Shown here piece by piece: positions 1 through 64,000 of a DNA stretch of 64,000 nt; within the stretch, counting starts at the first letter, position 1; every line of letters starts with the position of its first letter. A program made the translations under genes and the position numbers. Source of the DNA: Octopus vulgaris (lineage: Eukaryota). Location of the stretch: the NCBI GenBank assembly GCA_951406725.2, contig OX597820.1:59830001-59894000 (forward strand), read 5' to 3'. Below the pieces are notes generated by a model. That model was given only the letters and a program-made list of their open reading frames with translations. It searched no databases and was not told the DNA's origin.

Positions 1-51
1 TACATACATACATACATACATACATACATACATACATACATACATACATAC

Positions 52-245
52 ACACTGCCTAAATACCAATCTTGAGAAATTAGGCTTCTCAAAACTAGAA
101 AGGAGAAAGCTAATTGAAGGCTACAGATCCAGTCCATCACTGGAACTGTAATAATCTCTAAAACTTTCCAGAAGTTTGTCATTTAAATATGTATGAGCAT
201 GTCTAGATATGTAACTACATGCATGAGAATACATTATTATTCATA
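52..245 (+). mobile_element. 3' end of an RLE-type (R4/Dong-like) non-LTR retrotransposon, 5'-truncated, abutting (TACA)n
   Basis: Translates, with one frameshift, as HCLNTNLEKLGFSKLERRKLI/RLQIQSITGTVIISKTFQKFVI*. This is homologous to the fragment at 47577-47930. Confidence 0.55.
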
Positions 246-1139
246 CATACATATATACATCTGTTACCTTTTACTTCAGTCATGAAACTGCGGCCATACT
301 GGGGCAACACCTTGAAGAATTTTAGTCGAACGAATCGACCCCAGTACTTATTTTTTTAAAGCCTGGTACTTATTCTCTCGGCTTCTTTCCTATGTATATA
401 CAAACCTTGAAATCTAAACAGCAATCTGTTGAATATCTGTGAATGTGTAAAACAGAAAATTCAGTACAGGCGCACCCTCACAGGTTCTTGTGCACTTACA
501 GTTTGACCTTGGTGCTAAAGAGGTTCGCTTGCTAGAAGAACCGGCTAAATTTCCTGCAAATCACAACCTACATTGAAGCAGTTGGAACGGTCACGGCTGA
601 AACGCACAGTAAGGTTTGACCTGAGGCTACAAGAAAATATCACATCAATCTCTACGCACAACCCACATTTGTTTATGCTTACTAATACGATCGCACATTC
701 AATCACTTAACGACACACCAGAATACATATATATCAGCCTATATACCCTCATTCACATTCTGCATGCCATCCACACCTACTTGAGCATTCGTATACACAT
801 GTAAAGGCCTACACATACATACAGTTTACTCACACACCCACCAAGTCACTAACTCACAAACATAAACACAAAAACTTATATATATACACACGCATAGCAC
901 GCATTCAAACGTTTGTTTATTTACACATTTACCCATATATATGCACATATACACTCACGCACATATTTTCAGGCCGACACATATGTGCATATATATATAT
1001 ATATATATATATGCAAAGACAAGAACGCATACACATACACAAAGAAACATCAACAAAAGACATACAATACAGAAAGACCACACAGTGGAAGATACACACA
1101 TATTCACACATGTACACACACACAGATACGCATATATAT

Positions 1140-1284
<145 letters not shown>

Positions 1285-1351
1285 ACATATATATATATAT
1301 ACATATATATACGCGCACACAAATACGCAGGATACATACACATATATATAT

Positions 1352-1395
<44 letters not shown>

Positions 1396-1447
1396 CACAT
1401 ATATATACATATATATACATATATATACACGCACACAAATACAGGAT

Positions 1448-1494
<47 letters not shown>

Positions 1495-1575
1495 CAAATA
1501 TCTACAAAAAGACAAATGCACAAGCACACACAAACTCACACATACAGATGCACACGCACATACAAACACAAACAA

Positions 1576-1609
<34 letters not shown>

Positions 1610-1914
1610 CTAGTCGGTTGACTTTATCGTCGTAAATCTTATGTTATAAGAATGTTTTCAACACTTAGTTGTTAACGCGACTCTGTTGAAATGAAAGAAG
1701 TAATTTCAGTGTTGGGAATCTCTACGAAAAACTATATCATCCCATGGGTTATGGTGATAACACATATTCGTGTGTGGTTCTTTCTAATTACGTCACACAG
1801 CCACCCACTTCCGTTTCCGGTGCTTTACAAATGCAACTGAATGCATTTATACATTTCCGTCCTTTCTTTGTACTGCCTTTGCTTTTTGGGGTTTTTTTTC
1901 CCAATAAGTTATTC

Positions 1915-2303
1915 AGAGGGGGAGTGCTGTAAAGAAGCTCGCTTTGCGACCACATGAGTTCGGGATGAGTCCCATTGTGAGACACCTTGGATTCGTGTCT
2001 TCTAGTATAGTCCTAAGCTGACCAATGCCTTGTGAGTGAATTTGGTGGACCGATATTGTGCGGAAGCCAGTCATATACATATATTTATATACCTTTGTGT
2101 ATGTGAGTTTTTATGTCTGTGCTGCCATTCCAACGCTTTACAATCGGTATCGTTTGTGTAGTGGTTCGGCAAAAGCGACCGATTGAGTAAATACCAGTCT
2201 TTAAGAAGTAAGAACTGTGGTTGATTTGTTCGAGTAATAGCTTTCAAGTTGGTGCTCCAGCATGGCCACAGTCCAATAACTAAGTCAAGAGATAAAAAAT
2301 AAA
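1915..2303 (+). mobile_element. SINE family A, degenerate copy
   Basis: Matches the family consensus (ccttgtgagtgaatttggt...ggtgctccagcatggccacagtc). Confidence 0.75.
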
Positions 2304-2479
2304 ACAGGAGAATAGCAAGACCCCCACCTCGCTACTTCCGAGACGTTGGAATCCATTTCCCCTTCCAATTTGTGAAAATGATGTGGCAGATATTATTGAT
2401 GCTTGGCCTGAAAAGCTGGAAGTTCATATCTGTAGGGAAAAAAACTGAGAAGACAAAGCGACGAGGGATGCATTCGTTT

Positions 2480-3095
2480 CTGTTGCATAAGGTACACATG
2501 CAAATGAGTACATTTAAGCCAAGGAGCTACGCCTCCTATAGGATCCCCCGATCTCAACCAAATTTTACTCAAATCATATCTTTTCCAGTTAAGACGTTCG
2601 AGTCACTCAACTTCATTGTTGTCCAAAGAGAGAACTGCAGCCGTGAAATCTGATTAAGAAAAGAGGATCAGCTCTGTGGTACTTGTGAACATTATGGAGA
2701 GATTGGGCCCTCAGCAAAAGTATCAAACTGAAGCTTCGTAAAGCTTTAGTCTGGCCAGTAGCCATTATAAGGGAAAAGAAAGGTTATGCAGCTGAGGGTG
2801 TTTGAGATGATGTACTAGAGGAGAGCGTTGCAGATCCACTGGGTGACCCGTAAGACGAACAATTCAGTCCTCGAGGAGACAGAAGTTGAATGAAAGTGTG
2901 TTGATAGTCAGACAGCAAAACTACAATATTTTGCCGACGTTTTTAGGGCCCAGAAAATCTATGCCTGCTTCCTTTAAGGTTGAGATGTTGGAAAGCCTCG
3001 CAGGCGACGAAGATGAAGATGAAACAATGAAATCAAGGATTAGACAGGAAGAACTTCGATGGAACACTAGAAAATACTCTGTGACGAGGAACTGT
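2480..3095 (+). mobile_element. degenerate RTE-type LINE RT C-terminal fragment
   Basis: Remnant RVFEMMY*RRALQIHWVTRKTNNSVLE resembles the RTE motif FEMWCYRRMLRIPW..RKTN.SVL. It has stops and frameshifts. Confidence 0.6.
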
Positions 3096-3321
3096 AGCAG
3101 TATCCACCATTCTTTCGTTTGTTCGTTCGTTCGTTCGTTCGTTCGTTCGTTCCTTCCTTCATTCATTCATTCATTCATTTATTCATATATTCTACCTGAC
3201 GGAGAGAGAGTGATCACGACGGAATGCTTTTCTTTGATCATATTTCTTCTCTCTTAAAGAACCTCGGTTTAAAAAAATGAATTGCATACATGCATTTATT
3301 TACTTCGTTCGTCTGCTTGCC

Positions 3322-3381
<60 letters not shown>

Positions 3382-3575
3382 GCGCACGCGCGTAGTTATG
3401 CATCTATTAGAGACAAATCAGGTATGGTAGTAGTTAAAAAGGAAAAGTTGTTGTGCCCCGGCAGCTAGGCAAACTGACCCGTCCGTGACCCGTCCGTAGA
3501 CAGCACGAAACATTTACAGTGTATTTGATATTACCTCACATGAAACAAAAGCACAGGAATATAGAATCTCATAAT

Positions 3576-3959
3576 GGAAGCACTCCGTCGGTTACGACGA
3601 CGAGGGTTCCGGTTGATCCGAATCAACGGAACAGCCTGCTCGTGAAATTAACGTGTAAGTGGCTGAGCACTCCACAGACACGTGCACCCTTAACGTAGTT
3701 CTCGGGGATATTCAGCGTGACACAGAGAGTGACAAGGCCGGCCCTTTGAAATACAGGTACAACAGAAGCAGGAAGTAAGAGTGAGAGAAAGTTGTGGTGA
3801 AAGAGTACAGCAGGGATCACCACCATCCCCTGCCGGAGCGTCGTGGAGCTTTAGGTGTTTTCGCTCAATAAACACTCACAACGCCCGATCTGGGAATCGA
3901 AACCGCGATCCTATGACCGCGAGTCCGCTGCCCTAACCACTGGGCCATTGCGCCTCCAC
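3576..3959 (-). mobile_element. tRNA-derived SINE family C, full length with target-site duplication (TSD)
   Basis: Head GTGGAGGCGCAATGGCCCAGTGGTTAGG...GGTTTCGATTCC has A/B boxes. A 12-bp TSD gaatctcataat lies at 3564-3575 and 3960-3971. A near-identical copy is at 55937-56322. Confidence 0.9.
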
Positions 3960-3989
3960 GAATCTCATAATATTGTTTTGCATAAGGGT

Positions 3990-4600
3990 AAGGCAGCGAG
4001 CTGGCAGGTTCTTATTGCGCCGGACAAAATACAAAGTGGCATTTTCTTCCGTCTTTTTATGTTCAAATGCTGTCGAGGTCGACTTTACCTTTCATCCTTT
4101 TCGGAGTCTACAAAATAAGTACCAATTGAATCCTGGGGAACGACGTAATCGTCTTACCTCTTCGTCTAAAAATACTGGCTTGCTGCCAAAATTTGAAATC
4201 ATTAGGGAGGTGAGCTGGCGGAATCGGTAGAGCGTCAGAAAAAAATATTTCGCAGTATTTGTTCCGACTTTTAAAACAAAGCGACGAGCTGGTAGAGTCG
4301 TTAAAGTGTCGGACAAAAATACCTGGCGTAGTTCTTTCGACTCATTATGTTTTAAGTTCGGATTCTGCCGGGGTTAACTTTGCCTATCATACTTTTGTGG
4401 TCGATACAATAAGCACCAGTGTAATTACTTGTACTTATTATGCTTGATTATGCTGGTACTAGTAAGTACCATTGATTATGCTGGTACTAGTAAGTACCAT
4501 TGTAAATACTGGTACATAGATAAGTACTGGGGTCGATGTAATCGACTTGCCTCCTCTACCCTCAAAATTTCTGGCTCCATCCTAAAATTACAAAGAAATT
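3990..4600 (+). mobile_element. cluster of SINE family B heads and copies
   Basis: Repeated gcgagctggc(a/g)gaatcg...gaggtcgactttacctttcatcctt...taagtacca motifs. Confidence 0.7.
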
Positions 4601-5237
4601 ATTATTATTATTATTTCCATTTTCGTTTGTGAAAATATTTTCACAAAAATAATGAAAACGAAACTCGAATTGAAATTATCTTCGTTAATCCAGATCAACG
4701 CTTCAAAGGATGGTAAAATAGGGGAAATATATAAATAATAGTTGCTAACTGTTACTGTTGGTTGGGATATCACTACACTACTGTTTTACACCACCCACTA
4801 ATGTTTCCGCTGTTTACATTAAATGCACTCCTCCCCACAGAGACCGCTTTAAAAAAAAATCATAGTGTGAGAGAGGAATGAGATTTAATGAAGCTCAGCT
4901 TTTGTTGCCTTTGCTTGTATGTTTTGTGGGGTGAGGTTTTTGGAGTTGGATGATAGAGATCTGTTTCCGTCTCTCCCTTGTCTTTTTGTCATTCTTGGGT
5001 TGAGTTTCGAGTAAATACTGAATCAACACTATTAATGATATCGCTTACAACGGCAGTAACAACGATGGTACCTGTACCCAGCCGATTGAATCGCTTGACA
5101 ATATAACAACCGACTAACTCTCGCTTAAATCAAGTCTAACCGTCTTTAAAAATGAGCTATTTGAAAAAAAATTTTTTTTTAAGGTGGGATATAATCATGG
5201 CCGGAACGCCAACCGATAAATAAGAAAAAAATGTGAT

Positions 5238-5393
5238 TGGTGCAGGAGTGGCTGTGTGGTAAGAAGCTTGCTTCTAGATCACGTGGTTCAGTCCTACTGC
5301 GTGGCACCATGGGCAAGAGTCTTCTACTTTAGCTTCGGGCCGACCAAAGCCTTGCAAATGGATTTGGTAGAGAAAACTGGAAGAAATACTTTG

Positions 5394-5435
<42 letters not shown>

Positions 5436-6865
5436 CGTACACAGGGTGCGTAAGGTATTTGTGGACATACCTTTTTTGGGGTCATTGCTGCATTTTTGTT
5501 AACTCTGTATAATCTTTGTTTCAGAAAATAATAATGGCAGACCCTCAGATTACTCAAGGAATGAAGAGGCATGCTGTTATTGTGGTTATAAAGGCTGAGC
5601 ATAGCGATTTAGAAATATTTCGATTTTTAAAAGTTGCCAAATCTTTCGCCTACAAAGTTTGTAAGGAGCCAGAAACTGAAGATGGAAACGTAACACCGGT
5701 ATCAAAGCATAAAAACATTCTAAACGCTCTGAAATAATCAGAACACCTGCAGTTATCCAACAAGTTCAACAGACTATTGATTACAATCCCAGAAAGTCCA
5801 TGAGGTGAATTGCAAAAAATTTCCTTGTGTCAGAAAGAATAGTTAGAAATGTTGTCCGCGAAGACATCAGATATAAGTCTTGTATGATAAGAAAAGGTCA
5901 ATTTGTCAGAAAAAAAAACAAAAGAAAATCATTACATCAGATCTAAAAGGTTCTTAAACAAACTGAAAAATCCAGCAGAAAAAGATTTGATTTGGTTTTT
6001 CTCAAACGAGGAAAACTTTCATCAAGATCAAAAAGTTAACAGAAGAAATGACAGATGGTTATGTGCAGACCCTTCTGAAGTTCCAAGGGTTATGCGTACA
6101 AAATTTCCTGCTACTGTCATGGTTTTAGGGGTTGTCAGCAATGAAATAATTGTTAAGCCCTGGATAGACAGTGTATGCAATGGAAGGCCATATGTGCTTC
6201 AGTAAGGCTCTGTACTATCACACATGGCTCTAGTAACACAGGCACGGATGGCTGAAAATTTTCATGATAACACAACCCCTAACATTTGGCCTTCTAATCC
6301 CCAGATCTCAATCCACTGGACTAATACACGTGAAGCGTTGTTGAGAGTGAGGTCAATGAATACGCCTATAACACCAAAGATTCTTTGAAAGCTGCCATAG
6401 TCTGAGTAATGTGCAAAATGAACCAGGACCACTTGATTCGAACATGTAAATGATTTAGATCTCATATAGAAGCTGAAGGTGGCTTTATTGAATAACATTA
6501 TAGAAAAGAAGGTTTATTTTTATCGTCATGGCATTTTTTTATAAATGAAGTTATCTATTATTATATATCTGTTTTTATAAACATAAATCTGTCCTCAAAT
6601 ATCTTACGCATCCTGTATATATGTATGTTTATCTAGGTGTGTGTCTTTGTGTCTGTGTTTTTCCCCCTCCCACCGATCACCGCTTGACAACCAGTGTTGG
6701 TATGCTTACGTCCCTGTAAATTAGCGGTTCGGCAAAAGAGACCGACAGAATAAGTACTAGGTTTAAAATATAAGTCCTGGGGTCGATTCATTCGACCAAA
6801 AATTCAAGGCGGTGCCCCAGCATGGCCGCAGTCAAATGCCTGAATCAAATAAAAAATAAAAGATC
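5238..6865 (+). mobile_element. SINE family A copy split by a maT transposon (head about 5238-5390, tail about 6636-6865)
   Basis: The 5' half (gcaggagtggctgtgtggtaag...) and the 3' half (cgcttgacaaccagtgttgg...cagcatggccgcagtcaaatg) flank the DNA transposon. Confidence 0.85.
5442..6615 (+). mobile_element. decayed Tc1/mariner-superfamily transposon, maT (DD37D) type
   Basis: Terminal inverted repeats (TIRs) cagggtgcgtaaggtatttgtggaca / tgtcctcaaatatcttacgcatcctg+TA. Remnants WFFSNEENF, VMVLGVVS and Q*GSVLSH...WPSN(S)PDLNPLD. After repairing a frameshift there are 37 residues between the second (mutated) and third D positions. Confidence 0.85.
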
Positions 6866-7120
6866 ATAAAACAAGAGCGAAATGCAGATGAACCCAAATG
6901 TTAAATGATCTCAAAACCGTAGACCCCACACAAAAGAAACAGTATGAAAGGACATTTGTAAAGATCAGAACAGCTTCAATAAAAAAATGCAGAGCTTCCT
7001 ACAGCTCCTGCATTCGAGACAGTACTAATACTACTCTCATCAACATCCTCAACCACATCCAGCTGATGAAGTGATTCTGACTGATTGTTATGGAGTGGTT
7101 CACAAACACACTTCAGCCTA

Positions 7121-8398
7121 TTAGGTTGAGTAAAAAGTAAGCAACGTTTTGAACCATGAAGAATTTGTACCGGATTTTTGCAGAGTTTTGAATTTTTAAA
7201 AAAACTCTTCTCTATAATTGTCTGATAATAGACATAGACATGTCCAAATGCATCAATAAATTAACATTGATTTTTTTTCACCATTGTTACAATCATCTGA
7301 AATAGAACTGTCAAGGCGCGATATTCGAGCAATTTTGTTATTCAACTTTAAAAAAAGGACGTAAAGCTGCTGAAACCGCTCGCAATATCAATGAAACGCT
7401 TGGGCGGAAATGACCAGTGAGTGGTCAGCTCGAAAATGGTTTAAGCGATTTCGCAGGAGAAACCTGAGCCTTGAAGGTCGTTAGCGTAGTTGACGCCTAT
7501 CTGTCGTCGATGACGGTCAATTAAAGACTGTCATTGAGAAAGATCCACGTAAAAATCACTCGAGAACTGGCAAAGTTTGCCAGAAAACTGCCTGCAACTA
7601 TTTGCATGCGATCGGAAAATCAAAAAGGTTCGACAAATGGGTTCCACACTATTTGAAGGAAAATCAGAAAATGCGCAGATATGAAATTTGCTCGTCACTT
7701 CTTCTCTGTAACCAGACCGATCTATTTCTCTGCTGTATGGTAACTTGCAATGAAAAGTGAATTTTGTACAATAATTTAAAAAATACGTTCTTTGCAGTTG
7801 TTTGTCCAAAATGAAGCACTGAAACCCTTCCCTAAACCCGAGTTCTTCAAAAAGAAGGCTATGGTAACTGTTTGGTGGTGTACTGCTGAACTCATTCGCT
7901 ATAACTTCTTAAAACAGGGAAAAACCATTACTGCAGAAACATATTGCCATGAAATTGCCAAAATGAACGAAAAATTGCTACTCCTCCGTCCTAGACTGAT
8001 CAACAGAAGAGGGCCAATCATTCTTCATGACAATGCTCAACCACATGTTTCACTAATGACGCTCCAGAAGTTGAGGGAACTTGGCTACAAAGTTCTTCCC
8101 CACCCAGCTTATTCTCCAGACCTTTCTTCTACCGACTACCACTTTTTCAAGCACTTTGATTGCTTCCTGCGAGAGGAGTTCAAAAATCAAACTGATGCTG
8201 AAAGTGTGTTCAAAGAGTTCATCAGCTCCAGAACTCCAGATTTTTATGTTACTGCAATAAACAAACTTGTAATTCGTTGGCAAAAATGTGTTGATTGTAA
8301 TGGTACTTACTTTGATGAATAAAATTTCTGCATTGTTAAAAATATATTGTGATGAATTTAAATGTTTCAAAACGTTGCTTACTTTTTACTCAGCCTGA
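7121..8398 (+). mobile_element. full-length mariner (DD34D) transposon, inactivated
   Basis: 33-bp TIRs ttaggttgagtaaaaagtaagcaacgttttgaa (2 mismatches), TA at both flanks, 1278 bp long. Confidence 0.95.
7280..8322 (+). pseudogene. mariner transposase pseudogene; the C-terminal part 7792-8322 is open
   Basis: KAMVTVWW, LHDNAQPH and HPAYSPDLSSTDYHFF motifs. The upstream part (WVPH remnant) has stops and frameshifts. Confidence 0.9.
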
Positions 8399-9069
8399 TA
8401 TATTCTCTCTGTCTTTTCTATCACTTCTGTGGTAGACACTGTTCCTAAGAGCTGACTGGTTTCCTGCCGATTCACTCGTCTCCTCTTTTATTACCTATAC
8501 TGCGCCCACCACCCTATTCATCCACATTAACCACTACATTTAGTTCCTTCTCTCCAGTATGTAAGAATAAAAATGGCATCTGCAGTCGTGATGCGGTAGT
8601 TGAATCATAGCAAAGCAAATTCCTTTTGTTACTGGCAACGTAAATTGCTTGTAAATTCTGTTTCCTTGGGTGTTGTTTGGTGCATCTTTTATCTTCAATC
8701 TTCCAGAGTTCTTCTCCAGAGACATCACACTGGTTGTCTTCCACATCCAAACAACTAACAGTATTAACCTGTCCTTGATTTTTGTAACACACGGCTTTGA
8801 AACGAAAGAATTATAAAACAATCAGATCGCACAGCCTGCTAGAAATAACAGCTGAATCTCCTTCACATCACGCCGACCGGACGATTCAAATAGGAAAAGA
8901 AAGAGAAATCTGAAAAAAAAAAGAAAAAGAAAAAAGAAGAAAGACAGGATAGTTTTAGCTGGAACATTTTCGAATGGAGGTATGCTCAAACAGAGTTGCT
9001 ACGAGGCTATAAAGCAATAGCAATAACTACAACAAAGCAGTAGCGATGAATGATAAGATAGAACGTCTA

Positions 9070-9507
9070 CACTGGTTTCAAATTTTGGCACAAGGCCAGC
9101 AATTTCGGGGAAGTGGGTTAGTCGATTACATTGACATCAGTGCTCAACTGGTACTTATTTTATCGACTCTGAAAGGATGAAAGGCGAAGTCGATCCTCGG
9201 TAAAATTTAAACTCAGAATGTAAAGACGGACGAAATGCCGCTAGCGATTCTTATTTCTTTACTGCCCAAAAGGGGCCACACACAGAGGGGACAAACAAGG
9301 ACAGACAAACGGATTAAGTCGATTATATCGACTCCAGTGCGTAACTGGTACATATTTAATCGACCCCGAAAGGATGAAAGGTAAAGTCGACCTCGGCGGA
9401 ATTTGAACTCAGAACGTAGTGGCAGACGAAATACCGCTAAGCATTTCGCCCAGCATGTTAACGATTCTGCCAGCTCGCCGCTAGCGATTCTGCCAGTTTG
9501 CCGCCTT
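9070..9507 (-). mobile_element. SINE family B copy with a second family B copy nested inside it
   Basis: Direct repeat gccgctagcgattct at 9237-9251 and 9477-9491 brackets the inner copy. Confidence 0.8.
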
Positions 9508-10469
9508 AAAGAGAAAGTCTATATTAATATTTGTTATGAGTGACAGAGGCAGTATTAGTTCAAAATAGCAATCTGTGTAACATACTTAAAGAAGATGCAT
9601 TGTTGAAAGCCTAATAAACTGCGGTCTCTAAATAATATCTATTCTGGACATATAGAGTACAAAAAAAAAAAAAAAAACACAGAAATATATCAACAGGAAA
9701 CGAAAACCGTCCAGCAGCAGTAGTGGCATTGCTAAATACGTATATATCCACTGGCAAACGTATTCTAAGATAAAATCTACCACCACCGATATAGTAAAAC
9801 AATGACTGAAAAAAATTACTGATGTCGCAGACAACTTCAAATAACTGAACGAACAGGATGCTGTTTAAGCATCAACTAGGTGGAGGTTAGAATTCCATCT
9901 TGACTTTACATATGCCTGCGGTCAAGATACCTTACTCTCAACGTTGTAGTCCTTTAAGAAGGAACCTTCTTATCGGAAGGAAGAGTACCCAAGAAGGCAC
10001 CATTAGATGGTTCAGCCTCTTCTGGTCTGCTGGTCTGCACTGCTTTCTCTTAATGATTTCAACCGATCTTTGCCGACTTTCTTTGACTTTCGGCGATTTA
10101 AAACAAATTTACTTTCCTTTACTGACTGCTGCAAATTTCTGTTCATTTCAAAATGTCTCATGTCATCCCCACAACTCAATTGAGTTCGCTCTATCTTTAC
10201 TGGTATTTACCGAACGATGGTATTTACTCCTAGTTGGTACTTACTCGAAGTTGTTTTCTACTCAAAGCTGATAGTCGGTCTTTCTTGAACGTGGCAACCG
10301 ATCTTTGCCATCATCGCAACAACTACGCCATTATTTTTTCTCTCTCTTCATTTGATAAACTATTTCGTGCTGGACTGCATAGTGTGGTCCTCAATTAGAC
10401 AGATGTTTGGAATATCTGGAGCATTTGCCTGAATATTTGCGTGCCAAATATCTCTTTATCTTTTTTTTA

Positions 10470-10661
10470 AACTTTTATTTCCTTCAGTCATTGGACTGTG
10501 GCCATACTGAGGCACTAATCGAAAAAAATCAACACCAGTCCTTAGTTTTTAAAGTCTGAATCTTATCCTATCAGGCTCTTTTGTCGAACCGCTTGAATCG
10601 AGAACACAAAAAAAAAATGAATACCGGTTATCAAGCGAGGTTTTTATTATTATTATTATTG

Positions 10662-10738
<77 letters not shown>

Positions 10739-10940
10739 TTGGTGAGTGGTGGGGTGCAAAGACAAACATATATTTATATGTGGATATGACTGCTTCCATA
10801 CAGTTTCCGTCGCCCGAATTCATTCACAGAGCATTGCTCAGTCTGGAGCTATTGTAGAAGACACTTGCCCAAAATGCCGGGCAGTGGGATTGAACTCGAA
10901 TTCACGTGGTTGCCAAGCGCGCTTCTTAACCACACAGCTA
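10470..10940 (-). mobile_element. SINE family A, degenerate, with an internal (TTA)n at about 10645-10738
   Basis: Reverse match to the family consensus. Confidence 0.7.
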
Positions 10941-11043
10941 TTTTTTAATTCTTAGCCAAGGCAAGAGAGGTGGTGACCGTGGGTTTTATAAATCTTCATA
11001 ACCAGATAAGAATACGATTTTTGCATCTGAAACACAACTTGAA

Positions 11044-11216
11044 CAGTAGTGGCTGTGTGGTAAGTAGCTTGCTTACCAACCACATGGTTCCGGGTTCAGT
11101 CCCACTGCGTGGTACCTTGGGCAACTGTCTTCTACTATAGCCTCGGGCCGACCAAAGCCTTGTGAGTAGATTTGGTAGACGGAAACTGAAAGAAGCCCGT
11201 CGTATATATGTATATG

Positions 11217-11260
<44 letters not shown>

Positions 11261-11466
11261 TGTGTCTGTGTTTGTCCCCCCAATATCGCTTGACAACCGA
11301 TGCTGGTGTGTTTACGTCCTCGTAACTTAGCGGTTCGGCAAAAGACACCGATACAATAAGTACTACACGCTTACAAAGAATAAGTCCTGGGGTCGATTTG
11401 CTCGGCTAAAGGCGGTGCTCCAGCATGGCCGCAGTCAAATGACTGAAACAAGTAAAAGAGTAAGAG
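11044..11466 (+). mobile_element. SINE family A (tRNA-like head, CORE-like ccttgggcaa block, internal microsatellite slot)
   Basis: gtggctgtgtggtaagtagc...gggttcagtccc (A/B-box-like), ending in the tail gactgaaacaagtaaaagag. Confidence 0.9.
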
Positions 11467-11932
11467 TATTCAAAAGTTAAGAATGCCTGCATAAAGTACA
11501 TGGGCATAGAGGGTGTCTCGGAGTTGAGAAGAAAATGCTAGTAACAACATGAATTTCGTTAAAGGAACCTAAAGACCAACAGCTGGTGTCCAACTAGGTG
11601 ATATATTAAATATACCACTCTAAATGCTGATCTGGGGGGGCTACGGACAACTATGGAATCTGTATGCGGTTGTTCGAAATGCTAGAAATAGCAGCCAAAT
11701 ATCTATCAAATCAAAATCTAGCGTCTTTAAGAAATAGATCTATGATATACATGTGTATTTTAACGCATTTATGAACTTGTTTTTACACACAAACATAGCC
11801 ACAGACACAGATACACACAAACACACGCATTCATATACAGAAATACTTATACGCATAAATTCACCAACACATATATGCACATACGCACACATGCACGGAC
11901 ATATTCACTCACTTGTACGTACGTACGTATGT

Positions 11933-11977
<45 letters not shown>

Positions 11978-12369
11978 CACACACATACACATATACACAT
12001 TATTTGCACACGTATACACATATTCTACGTGGATATACACATATGTAAATAAATGTTGGGAAAAACGAATGCTCCTGTGTGGTTGTGTTTGAGTTCATAA
12101 CATAGAAAGAAAGAGAGAAGGAAAGAGAGAGAGAGAGAGAGAGTGTGTGTGAGAGAGAAAAAGAGAGCGAATGAGAGAGGGAGAGGGAGAGAGAGAGAGA
12201 GAGCTTATTTAGGTTTGGTGGCAATGTTCTAGACAAAACACAGGTCATATTACCAAAAACGTGGTAGAAGTCTCTGTGCATTGAGCAACTTTTCTTCTCA
12301 ATGGCACCATATGGAATGTTCTAGTAATCTTGGAGATCTGATTTACTTACAATCACTTTTCCCAGGCGT

Positions 12370-13009
12370 GGCGGTTGGTTGGTAGTGGTGGTCGTCATGT
12401 GGAGGTGTTGGTGGTCGAGTTGGTAGGGGTTGATATGATAGTAATGCTAGTGTCTGTAGTGGTGGTCGTGGTGGTGGTGGTAGTAGTGTTTGGTGGTCGT
12501 CGTGGTAGTGGTGGTGGTGGGTTAATATGACAGTAATGGTAGTGTCTGGTGATGGCTGTGGTGTTTGCTGGTGTTTGGTGGTAGTGAAGGTGGTGGTGGT
12601 GGTGGTGATTAGTGGTGATGGTGGTTGTGGTGGTGGTGGTGGTAGTGGTGGTGGGTATTGATATGATAGTAATAGTAATGGTGATGTTTGGTTGTGATGG
12701 CGGTGATAGTGGTAGTGGTAGAAATGGTGATGGTGATGGTGATGGTATTTGGGGTGGGTTAGATTGGGTTGGGGTGGGGTGGGCGCCTTCAGGTTACTAT
12801 TGACGATATTGGCCTGACTATTGTTTTTTGACCGCTAATCGATGTTGGTGGTCAGTCGATTACATGTTGCAGTGCTGATCATGGTTAAGATCTTGGTGGT
12901 AGTGGTGGTGGTAATGCTGATGAGGATGGGCAGTGAAATGGTAGTGCTGGCAGCTGCAGGTAATTGTAGTAGTGGTGGCGATGGTAAGACAAATTTTATG
13001 TGAACAAGT

Positions 13010-13087
<78 letters not shown>

Positions 13088-13111
13088 GGGGAGTAGCAGC
13101 AGCAGCAGTAA

Positions 13112-13185
<74 letters not shown>

Positions 13186-13280
13186 ATGATAACAGTGGTG
13201 ATTGTGAGTGGTCGTGGTAGTGGCGATCGTCGTGGTTGTTATTGTGGTGGTGGTGCTGATCATGGTAGTGGACTGGTGAT
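12370..13280. repeat. GGT-rich low-complexity region with (GTA)n tracts at about 13010-13185
   Basis: Direct reading. Confidence 0.9.
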
Positions 13281-13663
13281 GGGAACTGCGATTGTGACGT
13301 CACATGGTAGTGGTGTAGATTGTGAAATTTGGACGTGGAGTAAAGTCTCTCACCAAATTCCACCAATATCTGATCTCTGAATCTTTGAGTATCTTTAATA
13401 CCAAGAATGTACACCAACATCCACGAACGATATAAAGTTATTCGCATCACTGTTATCAGATGTTGACGTCCAATACCACTTTTCACTAGCACCACTACCA
13501 CCTACTGGCACCACAACCACTACCAGAACTACTACCAACACTACCACAACCAGCACTACAATCAATAGCAATAACGCTATAAATATGCTACTATATCACT
13601 TCTCACTATTGCGGCCAGTATTTGTCTATTATCTCTTTCTCTTTCTCTTTCTCTTTCTCTTTT

Positions 13664-13876
13664 CTCTTTTACTTGTTTCAGTCAGTTGACTGCGGCCATG
13701 CTGGAGCACCACCTTTAGTAGAGCAAATCGACCCCAGGACTTATTCTCTGTAAGCCTAGTACTTATTGTATCGCTCTGTTTCGCCGAACCGCTAAGTTAC
13801 GGGGGCGTAAACACACCAGCATCGGTTGTCAAGCGATGTTGGAGGGACAAACACAGACACACAAATATATAGACAC

Positions 13877-13945
<69 letters not shown>

Positions 13946-14113
13946 TATACGACGGGCAGCTTTCAGTTCCCGTCTACCAAATCCACTCACAAGGATTTGG
14001 TCGGCTCGAGTCTATAGTAGAAGACACTTGCCAAAGGTACCCCGCAGTGGGAATGAACCCGGAACCATGTGGTTAGAAAGCAAGCTACTTACCACACAGC
14101 CACTCCTGCACCT
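13664..14113 (-). mobile_element. SINE family A
   Basis: Reverse complement of the family consensus, with (TA)n in the internal slot. Confidence 0.9.
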
Positions 14114-14134
14114 ATCAATATAATTTATTAATAT

Positions 14135-14518
14135 AAGGGAGCAAGTTGCAGAATCGTTAGTACTCCGGGCGAAATGCTTAGCAGTATTTCGTCTGCCGCT
14201 ACATTCTGAGTTCAAATTCGCCGAGGTCGACGTTGCCTTTCATCCTTTCGGGGTCGATTAAATAAGTACCAGTTACGCACTGGGGACGATATTATCGACT
14301 TAATCCGTTTGTCCTCTCTGTGTTTAGCCCCTTGTGGGTAGTAAAGAAATAGGTATTTCATCTGTCTTTACGTTCTGAGTTCAAATACCACCGAGGTCGA
14401 CTTTGCCTTTCATCCTTTCAGGGTCGATAAATTAAGTACCAGTTGCGTACTGGGGTAGAGCTAATCGACTGACCCCCTCCTCCAAAATTTCGGGCCTTAT
14501 ACCTAGAGTAGAAAAGAA
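14135..14518 (+). mobile_element. SINE family B, dimer-like
   Basis: Two successive ttctgagttcaaat..ccgaggtcgac..tgcctttcatcctttc..ggtcgat..taagtaccagtt blocks. Confidence 0.8.
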
Positions 14519-14542
14519 TATTTGTCTATTATCAAAATAATT

Positions 14543-14680
14543 AGGCGCTGGAGTGGCTGTGTGGTAAGTAGCTTGCTTAGAAACCACATGGTTCTGGTTT
14601 CATTCCAACTGCGTGGCACCTTGGGCAAGTGTCTTCTACTATAGCCTCGGGCCGACCAAAGCCTTGTGAGTAGATTTGGT

Positions 14681-14715
<35 letters not shown>

Positions 14716-14930
14716 TGAGTATGTTTGTGTGTCTGTGTTTGTCCCCCCAACATCGCTTGACAACCGATGCTGGTGCGTTTACGTCCCCCGTAACCTAGCG
14801 GTTCGGTAAGAGAGACCGATAAAATAAGCACTAGACTTACAAAGAATAAGTCCTGGGCTCAATTTGCTCGACTAAAGGCGGTGCTCCAGCATGGCCGCAG
14901 TCAAATGACTGAAACAAATAAAAGAATAAA
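14543..14930 (+). mobile_element. SINE family A
   Basis: Consensus match. Confidence 0.9.
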
Positions 14931-15224
14931 AAATATATATAAGGTGGCAAGCTGGCAGAAATGTTAGCACACCCGAAAAAAATACTTAACGGCATTTCGT
15001 TTGTCTTTATGTTCTGAGTTCAAATTCCGCTGAGGTCCACTTTGCTTCATCCTTTCGGTGTTGATAAAATAATTACCTGTCAAGCTCTGGGGGTCGATAT
15101 TGCTGGCGTTGTGCTAAAATTTGAAACCAATATAATTTATTTATATGAGAGCACAATGATGTAGCAGAATCGCTGTGACTAACTTGAGTTTTCATCTTTA
15201 CAGGGTCGATAAAATATGCACTAG

Positions 15225-15530
15225 GTAGTGGTTACCGCAACGGGCTCACTATTATGAGGTAGTGAGTTCGATTCTCAGACCGGGCTGTATGTTGGTTTCT
15301 TGAGCAAGACACTATATTTTGCTCCTGTTCACTCAGCTGTTGTGACGTCACTGGTACCAAGCTGTGTCGGCCTTGCTTTTCCGTTGGATAACATCGATGG
15401 CGTGAATAAGGAAGGCTGGTATGCATGGGCGACTGCTGGTCTTCCATAAACAACTTTGCCCGAATTTGTGCCTCGGGGGTGGGGGGAATTTCTAGGTACA
15501 ATCCCATGACCGAATGGTGCCTTTACTCTT
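15225..15530 (+). mobile_element. tRNA-derived SINE, family C-related subfamily
   Basis: tagtggtta...gagttcgattctcagaccggg...cttgagcaagacact. A related copy lies on the minus strand at 40350-40640. Confidence 0.7.
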
Positions 15531-16911
15531 TTGATCTAATCTATAAAAATGCGCTCCTTGTAAAGTTTTGGCGCTATGTCTATCTTATAAATCAAAATAA
15601 TTAATTATATAATTAAATTTTTTTATGAACCAAGAGAAAAGTCAGTGTGAATATACAATTGTATTGTATAATGCCGTGCATGCATATTAGTACAAACATT
15701 CAAGCATAATTTCTTCAACACTGAAATTATTGCTACATGATGAAGGTTGCGAAACGGCTGTAACCTTAAAGATGACAAGTAGTTAAATATATTCTCATAC
15801 GTCCTGACTTTTTACGATTTATGTACGACTTGAGAAATGATTTCACCGCTCGGATCGTCTAGATTTCAGCCACTTGGTCACTCTATATTACACTTCTTTG
15901 TAGAGGATTACTATGTGGACTGTTAGCCGAGTCCGTTAGAGGAGCTTTCTGCGATAGCCATACGATTCTCTGATTCCATATTTTACATACATACACACAT
16001 ACATACATACATACATACATACATACATACATACATACATACATACATACATGTATGTGTGTGTGTGTGTGTGTGTGTGAACGCACGTGGGCTGGTGGTT
16101 GGGGTGTTGCACTCACGATCGGGAGATAGTGTTTCAATTCTGGGACCTATTGCGCATCGTGTTCTTGAGCAAAACACTTCATTTCACGTTGCTCTAGCTC
16201 ACTCAGCTGCGACAGACTGGCCTCCCAGTCTAGAGAGTATGTTGACTTGGTAGCTTTGTCAGCGGGGTGGCATCATTTGAAAGCTGAAACGATGCGAATT
16301 GTGACCACCGAAGTATGACACCAGATGTGTGGTGAATACACACACACACACACACGTATTGTTATATTCGGGATGGCCTTTTGGGGTGGGGTTGGAATAA
16401 ACATTCGCGCTCTAGTGCGTGTGTTTATTTGGCAGAAAAGTAAAAAATGACCATCCCGAAATGTAATATGGTTCAACATACGATATCAAATCAGGAATCA
16501 TGCAAAACAAATACATAAACGTATATATATATATATAATTATATCATTTTGTATGTAATGTGTGTGTGTGAGTGTGAAAACCACAAATCACAGAAAAAGA
16601 TTGTATCAGACTATATATATTAATCAAAGAGCTGGGTTGCTTCTCTTCGATTAGCAAAGGCCTAACTGTTTAAAATATGTGATTAAAAAAAAAAAACGAG
16701 ATACAAAGCTAGAAAAATAGATGTAAAATATATATAACAATAGAATGGTTTGGAAAGTTTTCTGGTGATAGTCTACGTTGGAGTAAATAAGGGGGAATGA
16801 TTATATGCTGAAAAGAAATGATGATTGCAGGATAGTAGGAAAATAATGTTTAGGTATAGGGGATAAATGTATGGTAAAAACGGTGAAAGTTGTGGTTCAC
16901 TAGCGAAATAA

Positions 16912-17120
16912 TAATCCTTTCTACTATAGACACAAGGCCTGAAATTTGGGGAGAGGGATTAGATCGACCCCAGTTCGCGACTGGTACTTAATTTATCGAC
17001 CCCAAAAGGACGAAAGGCAAAGTCGACCTCGGCAGAATTAGAACTCAGAACGTAAAGACAGACGAAATACTGCTAAACATTTCGCCCGGCGTGCTAACGA
17101 TTCTGCCAGCTTGCTGCCTT
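16912..17120 (-). mobile_element. SINE family B
   Basis: Reverse consensus match. Confidence 0.8.
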
Positions 17121-18779
17121 GCTAGTGAGATGGTAATAATACTAAAACATGTACAGAGTTATTTCCCGTACTTTCTGAAAAATGCAAGATGTAATAGTCA
17201 TTGACTAATACTTTTTATTTCCTTTCTTGCAAGTGCATAATTATTTCCAATTAGCTTTTTAAATATTCCTTGCACTAAACTGTTGTATACCAGGAAGGCG
17301 ATGCCTTTGAACCATTATTCTCTTAACGATTCTATTCTCCTATGCCAACTGATGAGCAATAATGTACATTTACTTGGTGTTTCTTTCATCACTACTTCAA
17401 TAAATACATTCGAGTCTATGACACACTCTCTCTCTCTGATGAGGTCATAAAAAAATTGAGATCGAAATACGTCTGGATTTGTTACTTGCAGAGAAAGACA
17501 CCAAAAGAAAGAAAGAAAGAAAGAAAGAAGGAAAGAAAGCAAGAAAGAAAAAGAAAAAGGAGAATGTAAAATTGGTTTGTGCTTTGCTTTCGTTTTGATT
17601 CCTTCTTGTCGCGTACCGGTTTTCACTTTGGCTTAAATGTACTACGACTAATTTTAACTTTCAGTAAAGAAATAATATAATTGACGCTAACATGTTTAAT
17701 GATAATTGCTTTTCTGAGTATCTGCACCTGGAAAGTCCTTCTCCAAGTCTCAGACCTGGGCAAAATTGGGCAAGATGTTTATGTAGAGACCCAATTTTAG
17801 CCCATGCATGCAATTCTCTCTTCACGCCACCTATATTTTCCACAAGAAAGACACAGCTGGTACAGGTTGACATCATTAAAACGCAGAAACACAAAACCAT
17901 TGTAAAATATACTATTTGGCACTCTTAAACTTCCACCAGTCCACCGCTTTGGACTGGTCCTTTAATTTAATCGATCGGAAGAATAAATAGCAAAGCTGAC
18001 CTCAGCAGGACTCGAACTAAGCGCACAAAGTCGAAACACCTAACGCAAAGCTGTTCTATCCGACGCTCTAACGACTCTGCCGGTTATCCCCCTTATATTT
18101 AAATTAGAAAACCATCTGTGGAATAAAGAAAGTAATCATAAAATCACGTAGCTAAACGAAAAATTCTGGTCCAAAAAGATAGGGGAAATAACTCATGGAT
18201 TTGAATTAATTAAAACTTGAAAATAGTGAGAAGTCTGATATTTGGTAGTCACCGAGTGAATAACAAATGAATGTCAGTGAAAATGTTAGTGAATATCACT
18301 TTTCGTATTGCGTGGGGGACATTCATGCACAATAACAATAACAACAAAATCAACTTCGTGTCACAGGATTTCTTATATCAATACTGTTAGGATTTTTTAA
18401 AAGGGATTTGACTGAGTTTGTGTATGTGCTTCTGCTTTCCTGTATGTTGTAGACATAAATACACACACACGTGTGTGTGTGTGTGTGTATAGATACACAA
18501 ATATGTGTGCGTGTGTGTGTGTATACATATATATATATATAATTATATACACATACATATATATGTATGTATGTATGTATGTGCTTATGTGTGTGTATGT
18601 GTGTGTGTGTGTGTGTGTGTATGTGTGTGTGTGTTGTGCGTGTTATAGCGTATATTTGTGCGTTTGTATTAGCAAGAGTGAGAGAGCGGGAAGGGAAAAA
18701 TATTTGCTTTAAATATCTCTTACAGACTGTCAGATTGAGTAAGATAAATGGCACCTTGTTTTTGTTGACGTTGGTTATG

Positions 18780-18985
18780 ATGGTGGGTGTGATGGTGGAG
18801 GTGGTGGTGGTGGTGGTGGTGGTGGTGGTGGTGGTGGTGGTGGTGGTGTTGGTGGTGGTGGTGTTGGTGGTGGTGGTGTTGGTGGTGTTGGTGTTGGTGG
18901 TGGTGGTGTTGGTGTTGGTGGTGGTGGTGGTCGTCGTTCTGGTCGTGGTCGTGGTGATGGTGGCGGTGGTGATGGTGGTACTGTT
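18780..18985. repeat. (GGT)n / (GGTGTT)n microsatellite
   Basis: Direct reading. Confidence 0.95.
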
Positions 18986-19479
18986 GAAAGTAATGATAGT
19001 AGTGATGATGTGTTGTGTAACCCCAGGCCAACCAGGAGCAAGCCTAGTGTCAAAGATGTTTCAGTCACGACCATTCAAGACTTACATTCTCCAACGTGTT
19101 TTTTCTTCCTTAACAGTGTCATCTGAGAGGACGATTTTACTGCTGTTTCTAACACATCAATCGACAACGTAGCTTCTCTCTGATTCATCGTCATGGCGTT
19201 GTTGTTGTTGTTGAGTAATCTCCAATGTAATCCATGACTGAATAGTCCTAAAGGATGGTGGAAGTCGGCCGAACGACGACGCGGAACCCATAGATCCATT
19301 TTCTCAGTTATGCCATATTTATTTCTCCCAGCTTTCTTCAAAGTTCCGACATATAGTAACGAATCACATGGTCGTACGAAATGGACGACCTGGGTATGTT
19401 GTGCTAGCTCCGCTCTCAGATCTATTTCTATATGTACATAAATTACGATGGTGATACTAACGGAGGCGAACAAAATAAA

Positions 19480-21330
19480 CTGAAAGCACGACAGTTGTTG
19501 CCCCTAGCAGCTATCGTCAATAGAGGGCGTTCTATTGCAGTGTTTTCTGCCTTTTATGTTGCAGTTATTTGTGTATCTGTGTGTTACTTAACTTTTTTCT
19601 GAAGAGAGCGGAAGAGATAGTATTGGTAGAATGGTGTGTGGTAGTGCCGTAGAGAGTGGTATAAGTGTTCGGATGTTTGGAAGTTTTGTTGTTTTTTCTC
19701 TTCCTGTAGTAACATGGACCGTAAGGGAACGAAGCTTATTGCAGCAATAAACTGTGCTTCTCATATATCCAAGCAGTCTTTCACTTTTAATATTATTTGT
19801 CTTGTAATATAGGTGGTCTGTGGGTGTTTGCAGGATGCGCAGTACACAGCTTTATGATGTTTGTAATTTCTTTGCGGCTTGCAGAGAGATTAGAATTCCG
19901 CGTAAACTTACACTAGATGGATCTAATGTATTGTTTGTGCAGTATTGTTATTTCTGTTGGCCTAACGCGGTATTTGTGATGGCTTAAAAATATGTCTGTG
20001 CATCGTTTTAGTTTCTTTACCGTCTTTTATTTCTTGCAAATATTTTTTTCTATTCTGTGCTTGCGGTATACTCTTTTACTTGTTTCAGTCATTTGAATGC
20101 GGCCATGCTGGAGCCCCGCCTTTAGTCAAGCAAATCGAACCCAGGACTTATTCTTTGTAAGCCTAGTACTTATTATATCGGTCTCTTTTGCCAAACCGCT
20201 AAGTTGCGGGGACGTAAACACACCAGCATCGGTTGTCAAGCGATGTTGGGGGGGAGGACAAACACAGACACACAAACACAAACAGATATATACGACGGAC
20301 TTCTTTCAGTTTCCGTCTACCAAATCCACTCACAAGGCTTTGGTCGGCCCGAGGCTATAGAATAAGACACTTGCCGAAGGTGCCACGCACTGAACCCGGA
20401 ACCATGTGGTTGGTAAGCAAGCTACTTACCACACAGCCACTCCTGCGCCTATATGTTGTTGAGTGTGGTGACTGGTGATATTTTATGTATTCTGGCGTTG
20501 CTGGTAAGATGGAAGACTAGATTTTATAGGTGCTGCTTAAGCCTGTTGGTGTGGGACCCAGATTTCTAGGCGATTTATGTTGGATCGGAGTAGTTATGCA
20601 GATGTGTTTGAAGAATAGTGAGGACATGAGTATAATATCATCTGCGTACAAAGCTGTCTGTATATTTTGGAGACGTATTTGGTCGTGTAAATTGTAGGTT
20701 GAAGAGAATAGTTTAGGGGACAGATCCCTGTGGTATTCTACTGAAGAAATTTCAGGTTTTTCATATTTTGTTCCTATACATCATACAAACTTGTCAACCT
20801 GACAGATCGTTTGCGAACCAACGTTTTAAGTTAACGGTGTTTTTTTCCTTTTGATGTGCAGATGCCAGGAAATGAAATCGAAAGCTTTTGCTGATGTCCA
20901 CAGTAGTTAGTGTAGTGCGTGTATGAAAGGTTTTTTGATGTTGAAAACATATTTTCTGTGAAGGTTTATGAGTAGTGTAATCGTTGGGAGTGATCTGAAT
21001 CCGTGATATGATTTGAAAAGAGTGGTGTATAGGTTTATTGACGTCAAGAATTTGCTTTTGTAAGACATTCGAGAACGCGAACAAGTGTGTGACGGAGCTA
21101 CATCATGTTAATTCACTTCAGGTTTTGACGAACTTTAGAAGTATAATTTGGCACAAGTTCCAGATTCTGAGAATTTGGCAATGTTGGTCCGAGCAGTTGT
21201 AGAAGTTGGTGAGGGATAGAGAGAGTCTTTCAAATCTTAGATGTTTTAGGTTTATGCTTGTAACTTTGTCTAGCACTGAAGTTATTGAGGCCGCAGATTC
21301 CTCTATTGTTTTACGAATGTCTAATTAAAC
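19480..21330 (-). mobile_element. old LINE (Jockey/I-like) ORF2 relic interrupted by a SINE
   Basis: Minus-strand RT motifs in order: TVDIS/KAFD (about 20880-20900), PQGSV (20721-20733), IQTALYADDIIL (about 20630-20663). Many stops. The clade assignment is tentative. Confidence 0.7.
20071..20450 (-). mobile_element. SINE family A inserted in the LINE relic
   Basis: Reverse consensus match. Confidence 0.9.
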
Positions 21331-21334
21331 GAAG

Positions 21335-21650
21335 GTGGGGGCACATGGCCTAGTGGTTAGAGCAGTGGACTCACAGTCGAGGGATCGCGGGATCGCGGGT
21401 TCGAATCTCAGACTGGAAAATGTGCGTGTCTATTAACGAAAACACCTAAGCTCCACGCGGCTCCAGCAGAAGGTAATGGCGAACTTCTGCTGACTCTTTC
21501 GCCACAACTTTCTCTCACTCTTTCCTCCTGCATCTTGCAGCTCACCTGCAACAGACTGGCGTCCCGTCCAGGTGGGGAACCTATACGTCAAGGAAACACG
21601 GAAACCGGCCCTTATGAGCCAGGCGTGGCTCGAGAAGGAACAAACAATAA
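21335..21650 (+). mobile_element. tRNA-derived SINE, family C-related
   Basis: tggcctagtggttagagcagtggactc...gggttcgaatctc head, flanked by the direct repeat aaacgaag. Confidence 0.85.
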
Positions 21651-22034
21651 AACGAAGTATTAAAACTGTGGTCAATGTGGAAGATACATATTTTTCCGTT
21701 TCGTGTTCCTGTCTTCCTTAGTTTGAGGTTTGTAATTGTGATATGGGGTGTAGTGTGACGTTCGTTGCTGTTGTTAATGGTGATGTTGTCGCCGAGGTTG
21801 TTATTGTGGTTTTGCCGGTGTTAGTGTAGTAATGATGGTATCACTTCTGGCAGCATTGATAAAGATGAGGTGGTGGTGATGGTGGTGGTGGTGGTGGTGG
21901 TGTCAGCGGCAGTGGTTGTGGTGTTGGTGGTGGCGGTGGTAATGATAGTGATGGTGGTGGTGATGGTGATGGTGGTGGTGGTGGTGGTTTTGGTGCTGAC
22001 TTTTCCGATGGCACGCAGGTGCCAGTGGGTAGTT

Positions 22035-22350
22035 GAATGACCAAATCCAAGCTTCTCTTCTAGTTCCTCAAGAGTTACGATGTGATTTTGTTCCGCCGGG
22101 GTTTCCAGGACGTCCTCGTCGAACCCTACAGATCTTCCAGGACGAAGCTCGACTTCTAGGCTGTAGTTTCCGGGTCAGAATTTCTGGAACCACTGTTGAC
22201 ACTGGCTTATGCTTATTGTCCGATCCCCATATATTGCATTAATATTCCTTACCATTTCTGTTGCGTTGTTACCTTTTTTGAACTCATAAAGCAAAATATG
22301 CCGAATATTATTATTTTGTTATTATATGATCGAATGTCACGCATCCACTT
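22035..22350 (-). mobile_element. mariner transposase N-terminal (HTH) relic
   Basis: [27 protein letters not shown]...QWFQKF*PGNYSLEVELRPGRSV. Confidence 0.8.
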
Positions 22351-22355
22351 CCAAG

Positions 22356-22468
<113 letters not shown>

Positions 22469-22745
22469 CTATTAATATATGACGTTATATGCCAGATTGA
22501 AGCAAAGAACAGAGGACTCAATACTAAGTAAAGGAAATATATTTCAATTTGAGAAATTCATTGTAATATACCATTCTAACAACATACTTTTGTGTGGTCT
22601 TAATCCAATTTTGTCAAACGACCACACCCTCGCAAGAAAACTCGGAGTAATTATTAAATTAATAAGTATATGAACTTAGATAAGTTCTGCCAGTGTTGAC
22701 GCAGGCTGTGCCTAACTCAATATCGCCCGTTCGCCCATCTGGCAA

Positions 22746-22780
<35 letters not shown>

Positions 22781-23080
22781 TGTATGTATGTATGTATGTA
22801 TGTATGTACGTACGTATGTATGTATGTATGTATGTATGTATGTATGTATGTATGTATGTATGTATATGTGTGCGCGTGTGTATATGCGTGTGTATTCTGG
22901 GGAGTGACATTCCTACTTAGCGATAATAATTCTTTAGCTACACTACATATCAGCAAACTTGCAGATTATGTTACTTGTGATGCTAAATGTAACAGTAAAA
23001 AACATTGTTTTCTACTGACAGCTAATAGTCAACGTTAAGTGGATGACACGTCAAATAATGGATGAAAACACGCAAAGGCA

Positions 23081-23151
<71 letters not shown>

Positions 23152-23540
23152 ATGCAGACGCACACATACAAGTACGTGCAAAGGCACTTATGCACACAAA
23201 CACATCTATGTATACATAGAACCCAAATCCTAGGCACGTGAAGACTTTGCAGCAAAGTTTTAATTAAACTTAATTAAACTTAATTAATAAAGTTAGTGTT
23301 TAATCCTTCCTAGAATTAGGATTGAATGAATATGGTGATATCTAAGGTATGTTTGTTCCCAAACAAAACTTGTTTTAGTACTGTTGACACCACCGGATTG
23401 AATGGTACTTCCCAGGTGTCGAAACCATAGTGATATCCGTGGGGCAGCTAACGATGGAGGTATGTTAGAATGGCTGTTATTGTATGTGCGGAAAAGTTTT
23501 ATAACACTTTTATAAAACTATATGTTATATATATATATAT

Positions 23541-23704
23541 AGCCACTACACACATTTTTTTTCTCTCCTTGTTTTTTTCCGTGTCCCTTTCTGTAGAAGA
23601 GCGTAGGCTCGAAACGTAAGACTTTTTCTATTCCTGAGCGTTATACTAATACATCTGTTTTTGTACACCACCTGTCTTCGTCTTTTGTTTTTTTCCTAAA
23701 CTCT

Positions 23705-23709
<5 letters not shown>
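23541..23709 (+). mobile_element. short repeat family H1 carrying a hammerhead-like motif, lodged in (TA)n
   Basis: cttt-ctgtaga-a-gagc-gtag-gctc-gaaacgta at 23587-23618, with (TA)n on both sides. Several other copies occur in the window. Confidence 0.7.
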
Positions 23710-23755
<46 letters not shown>

Positions 23756-23756
23756 C

Positions 23757-24147
23757 AGGCGCAGGAGTGGCTGTGTGGTAAGTAGCTTGTTTACCAACCT
23801 CATGGTTCCGGGTTCAGTCCCACTGCGTGGCACTTTGGGCAAGTGTCTTCTACTATAGCCTCGGGCCGACCAAAGCCTTGTGAGTGGATTTGGTAGACGG
23901 AAACTGAAAGAAGCCCGTCGTATATACATATATATATACGTGTGTGTGTTTGTGTGAGTGTGTTTGTCCCCCTAGCATTGCTTGACAACCGATGCTGGTG
24001 TGTTTATGTCCCCGTTCGGCAAAAGAGACCGATAGAATAAGTACTGGGCTTACAAAAGAATAAGTCCCGGGGTCGAGTTGCTGAATTAAAGGCGGTGCTC
24101 CAGCATGGCCGCAGTCAAATGACTGAAACAAGTAAAAGAGTAAAGAG
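23757..24147 (+). mobile_element. SINE family A
   Basis: Consensus match. Confidence 0.9.
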
Positions 24148-24230
24148 TATATATATGTGTGTGTGTGTGTGTGTGTATAAAACTATAAACTATATATATT
24201 TATATATATATACACGCACATCCCTATATT

Positions 24231-24445
24231 GTCCTTTCTACTATAGACACAAGGCTTGACATTTTGGAGGAGGGGGTCTAGTCGATTTCATCGACCTTAC
24301 AACTTGTCTGATACTTATTTTATTCATACTGAAAGATAAAAGGCAAATATGACCTCGGCATAATTTAAAATCAGAATGTAAAGACTGACGAAATGCCACG
24401 GAGCATTTCGTCCGGTGTGCTAACGATTCCGCCAGCTCTCCACCA
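24231..24445 (-). mobile_element. SINE family B, degenerate
   Basis: Reverse consensus match. Confidence 0.7.
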
Positions 24446-24914
24446 TGCGCATACATATATAATCTCATCTAGTGTGATTCAGACATGCAAATATTAATAT
24501 TAATATAAATAGTGCTGCTACACAACATACCTATGGATTTTGTATAGTGCCCTAGAATCATCAGCGAGGGAAAAGGGTTTTTTTTATTATACAGGAGCTG
24601 TAGTAGTAAGTTTGATGTAGGTAGGTTTTTTCTTTTCTTTTCTTTTTTTCTTTCACATTACATTTTAAAATTCTCTCACACGGAATATATGTGCAGTAAA
24701 TAGGAAACGGGTGTAATCACTCTCATTCTTAAATATATTGTTGATTCTATACACAACTATAGCTCTATCAACTGTGTCACTTAGCATAGTTGTTTCTTAA
24801 TATATATCTCAATGTATGCTTATATTGTAGAAACATTGAATAAAAAATACATAATGTAGAGCTTATAACATAAACGCCATGCTTGATCGCTGAATCCACA
24901 AGGTTTTTTAAATT

Positions 24915-25068
24915 ATCTCTTTGTTTATTTTCTCTTTTTCCTTTCTGTTGAAGAGCGTAGACTCGAAACGTAAAAAGACTTTCTCACTTTCCCGAGCGCC
25001 AAATTAATACACCAGCTTGTTGTTCATACACCTGTCATCGTCTTTTATTTTTCTGTAAATCTCAATTA
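24915..25068 (+). mobile_element. family H1 copy (hammerhead-like motif 24941-24976)
   Basis: cttt-ctgttga-agagcgtagactc-gaaacgta-aaaag plus the shared tail cctgtcatcgtctttt. Confidence 0.65.
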
Positions 25069-25154
25069 TAATATAATATAATGCATAACTGAATTTACTG
25101 GAAAATACACGTGGAAATACAAATATTTACATTATTATGAATTCTAATATTAAT

Positions 25155-25505
25155 ATTAGTTTCAAATTTTGGCGATTTCGGGGAAGAGAGTAAGTCGATT
25201 ATATCGACACCAGTAATCAGCTGATACTTATTTTATCGACCCTGAAAGGATGAAAGGTAAAGCTGACCTCGGCGAAATTTGAACTCAGATCAAGAGATGG
25301 GGAAGGCAGCGAGCAGAACCGTTAGCACGCCGGACAAATGCTTAGCGGCATTTCGTCCCTCTTCACGTTCTGAGTTCAAATTTCGCCGAGGTTGGCTTTA
25401 CCTTTCATTCCTTCAGTTTCTATAAAATAAGTATCAGTTGAGCACTGTGGTCGCTTTTAATCAACTAACCCCATCCCCCGGGATTGCTGGCCTTGTCCCA
25501 AAATC
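25155..25505. mobile_element. two SINE family B copies, head-to-head
   Basis: Minus-strand copy at about 25155-25290 and plus-strand copy at about 25303-25505. Confidence 0.7.
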
Positions 25506-25535
25506 CTATATTTCACTGGCTGTCCATCTAACTAC

Positions 25536-25578
<43 letters not shown>

Positions 25579-25765
25579 CAGTCTCCCTCCTTTTCATTCT
25601 GTCAATCTTCTACCTACCTATTGATTTAAGTCATTTATCTCTCTTTATACCCTTTTTTTATCTCTCTATTGTCACTCTGCGCAGTCAATGTTTTTTCCTC
25701 ATACATTCCTATAGCATGACAGAAAAGTTTTGAAACAAACAGGTAAGATGACACGCAATTTCGCG

Positions 25766-25809
<44 letters not shown>

Positions 25810-26102
25810 TCAAACAGACTCCAATGAGGTAGTGTTGTTGTGTGTCAGCAAAGTTATAGTAGTAACATCAATAAATGGAGTACAGCATTTTAGATGTAGT
25901 CCTTCAGGGGGATAAACTGATAAGAAGGAAATTAACGCGAGACAGTAGACTCTTACATCCTCCAAGTTACATCCCCTATTTCTTTGACTTAGAGAGTGTA
26001 AAATATTGCTGTCTCCCATTAATTTCTTTTCTTTCGACTTTTCCCCTGAAGAAGGGCTGTGACCCAAACGCTGGATTTTCACTGTACTCTTTTTATCGAT
26101 TT

Positions 26103-26146
<44 letters not shown>

Positions 26147-26148
<2 letters not shown>

Positions 26149-26409
26149 CCATGTTGATTCGCTAGCTTTTGCACGCATATTTTTTTCTCTCCTTCTTTCT
26201 GTGTTTTTTTCTCTCCTTCTTTCTGTGTTTTTTTCTCTGTGTATCTTTCTGTTGAAGAGCGTAGGCTCGAAACGTTAAAGACTTGTTTCATTTATATTTC
26301 CTGAGCGCCATACTAATACAATTGTTTGTCTGTATTCCACCTGCCTTCGTCTTTTGTTTATTTCCGTAAACCTGCCTTCGTCTTTTGTCTATTTTCATAA
26401 AGCTTACCT
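26147..26409 (+). mobile_element. family H1 copy (hammerhead-like motif 26244-26281) between (TA)n tracts
   Basis: tcttt-ctgttga-a-gagc-gtag-gctc-gaaacgtt-aaaga. Confidence 0.7.
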
Positions 26410-26631
26410 ATATATATATATATATATATATATGAATAGTTAACTTTTAAAACGTCGTAAGGGATGGACCCTTCATGAAATTGCTGCGACTAGGATGCAT
26501 AGTTGCATACGGAGCAATGTATAGTTGCTGCAATTGAGACACATGTTGGTGATTGTTATATATACTGTAGGAAATTTTTTAATAAAAAGCTTTTGATGTG
26601 AATAAATCTCCAGTTTCCTCTTCGTTTTCAG

Positions 26632-26684
<53 letters not shown>

Positions 26685-26737
26685 CATATATATATATATA
26701 TATATAATATATATATACAATATATATATATACATAC

Positions 26738-26768
<31 letters not shown>

Positions 26769-26791
26769 CATATATATATCCACATATATAC

Positions 26792-26884
<93 letters not shown>

Positions 26885-26885
<1 letters not shown>

Positions 26886-27657
26886 TAAATGTGTAATGGT
26901 GTCTATCTGTCTGTCTGTGTGTTTGGGGTTACTCTAACTTCTCTCACACCGTCCAACCGATTTAAATTATTTTTGGCACATAGGTAGATCACATGTCCTG
27001 AAGTTCAAATAAGGCCGGAATTTTTCAAAAAATCGATAATGCTCAGTTGGAATCGATTTTATTGAGCTCATTCGGGCATTTTAATGAAAATTCCCATAAC
27101 GATGTTGTATTTCCTGCAGCTTTTGCATTTTTTGTTCGATTTTGATGAAAATCGATGAGTAAGCGAGGCTCATGGCAGTGAGGTGATGTCAGTATAAGGC
27201 GTTGACAAAAAAATCGTTAATTGCACTTGAGCAGTGGTTTTATAAAATCAATAGGCTTTTTGCGTGAATATACCCACAGGGATCTAATTTTTGGCCGTAA
27301 CTTTTATATTTTAATGTACATGGTCACATGGATTCTATTTTATGACATAACCTTAACACTTTTCTTCGGATTTTGCTGAGATTGGACGCGCTGATCAATT
27401 TTGTACAGCGGATGGCATTAGGGGGAGAGAAATAAACAAATATCACTCTCAACGGGTCGAGGTACACTCAAAAGTTTGACTGCGATTTCAGACAGTCCAG
27501 CTTGTAGGAAACCGGGTAAAATCCCTGCCGAACAAGACATAACATCTTAATGGGTAATAGTTGGCACGAGGAACGTAGAAGATTTCAATACAATGTCTGG
27601 GGCGGGCTTAAATTCAACACGGAAAATACGAGCACGCCGTGTCCAACAGCGCTAATA
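26885..27657 (+). mobile_element. probable non-autonomous Helitron
   Basis: 5' region with (ctgt)n followed by ccgtccaaccgattt...tttggcaca. The 3' end has a short GC-rich hairpin-like gcacgccgtgtc, then ctaat (CTAG-like). It has no TIRs and lies between TA tracts. Confidence 0.5.
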
Positions 27658-27700
27658 TATGTATATATATATCTATCTATATATATATATATTTGTTTTA

Positions 27701-28155
27701 TTCTTTTACTGGTTTCAGTTATTTGACTATGGCTATGCTGGAACATCGCCTTTAGTCGAACGAAACGACCTCCTAGGACATATTCTTTGTAAACCTAGTA
27801 CTTATTCTATCAGTCTTTTGTCGAACCGCTAAGTCACGAGGACGTAAACACTCTAACATCGGTTGTCAAACCATGGTAGGGGGACAAACTCACACACAAA
27901 AATATACATATATATACTTGAAATTTATAGAAAAATAAAAAGACGAAGACAGGTGTATTAGTTTGACGCTCGGCAAAGTGAAAAAATTTATAGATATATA
28001 AGGCTTCTTTCAGTTTCTGTCTACCAAATCCACTCAGAAGGCTTTGTCTGAGGCTATAGTAGAAGACACTTGACCAAGGTGCCACACAGTGGGACTGAAC
28101 CCGGAACCATGTGGTTGAGAAGCAAGCTTCTTAACCCACAGCTACTCCTGCGCCT
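27701..28155 (-). mobile_element. SINE family A with an H1 tail fragment (about 27917-27990) in its microsatellite slot
   Basis: Reverse consensus match. The insert aaaagacgaagacaggtgtattagtttgacgctcgg matches the H1 tail. Confidence 0.85.
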
Positions 28156-28167
28156 ATAAATTAGAAC

Positions 28168-28285
28168 GCTTTCAGCACTTAGGTTTCCCAAGCAGTCATC
28201 CATCTAAGTACTAACTAGGCTCGATGTTGCTTAACTTCGGTGATCGAACGAGAACCGGTGCTTTCAACGTGATATGGCTGTAAGC
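28168..28285 (-). pseudogene. 5S rRNA pseudogene (full length, 118 nt)
   Basis: Minus strand reads GCTTACAGCCATATCACGTTGAAAGCACCGGTTCTCGTTCGATCACCGAAGTTAAGCAACATCGAGCCTAGTTAGTACTTAGATGGATGACTGCTTGGGAAACCTAAGTGCTGAAAGC. It has transitions in box C and helices and no T4 terminator. Confidence 0.9.
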
Positions 28286-28299
28286 CATATATAACTTAG

Positions 28300-28850
28300 A
28301 TATGTTTCAACCAAAGATTGTTCCAGGCTATGTCTAACTTAATAGCACCACCTGATAGGATTTGCTAAATCCATTTTTAATCAAGTTTTGGGGTGTCATG
28401 GCCCATTCGAGTAGGGAGTTCTTGTTGAGTGAGTTGTATCCAGGTATAGGTGGCTTATCTGGTATTCCTTGGAGAAATTTGTCCAGATTCCGTTTAAAGG
28501 TGGTGGCATCCTTTTCCTCATTGATCTGTTTTGGGGCAATCTTAAATGGGGCAGGGTCTGTTGAGGAAAAGATATTGTGTTGCAGTGTATTTAAGTGTTG
28601 AGATCCTGATCCTAGCTATGGATGAATTCTGAAACTAATGTTGAGGTCGTCTGGACAAGGCTGGTAACATATTCTCTACATCGTGTAAATGATGTATAAA
28701 ATCAGAACTTATCTGCCGCTCTTGGTGGTCCAAATCAGATACGTAATCTATGTAGGTGTCTTTTCAAAACATCGTCTGGTTTAAAAAGCCACATCAGATG
28801 CCATGATGGTTCTAAGGTGTTGGTACAGGAGGTGGTCAAACTCTGCATTA
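28300..28850 (-). mobile_element. degenerate CR1/L2-group LINE 3' end
   Basis: HNIFSSTDPAPFKIAPKQINEEKDATTFKRNLDKFLQGIPDKP, typical of an ORF2 C-terminus. Confidence 0.6.
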
Positions 28851-28935
28851 GGAGTAGACAGCCACCATATATACATACATACATACATATATATATATAT
28901 AGAGAGAGAGAGAGAGGGGGGGGGAGAGAGAAAGT

Positions 28936-28984
<49 letters not shown>

Positions 28985-29140
28985 CTATGAAATGGAGAGG
29001 AGTATCAAGATTACAGCGTGATGAGCTTAAGCAATTGTATGGATTTCCTCTGCATGAAGTCATTGGTTGCCTTGTTAATCCATAAATAACACTATTCACC
29101 AATGTAGTGTTGAGCAGTTATTCTCACTGTTCGATACTAG

Positions 29141-29227
<87 letters not shown>

Positions 29228-29254
29228 ACACAAGGCCGAAATTTTAATTCTGAT

Positions 29255-30522
29255 TCCTAACACGGCTTCGTGCCGAAGAGATCATGCTTGACCAACTTAC
29301 TGATAATGGAAGAATTGGTGACGCGTATCCTGGCTGAAGGTGACGCTGTTGCCATCGTTTTATTGGACTTTGCCAAAGCTTTTGACTCGGTTAACCATCG
29401 CCTATTACTTGTCAAGCTTCAAGCATATAGTTTCCATCCGGATATTGTACGATGGGTTGGTGCCTTCCTCTCAGATCGCTCCTTCCAAGTCCAAGTTAAT
29501 AGTTCGCTGTCCGACGTCTCCAGTGCGAGCAGTGGCGTGCCTCAAGGTTCAGTGCTTGGGCCCTTATTGTTTTTAGTCTTCATAAATGACTTGCCCGACG
29601 ACCTCACGCGACACACCCTTCTATTTGCCGATGATGTCAAACTGGTCGCTCCTCGCGGTGATATAGATGATCTTCGTCGATGTCTCCACCAAGTTTGGAG
29701 ATGGTCTAACGAATGGGACCTGTGTTTGAACGTGTCAAAGTACTGTCATCTGCCTGTTGGCTCTTCTCTTGCAACTCAACTTGATTTCGAGCCGGGTCGT
29801 CTGCTGCTGGAGAGGACCGACCAGGTAAAGGACCTGGGTATCTTGCTGGATTTCTCCTTTTCGCCTTCGGCCCAGTGCGTCCATGCTGTCAACAAAGCAC
29901 GCGGAGTTCTGTTTTTGATTCGACGGTCATTTGGAATGCTCACAGCAGCCATATTCCTACCGCTCTATGTCATGCTGGTGAGACTCATGTTGGAGTACGG
30001 GATTCAAGCCTCTTCTCCTTATCTTCCCAAAGACATACATCATCTCGAAAGAGTCCAGAAGCTGGCTACCCGCATGGTTCTTGGTCTCAAGCATTTGTCT
30101 TATGAAGAAAGGCTGAAGACGCTCGACCTTTATTCTCTAGAAAAACGATGACGCCGTGGTGATCTCATTCTTGCTCACAACATAATAAGCGGAAAATGTA
30201 ACCTCTCGAAAGAACTATTCTTCACTCCTGCTCCAGAGCGTCGGCTGCGGGGTCACTCCGAAAAGCTCTATCTGCGACGATTTCATCTCAATCGAAGGAG
30301 AGGGGCTTTCTCCGTCCGGTTGGCGAATCCGTGGAATAAGCTGCCGGACGAGATAGTGAAGATGCCGACAACCGCTCGGTTCAAAGTCTCTCTTGACCAG
30401 AAATGGCCTGAACTCTTTGCATGAACACCCTCTCTGTACATAACTCCATGTCCCCCTACATGGCCTTGTTTTTTGCTTTTTGAACAAAAAATTAATTAAC
30501 TTAACTTAATTTAACTTAACTT
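29255..30522 (+). mobile_element. young 5'-truncated CR1-group LINE with a (TTAAC)n tail
   Basis: Starts at HGFVPKRSCLTNL. The short 3' UTR ends in ttaacttaacttaatttaacttaactt. Confidence 0.9.
29261..30424 (+). pseudogene. LINE ORF2 reverse transcriptase, partial, with one in-frame stop at 30149-30151
   Basis: LDFAKAFDSV, GVPQGSVLGPLLF, LFADDVK, KDLG and LERVQKLATRMV. After the TGA the frame continues RRGDLI...RGH...WNKLP...FKVSLD to a stop at 30424. Confidence 0.9.
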
Positions 30523-30625
30523 AAAAGTATAATAAATATATATTGCATCAAAATTATTTTATTATAATTCGACTTAAAAAAGAACATTGATACACACACA
30601 TACATACACGCACGCACACACACAT

Positions 30626-30677
<52 letters not shown>

Positions 30678-31376
30678 GCACGCACACACACACACGCATA
30701 TATGCATGTATGTTTTTATATATGCATGTGTGCCTGTGCCTATGTATTTATTTTGGCGAGGGTATAAATATTGTTAGTGAAAACTAAAAACCCGACACTC
30801 TTTGAACTAGATTCCATGCGACCTTTGTTTCGCATCTGGTCGAACAGACACTCTCCCTTGTTACTCTCGCCACCCGAAATAGAGTGAACCGGAACTGATT
30901 AACCCAATAGTAATCTTATAGCTAACGACGCTGTTGTTCACCGGTGGCGATATAAATTGAAGAAAAAATAGGCAAGTTGTATATACAGACGCTATAATCC
31001 AGTGTGCATGAAACGTGTGACCTTGTATCTTGAGTTAGAATATACCTATTAACCGTTTCCTCTTCCTGGTCTTTTATTCTTCTCTCTTTTTCTCTTTTTG
31101 ATCGCATTTTCAGTCCTATCCGCCGTCCCTCTCGACATCACCACCACCAAACACCTTCACAACCTCTGTTAACCCGCACTCCACGCTATATCCACACCTC
31201 TGCCTATACCTATCCACCAGTCCCACGACCCCCCACCCCACCCCGTCAGCGTCAGTCCAGACGACTCCACCACCCCATAGCCATCCGTTACGTCGTCGTC
31301 TCCACCCGGTTGTATATGTCTCCGTTAATCGTGCTACATGAGAAGTATTGGTGTAGTGTTTTGTAGTTTATAGTTG

Positions 31377-31424
<48 letters not shown>

Positions 31425-31592
31425 TCGATGGCGGTGGAAGTGACTGCTAGTTGATTACCCTGGGTGGTCTTCGCACCACGGGTGGGCTCGAGGAAAGAGA
31501 TATGGATGCTGTCAAATTTCCTTGCATCCGGTCCTGCTGTACTCTCAGTTTGAACAATTTCCCATTGATGCAGTCACACGTTGTGGAGCAGT

Positions 31593-31658
<66 letters not shown>

Positions 31659-33267
31659 TACACATATACACACACACATACATACAAACACACGTGCGCA
31701 CACACATACACACAGATAAATGCATACACGCACACACAAATATTTGTATGCTATATGCATTTTGCCATTCAGTATCTCCCTGCCTACTCAATATACTCTC
31801 TCTATTCACTCTCTCGCCCGCCCTCTTATTTTCTCTCACTTTCTCCTTCCGTCTCTTCCTCACTCTCTCTCTCTCTCCCTCTTTCATTCTCTCACAATCA
31901 TCTATCACCGTCCACCGTTGATGCTACCACCATTTCAACCAATCAGTCGACCCCTCCCCCACTCCACTCCCGCCCTGACATCCTTCTGCATTACCTGTAC
32001 CCGCCATCGTCACACCACTGCTACCATCACTTACTTCAGAGTAAATCACCACCACCACAACCACCACCACCACCAACACCAACACCAGCACCACCACTAC
32101 CACCATTACCACTATCCCCACCAGCACCAGCACCAGCACCAACACCACCAACATTAACCCTGGGCGTTGGCAGATGTCGCCAACAACAGCACTAGGAAGT
32201 GAATAAATCTTACCCCGAGGGTGGGGTGTAATGCACATTCCTGGAATTGGTTTTATTGTTGTTCTTGTTATTGTCATTGGGTGGTGAAGTAGTTTTTGTT
32301 GTTGTTGTTGTTGGGTGTTACTGCTAGTCTTCTTATATTATTTTTATTGTTCTTGTTACTATTGTCGGTTGTTGCCGCTTTTGTTGCTGCTGATGGCTAA
32401 TGAGGTTTTTTGCTGTTATTTGTAATGGTAATATCACAGTTGTTTTTTGTTTTTTTTTGTTGTTGTAATCATGCTTTTGTTATCATCATTGTGCTGGTCT
32501 TGTTTTTTGTTGTTAATGTTTAAATCCAAGCCAACCCTGTTCAAATCGAGCCTTGACGAAAGGTACTCCAGGCTTGACTATTGGACATCATGTATAGGAC
32601 GACATCATACAACACAAGGCTTCCCAAACTAAGATAAATTTCCCCCCAGGGGCTAGGTAGATTTCGGCAATCTAATGTATAAATTTGCTGACACTAGATT
32701 TGCGCAACGCCGGACAAAATGCTTAGCAATATTTCGCTTGTCTTTACGTTCTGAGTTCAAATCCCGCTGGGGTTGACTCTGCCTTTCATCCTTTCGCAGT
32801 CGATGAAATAAGTACCTGTCAAGCACTGGGGGTCGATGTAATCGACTATTGCCCTCTCCAAGTACCTCAGACATTGTGCATATAGCTAAAAGGATTGTAA
32901 TTATTCTTTTCTTTTTTCCAATTAGTATTTCAAGAACACCTGAAGTTCAAATGAAAATTTTAAGTCAGCCTTTTCGTGAAAAAATACTTATTTGTTTTTC
33001 GCTCTTTCTGCTACTTTTGGATTTAACGATTTGCATTGTATACTTCTTGCACTCCTTAATTACTGTGTTGCTAATAAGTTGCTAATGAAGTAGTCAAATT
33101 CAGAAAACTTTGATTCTCGTTTCTGTCCACCATTAGTTCATTAGTGCAGTAACATTGTTGCTATGAGCTGCTTTTACTATATCGCTATTTGAACTTTAAA
33201 TAATTGTGTTTAAAAATAAGTAGTCCTTATTATTATTATATTTGTTTTTGTCAGTTGTTATATTACA

Positions 33268-34167
33268 CAAAGTGTTCGGGCTAAATTTAATGATTGTTTT
33301 ATGTCTTTTTTTGCTTGTTTTTTTTGTGTTCTTTTTTTTGTTTTTTGTTTTTCAGGAGCAGCTTCATGAATTGGTGAACAGTCAATGACATTGGAAAGCA
33401 TAAATATTAAAGATGTCATTGACTGGAAGCCATCTGGATATTGGAAGAAAGTTACTCGTCTTATGACGATTCGCACCGGGTAATCAAAATGCTGACATCA
33501 TGACTGCTGCTCAATGAAATGTGAACACTGTAAAGGCTGTACGACGTGACATGGACAGCTGCAACAGAGACTATGAAGCCGTGGCCAACAGGGAGGGGGC
33601 AATAGCCGTTCTGATTGTGTCTGCACTCCAGAACTCACTCCCACATCCTTGAACAGGGCCTTAGGCTAAATTCAGAGATTGCAGTCGAACCCTGGCTGGA
33701 GAGAATTGCTACTAGAAGGCCATATATGTGGCAGCAGTATTCGGCTCCTTGCCACACCTCCCGGAAGAGTCAGAAGGGGTTGTCAGAGAATTCCTATGAG
33801 TTCAGCATCCCCAATTTCTGGCCTCCTAATTCCTCCGATTGTAATTCTATGGATTACTATGTGTGGGGTGCGGTTGTGAAAAACACTAACTGTTCAATTT
33901 GCAACATCAAGAGCAGAGCTTGTAGCCAAGGTGTTCGAAGATCTTGGTAGGGACATAGTGGGAGAACGCATACGCCAAGTTCCAGAGCCATCTTGAAGCC
34001 GTGGCGGAAGCTGAAGGTAGCTACTTTGAATAAACTGTTATCTCCCAGCTGTAATCTATTTCATATTTTTTTAACTTTTTAAAATACTTTTGTTTTGTTT
34101 TTTTGGATGGAATATTGTGTTTTCTTTTCCTTTTATGCAAACTGTCAAATTTAGTCCGAACACCTTG
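33268..34167 (+). mobile_element. internally deleted maT (DD37D) transposon relic, second family
   Basis: TIRs caaagtgttcgggctaaattt / aaatttagtccgaacaccttg+TA. WQQYSAPCH...WPPNSSDCNSMDYYVW shows 37-residue spacing. Confidence 0.8.
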
Positions 34168-36446
34168 TAGAAGTTAAAACTCATATTACTAAACAAAACG
34201 AAGTCAGTGGTAAATTTGCTTGGAAAAAGTTGCTAGGGAGCAAGTGGAATGACATGAGTTGAGAATCCCTAATCTAACGTGTCCTACCTTTCCTGGCATA
34301 CAACTACAGTATGTGGTTTGGGCAAGATTCTGTTGCTATTTCTAGCAGGTTTAGTTAGAGACCATGTAGACGGCTCCTTGTTGATAGCCTTGTTACTGTC
34401 CTCATTATTGAGGAGGAGGAGGAGGAGGAGATATCGTTTCTGGCCGATGAGTTCGCAAAGAGCAAACCTGAATGAACAAACCCTATCATCAAAGTCTATG
34501 GCTATGACCATCGTTTTTATTTTTTATTTTCTTTTTGCCCTTTTACACCACAAAATCATTTTCAATTAGTTTTTTAATGCTCATCACATTAAATATACAA
34601 ACATCACTGTAACTATTGATTTTCATACATATGACCTCTCTGAAAAATTTAACGTTAGTGATTCATATATATATATTCTACTTGTGGATAATATTTGTCA
34701 TCACTGTATTTAGCAAGAATAATAACAACTATATTTTGCTGACGAGAGCGAATAAAACCGAAATATATCCAGAATTTTCTCCATTGTCTGTTGAAATAAA
34801 ATAATATCAAACATTCCTCGCCGCATCTTTAATTCTCTTTTACTTGTTTCAGTCATTGGATTCTGGCATGTTGGAACACCGCCTCGAAGGGTTTTAGTTA
34901 AACAAATGGGCACCAGTACTTATGTTTTAATCCTGGTACTTATGCTGTCGTTCTCTTTTACTGAGAACGACAGCATAAGTTTACTGAGATGTAAACAAAC
35001 CAACATCGATTGTCAGATAGTGAGGGGACAAACACAAAGATACACACGCACGCGCGCATATACATACATGCATACATATAAAATTTAATGTGCAATCTTT
35101 TAAAATAAGAGTTACTAATAGTTTCTTGCCATTAAAATATGTGGTTGGGTAGGTTTTATTACGTGATTTGTGTCTCCATGCAATCTTCGGGCTCTGAGTA
35201 TATGGTTGGTTTAATTGGAAAATCAGGATGCTGGTACATGAGAAACAACGAAAAAAAAACGAGAAGATGGTTGATGCAAAAAAAGTGGAATGAAAAAAAC
35301 AAAGGGTGATAAAAAAGGTAAAAAAAGGAAAATTAGAGTTACATCCCTTTTGACCGTAAAAGTCATAATTAAACTAGTTGTAGAATAATTCAACAAGAGG
35401 AGTCCTAAGTCTGCGAGGCAACTGCTCAATCCGGTGAGGGCGGAAGAAATTTTCGCCAAAAGAAATTTTCCCAATGCATGCATTTGCCGAAAATTTCAGA
35501 TCTGGAATTAAGTTATCTGGTGAAATTTTCAGATCTAAAAAGAATGTGTGATCTTTCAGCTACGCGTAAGTTGCATTTCTTAGACCATTTATATATGGCA
35601 TGAATTACTCCACGATTCTCCACTTGATTGCATGTAGTGTGCTGTTGGTCTTCAAACTCTATATGTAGCAAGCCAACTTAGTGGCTTTACTTTTGTCGAC
35701 TTGGTGGAAATAAGACTGGTGGTTTGCTTAACGCTTTTTTAAAGGCCCTGATACTTGCCCACTTCACCAAACGTGAATGATAAACTCTCACGTATATAAG
35801 GCAAAAAGTTACAGCAACGCTTCAAGATAGCTGAAAAGAAAAGTTACATCGGTTTATGCGAATCCAAATCCACTCACAAAGCATCAGTCGGCCAGGGGCT
35901 CTAAGACTCTTGCTCAAGGCGTCGCGCAGTGGGACTGAACCCAAAACCACGGCTGCGAATCAAGCTCCTTAACCACTCACCCATGCCTAGGCCTAAATAC
36001 TTAAAACTTTTTTATGCCCGACTTTTAATGCTTCAACGCGGATTTAACTATTATTTGACAATCAGGAACTGCATTGTTGAAGATAGAGCATGATTTAAGG
36101 GCAATGTTGTTGCTATTTTCAGCATGTTTTGAGGCATGATGTGTGCGAAATAATTTATTACAGTTTGAAACAACAACAATAACTAACTCACACAGAATGT
36201 AATACAACTACATCAAGAAACAAACGTCACTCTTTCCCTTATCTTTGTACGACAAAACACTCCAACTGCAAAACATTCTCCCTTCCCCTTCCCTATTCCA
36301 AGTAGAAATATCAGAACAACTGACATTTGTTTGCTCGTTTCTTTTTAAGCAGGGCTTGGTGGGGCAAAATAGGCCGTCTTTTTCTTTCTCTTTTTCTTCT
36401 ATATCTAATTCTTTTATATTCTTTACCAGTATTGTTTTTTCCATTA

Positions 36447-36510
36447 ATTCTTCTTCTTCTTCTTCTTCTTCTTCTTCTTCTTCTTCTTCTTCTTCTTCTT
36501 CTTCTTCTTC
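36447..36510. repeat. (TTC)n microsatellite
   Basis: Direct reading. Confidence 0.95.
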
Positions 36511-37402
36511 TAATTTCACCCATTGCGCCTTCCCAAATTCTTCCACTCCTCCAACTTTCACTCACTATCAACGCACGACCACCGCTAGCACTCTCCGCCG
36601 TCGCCGCCGCCGCTGCCGCTGCCACCACCACCACCATTGTCACCACAAAGGAGCACTGCACGTGAAAGACATGAAAATTAATCCATTGACGAAGAGGAGT
36701 TGATGTGAAGAAAGTTGACCGTGGTGTCAGCAGTGAAGAAGCTTCGGGTAAAATTTCGCTGATTTGACTCCTTTAACGCGTGGATACAGCGAAGCGGCGG
36801 TGGTGTTGATGGGCGTGAAGAAGAAGAAGAAGAAGAAGAAGAAGAAGATATCGCTGTTCTTACGTCATGTTTGCTTCAGATCTCTTTGAGATTTATTATT
36901 GTTTTTGTTGTTGCTTCTGATGTTGCGGATGTTGTTTTTCTGCATGTTTGTTTTTTAATAGTTTAATCAGATGAAGGCAGGGCAATATCCATGGCCCTTT
37001 TCAGGGTCTCCCCTGAGACGAATGAGAGCAACGGCAGAAATTATTCCTCAGACCGGAGACCTGGCGATAATTCTTGCAATAAAGTGAAGTCCACCGATAC
37101 CAGGCGGTCATGTTAAACAAGGTACCTTATTAAATCTACTATTCAAGACCAACAAAGGTTTCTCCCGCTGTTTCCCACACAGTTTCAGCTTACTAAATTT
37201 CATTTACACGGCTTTGGTCCACCCGAAGCTATAACAGAAGACAAAGCGCCGTGCAGTGGAATCGAACTCAAAACCGGATGGCTGCTAAGTGAACGTCTTA
37301 TCCACAGAGTGGTGTCTTTATTTTTAGGTTGGCCTGAACCAGTTCATCTATAGTGAAAGGCTTTCTTGTTTTGACACACTCCGTCATTTTGATTATCTGG
37401 GA

Positions 37403-37660
37403 CAGTGGTTCTCAACCATGTTTTGCCAATGGACCCCCTTTGATTCCGATTTTATTCTACTGGATTTCCATATCCATTCGATGTATAAATAAAAAAATCC
37501 TACTGTATTTTAATGATTAAATATTATTAGAAATTGTATTTAAAAAATTTTTATATTTTGTATATTGTAGAAATAGAAATAATTTATTTCGCATAGATTT
37601 TAACAGTAAAATCTTATATGGTCTCTCAAAGGCCATATGGGCCCCTATTAAGATCCACTG
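37403..37660. mobile_element. hAT-type MITE
   Basis: TIRs cagtggttctcaa / ttaagatccactg, with a partial 8-bp TSD (atctggga / atctcgag). Confidence 0.65.
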
Positions 37661-37867
37661 ATCTCGAGCAACAGTTTGTTAGAATATATTAGGGAGATTT
37701 TAGCCACTATTTAGCAGAGATTTAGCAGCTCGAGTCACCACGTAGAGAGTCCTTCCTTAGCTCGTTAGAGTTGTGCTAATTATTGTAGCGTAACTGCTAC
37801 ATGATATCTTATGATCAAAGATAGTTCCAGTCGTGACGTTCCATTGTTTTTAACCGTATCTACTACA

Positions 37868-37925
<58 letters not shown>

Positions 37926-40349
37926 TCACCATCATCATCTAATATATCCTTCCCTTTTTTTAAAGACGGTAGCGTATTTGCTATTTCTAGCAGTCCAAGC
38001 GACTTACGTAAAGGTCCCATCGCTGATTCTTTCATTTTGTGAATTGCTTTTGTTGTTTAGCTCATATCAATCCTGTCCAAATAGAGATTGGACTAAAACC
38101 TTTCTAACCGTAACCCACCATCTTTTTTTTCTACTGCATTATTTAATGCTTCCTTCTCTTTTCAAGCCATTAAGATATGTATGATTTGAGGGACGTTCAG
38201 ATACCGTATCTAGCAGCTCGAACAGTCACTTGAAGGCTTTCTTGTTGGCCCTTTGGAATCAATGTTGTTGTCGAATGACCGCATCATTAGACTGGTTGAG
38301 TATGTAGGTAGGTAGATAGGTAAATAGCATCTCGCTTCTTGGGTCTTTGCATTTCATTATAAATTTAAAACAAAACAACACAACTTTAACATACGAATCC
38401 AAACTATATTTAAAGGAAAGCATAAAGAGAGCTAACTGATGTATTACCAATAGTGTGGCTCAAGCGAAGCCAAACGTCCAGTTTTCGGTGATGTTAGACT
38501 GTTAATGAAAATGTTTAACATTATCACTAAGCCCCCGACTTAGTGATTTGCCTAATACTGTAATGGAGCGACCACGATGATGAAAAGCAAAGTCGACTTC
38601 GCTGAGATTTGAATTTAGAATGTGGAAGGACGTAACTAGAAATATTGCAATTGATTATATCATTGGTCTTAAATATTCCTCATTGGAAAATTTGTAGATT
38701 TGTACCACGGCTATAAAAATCACTATTATTTAAACAGCAGTGAAGGAACAGTGGCTTTGGTCTTTTCAGGCTTTCCTCAGTTTCTTAAGAAAGGTGGAGC
38801 CAGTCAACTTTAAGTTGATGTAGCCATTAATGATGTGTAACAAGAACAAAGACCCCCTTCACAAACCCAATGACAACAAATTCCCGACTCCATTCATGAC
38901 GGCAGTAGTGGTATTACTCGGGCTGGATGCTGTTGTTGCTGTTGTTCTTGCTGTTGTCTGCCACCTTCTCCCTTTTCTTTCAGTTCGGAGTAGAAGTCTC
39001 TCAAATATCTTTTACACATGTAGCAGCTGGGACTTCTTCCCAACCGCACGTCTAATTGACATCCTCTTTAGAAAACGACTTCAGTATAGCCTTGTGTTCA
39101 TCGGAGCTTATTAGAACCTAGACGTCCTTATATACCCTTCCTAGCCATGTGTTGATGTTGGTGACGGCGATCAACACATGTTCGTACTGCTGAGTAAAGT
39201 TGATGACAATCCAAGTGAGACCCATGAGCATTGGCACTAGCTTGTGGAAAGACAAGTTACTCACTAGCTCTGTCTCCTCGACTAATGTTTCGGGAACAGA
39301 GTATGCAAGCGCACCCTCTAAAATTTTTTTGGTAGTAATGAAAACTCTTTGAACATCTTGGTTTGGACCTGGATTTGCACCCCAAAGCAAGTCATGTTCT
39401 CGCATTTATGTTTCTTGGTCTTAAGTTACACGTTGCCATATACCCGTGATCGGTCAGTGGAGTACACATCCTGCCAGCTAGTTTTTCCTTCAGCTTCCTT
39501 TTCGAAGGCGTTTCGAAACCCCTCTGAATTTTTCTTTTGAAAAAGAAAAAAAAGACCAGAAAAAAAAGAAAAGAAAAAGGTGTGTTAACTTCCTTCTCGT
39601 TCTTTGTTGGATAAATTCGACGGGCTAAGTTGCACTTTTTTTATATACCTCGACCACTCCTTCACTTTTTCTTTGCAAAAGTCGAGCAATTTCTTTTGAC
39701 TCACAACGTTTCTAATTGATGGATAGTTGTTGTTGTTGCGACTTGTACTGTTTCAGCTCCTTTTTCTTTTTCTTTAAGTTAATGTTCCCAATACTATTCT
39801 GCTTTGTTCAAGGGTGTTTATACTTGGAGATCCGTCTCTGCATATGATTAAAAAATAACAATTTCGGGCGTTTTTGTTTACGTTACAACTACCAACAGGG
39901 TTGTAAGCACTTCTTCCTGTTCCTTCATAAGCGGACATTTTGCAATGTGCTTAAATATTGCACGCAATTTTTGTCAAAAATTTGTAAACAGTGCTGAATG
40001 TCAAAAGATAAATTTTATTTTACCCCAACAAATGAAGACAATCCAAAAGACTTTTGTTAGTAAAACGAGAACAAAAGACATTTTTCATAAGATAATCCAG
40101 TTGTTTCCTAAAATAATCCAAATATATAACAAAATAATGATAATGATAATAACGATGATGAGACGAGAAAGAAGAACAGCAACAGCAACAACAACAACAA
40201 TATTCTCATCAACAACAATAACGACGACAGCGATGATATTTTTATTATTGCTACCAATGTCCATTCACTCAGACAATAAAAAGGCATACAAAGGGGCTAG
40301 AAATGCATAGGAGTAAACGCTAACCAAAAAATAAGGGTTATGAATAATA

Positions 40350-40640
40350 ATGGGATTGCACCTAGAAAGTTCCCCTCCGAGGCACAAATCTGGTCAGCAG
40401 GCACCCATGCATACCAGCCTCTCCTCTCCGCGCCACCAATGTTATCCAAGCGAAAAGCAAAGGCCGATACAGCTTGGCATCAGTGACGTCGCAACTCATT
40501 TTTGCTAGCTGAGTGAACTGGAGCAACGTGAAATAAAGTGTCTTGTTCAAGAACACAGCGCACAGCCTGGTCAGTGAATCGAACTCACTTCCTCGTGATT
40601 GTAAGCCAGACGCTCTAACCACTGAGTCACATACCTTCAA
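40350..40640 (-). mobile_element. tRNA-derived SINE, family C-related
   Basis: Reverse head cagtggttagagcgtc...gagttcgattc, similar to 15225-15530. Confidence 0.75.
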
Positions 40641-41026
40641 AAGCTAACAAAGCTATATAAAAAGGAAAAGATTAGTAGAGACGTACTATATATTAAGGTG
40701 TATTGAGATTTTTCTTTTTCTGAAATTGCACAAAATTGTTTAATGCGCGCGCGCAGCTACAGACACACGCACACACACGCATACACACACACATACAAGC
40801 AAGGTCCAGAAATGGCGTACTCTGAATGAATAAGGTGATGTAATCCGATGGTAGAAAGAATTTCGAGAATTAGACACTCAAAAGCAAGTTGAAAGGACAG
40901 GTCTCCATGTGAGCGTGCGGTAAATAACGCTGTTGGAGAATTTTTTTCTCTACTTCATTTTCTTTTGGACTTTCCTATGTTCCCAGTTTCTGAAGAAGAG
41001 GTTTGCTCGAAATGTAAAACAATCAC

Positions 41027-41027
<1 letters not shown>

Positions 41028-41102
<75 letters not shown>

Positions 41103-41105
41103 TTT

Positions 41106-41157
<52 letters not shown>

Positions 41158-41185
41158 TCGTTCTTTCTTTCTTTCTTTCTTTCTC
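41028..41185. repeat. (TTTC)n microsatellite
   Basis: Direct reading. Confidence 0.95.
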
Positions 41186-41225
41186 TGAACGTCTTATTAA
41201 TACTTTGCATGTACCACGTCCTCGC

Positions 41226-41259
<34 letters not shown>

Positions 41260-41957
41260 TATACTTACCTCTCGTGGGTGACCTTTCTGTCGGGCAATTG
41301 CCATGATAGATCGTTAGCCACTACACACATTTTTTTCTCTTCTTGTTTCTCTCCTTGTTTTTTCTGTGTCCTTTTCTGTAGAAGAGCCAGGGACACAGAA
41401 AAAAACAACGAGAGAAAAAAATGTGTGTAGTGCTGGTCTTACAGAAAGCTGTAAATATTGTGGCAGAGACAGAGAGTGAAAGAGATTTGCTGCTGAGGGA
41501 GAGATAATCGTTTCTAAACATATCCATCTTTTGCCTTCTGGGGAGATTTTTTTTCAAAGATTATATATCGTTGCTTTTATGCAAAAGTGTCGTAAATCCA
41601 AAACGTTGCTTTCTGAGAAAACGAAAAAAATAATCTCACCATTCCATTTCTTTTCACATTAGCTTCAGCTTAACAATAATACTTTGTTGGGTGCATAAAA
41701 TCGAAACTCCATGTATGTATTATATTTTCAGTCAGAAATATTTTTGCACAACTGTCGCATGTGGGGCTTACTACACTTTTGAAAAATGTTAAACTGTTGT
41801 ACTACACTTTGACCATTTTCATCTGAAGCAGCTGGAAATACGATAGTTTGACCAAAAGAACCGGCTATTGCAAGCAAAATTAAATATTAAAACAAATGCA
41901 TTTGGCCAAATTTGGACATACGACAGTTTAACATAATATATGTGGAGTGAATATATA

Positions 41958-42033
<76 letters not shown>

Positions 42034-42034
42034 C

Positions 42035-42070
<36 letters not shown>

Positions 42071-42071
42071 A

Positions 42072-42108
<37 letters not shown>

Positions 42109-42121
42109 CTCCACATATATA

Positions 42122-42324
42122 TGAGGTGGTGGGGCTGAAAAGTTCGTAGCTTTGGGTAAAAGAAAATACTGAAGAATCAGTTAATTATGATTTATATTCA
42201 ACATATTTTCCCCTCGCAGATTCTCACACTTATTGCAGCGGTCCTTTAGTTTTTCTAAGTTTGGTAAAAAAAACAAAAAAACTCGCGACATCCTTAAAGC
42301 CAGGAACTTTTCAGCACCCCCTCG
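42122..42324. mobile_element. mariner-type MITE
   Basis: TA+tgagg..ggggctgaaaagttcgtagcttt / aaagccaggaacttttcagcacccctcg+TA. Confidence 0.75.
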
Positions 42325-43726
42325 TACATAAACGGATATAATTAAAAATTATAATTAAAAGAAAACACACAACTTCTTGAGTCATATCAGGACACCACCA
42401 CCACCACCACCACCACCACCACTACCATTACCATCAACTTTGATCATTTTTATTCTCGCCTTCCGTTTCTTGCAGCTACTAAAAAAAAATCTCATGCCTA
42501 AAAGTACCCTTGAAAATTGGATATCGAAGCAGTTAGAAAAGTCCCACGTCTTTGGGATAATTTAGAGAAATTACCCTGTTAATTATTAAAAGTAATTCTT
42601 ACAAGTGTCTTGTCTCTAGCGTAATTCACATAGTGGTGAGCCCTCCTCGCAAATCTCCATTGGATCTGGTCCTAAATCTTCGAGTAGCTCATATAGAGCA
42701 CACATTCGTTGGTTGTTTGCGACACGAAGACCTGTGAAACTCAGGTGGTTTACTAATTCTATTCTTTGCTAGGTTTTCTCCTCTTCGTCTCCAGACAATG
42801 GAATGGTATAACTTCGTAAAAGGTCCTCAGTTTTCTAGCAGTATTTCTCGATTATGGTTTCGGCGAGTGGGTATGATGAGACTGTTCGACCATCCTCGGG
42901 CCTAAAGCCATGGTGCAAGTGAGAGTAATGTTGGGATAGCAGCCTTCGACATCTGCTGATTTTCCTGTTGCCCGCTCTCTTCTTCTCTCCAATTTCTCGA
43001 GAAAGAAAATCCTCAAATGGCTTTTACTACCATAAGGGTAACAAGTGTGCCGTCTGACTTGCATGCCTTTCCTTGCTCGATGAACGGGAGCAGCCCCACA
43101 TGTGAGCGGGATCTCCTTTAACTCGTCTTCAGACGGCTTCCAAAACGCTCCCTATCTTCGCGAAGAAGGGGTACGCTAACTTTCTCCTTGTTCGCTCTTA
43201 GATAAAATCTTCGGACAAGGAAACATAGTCCCTACTGATACACTTTTGACAGATTTATTTCTCTGGCAAGGTTTTGTTTTTCGTATCTAGAATTTCCCTG
43301 TTAATTGTAACACCCGCAGAGTGTGGAAATTATGTTAAAAGCCAAAGAAAGCAGGAAAATTGTTTTGTTCTACTTTTATTCAGTGAATATTAGATTCTAC
43401 TTTATTTCTGGAACGTTCAAATGATTATATTGACCTCAGAAACGTCAACGACCTGATGACCTCTACATAGTTTAGCAGTCAGCACTGAGTAACATCATAT
43501 CACAACGAAACAATTTCTCTGCGGTTGGCTAATGGCCACCATAGACGATGATCCAAGCGATTGGACAGCAGTCATGCATGGACATGCAAGCACACATACG
43601 CACGAACGCGCGCTCACGCACATACTCATGCATACACACATATACACGCAAACACATATGTACGTATTTATGTTTACATACATGTATGAGTGTGTGTGTG
43701 TGTGTGTTATATACAGAGAGAAGGAG

Positions 43727-43764
<38 letters not shown>

Positions 43765-44083
43765 GAAGAAAGAAAGAAGGAAGGAAAGAAAGACCGTAAA
43801 TAAAAATAGGCGCGTGAACTACAGACATAACATTTTGCATTGTACATATGTTCCTGTTTATATGAGGGTCCGGGTGAGGGGATATCTGTAAGTTTACTTT
43901 ACCTCGCAGTCAGGGTTTATGAATACCCGATATTCTAAGTATACTAAATTCTAGTAACCGATAAATATCATTACACATACACTCACTCACGCGCGCGCAC
44001 ACACAGAGACGCGCCCCCCCCACCACACACACACACACACAATAGTATTCATAATATCTCTATATTGGTCGACTCATATACAT

Positions 44084-44144
<61 letters not shown>

Positions 44145-44209
44145 TAAATAAAATAAAACATATGCATATATATAAACATATATGTACGTACCTACCTCTA
44201 CATGTACAT

Positions 44210-44940
44210 ATACACGCATATATGAGTACAGGACACCAAAAGGACGTCGAACACAATGAGAAACGAAAACATAGACACAAACCAAAGGAACTGGACATTT
44301 TTTTAAAAACAACAAAAAAATAGAGTACAGGACAATTAACACAAAGAAAAAACCCTTCTTCAGTCGCTATGGTTTCATCTACTCTACGTTTCGAAGGATA
44401 AAAGCGAGACGTATCTTCGACAAGAAACTTTCCTTCCTGCGAAAAGCAAATCAATTAAAATTCTGAGATCTTTTCGCAGAGGGGTAAAAAATGGTAACAA
44501 AAACAGGGCAGTAACGACAGTACAAATTATAAACAGTAAAAGACAGGACAAGGAAAAACAAGATAAGAAGGGCTGTTAACGCCGAACGAAAAAAAGTATT
44601 GCGAACGCGGAATTTTTTATGAACGACGAGCGGAGCAAAAAGAATTGTCGTCCGTTACCTTGAGAGGGCCAGGCCAGAAAGACAGCAGCGGAAGTCTCGT
44701 CGCGGGTGAACGACGGGAGGGGGAGGAGCAAGACAAAGGGAGAGAAGAAGGGGAATGGCTGCGAGGAAACCATGAAGAATGGAGAGGGGGAGAGAGAGAG
44801 TGAAGAATGAGAGAGAGGAAGAGACAAGTTAAGTAGAGGAAAAGGAAATCAAAGAATGAAGGCTGAGAAAGGGATGGGACAGAAAGGTTAAGAGTGCGCA
44901 TCAAAGTTAATATCAAGAACAAAACTTGATATAAAGAACA
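44210..44940 (-). repeat. unclassified interspersed repeat, related to about 52040-52620, between TA tracts
   Basis: Shared blocks gtacaggac..ca, ccttc(t/a)tca, tctactc...tttcga, ggt.aaa..tg.taacaaaaacagg. The orientation is arbitrary. Confidence 0.55.
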
Positions 44941-44970
44941 ATTTTACTTAAAAGGGATGCGTGCGTTTCG

Positions 44971-45045
<75 letters not shown>

Positions 45046-45060
45046 CATATATGCTCGTTA

Positions 45061-45320
45061 GTGGAGGCGCGTGGCTTAGTGGTTAGGGTGTCAGCATCAT
45101 GAGCACCAGATTGCGGTTTCGATTCCTGGACCGGGAGAAGCGTTGAGTTCTTGAGCAAAACACTTCATTTCCCGTTTCTCCAGTTCACTCAGCTGGCAAA
45201 AATGAGTAACGCTGCGATGGACTGGCGTCCCGTCCAGCTAGGGAACACATACGCCATTGAAACCGGGAAACCGGGCCCATGAGCCTGGCTAGGCTTTAAA
45301 AGGGCGTATTTATTTATTTT
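45061..45320 (+). mobile_element. tRNA-derived SINE, family C-related
   Basis: gtggaggcgcgtggcttagtggttaggg...ggtttcgattcctggaccggg. Confidence 0.85.
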
Positions 45321-45843
45321 TATATGCTTGTTATTTTAGTTGAACCAGTCTCTTACTACTCCGAGTTTCGCTTGTGGATGTTATTCAGGCACTCAACTAT
45401 GAGGCCACAGTTTGTTATAGCAGAAACAGCTGTAAGCCATTGAAGCTCATAAGGTAATTGGTTATTCCTTGGTCCTCGAATATTCTTGTGAATGTTTGTG
45501 TCTGTGTATGTATACATTCATACATACGTATGTATATGTGAGTGTGTGTGTGCCTGTGTGTATATACATTCATACATATGTACGTATATGTGAGTGTTTG
45601 TATTTGTTTTAGTATGTCCCAGTTCATGGAATCATGGGACGAAGAAACCACAATAGAAAGCAAATTATTTAATGCATTAAAGCAAAGTGGATATATGTAT
45701 ATTTTTTTTTAAAATTTACTCCCAGAAAAATATCTTAATTTCGCTCTTCTCCACTATCCACCCCTTTTTGAAATTTTGTTGAAGAACGAAAAAATATACA
45801 AATATACATACACGCACATATAAATACAGACATACACAAGCAC

Positions 45844-45901
<58 letters not shown>

Positions 45902-46001
45902 GCACACGCGCTAACATGCACAGTTATACACACATATATACATACATACATACATACAGACAGACACAGATAAACAGACAGACAGACTGACAGATAGATA
46001 A

Positions 46002-46091
<90 letters not shown>

Positions 46092-47313
46092 TGTGCACAG
46101 CTGAATGTTGCAGACGTCTGCTAGTTTCTATTGGTCAATGTATGCAAGTTTGTGTGTGCTTTGTGTGTGTGCGTTTGTGTGCGTTGCTTGCTTATCTGAT
46201 CATATATTGTGCGTTTCTGCGTAAGTTTATATACGGAGAAAAAATTGCAATATAATACTTCTATCATGAGCAACATTAATTAAAATAAACAAAGCAGGAG
46301 TCTGCAGCAATATTTTCCTTCATTTTTACGGGAATATTACAAAGAATCTTTTATTATACGCTGTATTGTATGTATACTTTTACGAAAATGCGACTAAAAA
46401 GATCCCTTATATAATTTTAGCACGTTATATTCAAAAAATATTTTCTTACGAAACTATGACAAAGGGCTTTTCATTGTGTTTCCATAATGTCTCCCTGCGT
46501 GTTCAATATTTCCCATCCATAGAAAAGATTTATTTGACAGCAATCTGGACAAACATCCGTCGTTTCGTCTCCTAATATTTTTTACATTACTTCCTGTCAC
46601 AACACAAGTGTCTGTTTTCTGCAATTGCCTTCCAAGTAGGAGTGAAATGCTTGAGTGAATAAGATAGTACAATACCTTCCAATAGTCAGAGCGTTCAAAT
46701 CCAATGCAAGTGTGTGTCGTTCTGTTTCTAGGCAGAACACATTGTATTCCTTATGCTTTTACTATACCAAAATGTTAAGGAAATAAAAATCGTTACTCGC
46801 TTTCATTGGTTTTTATTCCAGATTGTTATCCAACACTCACCTACTTCATTTAGGTCATTAAAGCGAAGTTTAACGTAGTCTATCAAAATACTTTTGAAAT
46901 TTGCTTGCAGCTATTGTTTCTGGTTTTGATCCCACAGCGAGGGAGACCATGGGCGAGGGTCTCTTATCATAAGATGAGTTGGTTGATCAATGCTTTGCAA
47001 TTGGGTTCCGGTAGATGACTACCGGGTTTTTTTTCCATGGGGTAATAACCTTTGACCGTCACTACATTTCTATAATATTTGGGTATACTCCGTAGTAAAC
47101 TTTAGTATGAAAATAAAAACTGCTGACGCGCCAGTAATGCATGTTTCCTTACGTTTACTGTTTTCAGCCAGGGGATGCGATTATGCTGGGGCACCACATT
47201 TGGATGAAAGGCAAAATCAACTTCGGCAGAATTTAAGCTCAGAACATAAAGAGTCGGAAGAAATATTGCAAAGTATTTTATCTAACGAGCTAACGACTGA
47301 ATTAGCTCAGTGC

Positions 47314-47344
<31 letters not shown>

Positions 47345-47576
47345 CATACATACATACATACATACATACATACATGTATATACATACATACATACATACA
47401 TACATACATACATACATACATACATACATGTATATATATATATATACATACATACATACATGCATGTATGCATATGTACGTACATACATACATACATACA
47501 TACATACATACATACATACATACATACATACATACATACATACATACATACATACATACATGCATGCATACATACA

Positions 47577-47930
47577 TAGAGGATATCTATGGACAACTGT
47601 TTCGAAACTTCCAGCTTCTATATCCAGACTATGAATTCATATTCATACCAATAATAATTGGAGCGCTAGGTTTTGCTAGGTAAATGCTTAAAGGAGAATC
47701 TGGATAAACTGGGATTTTCAGAAAGAGAAATCGACCGGCTAATTCGTACAATACAAGTGCAATCTGTGAGTGGAACAGTAGACATATGTAAGACTTTTCA
47801 CGGGTTCTAAATGTGAATTTGTCTGTGTTAACTACATTCCAAAGATGGAGCTTTGTATCTTTGTTGGAAACCGACTCCCTCCTCAGTAGAAGGTATATAA
47901 TAATTTTTTAAAAAATAGAAGATACATATA
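47577..47930 (+). mobile_element. 3' end of an RLE-type (R4/Dong-like) non-LTR retrotransposon abutting (TACA)n
   Basis: IYGQLFRNFQLLYPDYEFIFIPIIIGALGF/KCLKENLDKLGFSEREIDRLIRTIQVQSVSGTVDICKTFHGF*. PIIIGALG is a typical R4-clade C-terminal motif. Confidence 0.7.
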
Positions 47931-48063
47931 TACCGCACGCTCACACGAACCCCGGCCTTCTGACTGACTTGGATAAGCAATTCCTGGAATTTTTACACCT
48001 GCGGATTACTGTTACCATTCATTCGGAAGACGCCACTCTAATCGTGACAGAAGATACATACAT

Positions 48064-48168
<105 letters not shown>

Positions 48169-48201
48169 CTGTGTGTGTGTGTGTGTGTGTGAACTGTAAT
48201 G

Positions 48202-48241
<40 letters not shown>

Positions 48242-48673
48242 CGTACTAATGATGATAGTGACATCTCCAAAAACTAGATTATTTTCTTCTTTTACAATAT
48301 CAATATTCCTGAGAGAATGCACGACGTCCAAAAGTCTGAGACATTATTCTCGGGTAATGCTTCAAGATTCCCTTGTGTTCTGGCTTACCGGCAAAGTATT
48401 CATGCCTTGTTCTTATCACTTGTGTATTTTCTACGTGATATTGAACACATATATGCAGCACTGTTTCAAAACGATACCAATTTAGTGTGTGCAACTGTAG
48501 CACATCAGTCAGCACATACACGCGCGTGCACGGAAGATGTTCACGCAATCGAAACTTCAGGTGAGTGTGTGTGTGGATGAACATGCCTGTGTATGTCTGC
48601 ACGTGACCTTTGATATGTTTGTCTCTGTGTATATGTGATAGTCCTACTAACAAATGCATTTATACATACGCAA

Positions 48674-48722
<49 letters not shown>

Positions 48723-49755
48723 CACATATATATGTTTATATATGTATATAAATGTATATATATGCATGTATGTTTGTATGTATGTATGAATGCATTCATA
48801 CACATGTGTATGCGTACATACATGTATACATAGATGCATACATATATACATAGACGCATACATTCATACACACATACGTGCATACATACATACATACATA
48901 AATACATAACTACATACATAAATACATAAATACATACATACATACACACATATATACATACACACATACATAAATACATACATACATACACACATACATA
49001 CATACATACATACATACATACATACATACATACATACGTACATACATACATATATACGTACATACGTACATACATACATACATACATACATACATACATA
49101 CATACATACATACATACATACATACATACATACATACATACATGCAAATATACGTTTCTGATGGATTTAAGGTCATACGTGGAAAACAAATTCAATTAAA
49201 ATATTAGTCGATGAAAATGTGATATATTGGTCGAAATCTTTATGTTTCTGAAAGAACTTGGCAATAAATAACATTAAAAGAATGCAGAAATCTACTGATA
49301 TTTTAAGAAGGTTTATGTTCTTGAAAATGGCGTCCAAAATAATTTGGCAGATCGTTAGTCAATCCTCACGCACAGACAGTGTACAATATAACTGTCCAAG
49401 TGGAGGACTGTACAAATAATCATATTGAAGGTTGGTATAGACATTTATGTGCTATCGTTAGATCACATTGAAATGTTTATTCTGTGTTTTACACTACACA
49501 TTAAAACCAGTTTCTTGTTGAAGTCGGATTATTTATTCTACGAAGTAGTGCTTCTGTTATGTCAAAGATAAAGCCTTATTTCCTTAAAAGGAATTCGAAC
49601 TGCTCTGTGGGAATATACAAGAATAGACATTTTAAATTATCTTTTCATTATGTATAGTCTTTAATAATACTTAGCTTTCCAAATATATTATCAATCAATT
49701 TGGCTTTCGACGAACATGACGTTTGGCTAGTATGCGTTCGAATAATGCGCTTTCG

Positions 49756-49827
<72 letters not shown>

Positions 49828-49848
49828 CCTACCTACCTACCTACCTAC

Positions 49849-49890
<42 letters not shown>

Positions 49891-49916
49891 GTATGTATGT
49901 TTGTATGTATATATAA

Positions 49917-49954
<38 letters not shown>

Positions 49955-50184
49955 TCCCCTCTTTCTCAACTGAGACTCTGCAATTAAGGTCTAGGTCAGA
50001 AGTGTCCCTCGGCTTATTGTAATAACTCATTATCTAAACTAAAGTTGAGTGATCTAAGTTTACGAGATTTCCAAGTTAGACGAAAATGACCTCTGCCAAT
50101 TTGAGTGGCATTTAGGTCCATTTGAAACTGCCAATAACATGAGCACATGAATGAATTTTCTGCTTTTGTATTATATATATATAT

Positions 50185-50378
50185 TGTGGAAATTTATAGA
50201 AAAACAAAAGACGAAGGTAGGTGTAAGAACAACAAGCAAGTATTAGTTTGACGCTCGGGAAAAATGAAAAAGTCTTTTACGTTTCGAGCCTACGCTCTTC
50301 AACAGAAAGGAAGGAGAAAATAAACAGAGCGAGAGAGGGAGAGAGAGAGAGTAGAAAAATCATGTAGATTTCAACAGT
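50185..50378 (-). mobile_element. family H1 copy (hammerhead-like motif 50274-50309)
   Basis: Minus strand cttt-ctgttga-a-gagc-gtag-gctc-gaaacgta-aaag. Confidence 0.7.
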
Positions 50379-50385
50379 ATATATA

Positions 50386-50658
50386 GGCGCATGGTTCCGA
50401 GTTCAGTCCACTACGTGGCACTTTCGGCAAGTGTCTTCCGCTATAGCCTCGGGCCGACCAGAACCTTGTGAGTGAAGTTGCTAGAAGGAAACTGAAAAAT
50501 ACTTGTAACCCTCGTACTTATTCTATCTGTATCTTTTGCCGAACCGCTAGATTACAGGGGCATAAACACACAAACATTGGTTATCAAGTAATGGTGGGGG
50601 GGTCAAACACAGACACACAAATATATACATATATATATATATTTATATACATATATAC

Positions 50659-50720
<62 letters not shown>

Positions 50721-51016
50721 CAATCATTTGACTGTGGCCAGGCAGGACTTATCTTTGTAACCTCGTACTTATTCTATCTGTATCTTTTGCCGAACCGCTA
50801 GATTACAGGGGCATAAACACACAAACATCGGTTGTTAAGTAATGGTGGGTGGAAAACACAGACACACAAATGTATACATGCATACATATATGTATGTATG
50901 TGTGTTTATGCCCCTGTAATCTAGCGGTTCGGCAAAAGATACAGATAGAATAAGTACGAAGGTTACAAAGATAAGTCCTGCTTGGCCACAGTCAAATGAC
51001 CGAAACAAGTAAAAGA
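50386..51016. mobile_element. rearranged SINE family A composite with direct and inverted duplications
   Basis: The block tcgtacttattctatctgtatcttttgccgaaccgctagattacaggggcataaacaca occurs twice directly (about 50512 and 50763) and once inverted (about 50900-50960). Confidence 0.8.
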
Positions 51017-51164
<148 letters not shown>

Positions 51165-51598
51165 AAGTGGAGGACAGATTTTCGTAGCTCAAATTCCTTT
51201 ATTGTGGGAATACAAAATACATAAAAATTTATTGAAATATTAGGTTTCAATCGCCCCAGTATTATAATCCCAAGAAAAGCAGTAGTACAAAACCTTACGA
51301 TCGTTTCGGAGAATGCGTTTGTATTGGGCGAATTTTTCAGCCAATACAAATAGTCGCATTTCCCACATCAGACGTACTAAAAATCGATTAAAATAGTTTT
51401 ACAATTTGAAAAAAATGCTAGTTTCTTTTTTTAAAAGTTCGTAAGGATATAGAAAAAGACGTTGTGAAGTGAAAAAAAGGTTGTGAAATAAAAATTAAAA
51501 TATTTGTAAAAATAAAATGACAGATGCTATATTGGATAAGAGAAAGGAATGAAGACTTATATACATACATACATACATACATACATACATACATACAT

Positions 51599-51706
<108 letters not shown>

Positions 51707-51885
51707 ATAAATATTAGGGAATGAATCCAAAATTACAGGGAAAAATCAGATTTAGGGTTAAATCCAATTTTATAGTAAAATATTATATAATATAATTCGA
51801 GACAAAACCACTATTTTAAAACCAAACAAGGAAAGACTTAATCAATACATAAAATTTTAATATAAATTAAAAATTAAATAAACCG

Positions 51886-51929
51886 CCACTACAATTGTTT
51901 CATGTCTGCTACCGACATTCTTCAGGTGG
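51886..51929 (-). ncRNA. minimal type I hammerhead ribozyme motif
   Basis: CCAC-CUGAAGA-AUGUC-ggUAGCA-GACAU-GAA-ACAAUUGU-A-GUGG: intact core, 4-bp stem I, 5-bp stem II, palindromic stem III, GUA cleavage triplet. Confidence 0.85.
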
Positions 51930-52671
51930 ATTTTCGATCTTCTAATCAGTATCAAATTTTTATATATGCATATATACACACACATATGTACATAGGTATG
52001 CATATATGGGTACACACATATGTATATAGGTATGCATATATGGGTACAGGACGTCACACATCGTAAACATGAAATACGAAAATAACGTTGGGTAAGCAAA
52101 AAACAGGAGAATCAAATTGGAAAACAAGACAAGTAACATAAAAGGCAATCCTTCATCATAAAAGGCTGTCCTTCTACTCCTTATTTCGAGCAATGAACGA
52201 CAAGATAAGACTTTGAAGGCAGTGGCTCCCGCGAACCAAAATAAAATTTGGGATTTGCGGACGGTCAAAGTTGATAACAAAAACAGGATATACAACAAAC
52301 CAAACCAAACGAATACAAACAGGGAAGGCCGTTAGGCTCAGATGAGGTATGGTAGTGAATGCTGGAAGAAGATTATTTTAATAAGAAAAACGATAGGAGA
52401 GGAGACAGGAATGCGTCTGGACTGCACAACAGACTGAAAGAAAAGATAATCACGTGAGGAAAGGAGAGATGAACGATGGTCACGCGGGAGAGAGAGAGAG
52501 AGAGAGAGAGTAAAGGAGGAAGAGAGAGAGAGAGAGGGGCAGACAGATAGATAGAAAACAGGGAAGAGAAGGAAAAAAGAATTAGATAAAACTTACTTGG
52601 AAATGGATGTGTGGCGTTCAATTAAATAGTAATATAATATTATAAATATAAATAATATAAATATATATATC

Positions 52672-52857
52672 CCTAGACATTTTTCTCTCTCCGTTTTTTT
52701 TTTGTTCTCTTCATTTTTTCCCCTCTCAATCCTTTCTACTGAGGAGCGTAGGCTCAAAACGTCAAAGCCATTTCTATTCTTCCCGAGCGTCAAACAAATA
52801 CACCTGCTTGTTATTCCCTCGCCAGTTTTTGTCTTTTGTTTTCTGTAAATTTGAACT
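52672..52857 (+). mobile_element. family H1 copy (degenerate motif 52732-52767)
   Basis: cttt-ctactga-ggagcgtaggctc-aaaacgtc-aaag plus the shared tail. Confidence 0.65.
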
Positions 52858-53122
52858 ATATATATTAGGTTAAGGAGAGACGATGATCGATGACTAGAAG
52901 AATATTGAGCTATATCTGATAACCAGTTGATCTAGTAAGCGGGGCCTCGTGTCAGTGCGCAATGATACTGTCGAGATACGCCGGTGCACAATGAGGCCGT
53001 CGAGAGGTAGACCCCGAAACGGTGCGCATTCTCTCCTGATGACTCGCTGGCTTCTGGTATGCGGAGCTTTTGACTAATAGCACTTGCATGTGCAAGTTGT
53101 TTGCAAAACATATATGTATGTA

Positions 53123-53158
<36 letters not shown>

Positions 53159-53227
53159 TGTATAATTTTTTTTCAGAATAAGATTTAAAAACCAAGGCTG
53201 TGAAGATTTTAGAACATTTATAAATAG

Positions 53228-53275
53228 GTCTTACAGCTGTTTCCAGGACATTTATTATATCCCTTCATCGGAGAC
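53228..53275 (-). ncRNA. minimal type I hammerhead motif with one core substitution
   Basis: GUCU-CCGAUGA-a-GGGAUAU-aauaa-AUGUCCU-g-GAA-ACAGCUGU-A-AGAC. Confidence 0.7.
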
Positions 53276-53305
53276 GGTGTGAGAAAATTGTTAAGCAATA
53301 GTTAA

Positions 53306-53450
53306 TTTAGATAAGATACGAAATAGAGAATGAAGTAGAGGAATGAAAATAGATATGAGATATGCAGGGATATTGCATCTGTAAATCCCTGCATATCTCA
53401 TATCTATTTTCATTCCTCCACTTCATTCTCTATTTCGTATCTTATCTAAA
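53306..53450. repeat. inverted repeat with 66-bp arms and a 13-nt spacer
   Basis: 53306-53371 versus 53385-53450, with one mismatch seen. Confidence 0.9.
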
Positions 53451-53454
53451 AAGG

Positions 53455-53545
53455 GCACGAAAGAGTGTCCTTTGTGTGACCAGTATGGTCGTGACTGCTT
53501 CTCAAAGGTAGGCCTACTCAGCCACAAGCGTGGTCACGGAGGCAC
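53455..53545 (+). mobile_element. RTE-type LINE extreme C-terminal relic
   Basis: CDQYGRDCFSKVGLLSHKR resembles the RTE terminal CxxC..H motif. Confidence 0.5.
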
Positions 53546-54410
53546 CCTCCTCTACCAATGTTATATCTAGCATGCTCTCTGGTGCACCTGATATAGCAGA
53601 GTGTGTTGTTCACCCAGTGGACTCACTCGACACTGTTAATCCCAACATCCAGATGGCCGGGCTGTTTCAGAGGTCAGCGTGGAATAACATGTAGGTCCTT
53701 TGCAAACCTTAGGAGCCATATGAGATGTCATCATCGATGAAGAAACCAGCCTTGAGATGTTTCTTAGAATGAAATGGGTTTGAGATGCTGTCTTGCTCGA
53801 CCACAAGTCGACTTCCGCCATGTAGGCGTGTGTTGTCTGCGCGCGCATCAGCGTTATGATCGAACAAAAGTTTTAAAGTACACTTCAATTTGCATATCAA
53901 GCGTTTTCTCACGATAACGTTCATATCATTCTGTAACATAATGATCATAATGCTGAATTCATAATACATTACCATGTACTTCTCACTCTCATTGCAAAGT
54001 TAATATCAAAAAGAAATCAAACAATGATTTGATAAAATTAGAGAACATTTTAATTTCCATTGAGATTTCTGAACTATAAGGTGGTGAAAAATGTTTACAA
54101 TTGAAATTGAAAAAACACATTCTGCAGAACAAAGTCTACAAAAGGAGTTCAGGAAATATCCCAATGCTAGCATCAAATTAAGGGTTTGAAATCCACTTCA
54201 GCTCGCATATCAAACTTGTCTAAACGATAACATTCATAAACATCCTATCATAGCCACGTTTCTGTGAGCGCTATCGTCACATAGATGAATCTATGAGGAA
54301 ACGTCGCTAAGGAAAACGCTATGAAAGAATAAGATACACCAGTTACTGCTATTATACATGAACACATACATACATACATACATACATACATACATACATA
54401 CATACATACA

Positions 54411-54441
<31 letters not shown>

Positions 54442-54599
54442 GTTCCATGTAAAATATATATATATATTACATAGAACTCTCTCGTCGCTTCGACAAATGA
54501 GTGCTCAGCAGGACATAGCTATATAGTGTTTCCGGTGTTTTACCGTGTCGTTTTACCGATTGCAGTGATGGTCACCGTCATTTGGGAGTAGATTGGACC

Positions 54600-54965
54600 T
54601 AGCTCTATGCTGGTCTCTTTTTTTCCCTCTGGGTGCTTATCCTGGCTGCCTCAAATTTTGTGCTTTATTCAGTGCTACTAATTCCCATATCTTCAGATTA
54701 ATCTTGCAGATATTCAAGCAGGTCTTTAGAGTGTACTTATAACGGAGCAATGGACGGTCTTGGTGTCTGGCACCAGAGCTAAGCTAACCACAGAAGAGGG
54801 TTCTAGGCAAGCGAATGTCTTCCATATGTACCACAAGGTCAACCCATCTCAGTTGCACTTTAATAAGGAAACACACTATATCTAGAACCACCGTGATGCG
54901 GGCATTGCCTTGCAACTTGATGTTGCAAATTTTAACGGCCCAAGTGCTACCTTTACGATAGCATG
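54600..54965 (-). mobile_element. RTE-type LINE RT C-terminal relic
   Basis: QLRWVDLVVHMEDIRLPRTLFCG*LSSGARHQDRPLLRYKYTLK. Confidence 0.7.
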
Positions 54966-55326
54966 TTCGCAATATACATTCTTCTATCCACTAATTTCTC
55001 TTTTTCTCACTTGCCTCTATACCGCTACATTCCCTCTCTTAAAGAGCCGTTTTTTCTGTCTCACCTTTTTTATCTTCCATTCATTTTCTCTCTTCTCCTG
55101 CCCCCTCTCACTCTCTATTTCTATCTCTTTCTCTCTTGCTCTCTCCACCTCTAACTCTTCCTATCTCTTCATGATGAAACATCAGAACAGCTTCAAAGCA
55201 AGGCTTTCTCTCCCTGCCACTCTCTTTACCTCTCTCTCTGTATCAACCTCTGGTCTCTATGTCCTTCGTTATCTCTCTCTCTCTCTCTCCTTCTCTCTAC
55301 TCTCTACGTCACAGCCTGTCTGTCTG

Positions 55327-55427
<101 letters not shown>

Positions 55428-55713
55428 TATATATACATGTATATATATAATGCATGTATATATATGTGTATATGGATATGTAAATATATATGTATATATA
55501 TATTTATGTTTATATATGTACACATATATGTATATGTATGTATATACATATGTATATATGTATGTGTATACATATTGTATATGTATGTGTGTGCGTGTGG
55601 GGGGAGTAAGAGTGAGAGAATGAGAGAGAGTGAGAGAGAGCAAGAGAGAGAGAGAATGAGAGCTAGTGTGTGTTTCTGGTTTACAAGACGTTTCATCTGG
55701 CGAACAAGTTTAC

Positions 55714-55824
55714 TTATTCCTTGCTAGATGTTTCTTCTAGAGAACAACCACGCTGTTTCTAGTTTCATTATTCCTTGCTAGATGTTTCTTCTAGAGAACA
55801 ACCACGCTGTTTCTAGTTTCATTA
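55714..55824. repeat. 54-bp tandem duplication
   Basis: The unit beginning ttattccttgctagatg and ending gtttctagtttca starts at 55714 and again at 55768. Confidence 0.9.
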
Positions 55825-55936
55825 AAGTTTTTGATGGGGCCGAGAGATGAAGTTGGAAGATGATTATCAATAAGGTCTGTAGGATAGAGGATGTGTCTCT
55901 GTGTGTGTGTGTGTGTGTGTATGTGTAGTGGGGTGT

Positions 55937-56322
55937 GTGGAGGCGCAATGGCCCAGTGGTTAGGGCAGCGGACTCGCGGTCATAGGACCGCGGTTTCGAT
56001 TCCCAGACCGGGCGTTGTGAGTGTTTATTGAGCGAAAACACCTAAAAGTTCCACGAGGCTCCGGCAGGGGATGGTGGTGATCCCTGCAGTACTCTTTCAC
56101 CACAACTTTCTCTCACTCTTACTTCCTGTTTCTGTTGTACCTGTATTTCAAGGGGCCGGCCTTGTCACTCTCTGTGTCACACTGAATATCCCCGAGAACT
56201 ACGTTAAGGGTACACGTGTCTGTGGAGTGCTCAGCCACTTACACGCTAATTTCACGAGCAGGCTGTTCCGTTGATTCGGATCAACCGGAACCCTCATCGT
56301 GGTAACCGACGGAGTGCTTCCA
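55937..56322 (+). mobile_element. tRNA-derived SINE family C, full length
   Basis: Near-identical to 3576-3959. Flanks agtggggtgt / agtggggggt form a TSD with one mismatch. Confidence 0.9.
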
Positions 56323-56614
56323 CAGTGGGGGGTACTTGCTTGTGTGCATGTCTGTATGAAAATTTACATAGAAACATACACACCTAGACCTCTTCACTGA
56401 TGGACATCATCTTGCAACGTCGACTTTCGGTTTCAAACACTGTATTGAACCTAGAAGCTGCAAAGCTGCTCTTCAGATGAAACATGTAACAAATTGTAAG
56501 TGAATATGCATGTGTGTATATATAAGACCTTTCCATTTTTCCAGAGCGCCAAACTAATGCACTTGCTTGTTGTTCCTACACCAATCTTCGTCTTTGTTTT
56601 TCTATAAATTTGAA

Positions 56615-56664
<50 letters not shown>

Positions 56665-56834
56665 ATATATGTAAATATGTGTGTGTGTTTATATATCTAT
56701 ATATATGCATATATATGTATGTATGTATCTATATATATATATATATACACTTCTACTATTGCTCATGTTGGAGCGAGAGTAATAGTAGGCATAGAGGCCG
56801 GTGAGGGTGGTGACGAAGATAGAGAGAGAAAGAG

Positions 56835-56905
<71 letters not shown>

Positions 56906-57651
56906 AATAAAGGAAAAGAGAGGGAGAGACAAAGAAATTTAGGGAGAGTTGATGTTTTATTAAAAGTAGTAGTGTTGATAGTGGCATTGGGAGTAATAAT
57001 AAGAGAGAGGGAGAGAGAAAAAACAGTGTGTATATGAAAGAAAGAGGGACTGAACACTGAACTATCATGCTTAACATTGAATTATTTTACACACACATTT
57101 AGCCTTTTTGTGATGGTAATGGGGTGATAGTAATAGTCTGTGCTGTAGTTGTGATAGAGGCAGAGGCGGCGGTGATGATGGTGATGGAGGTGGAGTCGGT
57201 GGTGGTGGTAGCCGAGGCGCTCAGGGATGACGGTGAGAGTAAGAGATGTGAAAAACAGTGGTAATGGTTGTGGAGGGGAAGGCGGCAAAGTCAAAGGTAT
57301 TGATGGTGGTGGCGTCAGAGGTCTGAATGGTGTGTGTACGGTAGATGTGGTGGCAATGGCGTTGGTACTATTGTTTATCATGCAGCTTTGCAATAAGTTC
57401 CAAGTCGACAAATTATATCACTGTTTTGATGAAAAGTGTTCATTGCTTGAAAATTATTGTTCAAGTTTAATAAAACTTAATATGTACCCAATGCATGAAG
57501 TGTCATTGTTGGGCCCAATGCCTAATAAAGATCCCTCCACAGGAGCTAACTTAACAGCCTAAAATCTAGTATATATATATGCACACATACATAATATATG
57601 TATACACACACACATACACACATGTATACACACAAACATACACATACACAC

Positions 57652-57704
<53 letters not shown>

Positions 57705-57935
57705 TATGTACATAAAACAAATCAAAATGAGATATGAATGTAATGAGAGACAGGCACAGACAGAAACAAGGAAAATGCCCCTAAGCATTTGAATACTAAG
57801 CAAATATTCTTTCCATTTAATTTTTCCAAAATTTAATTATTTTCCATATTTACAGTTGAAAAAGTCTCAATGACCGAAACCGGTACTAAAATGTTTTTTA
57901 TAAAATGATTTTAACATTTACTACCTTGACTTTTT

Positions 57936-58003
<68 letters not shown>

Positions 58004-58266
58004 TAGCTACGTTAGAGGTTAAAATAACCGTCTAATGGATAGAAGTATCCATTATACTACCGGTATATTACCTATGTTTAACCATGGGCATACATATGCA
58101 AGCATATTATGCTCATGAATTATAGGTAAAGAAGAGGATAACAATGAATTTATCAAGAATCAAAATTTAAAGAAAACAGAAAATGAAGAAATATTGATGA
58201 ACAACAATTGACTTGCATCAATTTTTTTTATTTATTAATTATTTGAATTAATAAATAATATATATA

Positions 58267-58491
58267 CTTTATTTAAAAGCAGCAGAAATAATATAACAAA
58301 AGCTGTTACTCAACTTTCACGTTCCTGTTCGTCAGATAATTTTGTTAAAACTGTCCGACAAACAGGAACGTGAAACTCTGAGTAACAGCTTTTGTTATAT
58401 TTCTGCTGCTTTTAAATAAAGCACATTACTCTACCTCTGGTATTTGAGTACTCCTTTTTTCCACCTTGTTTCACATTTATGTGCTTACTCC

Positions 58492-58493
<2 letters not shown>
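58267..58493 (+). mobile_element. family H2 element, short and older copy with an inverted pair of degenerate hammerheads
   Basis: Imperfect palindrome at 58267-58421, then the tail attactctacc...ttactccgg and (TA)n. Confidence 0.8.
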
Positions 58494-58542
<49 letters not shown>

Positions 58543-58790
58543 TATATATATGTATTATATATATGTATTATATATATGTATTATATATGTATATATATAT
58601 ATAAATATATATATATATATGTATTATATATATGTATACACACACACACGCGCGCGCGCGCATATATTACGTATGTATATACTTATATAATAATATATCA
58701 CATATATAAATTTATATGATACACACACACACATGCATATATATATATATATATATACTTTATTTTAAGCAGCAGAAAATTCAACAAAAT

Positions 58791-58828
58791 CTGTTACTCT
58801 GAGTTTCTCGTTGCCGTTCATCAGACAG
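58791..58828 (-). ncRNA. minimal type I hammerhead ribozyme motif (left arm of the palindrome)
   Basis: Exact mirror of 59453-59490. Confidence 0.75.
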
Positions 58829-59452
58829 TTTTTGCTAGAATGGAACATATATATTAATTCAATCTATACTCTTACAAACGCTACACCTTTAAAAAGAAAT
58901 GGACTTGTTTGATTGGCCCTTTAGAAAAAACGGTCAATCTTCGAGCGATAAACAAAAAGGTCAAAAATATATGTATATATATATAAAAAACTTATAAAAA
59001 TTATAAAATCCGAGGAAAAAACCGAGGAAAAAACCTATTGCCGTTAATGAAGACAGTACAAATTAATGCATAGAAATTAAACCTGTTATAAATACTGCAA
59101 TACATATAAATATGTATTGCAGTATTTATAACAGGTTTAATTAAACCTGTTATAAATACTGCAATACATATAAATATGTATTGCAGTATTTATAACAGGT
59201 TTAATTTCTATGCATTAATTTGTACTGTCTTCATTAACGGCAATAGGTTTTTTCCTCGGTTTTTTCCTCGGATTTTATAATTTTTATAAGTTTTTTATAT
59301 ATATATACATATATTTTTGACCTTTTTGTTTATCGCTCGAAGATTGACCGTTTTTTCTAAAGGGCCAATCAAACAAGTCCATTTCTTTTTAAAGGTGTAG
59401 CGTTTGTAAGAGTATAGATTGAATTAATATATATGTTCCATTCTAGCAAAAA

Positions 59453-59490
59453 CTGTCTGATGAACGGCAACGAGAAACTCAGAGTAACAG
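59453..59490 (+). ncRNA. minimal type I hammerhead ribozyme motif (right arm)
   Basis: CUGU-CUGAUGA-aCG-GCAA-CGa-GAA-ACUCAGAGU-A-ACAG. Stem I can extend with aaaa/tttt, and stem II is short. Confidence 0.75.
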
Positions 59491-59594
59491 ATTTTGTTGA
59501 ATTTTCTGCTGCTTAAAATAAAGCATATTACTCTACCACTGGTATTTGAGTACTCTTTTTTCCACCTTGTTTCACATTTATGTGTTTACTCCGG

Positions 59595-59628
<34 letters not shown>

Positions 59629-60140
59629 CACACAAAGACATATACATATATATTCATACACATGTATAAAAAATATTTATTTGTACACATATATGCATAT
59701 AAACGTGTATATGTATATGTATATTTGTACACACACATACACACATCCACTAACACTTCACTCCTATTCATCTCTCTTCATTATTGTTTTTTGTATATTT
59801 AAGATAAAAATCTATTTTTGCATTTTATTTTCTTGTTTATTTTACCTCCTCCTCCCTTCCCACCGTATACCACATTTGTCGCGCTCTCCTCATCCTACCA
59901 TTTCTCGTACTTCTTCTCTCTCACAACTCTCTCTCATTTTGTCTTTGTCTATACATACACAGCAAACACATACGTACGCACACATATTCTCTCTCTCTCA
60001 CGCACACACACACACACGCACAGATACACTCATACATGCGCACACATAAGTGGATCGAAAACACGCTCTCACACATGTATGTACATGTCTATGTGAATGT
60101 GCGTGCGTATGTTTGTATGTGTGTGTGTTTGTAGATATAC

Positions 60141-60172
<32 letters not shown>

Positions 60173-60984
60173 CTTGTGTATGTATGTGTGTCTATGTGAG
60201 TGTATGATGGGTTTGTATATGTAATATAGCCAATCTCATTCTTTCTCTGCTTCTTTCCCTCTTTCTAACTCCATTTTTTCATTTCTTTTTCTTCTTCCAG
60301 TCTCTCTCTCTTTCTTACTCTATTCTTTCTTTCCTCACATGAAACTTGGGTGGTCTGTTTCTATCTGAAACAACATATCACGGTTCTTCACACTCTTGTT
60401 AAACTACAATAACAACAGTATGTACCGCCATTTTACCCCAGTGTCGTCTGCTCTATCAGTTTGCAACTAACACTCAAAAATAGATTGCACATTTCTACAC
60501 ACAAACCCGTTACTGTGTAAATTTACGAAGAACGTGTAGGGAAGGGAAGTTATTAAATAATGATAAGGGCCACTTAACCTTTTTATGCTTCCTATATTTA
60601 TTGTAGGAAGCAAGTGAAAGGACGAAAGGACTATCTACATACGGCATGATACTTAATCTTTCAAAAAAGCAGTCTAAGAAAAAATCATCCTGGAAAAATC
60701 TAAGGAGAAATTTATAAAATTACAATATTCCCTAATTATATATAAACGATATTAAAAGTACTGATGTTGAATATATTTCGAGGAGTTATAAATACAAAGT
60801 CTAATTCCCAGCAACTTGTTTTTGGCCAGATGTTCATTCTTTTAATTAACCCCACCCCTGTGTGTCTGTCTATCTGTCTCTGTCTCTGTATCTCTGTCTC
60901 TCTCTTTCTCTCTCCCTCTCTCTCTCTCTCTCTTTCTCCGCCTTCCTCTTTGTCTCTGTGTTTCATTTATTTTTAACCCTTACC

Positions 60985-61335
60985 TTTTACTTGTTAAGAT
61001 CATTGGATTGCGGCCAAGTTGGGGCACCACCCTGAAAGGGTTTGGTCGAACTAATCAACACTGGTATTTACCATTTTTTTTAAAGTTTGGCATTTATTCT
61101 ATCGGTCTCCTTTCTGGAACCGCTAAGTTACGGGGATGTAAACAAATCAGTACTGGTTAATTGTCAAGCAGTGTGGTCACACACAAACATGCACTCGTAT
61201 TCATTTATACGACAGATTCCATTCAGAGGTCGGCCATGGCCGGCCGGGAGCAATAATAGAAGACATTTGCCCAATGTGTCGTGAATGAGAATGAACCCAA
61301 AACCACGTGGTTGCAAAGCGAACTTCTTAACCACG
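60985..61335 (-). mobile_element. SINE family A, degenerate
   Basis: Reverse consensus match. Confidence 0.7.
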
Positions 61336-61358
61336 CTTTTCAGTCGATATATATATTT

Positions 61359-61630
61359 CTTTACTACCCACAAGGGGCTAAACACAGAGGAGACAAACAA
61401 GGACAGACAAATGGATTAAGTTGATTATATCGACCCCAGTGCGTAACTGGTACTTAATTTATCGACCCCGGAAGGATGAAAGGCAAAGTCGACCTCGGCG
61501 GAATTTGAACTCGGAACGTAACGGCAGACGAAATACGGCAACGCATTTCGCCCGGTGGTGGAGGGGAAGGCGGTGAAGTCAAAGGTATTGATGGTGGTGG
61601 CGTGCTAACGTTTCTGCCAGCTCGCCGCCT
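61359..61630 (-). mobile_element. SINE family B with a 22-bp TSD and a 45-bp foreign insert
   Basis: TSD ttttcagtcgatatatatattt at 61337-61358 and 61631-61652. Confidence 0.9.
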
Positions 61631-61679
61631 TTTTCAGTCGATATATATATTTATTTCTCTTTCTATCATTCTTTCTTTC

Positions 61680-62056
61680 TCGTCAGTACACCGGGTGAAA
61701 TGCTTAGTGGTATTTTGTCTGCCGTTACGTTCTGAGTTCAAATTCCGCCGAGGTCGACTTTGCCTTTCATCCTTTTGGGGTCGATAAATTAAGTACCAGT
61801 TACGCAGTGGGGTCGATATAATCGACTTAATCTGTTTGTCTGTCTTTTGTTTGTCCTCTCTGTTTTTAGCCGCTTGTGGGTAGTAAAGAAATAGGTATTT
61901 TGTCTGCCGTTACGTTCTGCGTTCAAATTCCGCCGAGGTCGACTTTACCTTTCATTCTTTCGGGGTCGATTAAATAAGTACCTGCTACGCACTAGGGTCG
62001 ATGTCATCGACTTAATACCTTCCCCAAGCTGCTCTTGTGGCAAAAATTTGAAATCG
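61680..62056 (+). mobile_element. SINE family B, dimer-like
   Basis: Same two-block structure as 14135-14518. Confidence 0.8.
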
Positions 62057-62160
62057 TTCTTTCTTTCTGTATTTCTCTCTGTCTATATTTCCATTTCTCC
62101 CCACTCTTTCTCCTTCTCTATCTGTCTGTCTGTCTATCAGTCTGTCTGTCTGTCTATCTG

Positions 62161-62313
<153 letters not shown>

Positions 62314-63299
62314 TAGTTTAGCTGTCAAAGGTATCCGATACTAAGTTTTCAGAACTAGGTCTCTGATTCTAGTCATTATCTTTCAATGAAATTTATTTCG
62401 TGCAAACAGTCAAATTAACCCAGTAGTAAAAGTTAAAGGTTGTTTAGATTTCTGAGTATCTAATTTAATAATTCACAACCTCAAGATTGGATTTTATCTG
62501 TAGTTTTAAAAAAGTCAGTGATAAACAAATTTTCCACTCAAGGGAAAATGCATCGTCCAATTGTTTTATTAATCAACGACGATCAAAACTTAACACAGGA
62601 ACGCACCTTTTTGACCGAGGCATACCGACATGTTGGCTTATCTTGAACTTCGCAATTAACACACAAACGGGAGTCCGAATAAGGCTATCAGGTCCTTCCC
62701 CTTACAGCAACGTGTCATCATAACTTCACCCTTAACGACCCGAGCTGAAATTATCATCTCATTGGATGTATCTTAAAGATATATTACTCACATCTAGAGG
62801 GTCTTCTCTTCGTTAAAACGCTTAAAGGACGCATCAACTGTCTCTTACCGTTGTCATTGCAGCTGTTGTTGCTGTGGCTGTTATTTAGACGAAGTCATAC
62901 ACGATCAAGCAGAACTGTGACTATGATGAAAGGCATTCCAACTTTTACCATTTCGTCTTTTGGAGGATTAGTTGTCTTAGAGGACTATATTTAGTATGTG
63001 ATTTCCTTCTAAGACGGTTGGGTGTAATGTGAGGGAGAAATGGCTGTTATTTATCGCAGGTCCATTTGTCGCGAAAAGTCTCCGTCATTGAGTCGATTTA
63101 CAAGCTGTTGTGTTGTACATTTTTTTTTCCAAGCTGGAATTCTCCGAGTTCAATGAATCTAGTGACATTGTTTAATTGATAAGAGAGGGAGAAAGATAGA
63201 AGTAGTGTGACTAAGAGAGAGAAAAAATGCGACAAGAGAGACAGAATGAGACAGAAGAGAGAAAAAGAAAGAATGAGTGAAAGGAGAGAGAGAGTGAGC

Positions 63300-63972
63300 G
63301 GGGAAGAAGACCATTTTCGTTGTGTAACGTGAGTCGTTTCGCTTTCCTGGAAGCCTTCTGACAAATTCTCGCTTATTAGAAAGCGTAACGACCCACATTA
63401 CACAACGAAAACAGTGAAGTTTGGGGGTAAGAGTCTGATGCTTTGGGGATACATAAAAAGTGATGGTTCAAGAAAGTTGGTTAACATTGCAGGTAACTTG
63501 AATAGTGCCAAATACAACTAGTTGCTGAAGGACAATTTAATACTAGACTTGGATGAAGATGAAATTTTTCAGTATGACGGAGATCCATCCCTGCCACAGA
63601 TCGTGTACAACACAACAGAGTCTGGCTGATGAAAGTGTTCAGAACCCTGACTTAAATATCATCGAGCAAATGTGGACAGGACTAAAGAGGAGTTCGTCGG
63701 GAGAATCCACGCAATCTTGAAGAGTTGTGGGAGCTCAGCCACAGAGAATGGAATATCATACCTGTGAAGATGGTGAAGGATTTGTTCGCATCTCTTCCCA
63801 GGCGCATTGAAGCAATTGTTCAATCTGAGGGAAGCAATACGAAATATTAACAATGTACAGTACTTGAAATGAACATTACGTAATAAATTTTCATTATAGA
63901 CATTTTTTTCTATTTCAAAACACTATATCTTGATTGGTTTATGTAAGGTGGCTGAAAACATTTACACGGTCA
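63300..63972 (+). mobile_element. Tc1 (DD34E-type) transposase relic, 3' part
   Basis: KTVKFGGKSLMLWGYI...GNLNSAKY...IFQYDG...PDLNIIEQMW, with stops and a deletion. Confidence 0.8.
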
Positions 63973-64000
63973 TTTTTAGTGGTTGTCTCGCATCTTCCCA

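What the first reader, a model, noticed from the sequence alone, without database searches (positions are those of the whole stretch)
58267..58493. Second, older copy of the same ribozyme element, with an independent and shorter fold-back
Seen: it has the same left boundary (ctttatt..aagcagcag), the same 3' tail ending ttactccgg-(TA)n and an inverted hammerhead pair. However, the turn point lies about 10 nt 5' of the ribozyme, giving arms of about 75 bp, and the arms have diverged. Its stem II variant ends GGAA-CGT, and the minus copy keeps CTGACGA. Inference: the inverted arm stops at the same position in two independent copies while the turn point varies. This points to a programmed insertion mechanism rather than random repair, and the 265-bp proximity suggests local hopping or a hot spot.
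Basis: partly seen in the sequence, partly recalled or inferred. Interest (0 to 1): 0.7.

Follow-up and report, generated by a model that had tools for sequence, protein, structure and literature searches.

The report
Two-armed stub of Penelope retrotransposon
This 227-base hairpin is one of many thousands of cut-down ends of a Penelope-type jumping gene lying in TA repeats; across the genome its arms start at two fixed points in equal numbers and often stop near one spot, which likely records the enzyme copying its RNA from both cut DNA strands at once.

Summary
The feature is the 3' end (hammerhead ribozyme plus 72-nt tail) of a Hydra-clade Penelope-like retrotransposon. A full-length copy elsewhere in the genome encodes a 727-aa RT/GIY-YIG protein. 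Genome-wide, 13,064 arms carry one core motif. Of these, 5,684 run into the tail and 5,668 end at AATAAAG directly in TA repeats, 37 nt past the predicted cleavage site. In a sample, 66 of 75 inverted arms end there. The short copy belongs to an older subfamily, so it is neither a deletion product nor a local hop of its long neighbour. Turn points vary, but many fall 8-14 nt upstream of the ribozyme (3,550 arms at -150, 1,705 at -158), as this copy's does. The tail-less arm is often the longer one, which fold-back cannot make; two independent reverse transcripts likely can. That the stop marks the RNA's 5' end is inferred; a cap-G test failed. Inverted arms, tails and TA targeting are published PLE traits. 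This scan reported the same two-arm pattern for other families. Verdict: new family of a known kind, with useful mechanistic statistics.

The parts
58258..58266 (.). Left (TA)n target remnant
   Evidence: sequence
58267..58348 (-). Inverted tail-less arm; outer end at element position -71 (G of AATAAAG), inner end at about -150 (TTAA)
58303..58339 (-). Decayed type I hammerhead motif of the inverted arm (core CTGACGA; stems I and III damaged)
   Evidence: layout compared by eye with the Hydra HHR table
58345..58348 (.). Junction of the two arms at TTAA (AA shared by both arms)
58347..58421 (+). Direct arm, 5'-truncated pLTR, from -145 to -71
58351..58388 (+). Type I hammerhead motif, old-subfamily type (core decayed to CCGACAA; predicted cleavage after 58384)
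58422..58493 (+). 72-nt tail present on one arm only, ending TTACTCCGG (second fixed end, position 0)
58494..58757 (.). TA-rich microsatellite tract between the two insertions (264 nt)
58758..59594 (+). Neighbouring, independent insertion of the young subfamily of the same element (arms to about -426, 99% identical)

Best explanation
The feature is a 5'-truncated, two-armed insertion of an older subfamily of a Hydra-clade Penelope-like retrotransposon in a TA repeat, likely made when the element's enzyme nicked both DNA strands and primed two reverse transcripts at two fixed RNA sites about 71 nt apart. Shown: family membership, the two fixed ends in 1:1 numbers, independent arm lengths, a sharp excess of inner ends 8-14 nt upstream of the hammerhead, and short overlaps at most junctions. 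Inferred steps: (1) RNA starts near -154 in the upstream pLTR; (2) the GIY-YIG domain nicks (TA)n on both strands; (3) each 3' end primes on sense RNA, one at position 0 (tailed arm) and one at -71 (tail-less arm), helped by 2-4 nt of TA pairing; (4) both cDNAs run off at or near the RNA 5' end; (5) their ends are joined by microhomology, often at a short palindrome (TTAA here, CTAG in the young subfamily). Later mutation, partly at CpG, made the arms diverge. The neighbour is a later independent insertion in the same TA tract.
For: Full-length copy L099 has pLTR-ORF-pLTR plus an inverted arm and a 727-aa ORF with the Hydra motifs conserved across 118 aligned proteins. Arms genome-wide: 13,064 total, 5,684 tailed, 5,668 ending AATAAAG then TA; of 30 arms picked by the shared core, all 30 end in the tail or at -71 to -66. 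Of 97 tail-anchored insertions, 75 have an inverted arm and 66 of those end at or near -71. Of 63 scored pairs, the tail-less arm is longer by more than 10 nt in 22 and the tailed arm in 11; 18 are symmetric within 3 nt. Short tail-less arms also occur with no partner (e.g. L103, L108, L111, L116). 42 of 79 arms that reach -149 stop by -155, against 1 of 37 in the next 7 nt; genome-wide 3,550 at -150, 1,705 at -158, 1,500 at -169. Arms crossing that site a second time in an upstream pLTR never stop there (0 of 25; Fisher p=2e-7). In vitro, the Anolis PLE protein cleaves and extends both strands and starts at two sites bounding the tail (PMC11167929).
Against: No RNA 5' end was measured; the runs held were contigs. 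No extra G (cap copy) at -155: 26 hits for G (with A excluded at -156) against 113 for A, and no clear G excess in held loci. Ends spread over -149 to -155 rather than one base. None of the 25 read-through arms that reach -149 ends there, so full-length copies need a second (read-through or circular) template class, which is an added assumption. 22 of 97 tailed arms show no inverted partner and 9 have other outer ends. 18 of 63 pairs are symmetric, as fold-back would also give. Asymmetry could partly come from later deletion in palindromes.
Confidence: 0.65

Rival explanations
1. Fold-back or self-priming: one cDNA (or an antisense RNA) snaps back at a short palindrome and is copied to a fixed stop, as proposed for head-to-head Penelope repeats by Arkhipova et al. 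2013.
For: Palindromic junctions recur (CTAG, TTAA, AATT); 18 of 63 pairs are symmetric; arms share private variants, including ACAGGAAC in both arms of this copy; published hypothesis (PMC3846280, passages).
Against: In 22 of 63 pairs the tail-less arm holds element sequence that the tailed arm lacks, by up to about 1 kb (L031, L034), while the tailed arm holds a tail the other lacks. Partnerless tail-less arms end at the same base.
Confidence: 0.15
2. Two-site priming as in the best explanation, but the inner ends cluster because reverse transcriptase stalls at an RNA structure or bound protein just past the ribozyme, not because the RNA begins there.
For: No cap-G excess; ends spread over 7 nt; read-through arms show that RNA extending 5' of -154 exists.
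Against: A sequence-encoded stall should act again on the second pass, but 0 of 25 arms stop there. The edge coincides with an initiator-like motif (CCATTCT young, CTATTTT old; consensus recalled).
Confidence: 0.13
3. Short hairpins, this one included, are long palindromic insertions shortened later by central deletion.
For: Long arms exist (up to 3.5 kb) and the long neighbour's centre is rearranged; long palindromes are unstable (general knowledge).
Against: The short copy cannot derive from its neighbour (different subfamily). Deletion gives no reason for a sharp edge at -150 to -154 in two subfamilies, nor for partnerless arms ending there.
Confidence: 0.05
4. The short hairpin is a self-standing non-autonomous element (SINE- or retrozyme-like) copied as a unit, with local hopping.
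For: Identical GCTAGC junctions recur in several copies; copies cluster about 3-8 fold above random.
Against: Junctions mostly differ between copies; identical ones occur in different subfamilies (L011 pair); close neighbours differ in subfamily; some short copies end CCGG-TC, the start of the next unit, pointing to a template that continued into the ORF side; no tandem monomer arrays were seen in the sampled loci.
Confidence: 0.02

Closest known systems
Hydra clade of Penelope-like elements (Craig et al. 2021, PMC8557442; abstract, passages, section 11 and parts of supplementary file 1 read), nearest listed Hydra-1_Obim, Hydra-1_Ajap, Hydra-2_Amil
   Same: Single ORF with RWK, DKT, CxCX5C linker, C-terminal GIY-YIG, CxxC and CxH; (TA)n target; type I hammerhead. 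[quoted passage not shown] Inverted 5'-truncated copy and one-sided tail are described as general PLE traits.
   Different: Not Hydra-1_Obim: different ribozyme and protein sequence by eye. Unit is 3,352 nt against 'generally <3 kb'; tail is 71-72 nt against 30-40; older subfamilies carry CCGAYGA rather than CUGAUGA.
PAc, Poseidon of Anolis carolinensis (Frangieh et al. 2024, PMC11167929; main text parts 1-2 of 4 read, supplements not read)
   Same: Two internal RT start sites bounding the tail; both strands cleaved and extended; AT-rich target; uncleaved RNA is the main template.
   Different: There the tail lies inside the ORF and priming is described as non-homologous; here the tail ends 19 nt before the first ATG of the ORF and both sites have 2-4 nt of TA match. 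The parts read do not link the two sites to head-to-head arms or to run-off at the RNA start.
Penelope of Adineta vaga and Drosophila virilis (PMC3846280 and PMC2377424, passages read)
   Same: [quoted passage not shown]
   Different: Different clade; head-to-head repeats there are explained by self-priming, which the arm asymmetry here argues against.
Non-LTR retrozymes (Li et al. 2026, 10.64898/2026.07.22.740005, part 1 of 5 read; Cervera and de la Pena 2014, PMC4209133, passages)
   Same: Type I hammerhead with a tiny palindromic stem III; dual motifs on opposite strands 100-700 bp apart were already noted for truncated PLEs.
   Different: Retrozymes are tandem non-coding monomers; this is the truncated end of a protein-coding element.
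Twin priming of human L1 (recalled, no paper read)
   Same: Two target strands prime two cDNAs that are joined by microhomology, giving an inversion.
   Different: In L1 the second primer lands at variable internal sites and the arms do not overlap; here both start sites are fixed and the arms copy the same stretch.

Membership tests
EN+ Penelope-like element | Single ORF with RT core | tested here: met
   727-aa ORF in L099; FDxxxFYPSI, GxYDGAE and YRDDG near-invariant in 118 aligned proteins; same motifs in published Hydra proteins by eye. Pfam, NCBIfam and PDB sequence searches of the ORF itself gave no hit.
EN+ Penelope-like element | GIY-YIG endonuclease C-terminal to RT | tested here: met
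   Y599, Y614, G616, R625, E689, N702 invariant in 118 of 118; homolog P0002 passes Pfam GIY-YIG (26.2 bits, cutoff 22.6; 1 of 6 homologs scanned) on a stretch that aligns to about residues 607-633.
EN+ Penelope-like element | Partial tandem (pLTR), inverted 5'-truncated copy, one-sided tail | tested here: met
   L099 and L102; 70 pLTR-ORF junctions genome-wide; 75 of 97 with an inverted arm. The tail is 71-72 nt, longer than the 30-40 described.
EN+ Penelope-like element | Hammerhead motif in the pLTR | tested here: met
   Core and stem layout match the Hydra HHR table. Rfam negative; the monomer does not fold as a hammerhead in ViennaRNA, as expected for motifs proposed to act as dimers.
EN+ Penelope-like element | Ribozyme self-cleavage; RT and endonuclease activity | not testable with these tools
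   needs in vitro assays
Hydra clade | RWK motif and DKG changed to DKT | tested here: met
   RWK 53-55, DKT 129-131 (definitions)
Hydra clade | CxCX5C linker; CxxC and CxH around conserved E and N; no CCHH inside the GIY-YIG core | tested here: met
   C578-C580-C586 (C580 is F in L099, C in L102 and in 117 of 118 rows), C683/C686, C711/H713; no Cys between Y599 and Y614 in L099
Hydra clade | (TA)n insertion preference | tested here: met
   90 of 97 tail ends scored as followed by TA repeat or TC plus TA
Hydra clade | Placement in the Hydra clade on an RT tree | not tested
   reference proteins seen only as supplement text and compared by eye
Non-LTR retrozyme | Tandem non-coding monomers, no ORF | tested here: not met
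   sequence continues into an intact ORF in long copies

The most novel reading that the evidence does not exclude
Penelope head-to-head insertions are made by obligatory twin priming: one RNP nicks both strands of (TA)n and starts two cDNAs at two fixed sites on uncleaved sense RNA. Most start in the 5' copy of the pLTR and run off the transcript's start 13 nt upstream of the ribozyme, so the commonest product is a roughly 230-bp hairpin that records the transcription start. This would replace the published self-priming model and tie the two in vitro start sites to the inverted repeat.
Probability: 0.5. Interest if true: 0.62.

Novelty: new member of a known kind. Interest (0 to 1): 0.38.

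Why it matters
The inverted arm, one-sided tail and TA targeting are known, so the copy itself is ordinary. How PLEs make these structures is still called open in PMC8557442 and PMC11167929. An intact 727-aa ORF and a predicted RNA start make the model testable with the existing in vitro PLE assay and 5' RACE. Few arms end at the cleavage site (3 of 148 at -106/-107), which fits uncleaved RNA being the usual template.

Tried and rejected
DNA similarity search of the own genome found nothing because common words are skipped; patterns were used instead. Rfam found no hammerhead. Pfam, NCBIfam and PDB searches of the ORF or its profile gave no significant hit. A structure prediction was submitted and had not finished at the last collection, so there is no fold evidence. 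Expression: no RNA holder listed on record; 14 holders are guessed to be RNA and all are contigs. Four laid runs cover the element but cannot show a start or strand; not used as evidence. Cap-G test at -155 was negative. A peak of ends at the ribozyme cleavage site was looked for and not found. No DPE-like match was seen by eye downstream of the proposed start (consensus recalled). Deletion of the long neighbour and local hopping were rejected by subfamily. Look-up of earlier findings by sequence gave none. Literature searches for a published twin-priming or run-off model of PLEs listed none; the library lacks most subscription papers, Arkhipova 2006 and Evgen'ev and Arkhipova 2005 were not read, and the supplements of PMC11167929 and the bioRxiv preprint were not seen.

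Full report
Coordinates. Element positions count back from the last G of TTACTCCGG (0) in one real genomic monomer, L099 (3,352 nt). Hammerhead stem I starts at -141 and the predicted cleavage follows -108. The G of AATAAAG is -71.

Observation. The hairpin is real. It has an 82-nt inverted arm (58267-58348), a 75-nt direct arm (58347-58421), a 72-nt tail (58422-58493) and TA repeats on both sides. The arms match at 65 of 75 columns. The arm end is 37 nt from the cleavage site. The long neighbour starts 264 nt later.

What the family is. An exact tail pattern has 5,419 hits in the 2.8-Gb own genome and none when read backwards. Long copies run upstream into an ORF. L099 holds pLTR, a 727-aa ORF, 3' UTR, pLTR and an inverted arm. 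The protein has 1,764 relatives at E<=1e-30 among 7,998 scored candidates. In an alignment of it and 117 of the 120 listed relatives, RWK, DKT, YRDDG, CxCX5C, the GIY-YIG residues, CxxC and CRH are conserved. These are the features Craig et al. give for the Hydra clade (PMC8557442 section 11). Published Hydra proteins and ribozyme layouts match by eye, but the family is not Hydra-1_Obim. Pfam does not recognise the ORF; one of six homologs scanned passes GIY-YIG on the aligned stretch.

The fixed arm end. The first 100 listed tail hits gave 97 insertions; three second hits in the same insertion were dropped, and one duplicated pair, L020/L023, was kept. Of these, 63 have a scorable inverted arm ending near -71 and 3 have a mini arm ending there. 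Nine have another outer end (by eye, about six eroded and three clean alternatives) and 22 have no inverted arm. Among the 66, 59 end at -71, 3 at -70 to -66 and 4 at -72 to -80. Genome-wide, 13,064 arms carry the shared core; 5,684 continue into the tail and 5,668 pass straight into TA. The remaining 13% were not classified genome-wide. In 30 arms picked by the core, all ended in the tail or at -71 to -66 (the script misfiled one mutated tail, L164). At both ends the element continues with TA-like letters (C-ATAT at -70, TCTA at +1), and 9 of 97 tails carry the extra TC. This suggests short pairing between target and RNA (inference).

Independence of the short copy. An old-subfamily pattern has 701 exact hits. 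The right arm matches five such copies at 67-69 of 71 and the neighbour at 58 of 72. The subfamily core is CCGACGA in 18 of 30. The copy's CCGACAA and CTGACGA are each one CpG transition from it, so neither arm likely kept an ancestral active core. It is not a deletion product of the neighbour.

Turn points. Inner ends range from -54 to beyond -4,000, but 25 of 63 tail-less arms and 17 of 85 tailed arms stop at -149 to -155 (microhomology can shift these ends by a few nt). Of 79 arms reaching -149, 42 stop in that zone; 1 of 37 stops in the next 7 nt. Genome-wide counts for the young and middle subfamilies agree: 3,550 at -150, 1,705 at -158, 1,500 at -169. This copy's turn is of that class. 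Position -154 is the A of CCATTCT, and the old subfamily has CTATTTT at the same place; both fit the initiator consensus YYANWYY (recalled). I examined 30 of 70 arms that run from the ORF side into an upstream pLTR (three pairs share an insertion). Of the 25 that reach -149, none stops in the zone (Fisher p=2e-7). This argues against a simple stall, but it also shows that long copies come from templates extending further 5'. A cap-G test, prompted by earlier scan notes, was negative, so the RNA start remains an inference.

Fold-back or two cDNAs. Among 63 pairs, 18 are symmetric within 3 nt, the tail-less arm is longer by more than 10 nt in 22, and the tailed arm in 11. When each arm holds sequence the other lacks, neither can be a copy of the other. 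Junctions overlap by 1-6 nt in 36, by more in 8, are blunt in 7 and carry extra bases in 12. Short tail-less arms also occur alone. Frangieh et al. showed in vitro that a PLE protein extends both strands and starts at two sites bounding the tail. Arkhipova et al. 2013 proposed self-priming for such repeats. The counts here favour two independently primed cDNAs. Later deletion inside palindromes could add asymmetry and was not excluded.

Proximity. Within 1.4 kb of the 97 insertions (245 kb) six had an extra independent copy. These are five events, since L025/L026 is one pair; a seventh hit, in L047, was dropped as part of its own arm. Expected is 0.75-2.2 for an assumed 8,500-25,000 insertions; farther flanks (266 kb) held 2. 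At those densities 7-59 pairs this close are expected by chance alone. Close neighbours differ in subfamily (L011, L025/L026, L071). A modest TA-repeat hot spot fits; local hopping does not.

Novelty. Inverted copies, tails, (TA)n bias and ribozymes are published PLE and Hydra traits. The family was not among the Hydra families listed in the supplement read. Six literature searches listed no paper giving a twin-priming or run-off model for PLEs, within the limits stated. Earlier AI notes of this scan reached the same readings for other families in this and other genomes. I had stated my reading before opening them, and they are not independent support. Verdict: an ordinary copy of a new Hydra-clade family; the interest lies in the family's end statistics.

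Noticed in passing
window 59077-59204: The centre of the long neighbour is an exact direct duplication of a 64-nt near-perfect hairpin (loop not flipped), absent from other copies examined; suggests repeated template switching or slippage at the join.
   Followed up: partly
window 28167-28285 (-): 5S rRNA gene or pseudogene, 94.8 bits.
   Followed up: no
window 58355-58361; family-wide: Middle and old subfamilies carry CCGATGA or CCGACGA in the ribozyme core, only the youngest CTGATGA; activity of the C variant is untested.
   Followed up: partly
window 58415-58420: AATAAA just inside the -71 end could be a polyadenylation signal (motif recalled), which would end transcripts within the tail.
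   Followed up: no
L030, L098, L141, L147, L158: Arms that begin inside the 5' part of the ORF, or jump from the ORF start back into the pLTR; rare alternative starts or template jumps.
   Followed up: no
L118/L119 (G000:C1:115922312-115922734): Two tail-less arms face tail-to-tail with an inverted duplicate of the flank between them.
   Followed up: no
L102 (G000:C1:64213500-64223400): Two full-length arms in inverted orientation, 99.8% identical over 3.5 kb; one ORF open, the other frameshifted.
   Followed up: no
L027, L050, L091 (and L018 by eye): Mini inverted arms of about 10 nt, joined at TTTAAA, still ending at -71.
   Followed up: partly
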